A stretch of 38,108 bases of DNA from a virus (lineage: Duplodnaviria; Caudoviricetes), in the IMG/VR virus record IMGVR_UViG_3300033984_000165, positions 1-38,108 of that record; one strand, 5' to 3'. A model generated the notes under the pieces. It saw only the letters and a list, made by a program, of their open reading frames with translations. It ran no database searches and had not been told where the DNA came from. The translations under genes were made by a program, and so were the position numbers. Below, one piece after another: positions 1 to 38,108 of this stretch. The first letter of the stretch is position 1. Each line of letters starts with the position of its first letter.

Positions 1-517
1 AAACACATTAATTCAAAAATCACTTGAACATTATATTAATATGGCAGAACGCAGAATTGATATGATAGATAAACGTATGGATAGGATGTCTACACAAGCT
101 GACTTCTTACGTGAAAAAGCAGTAGCAGGGAATATTCAAGCACAAGAATCACTTGCTGTAATTGATAAACAAGAAATAGAAGCGCAAAAAGAACGGATGA
201 ATGAGCAAAGGTCAATACAAAGACTGCAAATAGCAATGACTGTATTTCAAGCGTATTCTAACAACATTCAGAATGCTAAGGTTGGTGAAAATCCATTTAC
301 AAAAACACTTACTGATATTACATTATTAAGTCAAGTGATAGCAAGCATACCTACATTTATTGATGGTACTGAAACAAATATTGCTAGTGCTTTAGGTAAA
401 CCACAACTACAAGGTCAAGATGGTTATTTAGTTCGTGTAGATGGTTCAGAAAAAGTACTTAATCCACAACTTTCAGCAATGACTGGTAACATGACTACAA
501 TGGAAATTGCTAAATTA
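1..517 (+). repeat. Imperfect terminal direct repeat, left copy (circular overlap)
   Basis: Aligns without gaps to 37592-38108. About 40 mismatches by hand count, all within bases 1-407; the last ~110 bp are identical. Confidence 0.95.
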
Positions 518-754
518 GCAGAGGATTTCCGTAGAGGTGATATTATGCGTAAAGGTGAAGGTGCAATGCAATTAAATGTTGGTTCATGGGGAACGGATAT
601 GATTATCTCTGAATTACAAGACTTAAAAAATGTAATTAAAAACAAACCAGAGAACCAAGTAGAAGTAGCTGAAATATTAAATGGTGTAATGCACATTGTA
701 GAAACTAAGAAATCTGGTAATACAAAAGTTCGTAACATTTCAAGATTCTCTTAA
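2..754 (+). CDS. Tape measure protein, C-terminal part (5'-truncated by the window; allele of the ORF starting at 34737)
   Basis: The frame is open from base 2. Bases 1-517 align with 37592-38108, which lie in the 34737 tape-measure frame. Confidence 0.9.
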   Translation, partial: NTLIQKSLEHYINMAERRIDMIDKRMDRMSTQADFLREKAVAGNIQAQESLAVIDKQEIEAQKERMNEQRSIQRLQIAMTVFQAYSNNIQNAKVGENPFTKTLTDITLLSQVIASIPTFIDGTETNIASALGKPQLQGQDGYLVRVDGSEKVLNPQLSAMTGNMTTMEIAKLAEDFRRGDIMRKGEGAMQLNVGSWGTDMIISELQDLKNVIKNKPENQVEVAEILNGVMHIVETKKSGNTKVRNISRFS

Positions 755-764
755 ATAAAATATT

Positions 765-2477
765 ATGAAGCATAAAATAAAAGGACAAGAAATATCTCCA
801 GATAATAGATTCGATATTGGTGTTTCTATTGATTTTGACGCACGTATAGACCAACAAAAGATTACTACTGATACAGTTGTACTTTCAAGAGAGGGAAATA
901 AGATTGTAAAAGACCATATTAGTCAAGGTAAACTATTGGAAGGAATACCATATGAAATTGAGTTTGCACAACAATCTATTGAATACTTTATAGATTTAAC
1001 TAGCGAATTAAAGATATACGATAACAAAGTACACGTTACACTTAAAAACTATTTAGGACACGACCAATTCTTTGATAAAGCAGAAACTTTAATATGGGAT
1101 TTAGTTAATTTATCTAATCCAATTACTGGTATTGATATAAAGTATCAGATATTACCACAAGATGCTAATGCACGTGCTTTAATGGCTTCGTTAGGTTTAT
1201 TTACTATTTCTATAACTTTAGCACAACAAGCTAGAGAGGTAAGAGACAGAGCATCAGACCTTGGATTTTTAACAATACCTTTTATTGGTATTTCAGCAGT
1301 AGGACCAGTAATTAGTCCAGATTACAAAAGCATACTTATAGCGGCTGGAAGGCTGATTGTTGCATTAGCTTATACAGCAATATTAGTATATCAAGCAGTT
1401 GTTTTAGGTACTGAAATATATAGATTATTAAATCCACCATTAAACACTTTAAAAGCAAGTACAGCAATAGACTTACTTAAAAAAGGTTGTAATCACTTAG
1501 GATTTAAATTCCAATCCTCAATATTAGAAGGTGATTATAAAGACATGGTAATACTTCCAATTCCACAGAATAGAACAAATGTAAAGTGGTATGATGTATT
1601 CTCTGGCGATTTTGGTACTGGATTAAACAAAGCGTTTCCACAAGCAAGTGATACAGTTGGCACTTTAGGTGCTTTAATCTACGCAATGGAAAATATGTTT
1701 AATGCTAAGACTAAAGTTCAAAATGGTGTTGTGCAATTAGAAAGATGGGATTATTGGGGTGTAAATGCTAACCAACAATTATCGTCTTCACTTGTAGTTC
1801 AAGCAGATAGAGTTAATGCCTTCGAGTATGACTTTAGCAAACTATTTAAAAGATACTACATACATTATTTAACTGACTATTCCGATTATAATACACTTGA
1901 TGCTTTTGAGAATAACTTAGCAGAATATTCATTAGATACAACTAAACCTACCGACCCTAAATTAAACCTTATAAAAGGACTTCAAGAAAAAACGATACCA
2001 TTTGCTCTAGCTAAGAGAAAAGATAAGCTAACGTGGTTAGAAAAGCAATTCTTAGGGTTATACAAGGCTATAGACAAACTATCACTTGGTAAAACTGGAC
2101 TTGTTGCTAAGAAAAACAAATATGGTGCAATACAAATAACAGATGCGTTCTTTTCCACTACTAAAATATTTATGTGGGATAAAGCATTTGGTGTTAGGCA
2201 AAATCAAGAAGTTCTTACACCTACATATCTTTGGAATAAGTTTCATTACATTAACAATCCAGAAGTATATCAATACATAATTAAAAGAGGTGTTAAAATA
2301 AAAATAACTAGCACTGAATTTGTAGGTATTTTAAACAAAAACTTTGTACTTATTGATGGTAAACTATGTGAAATTACTAAGATTGATTATTTTGATGAAA
2401 AGAATTATGCTGTAATTGATTACAAAGAACCTTATAATGTGTTTACAAATCAATTTAAGTTAACAAAAATATATTAA
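765..2477 (+). CDS. Putative tail tip/baseplate-region virion protein with internal hydrophobic helices
   Basis: 570 aa, directly after the tape measure gene; hydrophobic segments such as ALMASLGLFTISITLA and ILIAAGRLIVALAYTAILVYQAVVLG. Confidence 0.6.
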   Translation: MKHKIKGQEISPDNRFDIGVSIDFDARIDQQKITTDTVVLSREGNKIVKDHISQGKLLEGIPYEIEFAQQSIEYFIDLTSELKIYDNKVHVTLKNYLGHDQFFDKAETLIWDLVNLSNPITGIDIKYQILPQDANARALMASLGLFTISITLAQQAREVRDRASDLGFLTIPFIGISAVGPVISPDYKSILIAAGRLIVALAYTAILVYQAVVLGTEIYRLLNPPLNTLKASTAIDLLKKGCNHLGFKFQSSILEGDYKDMVILPIPQNRTNVKWYDVFSGDFGTGLNKAFPQASDTVGTLGALIYAMENMFNAKTKVQNGVVQLERWDYWGVNANQQLSSSLVVQADRVNAFEYDFSKLFKRYYIHYLTDYSDYNTLDAFENNLAEYSLDTTKPTDPKLNLIKGLQEKTIPFALAKRKDKLTWLEKQFLGLYKAIDKLSLGKTGLVAKKNKYGAIQITDAFFSTTKIFMWDKAFGVRQNQEVLTPTYLWNKFHYINNPEVYQYIIKRGVKIKITSTEFVGILNKNFVLIDGKLCEITKIDYFDEKNYAVIDYKEPYNVFTNQFKLTKIY

Positions 2478-2482
2478 ATTTG
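2475..2482 (+). promoter_or_regulatory. Bacteroidota sigma-A -7 element TAAATTTG
   Basis: Matches TAnnTTTG, 4 nt before the ATG at 2487. Confidence 0.4.
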
Positions 2483-2486
2483 TTCT

Positions 2487-2714
2487 ATGAATACAGATAC
2501 TCTAGTACAACTTTCTAAAGAATTAGAAGTTATAACCAAAGAAGCTAAGGATAAGTTTGAATTGATGGCACTTAGCAATGAAATGAGTGACGAATACAAG
2601 TCAGTTATTGAAAGAGCAAAGGAAATGTGTTCCGAGTTGCAAGTGGCAATGGATACTAAGGATATTAATAAAATGAATAAAATATTAGAAGATGCCAATA
2701 AAATTAGTATCTAA
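2487..2714 (+). CDS. Small helical hypothetical protein
   Basis: 75 aa ORF filling the gap between two structural genes; overlaps the next start. Confidence 0.65.
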   Translation: MNTDTLVQLSKELEVITKEAKDKFELMALSNEMSDEYKSVIERAKEMCSELQVAMDTKDINKMNKILEDANKISI

Positions 2715-4974
2715 GTTATACACAGACATTTATGGTAACTCTAGTAGCAACTATAAAGCAAATGCTGGAGATAAAATTATTTCTAAGCTAACAATAAGTT
2801 CTGATATTTATGTTCGTTCTGGAAATCAAAATCAAATGTCTTTTGACAAACTTGATGGTGTATTAAAACAAACTCAGGGTGATTTTTTAGAGTTAGGATT
2901 TAGAAAAGGAATGGTTATTAGTTGGAAGCACGTAAATGATTCAAACGTAGTTACTTTCGATACGAGTTCTACAATTGAAGAAATTAGTCCTTTATTGATT
3001 CGTTTGAGTGGTGGATTGCCAAGTGTAAATCATTTAAGTTCTAATGATTCTATTTGGGTAATATATAGCAATTCTACTCACGATGAAATCAATTTAAGTT
3101 TAAACTTTACCGACATTGAAAATCCTACTTCTACACCAGATAGTTTAATTGATGGTGAGGTTAGTAGGTTTTCTTATCAAGGACTTACAGCATTATCAGT
3201 AAGTTCTACAGCTAATTTAACACAATTAGGGAAGAAATCAGGACAATTTGCAATAACAAACACTACGATTAAGCGTTTAGCTGATTCTACTAACGTATAT
3301 GTAACTGGTAGAAGTGTTAGAAACTATGAAGTTTCATTTACTACAATATTCTCTGGAATGTTGTTTGAAAGTATGTTTGTAGGTAATAAATGCCTTAAAC
3401 AATTTGCTCAACTAGATTTTAGAGTAGTTTCATCTGAAACAATTAAGCCTACTACAATATCTATAGATGATGATTGTGATACTGGATGGTTTAATGAGTC
3501 ATATAACACAGAAATTCCAAAGGTATTATCGGCTAGTAGTAACATTACTAAGTTATATTATAATGACGTAACAAATGTTACAGTTACAATACAAGTTAAA
3601 GGTACTACTACTACACACCTTGAAATAGGTGGTGTTTATGAAACATTTGATGATAGTTATAATTTAAACAAGGCAGAAGACCAAAGTGATAAATTATGTT
3701 TATTAAAAACTGGTTTAATTAACGCTTTAAGTTTTGGAAATTTCTTTTCATCTGGAAGTGAAAATTATGTAATAAATTTAGATACTTTTTCTTACGTTGA
3801 TTCTGGTGGTAATAGAACATTCACTATTGGATTTGCTTTTTACCCACAGAATTTTGGAGCATTTATTGAAGGCAGAGGTGATTCCGACAGACAATTTTAT
3901 TTGTGGGTAAAAGCTGAAAACTACAATTATCTTGTTTTTGGTGGTGATTTAGAATATAAATATGAGGTAGGTGAATTAATAACACCATACACAAACATTG
4001 TATTCAATCACTCTTACAATTTAGATTATTCAGACCTTACAACACCTATTCAATGTAACGATATAAATATAGAGGATGATTTGGGGTTCATAGCTGACTT
4101 TGATTTATTTGAATCTAACGAAAACTCACTTGTTAAATCAAGTATAATTGTAAGAAATTCTCTTACTAACTATGAATTTGTATTAGATTCTATTGAATTT
4201 GACATATCACAACAAGTTTTAGATTACTGGATAGACCAAACATTACCGTTAAATAACAATCTACCTCAAAGTTCTACAAAGAAAATAGCTTACTTAATGC
4301 AAAAAGTAAATGATGGCGATGTGTTAACAGTTAGATTATACTATCCATTTTTAATTAATTGGACTTACTGGCAAAAACTAGTAAACACACACCCTTACTT
4401 TGTATCTCAAAATATTAGTAACAATGATTGGTTTAATTTTCAAGTTGCACCATGGTCTTTAAAGATAAAAACAGAGATTGTTCGTAATGGTAAAACAGAT
4501 TGGTTTTATAAAAATATATCAATTAAAGACTATAACGATAGTTCAGTAGTGTCTACTATATCTTTGTTTGAATATCCTGCAATGACTGCATTAAACAGCC
4601 TTAAAGAGGATAAACAAATACTTATTAGAGCAACACATGTAGCACCTTCTGCATGGTTAACTGATATTTATGCTCAAATAACTATTGAGCCTAAAGAAAG
4701 TTCTCCAAGATGGGTAATGTCTACTGAAATAGATACTAATACAGACAATGTAAATCCTTTGTATGGTATTAACGATAATAAACTAACTATTAGTGGATTA
4801 GGAACTACTACTATTGTTTTTGAATGTTTATTAGACATGACTAAGGTTACTTCTCCTAATTTATGTATTACTTCAAAAATAAGTGATGATTCAGCACAAA
4901 GTGGAGATTTATTTATATATACGACTGGAATTGGAGTTTCTAACACAAATAGTATTAATTTTATAACAGCATAA
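2692..4974 (+). CDS. Large beta-rich virion structural protein (tail/baseplate)
   Basis: 760 aa, rich in S/T/N/D and aromatic residues, located in the tail module. Confidence 0.6.
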   Translation: MPIKLVSKLYTDIYGNSSSNYKANAGDKIISKLTISSDIYVRSGNQNQMSFDKLDGVLKQTQGDFLELGFRKGMVISWKHVNDSNVVTFDTSSTIEEISPLLIRLSGGLPSVNHLSSNDSIWVIYSNSTHDEINLSLNFTDIENPTSTPDSLIDGEVSRFSYQGLTALSVSSTANLTQLGKKSGQFAITNTTIKRLADSTNVYVTGRSVRNYEVSFTTIFSGMLFESMFVGNKCLKQFAQLDFRVVSSETIKPTTISIDDDCDTGWFNESYNTEIPKVLSASSNITKLYYNDVTNVTVTIQVKGTTTTHLEIGGVYETFDDSYNLNKAEDQSDKLCLLKTGLINALSFGNFFSSGSENYVINLDTFSYVDSGGNRTFTIGFAFYPQNFGAFIEGRGDSDRQFYLWVKAENYNYLVFGGDLEYKYEVGELITPYTNIVFNHSYNLDYSDLTTPIQCNDINIEDDLGFIADFDLFESNENSLVKSSIIVRNSLTNYEFVLDSIEFDISQQVLDYWIDQTLPLNNNLPQSSTKKIAYLMQKVNDGDVLTVRLYYPFLINWTYWQKLVNTHPYFVSQNISNNDWFNFQVAPWSLKIKTEIVRNGKTDWFYKNISIKDYNDSSVVSTISLFEYPAMTALNSLKEDKQILIRATHVAPSAWLTDIYAQITIEPKESSPRWVMSTEIDTNTDNVNPLYGINDNKLTISGLGTTTIVFECLLDMTKVTSPNLCITSKISDDSAQSGDLFIYTTGIGVSNTNSINFITA

Positions 4975-4981
4975 TAAAGAT

Positions 4982-6007
4982 ATGAGTGAACAACTAAAAC
5001 AGCAAACATTATATAATGTTTCCGAAGCAAATACTAAGAACCTTATTTGGGTTGACGTTTACGTAAGTGGTACAGAAGGTTCATCTGGAACTTACGCTTC
5101 ACGTAGAATGACTAAGGCACAGCTAATAACTTTCCTTAATAGTAATTTAAGTGTTGCTTGGTCGACAATAGCAAGTAAACCTACTACAGTTGCTGGGTTT
5201 GGTATTACAGATGCTGTAGATACATTAGGTTTAACTGCAAATTATGTAACTAAAGCTAGTGATTCAAATACTTTAACAGACTCAACTATTCGTGATAATG
5301 GAACTGTAGCTATTAATGTAGCACCAAGGACTGATGCTATACTTTACATTGATGAAAAAACTAATAGAACTCCATTATACGTTACTAATACAAGTACAGG
5401 TGGTAGTACTGGTAACTCTAGTGGTGGTTCATTTATAAATGAAGCTGTAAATGCTTATGAAAATTATGGATTAGGTTCAGTAACTTCTGGAAGTACATTA
5501 AAAAATGTTGCTGTAAGTGGGCGTTCACTTTCTGTAGCAGGAAGTGTAGAAACTATAGGTGGTGTATTTTCAGCGGAAGGTTCATCTACTGCAAAATATG
5601 CTGTTCAATTAAAAGATGGAACTCAATCAGCTGGTAAATTTCTTAAATGTTTAGATTCTGATGGTAGAGCAAATTGGGCTGATATTGTTGTGAATCCAAG
5701 AGTTCAAACAGTTGCAAGTTCGGCTACAGTTACGCCTACATCTGCAAATGACTTAGTAACTATTACGGCACAAGCGGTTGGACTTACACTTGCTAATCCT
5801 ACTGGTAGTTTTGTAGAAGGTCAAGCGTTAATGATTAGAATAAAAGATAATGGTACAGCAAGAACAATTGCTTTTGGTGCTGATTATAGAGCAATAGGTA
5901 TTACTTTACCTACTACTACTGTGTTGAGTAAAACACTTTATCTTGGAATTATTTACAATTCTACGGATGCAAAATTTGATATTGTTGGACTTAATCAGCA
6001 AGCATAA
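4982..6007 (+). CDS. Putative tail fibre protein
   Basis: S/T/G/A-rich; carries the fibre-like motif WSTIASKPTTVAGFGITDA and a beta-rich C-terminal domain. Confidence 0.65.
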   Translation: MSEQLKQQTLYNVSEANTKNLIWVDVYVSGTEGSSGTYASRRMTKAQLITFLNSNLSVAWSTIASKPTTVAGFGITDAVDTLGLTANYVTKASDSNTLTDSTIRDNGTVAINVAPRTDAILYIDEKTNRTPLYVTNTSTGGSTGNSSGGSFINEAVNAYENYGLGSVTSGSTLKNVAVSGRSLSVAGSVETIGGVFSAEGSSTAKYAVQLKDGTQSAGKFLKCLDSDGRANWADIVVNPRVQTVASSATVTPTSANDLVTITAQAVGLTLANPTGSFVEGQALMIRIKDNGTARTIAFGADYRAIGITLPTTTVLSKTLYLGIIYNSTDAKFDIVGLNQQA

Positions 6008-6732
6008 TGAATTATTATAGTTTAATAAGTTCAATGAATAAGATTGTTCCTTCTACTTTAATGAATAATTTAATAGCTGTTTATAAAGCTGAATCAAATG
6101 CAAATGATTCATTAGGTAATTATAACGGAACGCCAGTAGGAGGATTAACTTATACAGCTGGTAAAAGTGGAAATGCTTTTACTTTTAATGGGACAACGGC
6201 TTATGTAGATATGGGAGACGTCATGGATGTTGGCATAAATAGCTGGACTTATTCTTTTTGGTTTAATGCAAATTCTATAACTGATTACACTTCTCTTTTT
6301 TCTAAAATGTTAGCTGGAAGTAGCCAAGGAAGAATTATTTCTTTTTTTGAATTTGGAAAATTAGTTTTCTTTTTTCAACCTGAAACAAGTATAAACGCAC
6401 AAGTAGCTAGTACTACCACGATAAGCACAAATACTTGGTATCATGTTACGCTTGTTTTGGATAGACTTGATAAACTTAAAATATATTTAAACGGAACATT
6501 AAACAATGGCACTGCTTCAAATAATAATTTAGTGCCATTTGTAGTATCTAACTATAACACTAACCATCCGTTTAGAATTGGGGCGCAGACAGCTGGGAAT
6601 AATGTTGACCCTATTGCTTTTTTAAATGGTAAAATTGACGAGTTTAATGTATGGAATAGAGTATTAACAACAACGGAAATAACTGAATTATATAACGCTG
6701 GAACAGGCAAATTTTATCCTTATTATTTATGA
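6007..6732 (+). CDS. LamG/concanavalin A-like lectin domain protein (putative receptor binding)
   Basis: Motifs GKSGNAFTFNG, WTYSFWFN, NTWYHVTLV, KIYLNG and GKIDEFNVWNRVLTTTEITELYN are typical of Laminin_G_3 domains. Confidence 0.9.
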   Translation: MNYYSLISSMNKIVPSTLMNNLIAVYKAESNANDSLGNYNGTPVGGLTYTAGKSGNAFTFNGTTAYVDMGDVMDVGINSWTYSFWFNANSITDYTSLFSKMLAGSSQGRIISFFEFGKLVFFFQPETSINAQVASTTTISTNTWYHVTLVLDRLDKLKIYLNGTLNNGTASNNNLVPFVVSNYNTNHPFRIGAQTAGNNVDPIAFLNGKIDEFNVWNRVLTTTEITELYNAGTGKFYPYYL

Positions 6733-6962
6733 CTAAAGTAAGACAATTAACACTAGAGCAAAAGAATATCCTTGTAGGTAAAGTATGGGGATACAACGGA
6801 CAATTATTTAATCCTATTTTAGATGCAGATGGTAAATGGTTTATATCTAACGAAGAAGTAAACGGATGTACTTTGCAACAAGCGGAATCCATTCCATGTG
6901 ATTCATGGTTGTTGACGTTACCCGAAATTGATTATAATCCTATTGTAACCGAGTTTGTATAA
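6729..6962 (+). CDS. Small hypothetical protein coupled to the LamG gene (possible fibre chaperone)
   Basis: 77 aa; start overlaps the upstream stop (ATGA). Confidence 0.7.
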   Translation: MTKVRQLTLEQKNILVGKVWGYNGQLFNPILDADGKWFISNEEVNGCTLQQAESIPCDSWLLTLPEIDYNPIVTEFV

Positions 6963-8728
6963 TGAAAATTTTTGTAAAAGGCAACTTCTTCACTTATATT
7001 GATGCAAACAGCTTAGTTTGGATTGATAACTGCGAAAACGCATTAGTATATAAAAATGATACTGAATCTAGTAATTATAATATAATACTAAAATCTTCGA
7101 ATACAAGGTTTACAGATATACCTTTTGCAAGTATTAACGATGAAACTAATACACCATACGCAACTCAAGCTATATTTGAAGACTACATATACCAAAACAC
7201 TGGAGTAAGGTTTCAACAGCCTTTAATTACGCTAGATGATTTAAACGATGTTGTTGTTTCAGCACCTTCTAACGGACAAGTAATTGAATATAATTCCACT
7301 AGTGGTAAATGGGAAAATGTATCTCCTTCTGCATTAGGTGGGGATATGAATAAGTCTGTTTATGATACTGATAACGATGGTGTAGTAGATAGTTCAGAAA
7401 AGCTAGAATTTATCGGTAAAAACTCAACTGGAGTAACAATTGGTAAAACTAAGGTAGTTTATATTAGTGGTGCTACTGGACAAAAACCTAATATTACACT
7501 AGCAGATGCAAGTTTAGAGATTTCATCAAGTAAAACAATTGGTATAACTAGAAATTCAATTGCTAATAATACAGATGGATATGTTATAACACATGGAACA
7601 ATACATGACATAAATACTTCGGCTTTTGCAGATGGTGATGCTTTATGGCTATCCGAAACAGCAGGAGAGATAGTAAATATTGTACCTAACGAACCAGCAC
7701 ACTCTGTATTTATTGGTTACGTTGCTTATGCTCACCCATCGGCTGGTAAAATCATTCTACACATCCAAAATGGGTATGAATTAAATGAACTACATGGTGT
7801 TAGTGTTTCTAGTGAAGCAAATAACGATTTTTTAACTTACGAAACTTCTAGTGGTTTATGGAAGAATAAACAAATAAATAGTTCTTCGGTTGGTTTAGGT
7901 AATGTTCCAAATGTAGATGCTACAAACCCAGCAAACATCACTCAAACTTCAAGTTATAGATTTACTACGGATGCTGAAAAAGCATTATGGAATTCGGCTA
8001 ACTTTATTCCTTACATGAAAGGTAATGAAACTTTTAGAGGTGTAAATTACTCTAACAACTCAACTACAGAAGTTACTTCTGGTGGTATAACAATAGCTAA
8101 TACAGCTTCTATGATAGCACGTTCTGTTTCTTCTACTAATTACGCTACGGAACAAATACGTAAAGGATTTTATGGTTCGGTTGCTTCAGCAGGAAGGTAT
8201 ACTGGAAGTAGGGGTTCAGCATTATTGTTTTACCTTGGCGGTGGTTTTAAATATGTTTGTGATGTTTATATTTCAGATACAGCTTATGGTTCGGGATGCA
8301 GACAATTTTATGGAATGCAAGGTGCTACCACTGATTTAGCTTATTCAGATACTATTTTAGTTTCTTCACTTATAAATTGCATTGGAGTAGGTTCAGATTC
8401 TGCAGATGCAAACTTGCAAATTTTCCATAATGACGGAACTGGAACAGCTACAAAGATTGATTTAGGTGCTAACTTCCCTGCAAATAGAACAGCTGGTTCA
8501 GCTTTAACTACTGTATATGGAATAGAATTATTTAATGCTCCGAATAGTTCATCTGTATTGTATAGAGTTGTCAATAAGGAAACTGGTAATAGTGTGCAAG
8601 GTACTGTTTCTACAAATTTACCTTTAGGTACGCAAGGATTAAATTTCTTTGCTAGTAGATGTATGGGTGCTGGAGTAACTAATACTGGACAATTTGATTT
8701 ATTAATTTTAGGTGTTTATTCTTTATAA
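6962..8728 (+). CDS. Tail fibre/spike-like protein
   Basis: 588 aa; two fibre-type repeats (LDDLNDVVVSAPSNGQVIEYNSTSGKWEN and LNELHGVSVSSEANNDFLTYETSSGLWKN) plus VGLGNVPNVD. Confidence 0.75.
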   Translation: MKIFVKGNFFTYIDANSLVWIDNCENALVYKNDTESSNYNIILKSSNTRFTDIPFASINDETNTPYATQAIFEDYIYQNTGVRFQQPLITLDDLNDVVVSAPSNGQVIEYNSTSGKWENVSPSALGGDMNKSVYDTDNDGVVDSSEKLEFIGKNSTGVTIGKTKVVYISGATGQKPNITLADASLEISSSKTIGITRNSIANNTDGYVITHGTIHDINTSAFADGDALWLSETAGEIVNIVPNEPAHSVFIGYVAYAHPSAGKIILHIQNGYELNELHGVSVSSEANNDFLTYETSSGLWKNKQINSSSVGLGNVPNVDATNPANITQTSSYRFTTDAEKALWNSANFIPYMKGNETFRGVNYSNNSTTEVTSGGITIANTASMIARSVSSTNYATEQIRKGFYGSVASAGRYTGSRGSALLFYLGGGFKYVCDVYISDTAYGSGCRQFYGMQGATTDLAYSDTILVSSLINCIGVGSDSADANLQIFHNDGTGTATKIDLGANFPANRTAGSALTTVYGIELFNAPNSSSVLYRVVNKETGNSVQGTVSTNLPLGTQGLNFFASRCMGAGVTNTGQFDLLILGVYSL

Positions 8729-8730
8729 TT

Positions 8731-8910
8731 ATGTTTGAAGTAGAAATTAAAACAAAAAGAGTTGATGATGGTTCAATTTATTATGTTGTTATTCCAATAG
8801 GTGAGTTTTCAGAAAAACTTGAATTTGCTCAACATTTTGCAGATAAAACGGATGAAGAAGTTTTATTGATAGCTAAACCGATATTAAATGAAGGTTTGTT
8901 ATATTTGTAA
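8731..8910 (+). CDS. Small hypothetical protein, 59 aa (not in ORF track)
   Basis: ATG 2 nt after the fibre stop; MFEVEIKTKRVDDGSIYY...EGLLYL; stop lies 1 nt before the next ATG. Confidence 0.7.
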   Translation: MFEVEIKTKRVDDGSIYYVVIPIGEFSEKLEFAQHFADKTDEEVLLIAKPILNEGLLYL

Positions 8911-8911
8911 T

Positions 8912-9526
8912 ATGAATGAGTTAAAAAATATCCTTGAACAATTAAGACAGACAAAAACACTAGTAATTATTATTTTATTAATTGTGTTTATATTATTTTA
9001 TTATAAATCTTTAATTACCAATGTAGTAGAAAGAAAGATTGATAATACAGATGAAGTAAAAGAGGATATAAATAATAATGTATTAATTCAGCAAATGCTA
9101 AACGAATTGATGTTACGTTACAAAGCTGATAGGGCTTATGTATTTCAATTTCATAATACAATTAGATATTACGATGGTTCACATAGAAATCACCAGTCAA
9201 TGACTTTTGAAGTATGTGCAAATGGTATAAGTTCAGAAGCAAATGGATTGCAAAATTTAGCTGTTAGCTTATATCCAGTGTTTTTACAAGAAGTTATGTT
9301 AGAACGTATGCAATATAAAAATATTAGTAAAATAAAAGAAGAATCAACTAGAATTAATTTAAAAAAGCAAGGTATTAAAAGCATATTTACAGCACCTTAC
9401 TTTAAAGATGGTAAATTTGTAGCGTATCTAGGATTAGATTTTGTAAAAGAAGAAATGCAAAATGATTTTAACTATAATGAATTTAAGTCTTTTACAGATG
9501 AAATAGGAAATATTTTAGTACAATAA
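8912..9526 (+). CDS. Single-TM membrane protein with C-terminal GAF-like domain (architecture of T4 holin T)
   Basis: TM segment LVIIILLIVFILFYY; GAF-like motifs ADRAYVFQFHN and QGIKSIFTAPYFKDGKFVAYLGLDF. Start moved to ATG 8912 because of the upstream small ORF. Confidence 0.7.
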   Translation: MNELKNILEQLRQTKTLVIIILLIVFILFYYKSLITNVVERKIDNTDEVKEDINNNVLIQQMLNELMLRYKADRAYVFQFHNTIRYYDGSHRNHQSMTFEVCANGISSEANGLQNLAVSLYPVFLQEVMLERMQYKNISKIKEESTRINLKKQGIKSIFTAPYFKDGKFVAYLGLDFVKEEMQNDFNYNEFKSFTDEIGNILVQ

Positions 9527-9536
9527 ATTTAATTAT

Positions 9537-10430
9537 ATGCCAACTCCATTATACAATCGAACTAAACAATGTTTTCGTGTAATTCAAAAACGTAAAGAAA
9601 AAGCCACAGAAGTTTACGATGATTCACCAAAAGAATGTTGTGTTCCAGAACTTGTTTTAGCTTCTATTACAGAGCCTACTATCACATGGAAGAACGATAT
9701 TACTTCTGCATGGTTTAAATTAGATACTACAGCAGATACGATTGAATTTAAATTGTATAAACAAGTTAATGGTGTTGATGTTTTAGCTACTTATCAACCT
9801 ACTAAAACTCCAGTAGTTGTAAACCCTAACAACACTGACTTCTATGCAACTATTCCATGGAAAACAGTTTTATCTACAGATGGTGAAGGTTGTTATACTT
9901 ATAAATTATTATGGAATGTTAGTGGTTTAGCTGGAACTACTGAATGGGGTGAATATCAATTACTTACTTATTCTACTGATACAGCTAAAGGAACAATAAG
10001 ACTACGAGCAGTATTAAATCAATTTAACAACATTGAAAATATTGACTTTACCAATTCTAAAGTTCAAGATACTTTACGTTTAAACGGTTTCTTTGGCAAA
10101 CGTGAGCCTACATTTGTAGTTGACAATTTAGTATATCAAGATAGAAAGTCTTACAATGTACAACGTGAGATAATTAATAACTACACATTGTTTACTGACC
10201 CTATTAAACAAAAATATGCAGATAAGATTGTTGATTTGTATTTACTTTCAGAATTTGAACTTTACGCTTCCGACCACAATCCATTTAATTTCAGTAGTGA
10301 ATTTAAAGATACGGAACTTGTTGTTGAGGAATCACCGACATTAGAATACATAGATTTTACTAACTTTGTTAAAATAACAGCTAAGTTACAAGATAAGAAA
10401 AAAGATAAATTAACTAAATACAATGGCTAG
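9537..10430 (+). CDS. Putative virion structural protein
   Basis: 297 aa, beta-rich, in the late module. Confidence 0.55.
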   Translation: MPTPLYNRTKQCFRVIQKRKEKATEVYDDSPKECCVPELVLASITEPTITWKNDITSAWFKLDTTADTIEFKLYKQVNGVDVLATYQPTKTPVVVNPNNTDFYATIPWKTVLSTDGEGCYTYKLLWNVSGLAGTTEWGEYQLLTYSTDTAKGTIRLRAVLNQFNNIENIDFTNSKVQDTLRLNGFFGKREPTFVVDNLVYQDRKSYNVQREIINNYTLFTDPIKQKYADKIVDLYLLSEFELYASDHNPFNFSSEFKDTELVVEESPTLEYIDFTNFVKITAKLQDKKKDKLTKYNG

Positions 10431-10545
10431 AAGAAGGTTTTGCGAAGGAATGATAGTAGAAGGCAAGAAAGTCAAAGAAGTCTTTAAAGATGGTACTGGA
10501 TATATGTTGACTTTCACTGACGGTACATGGAAAATATATAAATGA
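10423..10545 (+). CDS. Small hypothetical protein, 40 aa (not in ORF track)
   Basis: MARRRFCEGMIVEGKKVKEVFKDGTGYMLTFTDGTWKIYK; overlaps the upstream stop and fills the gap. Confidence 0.55.
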   Translation: MARRRFCEGMIVEGKKVKEVFKDGTGYMLTFTDGTWKIYK

Positions 10546-10551
10546 TAAATT

Positions 10552-10767
10552 ATGGGAATTTTAGACAGAATCAAATCAAAAACACCTAAGAAAAACAAAT
10601 TAGGTGTAAAAGTATCAGCTGTATTAGGTGCTATAGCTTTAGGAGTAGCAGAAAGTGGTGTTGTAGATAACAGACCAGTTATTAAGATTGCACTAGAGGT
10701 ACTATCCGTTAAGTTAGGTGCTATTGCAGTTTATAACGCACAAAAAGTAGAAAATGCTAACGACTAA
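10552..10767 (+). CDS. Candidate small holin
   Basis: 71 aa, basic N-terminus, two hydrophobic stretches, overlaps the endolysin start. Confidence 0.55.
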   Translation: MGILDRIKSKTPKKNKLGVKVSAVLGAIALGVAESGVVDNRPVIKIALEVLSVKLGAIAVYNAQKVENAND

Positions 10768-11221
10768 ACAACTAATAAAAAAGTACGGAGTACCTTCTGA
10801 AACAGGTGCTTCATACTTAGTAACTATAAATCTACCTTATCCTATGCGACTTGCTTGGGATAAAAAAACTAAGGTGAATAGAATAAGTTGTCATAGATTG
10901 GTTGCAAACAACTTTTTAAACGTGTTTAATGAACTTTTATCTACTTATGGGTACGATAAGATAGTTGAATTAGGAATAGACCTTTACGGAGGGTGTTTTA
11001 ATTATCGTAAAATGCGTGGCGGAACAGATTGGAGTAAACACTCATGGGGTGTAGCTATTGATTTAGACCCAGAACGTAACTTATTAAAAGAAACTTCAAA
11101 GACAGCACGTTTTGCAAGACCAGAATATAAACAAATGATTGATATTTTTTACAAACATGGATTTATAGGGTTAGGTAGGGAAGAGAATCGTGATTTTATG
11201 CACTTCGAGATAAAAGAATAA
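10754..11221 (+). CDS. Endolysin, peptidase M15 family (L-Ala-D-Glu/D-Ala-D-Ala peptidase-like)
   Basis: Zn motifs SKHSWGVAIDLDP (SxHxxGxAxD) and DFMHFE. Confidence 0.9.
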   Translation: MLTTKQLIKKYGVPSETGASYLVTINLPYPMRLAWDKKTKVNRISCHRLVANNFLNVFNELLSTYGYDKIVELGIDLYGGCFNYRKMRGGTDWSKHSWGVAIDLDPERNLLKETSKTARFARPEYKQMIDIFYKHGFIGLGREENRDFMHFEIKE

Positions 11222-11222
11222 C

Positions 11223-11296
11223 TATATTTACATAGTTCTTTTCAATAACTCTTGCCATGAGTTTAGACCTTGTTATTAATTTAGCAAGGTTTTTTT
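11223..11296 (+). ncRNA. Candidate small RNA 1 (promoter-like TATATTTAC, hairpin, terminator)
   Basis: TATATTTACATAGTT; hairpin AACTC-TTGCCAT-GAGTT; terminator at 11267-11296. Confidence 0.4.
11267..11296 (+). terminator. Intrinsic terminator ending the late/lysis operon
   Basis: ACCTTGTTA-TTAATT-TAGCAAGGT followed by a T run. Confidence 0.85.
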
Positions 11297-11303
11297 GTGC
11301 AAA

Positions 11304-11336
11304 TTTGTGTAGAATTGAAATTAATGATTATATTTG
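11304..11336 (+). promoter_or_regulatory. Bacteroidota sigma-A promoter (-33 TTTG, -7 TATATTTG)
   Basis: TTTG at 11304-11307, 21-nt spacer, TATATTTG at 11329-11336. Confidence 0.8.
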
Positions 11337-11357
11337 CAGAAACTAAAACATTTGGCA

Positions 11358-11741
11358 ATGGAAAAAGAAAAATTAATGAGTTATGTATTAGGTTATAAGC
11401 CTGACTACATAGATGAAAGTGAAGTTGTATTTACTTTCTTAAATCAATCAGAATTACAAATTAATTGGAGAGGTATTTCACGTAAGTTTTGCGTATATGG
11501 TACTGAATGGTGTCCTATTGAGCAAGAAGACGATGAATGGTTTGATAATGGTTATTGCTTTGAAACGGAAGATTTAATGCAATTTACCAACTTTGAAGAA
11601 GAAAACACTTGTATTCATTGTGAAGGTAAAGGAAGTTACGAAGATGATACAACTAATTTATGTACAAAACCTGCGAGTCAATGTTGCGGAAGTTGCTCGT
11701 CAATGATAGAATGTGAATGTGAATTATTTTATCCTTTATAA
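11358..11741 (+). CDS. Acidic hypothetical protein with Cys-rich C-terminus
   Basis: CIHCEGKG...CCGSC...CECE; ATG 11358 preferred because the TTG at 11334 lies inside the promoter. Confidence 0.7.
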   Translation: MEKEKLMSYVLGYKPDYIDESEVVFTFLNQSELQINWRGISRKFCVYGTEWCPIEQEDDEWFDNGYCFETEDLMQFTNFEEENTCIHCEGKGSYEDDTTNLCTKPASQCCGSCSSMIECECELFYPL

Positions 11742-11742
11742 C

Positions 11743-11958
11743 ATGAAAAGACCTAATCTAATAGACCGAATAATGTTTTTCGATAGATTCGATACAGATA
11801 AGTACACAGAGTTCTTAGAAGCAAGAAAAGTTAAAGAACCTATTGAATCAGAAAAAGTAGAATTTGAAAGTAATTATGGTTGCTTACAAATGATTCAAAC
11901 ATTCTTATACATTATATTGCTTTTACTTGTTATTGTTACACTTTATAAATTTATTTAA
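11743..11958 (+). CDS. Small membrane protein
   Basis: C-terminal TM segment FLYIILLLLVIVTLY. Confidence 0.65.
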   Translation: MKRPNLIDRIMFFDRFDTDKYTEFLEARKVKEPIESEKVEFESNYGCLQMIQTFLYIILLLLVIVTLYKFI

Positions 11959-11959
11959 G

Positions 11960-12841
11960 ATGGAGAATAAAATAATATGTTGGTGGAGTGGAGGTATCAC
12001 TTCGGCAGTTGCTTGTAAGTTGTCAATAGATATGTTTGGAGTAGAAAATTGTAGAGTAATTATGATTGATACTAAAAACGAGCATCCAGATACTTATAGA
12101 TTTCTTAAAGATTGTGAGCAGTGGTATGGTTTGGAAATTGAAATAATAACTGGAATTGGTGAAAAATATGGAAATATCTTTGATGTTTGGAGAAAACATA
12201 AATCTTTAAATACGGCTACTGGGGCAATTTGTTCTACTAATTTAAAACGATTAGTTCGTGAAAAATGGGAAAAAACAAATGTATTTAAACACCAAGTTTT
12301 TGGTTTTGAGTTTGATAAGAAAGAAATAAATCGTGCCTTATCAATGACAATGAATCATGGCAAAAGAGTTAAAGCAATTTATCCACTATTATTATTTGCA
12401 TATGATAAAAAGGATTGTTTAAAAATAGTAGAAGAAGCAGGATTAGAAGTTCCAAAAATGTATCAATTAGGATTTCAAAATAATAATTGTTTTTCTACTG
12501 GTTGTGTTCAAGGTGGTATTGGTTATTGGCAGAAAATGAAATATGAATTTCCAGATAAATTTGATGTAATGGCAGATTTGGAACACGAACTTACAGAACT
12601 TAAAGGAGAACCAGTTACAATGCTTAAAGACCAAAGTAATGTAGCTAAAGAACGTGTAGAATTAAATCCTAAGTCTAATTTAGTGTTTCTTAGAAAGCAT
12701 CCTTTATATCCTAACAATAAATGTTTAGATGATATGCCTTCACGTAAAGTTGAACCTTTATTTGAATGTAATGGTATGTGCGGGATAAACGACCTATCTG
12801 AAAGAATACAAACTGAATTAGAATTAAACTTTGGAATATGA
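11960..12841 (+). CDS. PAPS reductase-like / adenine nucleotide alpha hydrolase family protein
   Basis: PP-loop-like WSGGITSA, EHPDTYRFL, CSTNLKR, MYQLGFQNNNC..GCVQGG and C-terminal ECNGMC. Confidence 0.8.
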   Translation: MENKIICWWSGGITSAVACKLSIDMFGVENCRVIMIDTKNEHPDTYRFLKDCEQWYGLEIEIITGIGEKYGNIFDVWRKHKSLNTATGAICSTNLKRLVREKWEKTNVFKHQVFGFEFDKKEINRALSMTMNHGKRVKAIYPLLLFAYDKKDCLKIVEEAGLEVPKMYQLGFQNNNCFSTGCVQGGIGYWQKMKYEFPDKFDVMADLEHELTELKGEPVTMLKDQSNVAKERVELNPKSNLVFLRKHPLYPNNKCLDDMPSRKVEPLFECNGMCGINDLSERIQTELELNFGI

Positions 12842-13212
12842 TTTTAGGACACGAAAGTTTAACGGAAGAACTGAACGAAGAAGAAAGAATGTTAGCTAAT
12901 CGATTAATTTCTGCATTCTCAAAAAGAAGTAAAATTAATCCAGTAACAGCAAGTGAAATTGTATCTGGTGTAAATAAAAATATGAAGCTAACACAAAAGT
13001 TTTCAGATAGGAGATTAAGAAAAATAATTAATCATTACAGAGTACATGGAATACTACCTATAATAAGCACTTCTAAAGGCTATTACGTTTCTTATGACGA
13101 GAATGAAATAGAAGGAATGATAATATCACTTACACAACGCGCTAACTCAATCTTAGAAGGCTGTTTTGGAATGCAAAGAATTTTAAAAGAAGAAAAATTA
13201 AAAAAGATATAG
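12838..13212 (+). CDS. Winged helix-turn-helix DNA-binding protein
   Basis: VTASEI...DRRLRKIINHYRVHGILPIISTSKGYY. Confidence 0.7.
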   Translation: MILGHESLTEELNEEERMLANRLISAFSKRSKINPVTASEIVSGVNKNMKLTQKFSDRRLRKIINHYRVHGILPIISTSKGYYVSYDENEIEGMIISLTQRANSILEGCFGMQRILKEEKLKKI

Positions 13213-13228
13213 TAATTAAATAATTTAC

Positions 13229-13330
13229 TATATTTGTGTCGTGTTAGGTCGGAAACCATAGTAACACTTAAAAGTATTGCCTTATCAATTTGTAGACTTC
13301 CGACCTCTACATTTTGGTAAGGCTTTTTTT
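13229..13330 (+). promoter_or_regulatory. Promoter plus kissing-loop attenuator-like leader of the replication operon
   Basis: TATATTTG at 13229-13236; hairpin 13241-13267; terminator 13279-13330; loop sequences AGGTCGGAA and TTCCGACCT are complementary. Confidence 0.75.
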
Positions 13331-13351
13331 GTTTATTAAAAATTATATATT

Positions 13352-13600
13352 ATGTATTACGAAGTTTTTCCTTTTGGTAAATACAAGGGAGTAAAATTAA
13401 ATGAATTGCCATCTACTTATATTGTTTTATCGTTAGAGCAATTTGATTTACCTACTGAATTAGTGAATGAATTGTATAAAATTTTACTCGGAAGATTAAA
13501 AGTGTTTTCTATTATGGAAGGCAAAGTTAAAACATTAAGTAAAAAGGAATACTTGGTATGGTCGAAAGAGAGTAAGGATAAATATGAAATGCCTTTTTAA
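13352..13600 (+). CDS. DUF3820-like small protein
   Basis: N-terminal FPFGKYKG...ELPSTYI motif. Confidence 0.65.
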   Translation: MYYEVFPFGKYKGVKLNELPSTYIVLSLEQFDLPTELVNELYKILLGRLKVFSIMEGKVKTLSKKEYLVWSKESKDKYEMPF

Positions 13601-13601
13601 T

Positions 13602-14321
13602 ATGAATAGTTACGAATTATCTAGAAATTGGTTTGATTGGTGTTTTGAAAATCCAGAAAAGATTTCGCCAAATCATTCAGCTATGTATTTTTTTATAATT
13701 GAGCATTGTAATCGTTTAGGTTGGAAAGAAAAATTTGGACTTCCAATGGAAATGACTAAAGAAGCAATAGGTATAAAAAACTACCGAACATTCTCAACTA
13801 CATTTAATGATTTGATTGAATGGGGATTCATTAAATTGATTCAAAAATCAAAAAATCAACATTCAAGCAACGTAATTGCTATTGTAAAAAATACAAAAGC
13901 AAAGTCAAAAGCGCTAGACGTAGCAATACAAAAGCAAAGTCAAAAGCAAGTCCACGACACTGTATGTATAGATAAACCTAATAACCTAATAACAATAGAA
14001 CCTAATAACATATTATTGTTCGATGAATTTTGGAGATTATATGGTAAAAGTTCAGATAAAAAAAATTGCTTAATCAAATTTGAAAAATTAACTAATGAAG
14101 AATTAGAGAAAATTAAAATTAATTTACCTAACTACATTTTATCAACTCCAGATGTTAAGTATCGTAAAAATCCATTGACTTGGTTAAATGGTAAATGTTG
14201 GGATGATGAAGTACAAATTCAGAGTAATAATCAATCTAATGTCTTAGGTATTACAAAAGATGGTGAAGTTATAACTGATATGTATGTTTATACTGCTTAC
14301 AAACAAATGGGGAAAATATGA
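13602..14321 (+). CDS. Replication initiator / replisome organiser
   Basis: N-terminal wHTH-like region, low-complexity linker with DNA iterons, C-terminal FDEFWRLYGK...YRKNPLTWLN; lies upstream of the helicase. Confidence 0.8.
   Translation: MNSYELSRNWFDWCFENPEKISPNHSAMYFFIIEHCNRLGWKEKFGLPMEMTKEAIGIKNYRTFSTTFNDLIEWGFIKLIQKSKNQHSSNVIAIVKNTKAKSKALDVAIQKQSQKQVHDTVCIDKPNNLITIEPNNILLFDEFWRLYGKSSDKKNCLIKFEKLTNEELEKIKINLPNYILSTPDVKYRKNPLTWLNGKCWDDEVQIQSNNQSNVLGITKDGEVITDMYVYTAYKQMGKI
13890..14009 (+). repeat. Iteron-like repeats inside the initiator gene (putative origin)
   Basis: 23-bp AATACAAAAGCAAAGTCAAAAGC at 13890 and 13925 (35 nt apart, so out of frame), then three AACCTAATA units at 13975-14009. 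Confidence 0.7.
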
Positions 14322-15310
14322 TTTTAAAAGATGGACATAGCACAAGTTACCTATTCGATTATAGGGATGGTAAAATACAACAAGGGCTTGGATTAGGTAT
14401 TTACTTAGATGATTATTTAAGATTTAAAAGAGGTCAATTAAATTTTATACTTGGACATGATAACGTAGGTAAATCTTACTGGATGTTATGGTATTTCCTT
14501 GCACTAGCAACTAATCATAATCTTACATTCACTTTGTTTATGGATGAAAATTCAGCACAAAAAGCAATGAGAGATTTAATTAGAATGTATTTTGGTAGAA
14601 AAATAACTGAACTTACAGATAGTGAATTGCAAGTAGGAATAATGAAAATAGAACATCACTTTAAATTTGTAGATAACTTGAAACGATACACTCCAGAGGA
14701 ATTGTTGGAGGTATTTAAAACAAGTAAAACGGACGCTTACTTAATTGACCCCTTCAACGGATTAAAGACAGCTTTATCTTATTCTAGCAACTACGATGTA
14801 TTGAATGATTTAAAAATGTTTTGTAAGACTACAAATTCAACTATCTACATAAACGCTCACCCAAGTACAGCAAGTGGTCGTAGACAAGCTGTATATCCAC
14901 AAGGACACGCTTGGCAAGGACATATCACTCCACCATTTAAAGATGATATTGAAGGCGGTAAAGCATTTTCAAATAAAGCAGATGATTTTATCGTAATCCA
15001 TAGATTGATTGGTAGTGAAACAATGAAGTTTGAAACACTTGTAGAAATTAAAAAAGTAAAAGATACCGATGATGGTGGTGGTCAAACATTACTTGAACAG
15101 CCTATTATGTTTAATTACAATTCTGCAAACGGATTTAAATGCGGTGGTATAGATTGTATTAAACACCCTAAAACAAGTTATCAAGCACCAGTAGAACTTC
15201 CAATACCAAAACATCCTCCAGTAGCAAGTTTTTACGAAGCAGGAGTTAGAGAGAATGAACCAGAAAGAATTATTAACGACCCTGACAAAGGGATTCAATT
15301 TCCATTTTAA
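14318..15310 (+). CDS. SF4 (DnaB/T7 gp4-like) replicative helicase
   Basis: Walker A GHDNVGKS, Walker B YLIDPFN, then INAHP and DIEGGKAFSNKADDFIVIHR. Confidence 0.85.
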   Translation: MILKDGHSTSYLFDYRDGKIQQGLGLGIYLDDYLRFKRGQLNFILGHDNVGKSYWMLWYFLALATNHNLTFTLFMDENSAQKAMRDLIRMYFGRKITELTDSELQVGIMKIEHHFKFVDNLKRYTPEELLEVFKTSKTDAYLIDPFNGLKTALSYSSNYDVLNDLKMFCKTTNSTIYINAHPSTASGRRQAVYPQGHAWQGHITPPFKDDIEGGKAFSNKADDFIVIHRLIGSETMKFETLVEIKKVKDTDDGGGQTLLEQPIMFNYNSANGFKCGGIDCIKHPKTSYQAPVELPIPKHPPVASFYEAGVRENEPERIINDPDKGIQFPF

Positions 15311-15312
15311 TT

Positions 15313-15606
15313 ATGAATGAACTAGATTTAATACTCGCTAGAGTAAATATTAACACTACAATTGCAAAACTTAAACTAAGTACAGATGAAATAAAGCAAA
15401 AGAACCCTCAAAGAACCGATTTAACGAACTCAATGGAAGATTCCATAGGACAACTCGTTTTTTCAGTTTCGATGTATGACGTGCTAGAAAAAGAGTATAG
15501 AACGGCACGATTACTTTCTCACAACTATTGCAGTCACATTATGCAGTTAGAAGAAAGAATTAGATTATTAGAAAAACAAAATAAATTATTATTAGAAGGA
15601 TTATGA
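15313..15606 (+). CDS. Coiled-coil hypothetical protein
   Basis: 97 aa, translationally coupled in the operon. Confidence 0.7.
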   Translation: MNELDLILARVNINTTIAKLKLSTDEIKQKNPQRTDLTNSMEDSIGQLVFSVSMYDVLEKEYRTARLLSHNYCSHIMQLEERIRLLEKQNKLLLEGL

Positions 15607-16037
15607 GTTGGAATATACATATTAATAAAACATGGGTAGAATTTACAGATGAAATGATACCAGAAAAAGCAGTTGGATTTGTCTACTTAATGACAGCAAT
15701 AGTAGATGGTAAATTCGTTAAATACATTGGTAAAAAGAACTTTTATGCTGATGTAAAGACTAAACTTGGTAAAAAAGAAATGCCTACTGACAAGCGTTTA
15801 AAACAATACAAACGTGTAAGAAAGTTCACTTACAAAAATTACTATAGTTCCAATGAAGTATTAAAAGAACATTATAAGAATGGTGGTGAAATACATCGTA
15901 CTATACTGGAGATATGTTACTCTAAAATTTCATTAACTTATTGCGAATGCAAACATTTATTTATTAATGAGGTACTAGAAGATGAAAGTTATTTGAATAA
16001 TAATATACTTGGAAAGTTCTATAAAACAACAAGTTAA
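15603..16037 (+). CDS. GIY-YIG-like nuclease domain protein
   Basis: GFVY...KYIGKK, YYSS, RTILE...E and YLNNNI. Confidence 0.7.
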   Translation: MSWNIHINKTWVEFTDEMIPEKAVGFVYLMTAIVDGKFVKYIGKKNFYADVKTKLGKKEMPTDKRLKQYKRVRKFTYKNYYSSNEVLKEHYKNGGEIHRTILEICYSKISLTYCECKHLFINEVLEDESYLNNNILGKFYKTTS

Positions 16038-16079
16038 GTATTAAAGATAAAATAATTGCATATTTTTACACAAAAAAGA

Positions 16080-16109
16080 TTGTTTATCCACGAAAGTTGC
16101 GTATATTTG
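16080..16109 (+). promoter_or_regulatory. Bacteroidota sigma-A promoter
   Basis: TTG at 16080-16082, 19-nt spacer, TATATTTG at 16102-16109. Confidence 0.75.
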
Positions 16110-16131
16110 TAAAAACAAAAGGCAAATAGTT

Positions 16132-16401
16132 ATGAATGTAATGTTTAAAAAAGCGATTGAGTTCGCAGAAAGTCTTGAAGGTAAAGCTACCCAAGACAAA
16201 GTTGATGAGTTACACAACTTAATCAGATGTGTTATTTCCGAAGTAGAAAACACAGCCAAAGTAAATTATCCAGATTATCCGCATTTAGCAATGAAGTCTG
16301 AATTTGAATTAATGGTTGTTCAGTTATTATTTAAAATGTTATTCGCTAAGGAAAGACAAAATAGAACAGTAGAGTTAGTAATCAATAATTTAAAATCGTA
16401 A
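16132..16401 (+). CDS. Hypothetical protein
   Basis: 89 aa, first gene after the promoter. Confidence 0.7.
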   Translation: MNVMFKKAIEFAESLEGKATQDKVDELHNLIRCVISEVENTAKVNYPDYPHLAMKSEFELMVVQLLFKMLFAKERQNRTVELVINNLKS

Positions 16402-16598
16402 TGGAAAAAAGATGTACAATCTTGCTTACTCCAGAGGTAACAGAAGCGATGGATATTGCATTTGCAATTGGGTTTCAGAAGCAAGAAAAACAAAAAGTAA
16501 AAACAAAAGCACAACAAATTGCATATGCACTAGAGTTGTTGGTAAAGTTACACAAGCAAAACAAAATAGATAACGTATTATTAATCGGTTTAAAATAA
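16401..16598 (+). CDS. Small hypothetical protein (possible ribbon-helix-helix-like)
   Basis: 65 aa; short strand KRCTILLT followed by two helices. The fold is a guess. Confidence 0.55.
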   Translation: MEKRCTILLTPEVTEAMDIAFAIGFQKQEKQKVKTKAQQIAYALELLVKLHKQNKIDNVLLIGLK

Positions 16599-16604
16599 AG
16601 AAAG

Positions 16605-17180
16605 ATGGAAGGTTTAGAATTAGAAATGAACGGAGTATCTCACTTGTTAAGTAAGGTTCAAAATGAAGTTAAGGTATTAAAAAACAACTTTAATGCTTTT
16701 GGTAAATACAAGTTCCGTTCCGTAGAGGACATTCAAGTAGCAGTTAAACCTATTTTACTTGGTTATGAAGCAGTAATCGTACTTGCAGATAAAGTAAGTG
16801 AGATATGTGGTATTCCAGTAGTAGAAAGTACAGCAACATTTATTTGTCCGTTTGGTGAAATTTCTGTTACAGCTTCTGCAGGTGTTGATATTCATAAAAA
16901 AGGTATGGATATTCCACAGACTTTCGGAACGGCATCAAGTTACGCTCGGAAGTATGCTTTAGGTGGTTTATTATTGCTAGATGATGTTGCTGATTCAGAT
17001 GCTACAAATAGTCATAAAGACGAACCTAAAAAAGTATTACCAACTTGTTCAGATTTATTATTTGAAAAAGCAATAGCACGTTTTGAAGGTGGTGAAGCAG
17101 ATATATTTGATAAGTTATCTAAAACTTATACTTTGACTGGTAAACAAGCGTTAGAAATTAAAGCTATTACAAATGGATGA
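16605..17180 (+). CDS. erf: ERF-family single-strand annealing protein
   Basis: NAFGKYKFRSVEDI and QTFGTASSYARKYALGGLLLLDDVADSD. Confidence 0.92.
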   Translation: MEGLELEMNGVSHLLSKVQNEVKVLKNNFNAFGKYKFRSVEDIQVAVKPILLGYEAVIVLADKVSEICGIPVVESTATFICPFGEISVTASAGVDIHKKGMDIPQTFGTASSYARKYALGGLLLLDDVADSDATNSHKDEPKKVLPTCSDLLFEKAIARFEGGEADIFDKLSKTYTLTGKQALEIKAITNG

Positions 17181-17279
17181 GTTATATATGGAAATGCTTA
17201 TGCAAGACCAAGAATACATGATGCAATTAGAATGGGAACAGTCAAATGTTCCCAATGCTTAACTTAAAAAGAAAGAAAG

Positions 17280-17516
17280 ATGAAAGAAGTATATTGGACA
17301 ATGGCAAACGGACAAAAGATTAACGTAAATGATATGGATGAAAAACATCTTAGAAATACATTGAAATTAATACTTAGAGCAATTCAATCTCAAAAAAAAC
17401 CAAAACAAAAATTAGACCATCACTCTGGTTTGTCTGGAGATATAGCACAAAGTCACTACGACATGATGATGGATAATGAGTATGCTAATGATATGGGTTA
17501 TTTTCAAGGATTATAA
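17280..17516 (+). CDS. Hypothetical protein
   Basis: 78 aa with YWTMANGQKINVNDMDEKHLRNTL. Confidence 0.7.
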   Translation: MKEVYWTMANGQKINVNDMDEKHLRNTLKLILRAIQSQKKPKQKLDHHSGLSGDIAQSHYDMMMDNEYANDMGYFQGL

Positions 17517-17540
17517 ATAAATAAATAAATAAAAGATAAG

Positions 17541-18146
17541 ATGAAAGAATTAAATTTAGAACAAGGAACAAGAGAGTGGTTAGAAGCAAGAAAAGGTAAA
17601 ATCACTGGTACAAGGCTAAAAGATGTTTTAAAGACTGATAACCTACCTGCAATTTACGAAATGATAGCTGAATTAGGTTCAGATGAAATAGAAGAAACAT
17701 TTGTAAATAAAGCAATGCAAAGGGGAAAAGACTGCGAACCAATTGCAATATCACTATACCAACATATGACTGGAGTAGTAATCGATAGTGTTGGGTTTTG
17801 TATTAGTGAAGACAATGAAATGTTGGCTTTATCTCCAGATGGATTCACAGCAGACAGAACTGGTGCAGTAGAAGTTAAAAGCCCAAATACAGCTACTCAC
17901 GTTAAATATATCATTGGAGATAGAGTTCCGAGTGAGTACCTTCCACAAGTGATGAATTACTTTCTTGTAAATACAAAATTAGAGTGGTTAGACTTCATTT
18001 CTTTTGACGATAGATATAAGCCAAAACCGATATGGATTAAACGCGTTACAAGGGAAGAATTGCAAGACCAACTTGTAGAAGTAAATGAGAAGTTGGATAA
18101 GTTTATTACGAAATTTTCTAAATACTATGAGAAAATCATTTTTTAG
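17541..18146 (+). CDS. YqaJ/lambda-exonuclease family recombination nuclease
   Basis: QGTREWLEARKGKITGT, AMQRG, SPDG, EVKSP and YLPQV. Confidence 0.92.
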   Translation: MKELNLEQGTREWLEARKGKITGTRLKDVLKTDNLPAIYEMIAELGSDEIEETFVNKAMQRGKDCEPIAISLYQHMTGVVIDSVGFCISEDNEMLALSPDGFTADRTGAVEVKSPNTATHVKYIIGDRVPSEYLPQVMNYFLVNTKLEWLDFISFDDRYKPKPIWIKRVTREELQDQLVEVNEKLDKFITKFSKYYEKIIF

Positions 18147-18477
18147 TTTGATTTTGGTATGGGTTCTTTGCAGTTCTCATACCAATTTTAAAACAATGCT
18201 TAAACAACATAAGGTAAAATACCATGAAATTGTGTATAACCAAGCAAGATTAGAAACTGGTAATTTTACTTCCAGAGGATTTAAACAATTAAATAATCCA
18301 TTAGGTTTCACTTTAAACGGAAAGCTAATGAAGTTTAAGACGCTAAAACATAGTGTAACATACCTAAAGGACTTACAGACTCGCAGAATGAAAAAACATG
18401 AACATTGGTACGACTTCCTTGTAAGAGTTAAATGGGCTACGGACAAAACATATATTGATAAATTAAAACAATTTTAA
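18127..18477 (+). CDS. Signal-peptide-bearing GH73-like glucosaminidase (peptidoglycan hydrolase)
   Basis: N-terminal MRKSFFSLILVWVLCSS; QARLETG, NNPLG and WATDKTY (compare the GH73 YATD motif). Confidence 0.7.
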   Translation: MRKSFFSLILVWVLCSSHTNFKTMLKQHKVKYHEIVYNQARLETGNFTSRGFKQLNNPLGFTLNGKLMKFKTLKHSVTYLKDLQTRRMKKHEHWYDFLVRVKWATDKTYIDKLKQF

Positions 18478-18478
18478 A

Positions 18479-18796
18479 ATGGAAAACAAAATAAAACACG
18501 TGTCTATGTATGAAATTAATAAAACGGTAAACGAATTAAGAAATCTTTTAAAAGAAAAATATTTAGACGAAAGTCAAGAAAAAGAGAATTACCTTGATTT
18601 ACCTATGAGAGTTTGTATGTTGTATGGAGTAATGCACCTTCATGGTATAGGTGAAGAAGATGAAGTTCTGTACACTTTACACGTTGCTAAAGATGTAAAT
18701 ACTGGTAACTTATCAATTCAGTACAAAGGAGAGGATGGTTCTTTCCTATCTCAAAAGAAAGTAATTAAAGCAATTAAAAAAGAAAATAATCTATAA
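18479..18796 (+). CDS. Hypothetical protein
   Basis: 105 aa, tightly packed. Confidence 0.7.
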   Translation: MENKIKHVSMYEINKTVNELRNLLKEKYLDESQEKENYLDLPMRVCMLYGVMHLHGIGEEDEVLYTLHVAKDVNTGNLSIQYKGEDGSFLSQKKVIKAIKKENNL

Positions 18797-18797
18797 A

Positions 18798-19109
18798 ATG
18801 ATACCATCACTAGCAAAGAAATTAAGTACGGAAATGTTGACTAATAGGCTACAAAGACAGCCGTTTAATCAAACTATTATTAACGAACTAAGCAAACGTG
18901 CTAATAGAGTTTCTAAATGTGAAATAGAAGGTCGTAAACGAATAGAAAAAGAACTAGAGAAGTTCAGCACTAAATTACATTTAGGATATAAGAATGAAGC
19001 GTACGCAACAGAATATGAAATGTTATCAGAGCATAACTATACTTTTGAAGAATTAAGTATAAGCGAACGCCATATTTATAATAATGCTGTAAAATTTTGT
19101 AGGATATGA
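18798..19109 (+). CDS. Hypothetical protein
   Basis: 103 aa, tightly packed. Confidence 0.7.
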   Translation: MIPSLAKKLSTEMLTNRLQRQPFNQTIINELSKRANRVSKCEIEGRKRIEKELEKFSTKLHLGYKNEAYATEYEMLSEHNYTFEELSISERHIYNNAVKFCRI

Positions 19110-19333
19110 AAAAAAAAATAATAATTGATGGTTTAAGGCTTGGATTAGGAAGTCAAGGTATTTGGACTCCTGAGTTAGAAAAAATTATTTTAGAAGAAAT
19201 TAAAAAAAAAGAATTAGACGAAATAATCCAACAAATGATTAAAAAAGGATATGGTGAAAACTTTATGAATGGAGAGTTAGTTGTCGCAATGATTAAAGAT
19301 ATGTTAGAAATTTTAGAAAATAATAAATTATGA
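19106..19333 (+). CDS. Hypothetical protein
   Basis: 75 aa, ATGA overlaps at both ends. Confidence 0.65.
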   Translation: MKKKIIIDGLRLGLGSQGIWTPELEKIILEEIKKKELDEIIQQMIKKGYGENFMNGELVVAMIKDMLEILENNKL

Positions 19334-19521
19334 CAGCAGTAGAATGGTTATTTGAAAATTTAAATATTTATGTGCTTTCTGAAGATATGAAAGCAGAAAT
19401 TAAAATATTTGAACAAGCAAAAGAAATGGAATTAGAAAAATTACTACAAGCGTATGAAAGAGGATTTAACGACGCGAAACAATCTAAAAATGAATTTGGC
19501 AGTATATTTAAAGAGTATTAA
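19330..19521 (+). CDS. Hypothetical protein
   Basis: MTAVEWL...FEQAKEMELEKLLQAYERG; ATGA overlap with the upstream gene. Confidence 0.7.
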   Translation: MTAVEWLFENLNIYVLSEDMKAEIKIFEQAKEMELEKLLQAYERGFNDAKQSKNEFGSIFKEY

Positions 19522-19525
19522 GACT

Positions 19526-19753
19526 ATGAAAAAATATTGTTTCACGTGTGGTAAACGATTACCACTTATAATGTACCATAGAGATGATTCTAAATATCAA
19601 TTAAAATCAAATAAGGGTAAGACTATCGAATGCAGATTTTGTACGCTTAAACGTAACTTAAATGATAAAGGGTTTACGCATCGAATTGATGGAAAGTTTA
19701 CATTTACGCAAGCAACCAAAACGCAAATAATACTTAATTTTTTTAAACGATGA
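19526..19753 (+). CDS. Zinc-finger-like hypothetical protein
   Basis: CFTC...CRFC; ATG 19526 preferred. Confidence 0.65.
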   Translation: MKKYCFTCGKRLPLIMYHRDDSKYQLKSNKGKTIECRFCTLKRNLNDKGFTHRIDGKFTFTQATKTQIILNFFKR

Positions 19754-19959
19754 CGTGTCCTAATTGCAAAAAAGAAACTAGTTGCGGTTGTAAATCATGT
19801 GCTGAAAGACAATCTGAATTTAAAAGAAATATAATGGAAGGAGATACAATTGAGTGTCCGTATTGCGGTTTCAAAAGTAATTACGATATTTGGCTCGATT
19901 TTGAATATAAAAGATATGATGCCACCAATGACTTGCGGAAAAATAAATCAAGCGATTGA
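19750..19959 (+). CDS. Zinc-ribbon hypothetical protein
   Basis: CPNC, CGCKSC and CPYC. Confidence 0.7.
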   Translation: MTCPNCKKETSCGCKSCAERQSEFKRNIMEGDTIECPYCGFKSNYDIWLDFEYKRYDATNDLRKNKSSD

Positions 19960-20092
19960 ATTAGTAATTGAATCTGATTTAGAAAACTATGATAAAGATT
20001 TAATTGTAGATAGCTTAGAACGTGTTAGACGTGATAATATAAGACTTCGTGAATGTTTACATGATTTAAAGAAAATAAAGCCGATAGTTTAA
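19916..20092 (+). CDS. Small hypothetical protein
   Basis: MMPPMTCGKINQAI...LERVRRDNIRLRE; start uncertain. Confidence 0.55.
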   Translation: MMPPMTCGKINQAIELVIESDLENYDKDLIVDSLERVRRDNIRLRECLHDLKKIKPIV

Positions 20093-20128
20093 TATTAACT
20101 CAGGGGTGATTTGTTTTAAATGGCTTTT

Positions 20129-20154
20129 CCCAGTATGCAAGTACTGGGTTTTTT
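20129..20154 (+). terminator. Intrinsic terminator
   Basis: CCCAGTA-TGCAAG-TACTGGG followed by T6. Confidence 0.85.
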
Positions 20155-20156
20155 GT

Positions 20157-20380
20157 TTTAGAAAAAATGATATAGCGATTTGAATTTAGAAAAATCCGTA
20201 TAGCTCACCAGAATTTTCAATTTTAGATTTTTGGTATAGTAAAAATCGTGTAGGAATTTCAGTTTCAGAATTTTTGTATAGCTATTGAGAATTTTCAATA
20301 TGGAAAAATTCGGGTAGAGTTTTCAGTTTGGAAAATTTACTCCAGCTATCTCAATTTCGGAATTTCCATTTTTGTATATA
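20157..20380. repeat. Degenerate A/T-tract repeat array (left)
   Basis: Recurring TTTAGAAAAA...TATAGC and GAATTTTCA units. Confidence 0.65.
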
Positions 20381-20412
20381 CAGAATCAAAAGCACCAGTA
20401 CAGGGCAATAAG

Positions 20413-20439
20413 TATTATTTAGAATCATTCTATATAATA
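20413..20439. promoter_or_regulatory. 27-bp palindromic operator
   Basis: TATTATTTAGAAT-C-ATTCTATATAATA, 12 of 13 pairs match. Confidence 0.6.
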
Positions 20440-20546
20440 ATACAATCCAATCAATAAAAAATAAATATTACAAAAGACTTGTTTAATTAAAAAATATTTT
20501 TATACACGTGTACACGCGTTCGTATTAATAGAGAGCTTATTTGTGT

Positions 20547-20559
20547 TAAGTTATTGATA
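20547..20559 (-). promoter_or_regulatory. IHF-consensus-like site
   Basis: Minus strand reads TATCAATAACTTA, matching WATCAANNNNTTR. Confidence 0.4.
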
Positions 20560-20608
20560 TTCAGGTAAGAAGAAAATAATTGAAAATAAATGATTTTTTT
20601 TAATCTTT

Positions 20609-20643
20609 TTTGCACTTTATTTAAAATAAGTTTTGTACTTTTG
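20609..20643 (+). promoter_or_regulatory. Bacteroidota sigma-A promoter of the small-ORF cassette
   Basis: TACTTTTG at 20636-20643 with TTTG at 20609-20612. Confidence 0.65.
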
Positions 20644-20688
20644 AATCATAGAAAGAAACAAAGTATTAAAAACTAAAAAAAAGAAAGC

Positions 20689-21051
20689 ATGGAAACAAGA
20701 AACGAAAGATTAAAAGAATTGTTTAACGGATATGACAATTTAAGTAGTTGGATTGATTTAAATGACGATACGTTAAACGATAATATGTTTGAGACTTCTG
20801 AATACTTAAGAGAATATTTAGAGGATAGAATAAGAGAACAAGAGATAGTTTATTATGCAAGTGCTATGGATTATCTTAAAGACAACGATAATAGTTTACG
20901 TACTTCTCTAGAAATAGCTTCTAGTTATGGCTATGAATTAAAAAACTTAAGTTCTGAAATATTAGCAAGTTTATTATTGCAAGAAGACTTATTAGAGGAA
21001 CTAATAAACTTTATCAATGAAGTAGAACAAGAGGAAATTTTTAACGATTAA
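20689..21051 (+). CDS. Very acidic early-type protein (possible DNA mimic)
   Basis: 120 aa, D/E-rich; contains EIVYYASAMDYLKDND. Confidence 0.7.
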   Translation: METRNERLKELFNGYDNLSSWIDLNDDTLNDNMFETSEYLREYLEDRIREQEIVYYASAMDYLKDNDNSLRTSLEIASSYGYELKNLSSEILASLLLQEDLLEELINFINEVEQEEIFND

Positions 21052-21061
21052 TTTTAACATT

Positions 21062-21187
21062 ATGCAAAAGACTTTTAAACTTTATTTGTTTGGTGATTTA
21101 ATTTATAAATCAAAAGATTTATTAATAATCCAAGCAATGAAAAACACATACAAAGAAGAACTACAAAAATTTTTAATAATAAAATAA
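21062..21187 (+). CDS. Small hypothetical protein, 41 aa (not in track)
   Basis: MQKTFKLYLFGDLIY...KFLIIK. Confidence 0.5.
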   Translation: MQKTFKLYLFGDLIYKSKDLLIIQAMKNTYKEELQKFLIIK

Positions 21188-21193
21188 AAAGCC

Positions 21194-21358
21194 ATGAATA
21201 CAGAAATTAAAAAAAGACTTGAATACATAAGACAAGAAATACAAAAAGAATGTATCTCATATGGTGAAATAGCAGAATTACAAGCCTTAAAAAGTTATAT
21301 TGATAAAGACGATATGGAACTATTACAATGGGCAGAAACAGAAGAAAAAGAATATTAA
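21194..21358 (+). CDS. Small hypothetical protein, 54 aa (not in track)
   Basis: MNTEIKKRLEYIRQEIQKECISYGEIAELQ...LLQWAE. Confidence 0.65.
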   Translation: MNTEIKKRLEYIRQEIQKECISYGEIAELQALKSYIDKDDMELLQWAETEEKEY

Positions 21359-21370
21359 AAAAAAGAAACT

Positions 21371-21508
21371 ATGGAAACGCAAAACATAACTTTATTTATT
21401 GAAAGTATAAACAATAAAATAGTACAACTAGAAAAAAGAAACGAGATACTAGAAATTAGACGATACAAGAGTATTTTGGATATAGTATGGAGTAATTATA
21501 ATAAATAA
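21371..21508 (+). CDS. Small hypothetical protein, 45 aa (not in track)
   Basis: A-rich leader; METQNITLFIES...WSNYNK. Confidence 0.5.
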   Translation: METQNITLFIESINNKIVQLEKRNEILEIRRYKSILDIVWSNYNK

Positions 21509-21535
21509 GAATTTAAACCTTTAAAACGAAAGAAA

Positions 21536-21703
21536 ATGAATATGTACGACTATACATTTACCTATATGGACAAGTTAGGTAATGAATTAAAACAAAGTGT
21601 TTTACCTTGTTTTTCAAAGAAAGAAAGCTTAAAGATAGCTGGTAAATTATTAGCTGAAAGTATGATAAATGATTTGTTTAAAATTAAAACTAGAAAGAAA
21701 TGA
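21536..21703 (+). CDS. Small hypothetical protein, 55 aa (not in track)
   Basis: MNMYDYTFTYMDKLGNEL...; ATGA overlap with the next gene. Confidence 0.65.
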   Translation: MNMYDYTFTYMDKLGNELKQSVLPCFSKKESLKIAGKLLAESMINDLFKIKTRKK

Positions 21704-22053
21704 AAAATTATAAAATAGAAATTTCAACAGATGTATATATTGATAGTTGGAAAGATGGTGAATTAGATTATGTAAATTGTTTTACAAATAGTTTTGAAAT
21801 ATTAGAAGTTTCACCTATTAAGGCAATAGAAAAAGCAATGGATAAACTTTGTTTTTCATTTAAACCATGTCATATACAAGTAGATGAAGAAAAAGATAAT
21901 ATTTGCTTTTATTCTAATGTAGTAGATGAAGAAAACTACGAAATAAACGATAAAAGTTTTGAGTACAAAGAATGGAAGAAAGGAAAAAAAGTACTTTATT
22001 CTGCGAATCATACCATATTCGTAATGGAATTAATTAATACTAAAATATATTAA
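21700..22053 (+). CDS. Hypothetical protein
   Basis: 117 aa, coupled to the upstream ORF. Confidence 0.7.
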   Translation: MKNYKIEISTDVYIDSWKDGELDYVNCFTNSFEILEVSPIKAIEKAMDKLCFSFKPCHIQVDEEKDNICFYSNVVDEENYEINDKSFEYKEWKKGKKVLYSANHTIFVMELINTKIY

Positions 22054-22414
22054 GATGAAACACGCGATAAAAACACTTAAAAAAAGCATACGATTAAAAC
22101 AAAGTGTTAAGGCTACCAATGTTCACACTTTGGGAAAACAGCGATAAAATGTTAATCTACAGCGATTCTCAGTATAACCATGCGGAAGCCGAAACACTAA
22201 CTGAATTAATAGAAATAGTAAAGGAAACTTATAACGTATCAATGATATGAATAGCATCCAGCAACTAACAGCCTTAATCCTTCTCTATGTAGGATATACA
22301 ATAATAAAACTAACATTGATTAACTTAATATAATAAACTATGAAAAAGAATATACTAAACAAATATATAAGCATCAAAATAGAATACATATAACAACATA
22401 ACAAACAATAATAC

Positions 22415-22444
22415 AAGCCTTTACATATAGTAAGGGCTTTTTTT
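22415..22444 (+). terminator. Intrinsic terminator closing the small-ORF cassette
   Basis: AAGCCTTTAC-ATATA-GTAAGGGCTT followed by a T run. Confidence 0.85.
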
Positions 22445-22744
22445 ATGTCCATACTTTACAACACAATAAAAAACACACCAAAAACATTAACAAACAATAC
22501 AAAGAATTTATATACAATTCCTGCAGTAACATATTATAGATTGAAATTACACAAAATGAAAATAAACCAAGTTCGCACCATTTACACAAATTCTCATCCC
22601 ATGCAATTTAAAAACAACACAAAACAACTTAAACAACTAATAACCAGCATAATTAACAAAACACTCAATACGTAACGTCCTGAAAATCAAGTGAGAGGGT
22701 GTACCCCATGCTCATGGAAAAATCGTACTCACGTATTCAGACAT

Positions 22745-22880
22745 GCCTATAAAATTTTCAAAAAATATCATTTGTTAATTAAAAACACCTCTACAAAATT
22801 TCTGATTTTAAACACTTTCCAATTAAAAACTGCCTGAGAAATTTCTGAAAAATATCAAATGTAATTTAAAAAATTTTCGT
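22745..22880. repeat. Degenerate ~44-bp tandem A/T-tract array (right)
   Basis: AAATTT(T)C units start at about 22751, 22795 and 22839; AATTAAAAAC at 22777 and 22821. Confidence 0.7.
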
Positions 22881-23239
22881 GTGAAAAAACAGATGTGATT
22901 TAAACACTGGGTTGCGCAAGCACTTCAAACACGAAGGACTCTAGTCCTGAGATAGCAGAACATTACAGACTGTTAAAGGTTGGGATATAGTTACTCCAAG
23001 TTACCTGAGTGGGCAGGAGTGTCAATCGTTGTCGTAAAACGACGTTTACATGACGAAGTGAAGTTACAAGAAATAATTGACATTGTCAATCGTATATGAT
23101 GCTTAGATTCTTAGTTATTAAGGTGTTATTAACATATTTAAGTATTATTTTATATATTATTGGTTTGTAGTTAGTTGTATGGTTTGTGTAAAAATGTGTA
23201 ATTATTTAAATTAAGTGTTGTTTTTAAATATTTAAAAGT

Positions 23240-23247
23240 TATCTTTG
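23240..23247 (+). promoter_or_regulatory. Bacteroidota sigma-A -7 element TATCTTTG
   Basis: Consensus match with TTG about 19 nt upstream, ahead of the SSB-like gene. Confidence 0.7.
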
Positions 23248-23271
23248 TGATATAATTAAAAAGATAGAATT

Positions 23272-23652
23272 ATGAGTTATGTAATGAAAGGAAAAGTTAA
23301 GGTAGTAGGAACTACTTTGCAGATTAGTGAGAAGTTCTCTAAGAGAGAGTTTGTAGTTGTTGATTATACTAATGTGTACCCTCAGGACATTATGTTTCAG
23401 TTAACGAAGGATAAGTGTAGTCTTATTGATAGTTTGACTATTGGTGATGAGGTAGAGATTAGTTTTAATCTTAGTGGTAGAGAATGGGTTAATCCTAAAG
23501 ACAATTCAGTTAGGTACTTTAATACGTTAGATGCTTGGAAGATTGTTAAGATTGGTAGTAATGCTGTGAAGAATGCACAAGGGCAAGGTTTTGAACCTAA
23601 AGCTAGTGTTATGCCAATTGCAGAAGAAGTTAATGATGATTTACCATTTTAG
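23272..23652 (+). CDS. DUF3127-family OB-fold ssDNA-binding-like protein
   Basis: SEKFSKREFVV, YPQDIMFQL, FNLSGREW, YFNTLDAWKI and an SSB-type tail DDLPF. Confidence 0.88.
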   Translation: MSYVMKGKVKVVGTTLQISEKFSKREFVVVDYTNVYPQDIMFQLTKDKCSLIDSLTIGDEVEISFNLSGREWVNPKDNSVRYFNTLDAWKIVKIGSNAVKNAQGQGFEPKASVMPIAEEVNDDLPF

Positions 23653-23654
23653 TC

Positions 23655-23903
23655 ATGACTGATTATGTTGTTTGTTTAATACTTACTAATGATGTAAGGA
23701 TTATGACAAGAGTTAGTTTGGTCGGTATTAAAGCATGGGAATCTCCAGAGGAAAGAGTATTTGATTATTTTACTCCAAACTCAATTCATCGTTGTTATAG
23801 AGAGATTAATTGTTACAACGGAGAGTTGGCAGAAGAACAAACGCATAATCAAGGAATAAACTTAAATCACATAGTAGAAATTAAATTCATAAAAATAGAA
23901 TGA
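23655..23903 (+). CDS. Hypothetical protein
   Basis: 82 aa, tightly packed. Confidence 0.6.
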   Translation: MTDYVVCLILTNDVRIMTRVSLVGIKAWESPEERVFDYFTPNSIHRCYREINCYNGELAEEQTHNQGINLNHIVEIKFIKIE

Positions 23904-24121
23904 GTAAGTTTAAGAAAGGTTTTAAATTATTTATCGGTGTCTTATTGATGCCGATAATGTTTTCTGTGTTCGTTGCAGATAGATTAGTTGTTGTGCCATT
24001 CGTTTGGTTAAAGACTGAATCACTTATGCAATGGTTAAGAAATAATAGTGCTATAGTAGAGAGTGTAATCAGAGTAGCGTTTGCTTCGGTTGTGTTATTA
24101 ATCTGTAAATGGATATTCTAA
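23900..24121 (+). CDS. Small membrane protein
   Basis: Two hydrophobic segments. Confidence 0.65.
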   Translation: MSKFKKGFKLFIGVLLMPIMFSVFVADRLVVVPFVWLKTESLMQWLRNNSAIVESVIRVAFASVVLLICKWIF

Positions 24122-24246
24122 TGAAATACTCTAAGAGTGAACTATTCTCTATTAGATGGGATTTTCGTGAGAATAGAAAAGGAGTGTTCAACTTCTATAG
24201 AAAGTTAAGAAGGGAAATGAATATGTTAAATGACGATTTAAATTAA
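24121..24246 (+). CDS. Small hypothetical protein, 41 aa (not in track)
   Basis: TAATG overlap with the upstream stop; fills the gap before mazG. Confidence 0.5.
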   Translation: MKYSKSELFSIRWDFRENRKGVFNFYRKLRREMNMLNDDLN

Positions 24247-24251
24247 AAACA

Positions 24252-24539
24252 ATGAGAAAGAAAGAAATACTTGCATGGGCTGAACCAAAAGGATTATTGA
24301 ATCCAGAATTAGCACCTCAACAATTCATGAAACTAAGCGAAGAAGTTGGAGAATTAGCTAACGCAATCCTTAAAGGCAACAAAATAGAGCAGATTGACGC
24401 CCTTGGGGACATAAAAGTTGTTATTACAATACTTGCCGAACAATTAGGTTTTGATATTGATGAGTGCGAAGAAATTGCTTATCAAGAAATTAAAAACCGA
24501 ACTGGTAAAACTATTAACGGAACTTTTATAAAGGACTAA
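24252..24539 (+). CDS. mazG: MazG-like nucleotide pyrophosphohydrolase
   Basis: KLSEEVGEL...DALGD...AYQEIKNRTGKTINGTFIK. Confidence 0.9.
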   Translation: MRKKEILAWAEPKGLLNPELAPQQFMKLSEEVGELANAILKGNKIEQIDALGDIKVVITILAEQLGFDIDECEEIAYQEIKNRTGKTINGTFIKD

Positions 24540-25138
24540 TGATAACGTATCAACATAAAGAGAGTGGTGTGGTCTATGGATTCATGGGCTATACTTCTGA
24601 TGACTTTGTAGGTCTTCAAGCTGGCAATGACAAACATTGTTTACCTATGGAAGATTTTAAAGCATGGTATAGAAGATTTGAACCTAAATGCGGAGATTTG
24701 TTAGAGTCAGAAAACTTTGTAGTTAAATTCTACCACTTTTTAGGTGAGAACTACGAAAGTTTCTTAGGTCAAATAATGCAATGTAAAAGTGGTGGTAAAA
24801 TAGAAGGTGTAGATACTTTCACAACTGAATTTTTTAGAACAATGAGTAAAGATAAAGCAGATAAAATAACTGAAAAACTAGATAAACTTAACAACTTAGA
24901 CCAAAAAGGAGAATACGACTTTGTTAATCCAGAACACTACAAACGTGGTAGCATGGAAGTAATCGACATGATGAAACTTTTATGGGGTACAGAAGCGTTA
25001 ATTCTACATTGTGAAATGACAGCTTTTAAATACAGAATGAGAGCAGGAACAAAACCAGACCAACCTATAGAACGTGAATTAGAGAAAGCTCGGTGGTATG
25101 ATGAAAAAGCTAAAAAACTACGCAATGAGTTACGCTAG
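24539..25138 (+). CDS. Protein with C-terminal DUF3310 domain
   Basis: VNPEHYK..MEVID...AFKYRMRAGTK...ELEKARWY. Confidence 0.8.
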   Translation: MITYQHKESGVVYGFMGYTSDDFVGLQAGNDKHCLPMEDFKAWYRRFEPKCGDLLESENFVVKFYHFLGENYESFLGQIMQCKSGGKIEGVDTFTTEFFRTMSKDKADKITEKLDKLNNLDQKGEYDFVNPEHYKRGSMEVIDMMKLLWGTEALILHCEMTAFKYRMRAGTKPDQPIERELEKARWYDEKAKKLRNELR

Positions 25139-25325
25139 AAACCAAAAAAGACAATTAAAGCGTGATTTTAAAGACCCAAAGAAACGCACTAAGATTGTTG
25201 AAATACATAATACTAAAGTTCGTAAACAACAAAAGAAAGACAAGAGGTTCGAGGTTATCGTAACCTCTTGCTTCATGTTGGGGTTAATCGTAATAATTGC
25301 ATTGAAGCTATGGAAAGTGATTTAA
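25125..25325 (+). CDS. Small basic protein with C-terminal TM helix
   Basis: K/R-rich N-terminus followed by VIVTSCFMLGLIVIIAL. Confidence 0.6.
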   Translation: MSYARNQKRQLKRDFKDPKKRTKIVEIHNTKVRKQQKKDKRFEVIVTSCFMLGLIVIIALKLWKVI

Positions 25326-25582
25326 GTTTTGGTAGTTTTTCACTAGATGAACTGAACTTAGATATTCAGTTAGACGAAATGGTTTTTGATTCATTCGATA
25401 ATATGTTTGAACCACAAAAAGAACCTACAGAACAACGTTCACACTTCATAGTAATATGCACCAACGAAGAACAAGACGAGTTAATTCGTGAAAAGTTTAA
25501 CCTTGGATTGAAAACTAAATCTGGCAGAGGTAAATACGAAACGAATATTATTCAAGCAGACCAATTAATTGATTTATTCTAA
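25310..25582 (+). CDS. Hypothetical protein upstream of the terminase genes
   Basis: Acidic N-terminus; TAATG coupling to the next gene. Confidence 0.6.
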   Translation: MESDLSFGSFSLDELNLDIQLDEMVFDSFDNMFEPQKEPTEQRSHFIVICTNEEQDELIREKFNLGLKTKSGRGKYETNIIQADQLIDLF

Positions 25583-26274
25583 TGGAACAAAACGAAGAAT
25601 CTGAACCTAAAAAACCTAAGGTTACAAGACCAAGAAAGAAAAAGGTAGAGCCAAGAGGTGTAAAAGCTGGAACTAAGCGTGGTAAATACGTTATAAAACC
25701 TAAAAAACGTGGTGATGAAGGGCTTTCTTTCATTGAAAAAGTACAATTTAGGAACAAATACAGCGAAAAAGAGGTAAAAGAAGCACTTTATCCACTAAAA
25801 GTACCTAAACCAGACGATGTAACTAAAAAAGATGAACCTATAGAAGTTGAACAAACCGATGTACCTAAAAGAAACCTTGGTGGTAGACCTAAAGGAAGAT
25901 TAAATAGAAGTACAGTTGTTCGTGCTATTTTAGAAGCTACACGATGGGGAAAAGACCCTATTACGGGTATTGAGTCATATATTCCTATAGAATATCAAAT
26001 GACACTAGCTATTTTACAAAAAGCACTCAAAGGTGATGTAAATGCCTATAAAGCATTAATGGATAATGCGTATAAACCTCACGCACAAGAAGTTGAAAGT
26101 AAAAACGTAACAGTTGATATTAGCAATTTTTCAGAAGAAGATATTAAAGCACTATTAAATGACGATGACGATGACGAACCAGACTACTTTAGAGAACAAG
26201 AACTTGCCCTCGGAGAAGGAACAGAAGACAGCAACGAAGGAAGAAGCGAGGAAAGCACTGGAATACCATCTTAG
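25582..26274 (+). CDS. terS: Putative terminase small subunit
   Basis: Directly upstream of and overlapping terL; NLGGRPKG motif and KALKGDVNAYKALMD. Confidence 0.65.
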   Translation: MEQNEESEPKKPKVTRPRKKKVEPRGVKAGTKRGKYVIKPKKRGDEGLSFIEKVQFRNKYSEKEVKEALYPLKVPKPDDVTKKDEPIEVEQTDVPKRNLGGRPKGRLNRSTVVRAILEATRWGKDPITGIESYIPIEYQMTLAILQKALKGDVNAYKALMDNAYKPHAQEVESKNVTVDISNFSEEDIKALLNDDDDDEPDYFREQELALGEGTEDSNEGRSEESTGIPS

Positions 26275-27595
26275 AGCCAAGTTAGGTAAAGATGATTTTT
26301 GGGAGTTTTGTAAGTTCTACGATAAAGACTTTTTTCTTAAACGTAAATTCTTACAACGTGTCGCTAGAGCTTTTCAAAGAATCGAGGAAGGTAAGATTAA
26401 CTCTTTATCAGTATCAGTACCACCAAGGGGTGGGAAATCATATATAACAACATTATTCTGTGCTTGGACTTTAGGTAGGAATCCTTCTGAATCTGTAATG
26501 CGTAATACTTGTACTGGAACTCTATATCAAAAGTTCTCTTACGATGTGCGTCAAGTGTTAAAGTCAGAAAAGTTTAACTCCGTATTTCCAGAAGTAAGTA
26601 TTTCCAATGATAAAGCAAACCTTAATGGTTGGAATACTAACCAATCTCGTCAAGTAGGTTACTTTGGTGCTGGTGTAGGTGGAACAATTATCGGTTTTGG
26701 TGCTACAAAACTTGCTATTACCGATGACTTGTATCGTGGTATTGAAGATGCACTATCTGATGTTACCAATGATAGGGTTTTGCAATGGAAAGAAGGTACT
26801 CACGACTCTCGTCTTGAACGAACGTGTGCTAAGATTGATATTGGTACAAGATGGTCGACAAATGATGTTATAGGGAAGAATTTTCAAGAAGGTAGTTATG
26901 ATGAATCTATTGTTATTCCTGCCTTAGATGCGAATGAAGAAACTTTTTGTGCTGATGTAATGTCTACAGACCAATATAAGATGATTCGTAAAAAAATCAA
27001 TCCAGATATTTGGAGTGCAGAGTATATGCAAGAACCAGTCGATTTAAAAGGTCGTTTATTCTCTAACTTACGTACTATTAGTGAAGCAGACTTTAATCTC
27101 ATCAAAGGTAGAAGCGCAGGAAGTATTGCTTATGTCGATGTATCAGACCAAGGAGCAGATTATACAGCTATGGCACTAGCAGTTATTATTGATGGTACAA
27201 TTTACATTGCAGACTATTGTTTTAATAAAAATAATACCGATGTAACCATTCCTTTGATTGCGGAAAAGTTAAATAGATACCGAACGTCTTATTGTAGGGT
27301 AGAAAGTAATGCAATGGGCGCGGTCTTTGCTAGAACACTTCAAAAACAAACTAGAACTAAGATTTTGCAAGTGCATAACACACAAAATAAAATGACTCGT
27401 ATAATTATGCAATCAGCAAGTATAAATAATGCCTTTGTCTTTGTAAAATATGAGAATAATAACGATTATCACCAGTTTATGACAAACCTACTATCTTTTA
27501 GTAAGGAAGGTAAAATGAAAAATGATGATGCTCCAGATTGCTTGGCTGGATTGTCAATGTTAATTAAATCTTTATTTAAAAGACTTGATATATAA
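26159..27595 (+). CDS. terL: Terminase large subunit
   Basis: Walker A VPPRGGKS, Walker B LAITDD, GTRW, AEYMQEP, nuclease motifs YVDVSDQGADYTA, VESN and NDDAPD. Confidence 0.95.
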   Translation: MTMTMTNQTTLENKNLPSEKEQKTATKEEARKALEYHLRAKLGKDDFWEFCKFYDKDFFLKRKFLQRVARAFQRIEEGKINSLSVSVPPRGGKSYITTLFCAWTLGRNPSESVMRNTCTGTLYQKFSYDVRQVLKSEKFNSVFPEVSISNDKANLNGWNTNQSRQVGYFGAGVGGTIIGFGATKLAITDDLYRGIEDALSDVTNDRVLQWKEGTHDSRLERTCAKIDIGTRWSTNDVIGKNFQEGSYDESIVIPALDANEETFCADVMSTDQYKMIRKKINPDIWSAEYMQEPVDLKGRLFSNLRTISEADFNLIKGRSAGSIAYVDVSDQGADYTAMALAVIIDGTIYIADYCFNKNNTDVTIPLIAEKLNRYRTSYCRVESNAMGAVFARTLQKQTRTKILQVHNTQNKMTRIIMQSASINNAFVFVKYENNNDYHQFMTNLLSFSKEGKMKNDDAPDCLAGLSMLIKSLFKRLDI

Positions 27596-27603
27596 AAAAA
27601 GAG

Positions 27604-27705
27604 TATATTTACACAGTTATTAGTGCTTTTCTTTCTTTTCTTTCGGTGCTAACTACTTTTGATTCTTTTTTTTAAACCTACTGATTAATTTCGGTAGGTT
27701 TTTTT
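27604..27705 (+). ncRNA. Candidate small RNA 2 (promoter-like TATATTTAC, pyrimidine-loop hairpin, terminator)
   Basis: TATATTTACACAGTT; loop TTTTCTTTCTTTTCTTTC; terminator at 27674-27705. Confidence 0.45.
27674..27705 (+). terminator. Intrinsic terminator after terL
   Basis: AAACCTACTGA-TTAATT-TCGGTAGGTTT followed by a T run. Confidence 0.85.
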
Positions 27706-27775
27706 ATTTATTGATGTTATTATATATTCACATTCTAAACTACTTATGTTAGATTTTAGATTTAGAGTAGAGGTG

Positions 27776-27969
27776 ATGTAAGACAAGTTATCCCCCTTCC
27801 CCCTTGTAGAGAGATAACCTATTTTACACCACCAGATTATTTAAACTACTTCCGTTGAGTTTTGAGTTTGTCGTATCGGCTGTAGGATGACACAAGTTGT
27901 CGAAAGTCATTACCTACATTTAAGATGATTTAGACCTTCCTTTAGAGTTGGTTGAGTATTGTCTTACAT
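27776..27969 (-). ncRNA. Candidate structured non-coding RNA
   Basis: 11-bp closing inverted repeat, two internal hairpins (one needs G-U pairs available only on the minus strand), degenerate direct repeats, no convincing ORF. Confidence 0.55.
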
Positions 27970-28000
27970 ACTATGACTCTTTTTGTTTGGGATAGGTATA

Positions 28001-28119
28001 AAAAGAAAAAACCTCTAAAGATACCAGCTTAAGAGGTTTTTTTATAATAAAGGTTGTTTAAGGACAACAAATATACTAAAAGAATCGTCAGATGCTGGTA
28101 TCATCTGATAACAAATATA
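28001..28119 (-). promoter_or_regulatory. Second promoter plus kissing-loop attenuator-like leader; its terminator can also end the portal transcript
   Basis: TATATTTG at 28119-28112 and 28075-28068; hairpin 28108-28088; terminator 28042-28001; GATACCAGC and GCTGGTATC are complementary. Confidence 0.7.
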
Positions 28120-28126
28120 TGTATAA

Positions 28127-29356
28127 TTATTTAATTCCTTTCTTTAATCCAAGAAATAATTTTTTCTCCTCATCACTTAGAGTGATTCCTAATTCTCCTT
28201 GTATTTTGATTAAAGCATTTGCTCTGTAATCTATAGATTGACTTTCTTGAAGTATATCATTCTGTAGAACTGGTAAATGAGTATAATCAGCAACTAATCT
28301 CAACCCTTCTTTGTCTAATCCTAATTGTTCAGTAATGTTGTTATAAATTCTTTCAGCTTCTGGAATGATAGTAGAAGTGTAACATAATCTCTCACCATAA
28401 TTCACGTTAGAGTAAGTCGAACCACTTTCATTAGAGAAAATATAGTAGTTAAGACCAAAAGCGTCTATAATAGCAAGTTTATCAGCTTTAAGTTCATCAA
28501 ACAACATTAAATCCTTAGTAGGATAAGACATTGGCGTCCATTTAACGTCGTTTTCAGAAATAATAATCTCGTCTTTACTTCTATTATACCAATCTTTACG
28601 TATTTGTTCTTTTTCTTCTGGACTCATTGGTAAAGCACCACCTAAATCAGAGTTTGAGGCAGATAAGATACCAATAGCACCAATATTCTCTAAAAGTATG
28701 TTACGTTTATTGTATTGTGCCTTAATATTAGATAACGGAAACTTTAAAGATTCAATTCTTGATACAGAATCTAAAATATTAACACCATCCGTAGTTTGAA
28801 TAATAACTACTTCTTCATTTAATAATGTTTCTGGTTTATCACCTTCATAGTTATAAGTGTAATCTTTTATAAGACCACCTTTATCCATTTGTTTTAAAGT
28901 TCTTCCAGAAGTATTGATTTGAACCTTATGTCTAGCAAGTGGAACAAATAAATTAACTATTCCAAAACTTCTTCTTGGTGCATAACATAAAGCAGTTGAA
29001 AATAAACTATCATTTACAGATATAGAATACATAACATCCTGCCAAGTTTGCATTGGATTAGGATTCTTAATTAAATCAAGCACCCAATGTTTTTCTACTT
29101 CCGTTCCATCCTCTTTTACAAGTCTTGGTCTGCCTTGTGAAAGCATTTGAGCCTTCTTATCAACCACAGTTCTAAGTTCTGGTATTTCAACGTATGCTTG
29201 AAATGGTTTTTCGGTATTCATCCAAATTGGAACTTTCTTACCATAGAAGTCATGTTGATATGCTCTATTTGTATCTAATAGGGTATTTATTTCCCTAAGT
29301 TGATTATTATTTATAGGTGTTCCAAAAAAAGCGTTCCAAAAAGAAGGGTTACTCAT
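28127..29356 (-). CDS. Portal protein (HK97-like), inverted relative to all other genes
   Basis: LIKNPNPMQTW, GAIGILS, WTPMSYPTKDLMLFDE, TYSNV and YTSTIIPEAERI; ATG 29356 preferred. Confidence 0.92.
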   Translation of the reverse strand: MSNPSFWNAFFGTPINNNQLREINTLLDTNRAYQHDFYGKKVPIWMNTEKPFQAYVEIPELRTVVDKKAQMLSQGRPRLVKEDGTEVEKHWVLDLIKNPNPMQTWQDVMYSISVNDSLFSTALCYAPRRSFGIVNLFVPLARHKVQINTSGRTLKQMDKGGLIKDYTYNYEGDKPETLLNEEVVIIQTTDGVNILDSVSRIESLKFPLSNIKAQYNKRNILLENIGAIGILSASNSDLGGALPMSPEEKEQIRKDWYNRSKDEIIISENDVKWTPMSYPTKDLMLFDELKADKLAIIDAFGLNYYIFSNESGSTYSNVNYGERLCYTSTIIPEAERIYNNITEQLGLDKEGLRLVADYTHLPVLQNDILQESQSIDYRANALIKIQGELGITLSDEEKKLFLGLKKGIK

Positions 29357-29367
29357 AATAATTTTTT

Positions 29368-29388
29368 TACATTTGTACAACAAATTTA
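29368..29388. promoter_or_regulatory. Face-to-face bidirectional promoter core
   Basis: TACATTTG on + (29368-29375) and TAAATTTG on - (29388-29381), 5 bp apart, in a 39-bp gap. Confidence 0.7.
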
Positions 29389-29395
29389 AGTAAAT

Positions 29396-30160
29396 ATGAA
29401 TAATAAACTTAATTCTACCTATAAAATTAAATCACATTCTTTAGAAATTAAGGATGTTGATGCAAAATCACGTAAGGTAGCAATGTATTTAGCACATTTT
29501 GGGAATATTGATTCCGACCAAGATATGATTGTAAAAGGCGCTTTTTCTAAATCTTTACAAGAAAGAGGTTGTGATTCTTCTTCAAATAGAAAAATTGCTT
29601 TCCTAAGACACCATGATTGGAAAATGCAAATAGGAAAGTTCGTTGAACTTAAGGAAGACGAAAACGGATTATATGCTGTAGGTGAACTTGGAAGTTCTAC
29701 TTTAGGTAATGATGCTTTATGCGATTATCAAGATGGAATTATCCGCGAGCATTCTATTGGTTTTAAATATCTAGCTGATAAGATTAAGTGGATTGAAGAC
29801 GAAACCAAAGATGGTGGTGGATATTACTTAGTTTCAGAGGTAGCACTTTGGGAAGGTTCAGCTGTTACTTTTGGTGCTAACGAAATGACTCCAGTATTAG
29901 AAGTTGGTAAATCAGAAGAAAAAACTAAGATTATCACTACTATTACAAAAGAGATGGACACTATCGTTAAAGCGTTAGGAAATGGAAGTCGTACTGATGA
30001 TAGTTTATATTCGCTTGAAATGAGACACAAGTTTTTAACTGCACAACTTTCTGAAATTGCAAGTATGAATATCGAAGCAATGGATGTTAAAAAAATAATT
30101 GAACCTACAGAAGAAGAAAAATCTTTTGATTGGAGTAAAGTTGTAACTAATATTAAATAA
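29396..30160 (+). CDS. HK97-family prohead protease
   Basis: FGNIDSDQDMIVKGAF, FLRHHDW, EDENGL, EHSIGF and LWEGSAVTFGAN. Confidence 0.95.
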   Translation: MNNKLNSTYKIKSHSLEIKDVDAKSRKVAMYLAHFGNIDSDQDMIVKGAFSKSLQERGCDSSSNRKIAFLRHHDWKMQIGKFVELKEDENGLYAVGELGSSTLGNDALCDYQDGIIREHSIGFKYLADKIKWIEDETKDGGGYYLVSEVALWEGSAVTFGANEMTPVLEVGKSEEKTKIITTITKEMDTIVKALGNGSRTDDSLYSLEMRHKFLTAQLSEIASMNIEAMDVKKIIEPTEEEKSFDWSKVVTNIK

Positions 30161-30162
30161 TC

Positions 30163-30354
30163 ATGGAAAAAGTAAAACGCACTACTAAAGAAGCAAAAGT
30201 TGTTGTAAACAATAAGTTTGAAAAACACGAATTAGTAAAGTTTTCATTTAATAATAAAGCACCATATCATCATGAAGGTGTGATTGAAGTTATTTCTGGT
30301 GAACACGCAAATATTTTTTTAGATCAAGGTTATGGGGTTGTTTGTAACGATTAG
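30163..30354 (+). CDS. Small head-module protein
   Basis: 63 aa between the protease and the connector. Confidence 0.6.
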   Translation: MEKVKRTTKEAKVVVNNKFEKHELVKFSFNNKAPYHHEGVIEVISGEHANIFLDQGYGVVCND

Positions 30355-30835
30355 TGATTTTACTGGTAAGTTCGCACTTTCTACTGGAATGTATGCGAAT
30401 ACTAATATCCAGTCTTATATTGACAGATACGAGGATATATATTTAAGTGAATTGTTAGGTATAAAACTTTACAATCAATTTATAGCAGACTTGAATGTTA
30501 GTAACGTACCAGTAACAGCAAAGTTTACTAAGATATTTAATCCTTTTAAGGAAGAAATGGATATTAGGCTTATTATCTCCAAAGGAATGAAAGATATGCT
30601 CTTAGGATTCATCTATTTTGAATACATGAAGGATTCTATTACGCAAACTACACCTATAGGAGTTGTTAAACAGTCTACTGAAAATTCTACACCTATTTCT
30701 GCGCACACACCTATATACTTACGTTACAATGAATCTGTGAAGACTTATCGTGCTATTCAAGATTATATAATGCAAACATTAGGTACTTATCCAGACTTTA
30801 GAGGGTACATGAAACAATATGCTTATTGGATATGA
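30332..30835 (+). CDS. Putative head-tail adaptor/connector
   Basis: IQSYIDRYEDIYLSELLGIKLY; size and position fit. Confidence 0.65.
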   Translation: MGLFVTISDFTGKFALSTGMYANTNIQSYIDRYEDIYLSELLGIKLYNQFIADLNVSNVPVTAKFTKIFNPFKEEMDIRLIISKGMKDMLLGFIYFEYMKDSITQTTPIGVVKQSTENSTPISAHTPIYLRYNESVKTYRAIQDYIMQTLGTYPDFRGYMKQYAYWI

Positions 30836-31509
30836 GAGATATTAGTGTTTTATTTGAAGAAATAGTAGATAATATTGATACTTCGATTGAGGTTAAGTCT
30901 TATTCTAATAAAAGATTTTATACTTGTAATACCAAATGGATTCGTGCAGGTAAAATTATTTTTGGTAAAACTTCTAGTAATACGGAGGTTTCTTCCGTTG
31001 TTACCTCTGTAGTAAAGGACACGTACTTTGAAATAGAAAGTGCTACACTCGTGAAATCGGTGCGTTGTCCGTTACCATTTGCAATTACTGGAACTAAGTT
31101 AGCTACTAATATAGAGTTTACTAAAAAAGACAACAATCTATTAAATAAAACTCCTTTAGTTTGGTTGCTTGAAAATCATAGTGAAAAACTTTATGGTATA
31201 GATTCTTCTTTAGAAAGAGATATGGAAATGACTATATTATTTCTTGATGAAACAGATGTATTGAACTATTATACTAAAGACCATAGACTTCAAGTATCTG
31301 AACCAATGATTGCTTTAGAGGAAGAATTTGAAAAAGTAATTAATAATTTTGCACTTTATAGACGATTAATTAGTTTTAATAGAAAAGTTTTTAGTAGATT
31401 TGGTACTGAAACAGAAAATGGTATGTATAAAAACATACTTGATGCTAATTTAAGTGGTATTATTATTACCTATTCTGTATCAAAATATAAAGATGCTTGT
31501 AAATGTTAG
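30826..31509 (+). CDS. Putative neck/tail completion protein
   Basis: 227 aa in the morphogenesis module. Confidence 0.5.
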   Translation: MDMRDISVLFEEIVDNIDTSIEVKSYSNKRFYTCNTKWIRAGKIIFGKTSSNTEVSSVVTSVVKDTYFEIESATLVKSVRCPLPFAITGTKLATNIEFTKKDNNLLNKTPLVWLLENHSEKLYGIDSSLERDMEMTILFLDETDVLNYYTKDHRLQVSEPMIALEEEFEKVINNFALYRRLISFNRKVFSRFGTETENGMYKNILDANLSGIIITYSVSKYKDACKC

Positions 31510-31606
31510 TTTGAAGCGTTAGAGCCGAGATAATCACTCTACAAAACGAAAACCCAACGTAGCGTAGAATGAATTATTGTAAACTTTAACCCAAAAACAA
31601 ACAAAA

Positions 31607-32818
31607 ATGGAAATGACTCCAGAACAAGTAATTGAGAAAGTAAACTCAATTGTTGCTGAAAAAACAGCAAATTCCGTTTCTAAAACAGACTTAGAAGCGT
31701 TGAAAAATCAATTAACAGACTTAGAAGGTAAATCTGACAACTCCGAAGTTAAATCTGCAATTGCAAAATTGGAAGGTTTAGTAGAAGGAATGAAAGAAGA
31801 AAAAACTTCAAAAAATGTTACTTTGAAATCTATCGGACAAGCTATCGCTGATGCTTACTCTGATTCTATCGACAAAATCAAAGACATCGCTGAAAAAGGT
31901 GGTTTGATGAACCTTGATGTGAAAGCAGTAGGTACAATGTCAATCACGAACAACTACTCTGGTGGTACAGTTGCTTTATCGCAATTAGAAGCTGGTGTTA
32001 CTCGTATTGCACGTAGAATGCCTTTCTTACGTCAATTAGTTAATGCTTCTGGTACTACTTCTAAGTATATCACTTACATTCAGTCTAGTGGACAAGAAGG
32101 TGGTGCTGATATGACAGCAGAGGGTGCATTAAAATCACAAGCTGACTTCAATGTAGTTGAAACTTCTGTAGCAGTTAAGAAAGTTACTGCATGGATTAAA
32201 GTTTCTAAAGAAATGATTGCTGATTTACCATTCATGCGTAATGAGATTAACAATGAGTTGATGGAAATCGTTGAATTGAAATTAGATTCTCAAATTCTTT
32301 CTGGTGATGGTGCTGGAGATAACTTAACTGGTATCTTACAAAATGCTGTTGCTTGGGCGGCTGGTAACTTTGCTTTAGCTTATGTTTTACCTAATGAGTT
32401 TGATGTATTATCTGTAGCAATCGCACAAATCCAAACTGGATTGTTTAATGCTAACTATATTGTTCTTCACCCAGAGGATGCAGTTAAAATGCAATTGAAC
32501 AAAACAAGTACTGGTGAATATACTTATGCTATGCAATATGTTGATGCTAACGGAGTTACTAGAGTTAAAGGTATTCCAGTTATCGAAAACGTTGGTATGA
32601 CAGCTGGTACTTTCTTAGTTGGTGACTTTACTAAATCTAACTTACGTATTAGAGAGGATTTAAATATCCAAGTTGGTTATGTAAATGATGACTTCACTAA
32701 AAACTTAATGACAATATTGTGTGAAGCACGTGCGGTTCATTATGTGAAATCTAATCACTACAATGCTTTTGTTAAAGGAACTTTCTCTACTGCAAAAACT
32801 GCATTATTAAAACCTTAA
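31607..32818 (+). CDS. Major capsid protein, HK97 fold
   Basis: N-terminal coiled-coil delta domain; AEGALKSQAD, VSKEMIAD, QILSGDG and FLVGDF. Confidence 0.95.
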   Translation: MEMTPEQVIEKVNSIVAEKTANSVSKTDLEALKNQLTDLEGKSDNSEVKSAIAKLEGLVEGMKEEKTSKNVTLKSIGQAIADAYSDSIDKIKDIAEKGGLMNLDVKAVGTMSITNNYSGGTVALSQLEAGVTRIARRMPFLRQLVNASGTTSKYITYIQSSGQEGGADMTAEGALKSQADFNVVETSVAVKKVTAWIKVSKEMIADLPFMRNEINNELMEIVELKLDSQILSGDGAGDNLTGILQNAVAWAAGNFALAYVLPNEFDVLSVAIAQIQTGLFNANYIVLHPEDAVKMQLNKTSTGEYTYAMQYVDANGVTRVKGIPVIENVGMTAGTFLVGDFTKSNLRIREDLNIQVGYVNDDFTKNLMTILCEARAVHYVKSNHYNAFVKGTFSTAKTALLKP

Positions 32819-32825
32819 TTTGAAT

Positions 32826-32851
32826 GGGGAGGGTAACTCCCCTTCTTTTTT
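32826..32851 (+). terminator. Intrinsic terminator after the capsid gene
   Basis: GGGGAG-GGTAA-CTCCCC-TTCTTTTTT. Confidence 0.75.
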
Positions 32852-32874
32852 CTAACCTTTAAAACAATAAAAAT

Positions 32875-33783
32875 ATGTCATTAGGATGTAAATGTGATTC
32901 TGGATTATCAAATACTGGTAAACCAAACTGTGTAACGATTCAATCCGTTACTTCAAAACTTATCTTAGTTCCATTGAAAGATTCAACTGGTACTAAAAAC
33001 TCTTTAGATTTAACAGCTACTTTTACTGAATCTACTTTTACAGCTTTAGCTAATCAAGTAGATTCTTCTAAAAGATGGTTTCCACTTCCACAATTTGAAA
33101 ACGTTGAGTTAGCTAAAGCTGATTCTACTTTTGAGGAAGCTCCATCTGGACGTAAAGTATTTATCAAACAAGGTAAACGTTCTTTTGCAGGTCAATTATG
33201 GAATGAAACACCACAATTATTAGGTAAAATTCAAGACAATCGTTGTGTTGATTTTGGTGTTTATATCGTTGACGTTAACGGAAACTTAGTTGGTTCTAAA
33301 GTTGGTGATAAATTATACCCAATTCCAGTAGATAATGAGTCTTTTGAAGCAAAATTAATGTTTGCTACAGATGCGGCTACTCAAAAAATCATGGTAGGAT
33401 TTGACTTCTACAGATTGTTTGATGAGTCTACAATGTGGTTATTAACTCCAAACGATACAACTGACTTGTATGACTTCAATAACCTTGAAGGTTTATTAGA
33501 TGTAAATGTTGCTATTTCTGGTATTACAGCTACTGGTGCAGTTGCTACTTTAACATTGGATTATGGTACGGCTAAAAACCCAATTAAAGTTAAAGGATTA
33601 GTTGCTACTGACTTCTTGTTGTATAACACTACGACAAGTACAACTGTAACTAAAACTGTTACTGAAACAGCGGATGGTGTATATGCTTTTGTTTATACAA
33701 CAATTACTGGTTCAACAGACGTAATTAAATTATCTTTAGCGAAAAATGGTTATGTAGGTTATAAAACTTATATTGACGCTTAA
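32875..33783 (+). CDS. Putative major tail (tube) protein
   Basis: 302 aa right after the capsid gene, capsid-like codon style, T-rich C-terminal extension. Confidence 0.7.
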   Translation: MSLGCKCDSGLSNTGKPNCVTIQSVTSKLILVPLKDSTGTKNSLDLTATFTESTFTALANQVDSSKRWFPLPQFENVELAKADSTFEEAPSGRKVFIKQGKRSFAGQLWNETPQLLGKIQDNRCVDFGVYIVDVNGNLVGSKVGDKLYPIPVDNESFEAKLMFATDAATQKIMVGFDFYRLFDESTMWLLTPNDTTDLYDFNNLEGLLDVNVAISGITATGAVATLTLDYGTAKNPIKVKGLVATDFLLYNTTTSTTVTKTVTETADGVYAFVYTTITGSTDVIKLSLAKNGYVGYKTYIDA

Positions 33784-33806
33784 TCTATAAATTGATTATT
33801 TAAGGA

Positions 33807-33838
33807 AGGGGTACATTAATTTGTACCTCTTTTTTTTT
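33807..33838 (+). terminator. Intrinsic terminator, overlapped by a TACCTTTG -7 element at 33838-33845
   Basis: AGGGGTACA-TTAATT-TGTACCTCT followed by T8. Confidence 0.8.
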
Positions 33839-33849
33839 ACCTTTGAATT

Positions 33850-34320
33850 ATGAAAGACCTTTTTGCTAAAACTGACTTAGGTAAAAAACTAAAACAATTT
33901 AAACTACTGAAACAAATTGATGCTTGGTTTTATTCATTCGACAAGGAAGTTCAAGAATATGTAATTGAATATTTGATTCAGAAGCACCAGTTAATTGATT
34001 TAGGAGTAAATGCTAAAGGAAATGTAATCGGTAGGTATTCACAACTTACAGAACAAATTAATCCTGCAAAAAGAGCAGGAAGTCATTACACATTATTTGA
34101 TACTGGAGAGTTTTTTAATTCTATGTTCATAAAAGTAATGGACGATGGATTTATAGTCGATGCAGATGCAGATAAAACCAACTTTTTAGGCACTACAAAC
34201 TTATTTGAGCAATACGGCAATGATATTGTAGGTTTGACAGAAGAAAGTATGACAGCGTTAAAGAATGAAATAAAAATAAGAATGATTAAGTATGCAAGAA
34301 AGACATTATCAATCGATTGA
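33850..34320 (+). CDS. Putative tail/neck morphogenesis protein
   Basis: TLFDTGEFFNSM resembles the LxDTGxxxxS motif of virion morphogenesis proteins. Confidence 0.6.
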   Translation: MKDLFAKTDLGKKLKQFKLLKQIDAWFYSFDKEVQEYVIEYLIQKHQLIDLGVNAKGNVIGRYSQLTEQINPAKRAGSHYTLFDTGEFFNSMFIKVMDDGFIVDADADKTNFLGTTNLFEQYGNDIVGLTEESMTALKNEIKIRMIKYARKTLSID

Positions 34321-34735
34321 AGAAATACCATTGTTTAATTGGCAAAAGTGCCTTGAGGGCGATGTAAAGTACGTTAATTTACAAACTAAAGAGGATTCTG
34401 GAAATCAAGAAGCATTTAATAAGTTATACGACTCTTTTTTACAGAAGCGTGGTGTAAACAAAGAATATAAGAAGTATTTGGATATTCTAAAGAAGAAAGC
34501 AATGCTTCAATGTGAGTTTTTAATCACAAAAGACAATTTCAAGCTAACACAAATAGAAATAGAAGATGCTAAAATTGTATCTTTACAAAAGACTTCGGAA
34601 GAAGGGTTAAGTATTGATAAGACGTTGATATACTTAGGAAAATGGTTAGGTTATAGATTAGATTGGAAAATTATCTCTGTATCAGAGTTTTATTCGATAC
34701 TAGAAGAATACGAAAAACAAAGTAATATTAGTTGA
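34292..34735 (+). CDS. Putative tail assembly chaperone
   Basis: Immediately upstream of the tape measure gene. Confidence 0.5.
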   Translation: MQERHYQSIEEIPLFNWQKCLEGDVKYVNLQTKEDSGNQEAFNKLYDSFLQKRGVNKEYKKYLDILKKKAMLQCEFLITKDNFKLTQIEIEDAKIVSLQKTSEEGLSIDKTLIYLGKWLGYRLDWKIISVSEFYSILEEYEKQSNIS

Positions 34736-34736
34736 T

Positions 34737-37700
34737 ATGAGTGAAAAAATTAAGAGTTCCGATATATTTGAAGGCGATATATTCAAAATAGTTGTAGATA
34801 GTGCAGAATTAGCTAAAACTAAGATTGCTGAACTAAACAAAGAATTAGTAGAAGTAGGAACGTCTTTTAAAAAAGAATTAAATGGAATTAAAGCTGATAA
34901 TGTAAAAGAAATTGAAGCATTAATTGTAAAAGTTAAGGAATTAACTAAAGCAGTAGATGCTCAAACGCAAGTAAATAAAGCGAATGAAATAGCAATTCGT
35001 GAAGCTAAAAAGACTTCCGAACAAGCATTACGTGAAGAAGAAAAAACTAAACGTGATGTATTAAAAACGCAAGAACAAATAAATAAATCAAATGAACGTG
35101 CTGTAAAAAATCAAAAAGATTTATCCGATGCCTACAAACAATTAGCACAAAACACTCGTGATTTAAAGAATGAATCTAAGCGCTTAGGTGCTGAAATGAT
35201 TGAACTTGAAAAACAAGGCAAGAAAAATTCAGCAGAATACTATAAACTAAGCAGACAATATAAAGAAACTACTAAATCAGCAATCGAAGGTGATAAAGCA
35301 CTTAAAAAACTTGATAGTACAGTAGGTGATAACTTCCGTAATGTAGGTAATTATTCTAAAGCTATTGGTGGATTGAAAAACGCTTTAATGCAATTAGGAC
35401 TAGCATTTGGTGTATTTGATGGTATTCGTGCATTATTAGATACGCAGATTAAGTTAGATTCACTTAATTTATCACTAAAGAACGTTTCTAGTAGCACCAA
35501 AGAGTATCAAGCTAACTTTGCCTTTCTTAAAGATTTATCATTGTCTTACGGACAAGATTTACTTGTATTGATTGATTCGTACAAAAACTTTATTGCTTCT
35601 ACTTCATCATCTAATTTAAGTTTGACAGAACGTAAAAGAATTTACGAAAGTGTAATAAAGGCAGGTTCAGCATTAGCCTTATCAAACGATAATATCAAAG
35701 GTTCATTACTTGCAATATCTCAAATGTTCTCTAAGGGTACGGTTTCAGCAGAGGAATTAAGACAGCAATTAGGTGAAAGATTACCAGGTGCTTTTGGTAT
35801 CATGGCTGAATCTATGGGTGTTACCGAAGCTGAATTAGGTAAATTAATGAAGGAAGGTAAAGTTTTGGCAGATGATGTAATGCCAAGATTTGCTATTTTG
35901 CTTGAACGTAGTTTTGGGGAGAATGCTAAGGCTAGATTACAGACTTTTGGTGGAGCATGGAATGTACTTAAAAATAATGTTACTTTATATTTCGACCAAG
36001 CACAAAAGAGTGTTGGGGTAAATAAAGTGTTGGCAGGAGTAATATTAGGATTAGGTAAAAATATTGGTGAGATAATAAATAATATTCGACAATTAATTAT
36101 TGCATTTGTTTCTTTTAAGGCTTTATTAATAGCAAATGAAATAAGACTTAAAGGTTTATCTGTAGGATTTTTAAATATGGCTAAAAATGCACTTACTGGT
36201 GCTAATGCAGTTAAGATATTTGGATTGTCATTAAAAAATATTGCATTTTTAGCTGTTATTGATGGAATAGTTAAAATGACTGAAAGATTTTTAGATTTAT
36301 CAAAAGGTATTGATATTGCTAAAAGAAGTTATGACATATATTTATCAACTACAAATAAAGGAAATAAAAAAGCAACTGACTTTCTTGTAAAAGTAAATGA
36401 TGAATATTTAAATGAGCAAGAAAAACTTGCGAAGAAAAAGAAAGATGGATTAATTTCTCAAGCTGAATTCAATAAAAAAATGGATGAAGCTGAATTAGAA
36501 AGGGTTACTAAAATACAAAAAAGAATTAGAGAATTAGAGGTTAGTATATCTATTGGTAAAAAAAGCACTAAAGATATAAGAAATCTTTTCGGAGGTAAAT
36601 CACCAGTAGAATTAGCAAAACAAGCAAGAGAAGACAGAGGTTTTATAGCGAATCTATTAAATACAATAGGTATTGAAACTAAAAGTGGAGATTTATTAGA
36701 TAAAGAGTTTTTTGCTAAATTATATCAAAAAGAAAAAGGAAATATAAATGATTTTTACACTCAATTAGAAAAATTAAGAAGTTCATTAAGTGATGATACT
36801 ATATTAAAAACTAAGTATTCTGGCGGTAAAGGAAGTACTAATAAAGATATATTAAATAGAACAATAGAAGTTCGAGATTTAAATATACAATATAATCAAA
36901 CAAATGAATATTTAAGTAGACAACTTGAGATATTAAAAGATATTGATAGATTAAATGCAGAAAACAAATTACAAGAAACTATTGATAAAACAACAAGCGT
37001 TTTGACTAGCCAAGAAAAAACTGTTAATATGACTGGTAAATACAATGCAGGATTAGTTGAGATAGCTGTAAATGAGGAATATGAAGCACGTAAAAAGTTT
37101 GAAGAAAAAAGATTTGAAGCAGAAAAAGAAGATAAAAAAATACAAGATGAAAAATTACTTAAAGATGAATTAGATTCTATTAAAGAACAAGAAGATAAAT
37201 TCTTACAGCAATATTTAGAAGTTAAATCTGATACTGAAAGAAAAATAGGTGATTTAGAAATAAATCTTAAAAAGAAAAATTTAAGCACAGCTTCTAAGCA
37301 ACGATTAGGTGAAGAAAAGAAAAATTTAGAAGCACAATTAAAACAAAATGAGGTTTACCTAAAAAAAATAGAGGATGGTGCAACAGAACAGAGAAATATT
37401 GTATTAGACAATAAACTTAAGCGTGAAGCAGACACTAATCTTGAAATAGAAAAATTACAAATAATTCACGAAGGAAATTTAGCTAATATTCAACGTGATT
37501 CACAAACTAAATTACAAGACGAATTAGATAAGTTAGAATTAATACGTGCTGAAAAACGATTAGAAATGATTAAGAATACAGCAGAATCTGTAAATAACTT
37601 AATCCAAAAATCACTTGAACACTATATCAATATGGCAGAACGTAGAATTGATATGTTAGATAAACGTATGGATAGGATGTCAACACAAGCTGACTTCTTA

Positions 37701-38108
37701 CGTGAAAAAGCTGTGGCAGGAAATATACAAGCACAAGAATCACTTGCTGTAATTGATAAACAAGAAATAGAAGCGCAAAAAGAACGAATGAATGAGCAAA
37801 GGTCAATACAGAAACTACAAATGGCAATGGCTGTATTCCAAGCATATTCTAATAATATTCAAAATGCTAAAGTTGGTGAAAATCCATTTACAAAAACACT
37901 TACTGATGTAACTTTATTAAGTCAATTTATAAATTCACTACCTACATTTATTGATGGTACTGAAACAAATATTGCTAGCGCTTTAGGTAAACCACATTTA
38001 CAAGGTCAAGATGGTTATTTAGTTCGTGTAGATGGTTCAGAAAAAGTACTTAATCCACAACTTTCAGCAATGACTGGTAACATGACTACAATGGAAATTG
38101 CTAAATTA
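34737..38108 (+). CDS. Tape measure protein (3'-truncated by the window; about 1200 aa when circularised; not in track)
   Basis: MSEKIKSSDIF start, long coiled coils, tape-measure domain AISQMFSKGTVSAEELRQQLGERLPGAFGIMA; in frame with the MAERRID segment at 37632. Confidence 0.92.
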   Translation, partial: MSEKIKSSDIFEGDIFKIVVDSAELAKTKIAELNKELVEVGTSFKKELNGIKADNVKEIEALIVKVKELTKAVDAQTQVNKANEIAIREAKKTSEQALREEEKTKRDVLKTQEQINKSNERAVKNQKDLSDAYKQLAQNTRDLKNESKRLGAEMIELEKQGKKNSAEYYKLSRQYKETTKSAIEGDKALKKLDSTVGDNFRNVGNYSKAIGGLKNALMQLGLAFGVFDGIRALLDTQIKLDSLNLSLKNVSSSTKEYQANFAFLKDLSLSYGQDLLVLIDSYKNFIASTSSSNLSLTERKRIYESVIKAGSALALSNDNIKGSLLAISQMFSKGTVSAEELRQQLGERLPGAFGIMAESMGVTEAELGKLMKEGKVLADDVMPRFAILLERSFGENAKARLQTFGGAWNVLKNNVTLYFDQAQKSVGVNKVLAGVILGLGKNIGEIINNIRQLIIAFVSFKALLIANEIRLKGLSVGFLNMAKNALTGANAVKIFGLSLKNIAFLAVIDGIVKMTERFLDLSKGIDIAKRSYDIYLSTTNKGNKKATDFLVKVNDEYLNEQEKLAKKKKDGLISQAEFNKKMDEAELERVTKIQKRIRELEVSISIGKKSTKDIRNLFGGKSPVELAKQAREDRGFIANLLNTIGIETKSGDLLDKEFFAKLYQKEKGNINDFYTQLEKLRSSLSDDTILKTKYSGGKGSTNKDILNRTIEVRDLNIQYNQTNEYLSRQLEILKDIDRLNAENKLQETIDKTTSVLTSQEKTVNMTGKYNAGLVEIAVNEEYEARKKFEEKRFEAEKEDKKIQDEKLLKDELDSIKEQEDKFLQQYLEVKSDTERKIGDLEINLKKKNLSTASKQRLGEEKKNLEAQLKQNEVYLKKIEDGATEQRNIVLDNKLKREADTNLEIEKLQIIHEGNLANIQRDSQTKLQDELDKLELIRAEKRLEMIKNTAESVNNLIQKSLEHYINMAERRIDMLDKRMDRMSTQADFLREKAVAGNIQAQESLAVIDKQEIEAQKERMNEQRSIQKLQMAMAVFQAYSNNIQNAKVGENPFTKTLTDVTLLSQFINSLPTFIDGTETNIASALGKPHLQGQDGYLVRVDGSEKVLNPQLSAMTGNMTTMEIAKL
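37592..38108 (+). repeat. Imperfect terminal direct repeat, right copy
   Basis: Aligns with 1-517. Confidence 0.95.

Follow-up and report, generated by a model that had tools for sequence, protein, structure and literature searches.

In the available parts of the sources cited here, ColE1 is described as replicating by a mechanism that uses RNA II as the primer (PMC3628316, PMC3167613), the G tract of mitochondrial CSB II as stabilizing priming R-loops (PMC3488243), and oriA, oriE, oriF, and oriG of phage T4 as transcription-dependent R-loop origins (PMC12599619). ARRPOF, PAGEV, and GEBRO are structured motifs of a few hundred nucleotides linked to plasmid replication, and ARRPOF lies in a 1-kb gene-free region that suffices for replication without a rep gene, again according to the available part of the source (Weinberg et al., 2017; PMC5737381). 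We compare with these systems a structured element that lies between the terminase and portal genes of a phage.

The element in the terminase-portal gap

The DNA analyzed here, a 38,108-nt stretch that we call the window, is likely a whole phage genome, as indicated by the recurrence of its first 517 nt at its end and a CheckV completeness of 100%. The two copies of this terminal overlap (1-517 and 37592-38108) are only 92-98% identical. Elsewhere, ≈2 kb of the window (34735-36896) contain no ORF of at least 80 aa (table 11, called start), and their composition looks coding. Judged from sites resembling TAnnTTTG, which we take to be the Bacteroidota -7 promoter consensus here and in all promoter-like calls below, the host is likely one of the Flavobacteria.

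The element occupies a 531-nt gap between the convergent terminase (+) and portal (-) genes (Table 1). Its core, 130-170 nt in length, is two hairpins of the minus strand rather than an RNA closed by an 11-bp repeat. On that strand, a promoter-like octamer is followed by a leader hairpin, a terminator, hairpin 1, a linker, hairpin 2, and a pyrimidine tail. The minus strand in the window folds better than shuffled sequences (z = -4.0), and the plus strand does not (z = -0.7).

Table 1. Positions of the element, its flanks, and related features (window coordinates unless a locus is named)
Feature	Position	Strand	Remarks
Resident replication module of the window phage	13229..15310	+	Leader, 82-aa ORF, initiator, primase/helicase
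First kissing-loop leader	13229-13330	+	Promoter, hairpin, and terminator with complementary loop; precedes 82-aa ORF
Resident initiator	13584-14321	+	
Resident primase/helicase	14318-15310	+	
Terminase large subunit (flank)	26159..27595	+	PHROG 38, E 7.5e-73
Terminator-like hairpin, terminase side	27671..27705	+	Bounds insert; analogues in empty-slot relatives
Pyrimidine-rich tail and degenerate repeat R3	27733..27770	-	No U tract after hairpin 2
Core hairpin 2	27772..27833	-	62 nt, 26 pairs
Second RACUUR hexamer	27784-27789	-	Hairpin 2, 3' strand
G5-AA-G5 tract	27792-27803	-	Hairpin 2, 3' strand
Degenerate repeat R2	27834..27867	-	Variable linker between hairpins; length differs widely among homologs
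Core hairpin 1 (27881-27918) with flanks	27878..27923	-	Invariant flanks UUAAAU and GCC
RACUUR hexamer, hairpin-1 loop	27893-27898	-	Invariant columns
Degenerate repeat R1	27923..27957	-	Subgroup-specific
Small hairpin using one arm of 11-bp repeat	27961..27977	-	Subgroup-specific
Intrinsic-terminator-like hairpin and U tract	28006..28042	-	Loop is kissing partner of leader loop
Leader hairpin	28088..28108	-	Loop complementary (9 nt) to terminator loop, p 0.002 vs shuffles
Promoter-like TATATTTG octamer	28112..28119	-	Second copy at 28068-28075
Portal gene (flank)	28127..29383	-	Convergent with terminase; PHROG 2662, E 1.3e-23
Diverged version, L351	4950-5130	-	GGACUUA twice, no G tract
Diverged version, L353	8440-8680	-	GGACUUA twice, no G tract

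The original prediction had outlined a structured RNA at this locus, and all of the sequence features that it listed are present where it had placed them. Its 11-bp inverted repeat is indeed perfect and was equalled in only 3 of 1000 shuffles; the closing stem that it was taken to form is not conserved. The repeat measures 11 bp only in the window and the near-identical L012; among the 18 homologs tested (L296 has no upstream sequence for this test), its length in the remaining 16 is 0-6 bp, and its arms have local pairing partners instead. The small hairpin that uses one arm is kept with swapped bases in L224, L218, and L290, as judged by eye. Hairpin 1 folds at -10.2 kcal/mol. The second predicted hairpin, drawn at 27787-27818, prefers the minus strand as claimed (-12.0 vs -3.8 kcal/mol on the plus strand), and its limits had to be widened to those of core hairpin 2. 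The flagged span was also incomplete, in that the 5' part of the element with its promoter and leader (28006-28119) fell outside.

Two of the predicted direct-repeat relations are real (R1/R2, 0 of 2000 shuffles; R2/R3, 1 of 2000), and the third is weak (R1/R3, 133 of 2000). The repeats are limited to one homolog subgroup and are missing from most homologs, which disfavors the repeat-built protein sponge that had been suggested as one function. A type III antitoxin-like or sponge repeat RNA was rejected on the same ground, because the hairpins are kept and the repeats are not: the strict repeat motif occurs twice in only 4 of 18 homologs scored, and L290 has a variant by eye. The longest minus-strand ORF starting with ATG has 28 codons, as predicted; a small peptide was rejected, because this ORF loses its ATG in three relatives (L012, L013, and L017). 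We likewise rejected a retron or other reverse transcriptase-linked RNA, since no reverse transcriptase was found among the 43 window ORFs or the neighbor ORFs scanned and the terminal repeat is not conserved.

The 5' part of the element is likely a kissing-loop attenuator. Of 18 copies, 10 have complementary leader and terminator loops of 8-11 nt, and several others have versions that are shorter or include wobble pairs; the two loops change together in L013, L017, L280, L281, L282, L284, L292, L300, and L304. The octamer is retained in L012, L013, and L017, although the leader behind it has been exchanged. Of the 22 homologs scanned, 19 have an upstream TAnnTTTG/A octamer that points the same way; none was found in L291, L296, or L294, and L352 also scored none, so that it marks most homologs and not all, with almost no upstream DNA available for L291 and L296. 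By eye, no kissing leader was recognized in L333, L337, L339, L330, L359, or L294. Between promoter and hairpin 1, a conserved block GAUGAAG..GUAACCG..GG occurs in L333, L337, L339, L330, L357, L359, and L368, mostly in copies without a kissing leader, and may be another control domain.

The same kind of kissing-loop leader precedes protein initiators. The design of the leader in the resident replication module of the window phage recurs before DUF6291 genes (L326, L347) and an L145 ORF, so that to us it looks like a general gate for replication modules. Close relatives of the window phage (G180 and G181; L386, L385) share only the last ≈40 residues of the resident initiator, and the rest of the gene has been exchanged. 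Directly after the terminase gene, 27596-27710 (+) contains a promoter-like octamer, a hairpin, and a terminator, all kept in empty-slot relatives, and is a candidate short U-rich RNA.

The slot between terminase and portal is variable. In 21 loci of close relatives (terminase identity at least 92%), it consists of a short gap of 171-197 nt in 14, an HNH-like ORF judged by eye in four, and the element in three; thus, the element is accessory in the window's clade. All three carriers show changes on both sides of the hairpin-1 stem, and in two the leader has been replaced by another, whose two loops are again complementary. The HNH-like ORFs (L001, L006, L015, and L016) share a structured leader in this slot. 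In relatives with 74% terminase identity (L023, from 4496 on the plus strand, and L024), the slot holds a different non-coding and strongly folding cargo, which has GAAA tetraloops and then an AT-rich run and lies on the opposite strand behind another kissing-loop leader; gaps of the same size occur in L025 and L027. This cargo matched neither Rfam nor our model R1 and may represent a second family of origins of the kind proposed below.

In the window, L290, and L297, the element is a neighbor of terminase or portal genes, as would suit a packaging-linked RNA like the pRNA of phi29, which was a further function originally suggested. We regard such a role as highly improbable, given that the element is absent from 18 of the 21 close relatives and from all four complete relatives scanned whole, stands in other gene contexts elsewhere, is found on circles without packaging genes (see below), and has no Rfam match.

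Homologs, a swapped gene, and small circles

Searches with patterns of the hairpin-1 loop and of hairpin 2 gave divergent copies in unrelated phages: 6 of 48 loop-motif matches had the hairpin, and 10 of 27 matches to the hairpin-2 pattern belonged to the family. A further pattern, made of the hairpin-1 loop and its flanks and silent on the hairpin-1 stem and hairpin 2, matched 11 viral loci, all with hairpin 2, and 19 loci in metagenomes, of which 17 had both hairpins, one was cut short, and one was a chance match. L081 was set aside as a chance match, as were L299 and four genome-contig matches, which had neither the hairpins nor a model score. In 17 aligned copies of hairpin 1, 97.1% of cells are paired and 9 of 10 pairs show two-sided changes, a result reached in 0 of 500 shuffles, with slid controls at 31-48%. 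The pairs of hairpin 1 thus covary, and the conserved pairing among homologs that the original prediction had named as a check is present. Because the sequences are related, these family counts are not counts of independent events.

No Rfam model matched the window at gathering score, and an Rfam search taken to E values up to 5 returned only chance or perfect-hairpin matches. BLAST against cultured phages and plasmids (PLSDB) gave no homolog of the core and nothing beyond chance. Model R1 had no match in Nonlabens phage P12024S or in 151 genomes sampled from the phylum of one Bacteroidota genome, where only 19 candidates were scored per genome, so that absence does not follow. A literature search, with most subscription journals outside its reach, found no description. 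We conclude that this is a real structured element, and apparently an undescribed one.

G005, G156, G162, G164, G166, G167, G172, and their relatives form a clade of phages of 28-34 kb. We fetched 35 loci by the G005 portal protein alone. Model R1 gave nine strong matches in these loci, seven of them new and all directly before a sigma-like gene. Thirteen of the loci cover the stretch before this gene, and they comprise the nine strong matches, two diverged look-alikes (L351 and L353), and two DUF6291 ORFs. The look-alikes keep both hexamers without the G tract and were unscored by R1; a small ORF that has no Pfam match (66 and 81 aa) comes after each of them. Both DUF6291 ORFs lie behind a kissing leader and contain internal DNA repeats. 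Among the 22 whole portal-selected records (phages of ≈30 kb), 11 carry the element in one copy each, two carry DUF6291, and none carries both, the other nine being mostly fragments. When only the eight records at least 90% complete are counted, six have the element, one has DUF6291, and one ends at the slot.

The exchange can be seen between G005 (30.4 kb), which carries the element, and G156. The sequences that flank the swapped cassette are 88% identical on one side and 84% on the other. The cassette measures 1.0 kb in G005 vs 1.25 kb in G156 and consists of the leader, the element or DUF6291, and the sigma-like gene (35% identical). All ORFs common to the element-bearing genomes are present in G156, except for one tail-region protein. 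DUF6291 homologs are fused to DnaB_2 (11 of 120) or Phg_2220_C (4 of 120), and the DUF6291 gene of G004 abuts DnaB; on the basis of these fusions and this adjacency, DUF6291 is likely the N-terminal domain of an initiator. The L326 DUF6291 protein has no C-terminal domain. A DUF6291 model matched no solved structure at E 0.001, an Atlas look-up returned only DUF6291 clusters, and the literature searched did not name the domain.

No known replication family was found in the 30 ORFs of G005, nor any helicase, primase, polymerase, or initiator family in the 67 ORFs of the closed genomes G172 and G167, which carry the element; 24.2% of initiators escape Pfam according to the available part of one survey, so that an unknown Rep can be missed (bioRxiv 10.1101/2024.09.03.610885). 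The genes recognized in G005, G167, and G172 are structural, sigma-like, methyltransferase, or HNH genes. By contrast, the window, G003, and G004 carry the element alongside replication genes, and therefore the element is not always the sole origin. GC skew followed gene orientation and did not point clearly to an origin; the element lies near a skew switch in G003 alone.

The element also occurs on very small circles, which are known from assemblies alone. L304, a circle of 1,198 bp (127-nt terminal repeat), has the promoter, the kissing leader, and both hairpins. Five of its seven ORFs were scanned and none reached the Pfam cut-off, and the other two overlap the element; no known Rep was detected by Pfam, which unknown Rep families can escape. 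L304 shares two stretches with the DNA that directly precedes bfmA or mobC on four Hymenobacter plasmids, and since this is the usual place of transfer origins, the two stretches are likely to be such. The four Hymenobacter plasmids carry a Rep and not the element. To judge from this content, L304 looks like an origin with transfer origins and little else. It also contains a perfect palindrome of ≈72 nt (293-367) and, oriented towards the element, an 81-aa ORF (578-823, +) whose N-terminus is hydrophobic. L296 (99-nt terminal repeat) and L300 are units of ≈1 kb with different kissing loops, as would be expected of incompatibility groups.

Taken together, these comparisons suggest that the element is probably a replication origin. 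A trans-acting or cis-regulatory RNA, serving as a host-protein decoy, in superinfection control, or as a regulator of the sigma-like gene, would cast the DUF6291 swap as an exchange of alternative regulators. Such a role fits the placement of the element directly before the sigma-like gene in the G005 clade, the exchange of that gene together with the element, the accessory distribution in the window's clade (3 of 21), and the putative nature of the DUF6291 function. We nevertheless consider it quite unlikely, because the window and the circles carry the element and no sigma-like gene, because the 3' end of the element lacks a terminator, and because closed phage genomes and a 1.2-kb circle would be left without an identified replicon.

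A proposed RNA primer or a possible single-stranded DNA origin

Hairpin 2 is about 57-68 nt long in most copies and is more stable on the promoter strand in 18 of 18 tested. G-U pairs make up 97 of its 516 tabulated pairs (19%) and cluster opposite the G tract, whose bases mostly stay G while their partners flip between C and U. The G tract to which the original prediction drew attention is widespread (24 of 26 homologs) and not universal, being absent from two of the 26 as well as from L351 and L353. The promoter strand is the more stable one in 23 of 26 homologs when folded as RNA (median z -3.3) and in 22 of 26 when folded as DNA (median z -2.2). In 12 of 14 homologs, the 8 nt that follow hairpin 2 include no more than four U residues, which argues against an sRNA-type terminator at the end of the element.

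In 24 of 26 homologs by script, or 25 if L276 is counted, the RACUUR hexamer of the hairpin-1 loop recurs in identical form on the 3' strand of hairpin 2. The two copies are near-invariant and change together, and their pairing partner varies; this covariation comes from a few related lineages. The hexamer switch described below is not universal, because the hexamer of L351 has no pairing partner.

We think it somewhat likely that the origin is protein-free and that its transcript primes replication through an R-loop, as at ColE1 and without an antisense RNA I. A primer RNA is the simplest account of the replacement of a likely initiator, the one-way promoter, the folding of the promoter strand, a G tract conserved beyond the needs of pairing, and the missing terminator at the end. 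Of the three functions originally suggested, a primer or R-loop RNA is accordingly the one favored by the comparative data, because the element stands in place of an initiator-type gene in sister phage genomes and a 1.2-kb circle without Rep shows no other candidate replicon; the predicted closing stem is not supported.

The main rival to an RNA primer is an origin whose hairpins act as single-stranded DNA, with transcription only opening the duplex. The displaced strand would fold and present its two RACTTR hexamers either to a host protein (a primase or PriA) or to a trans-supplied nicking enzyme, and this hexamer resembles what we take to be nick sites of the phiX174/pC194 type. The same comparative evidence serves both accounts, and the promoter strand folds as DNA too. 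The near-invariance of the hexamer in two direct copies with a varying partner, and its retention in L351 and L353 without the G tract, suit a DNA signal, and plasmid motifs may act as single-stranded DNA, according to the available part of Weinberg et al. (PMC5737381). We judge this version unlikely, however, since the 19% of G-U pairs and the weaker folding as DNA than as RNA fit RNA better, and since the ORFs scanned on the circle and in genomes with the element yielded no family of nicking enzymes. For a rolling-circle origin of the phiX174/pC194 type in particular, the ORFs scanned included no cognate HUH initiator.

Under the favored account of a primer RNA, host RNA polymerase would start at 28119-28112, and the kissing-loop attenuator would set the frequency of read-through and thereby likely the copy number. 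As the RNA emerges, the 5' strand of hairpin 2 would initially be captured through base pairing by the hexamer of the hairpin-1 loop. This capture would free the G tract to stay hybridized to the C-rich template as an R-loop, and hairpin 2, once closed, would represent the off state. As at ColE1, the remaining steps would fall to host RNase H, Pol I, and PriA, with trimming and extension of the primer and loading of the helicase. The hexamer switch is the least secure step, because the alternative loop-to-stem duplex is weak (-1.6 to -6.8 kcal/mol) and is absent in L351. The window phage possesses an initiator and a helicase of its own, and here the cassette would be an accessory second origin in a variable slot that is also used by HNH-like genes.

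Short contigs over the element were found in RNA-labelled runs at low depth (209 nt in X22/X23, 178 nt in X21). These contigs were selected for holding the element and may be DNA, X22 and X23 look like one data set, and in X21 the flanking genes of relatives are also covered.

Comparison with described replicons

In its broadest form, our tentative proposal is that a clade of ≈30-kb phages and mobilizable Bacteroidota plasmids of ≈1 kb replicate without a replication protein, from an RNA primer switch of ≈150 nt under a same-strand kissing-loop attenuator whose variable loops define incompatibility, and that this cassette moves between unrelated phages. If true, it would be a second, independent kind of protein-free replicon beside ColE1, none having been found described in Bacteroidota by our literature search. 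It would account for the copying of closed phage genomes in which no replication gene is recognizable and for the persistence of gene-free mini-plasmids that Rep-based typing misses. DUF6291 would gain a likely role as an initiator domain, and an origin of ≈400 bp with swappable compatibility loops would become available for Bacteroidota vectors. As a second origin, the cassette could allow a lytic genome such as that of the window to be maintained as a copy-controlled plasmid or to out-replicate its rivals.

The replisome of T4 is encoded by the phage itself, whereas none of the known replication genes was recognized in the G005-clade phages. For the T4 R-loop origins, the available part of the source describes no conserved RNA structure of this kind (PMC12599619). 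In contrast to the G tract of CSB II, the one found here forms one side of a covarying hairpin, and some homologs do without it; no homology between the two is implied. The nearest described analogues are ARRPOF, PAGEV, and GEBRO, in that a structured motif is tied to replication, as far as the available part of their description goes. Their Rfam models gave no gathering-score match in the window and no match at E values up to 5 in six homolog loci; unlike the element, they belong to other phyla, and the link to replication here is the swap with an initiator-type gene in phages.

The element does not qualify as a member of the ColE1 group, because it lacks homology and a conserved antisense promoter. 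It has no sequence or Rfam match to RNA II, and an antisense TAnnTTTG, the one promoter consensus tested, was found at a shared position in none of 22 homologs and not in the window. It further differs from ColE1 in its core of 130-170 nt, in a control that appears to be a same-strand kissing-loop attenuator, in its likely Bacteroidota hosts, and in its use by tailed phages. The element is like ColE1 in a promoter upstream of a predicted structured non-coding transcript and in its occurrence on very small mobilizable circles, and it may share with ColE1 the lack of a replication protein, to the extent that no known Rep was recognized on L304 or in G172 and G167, where unknown families can be missed.
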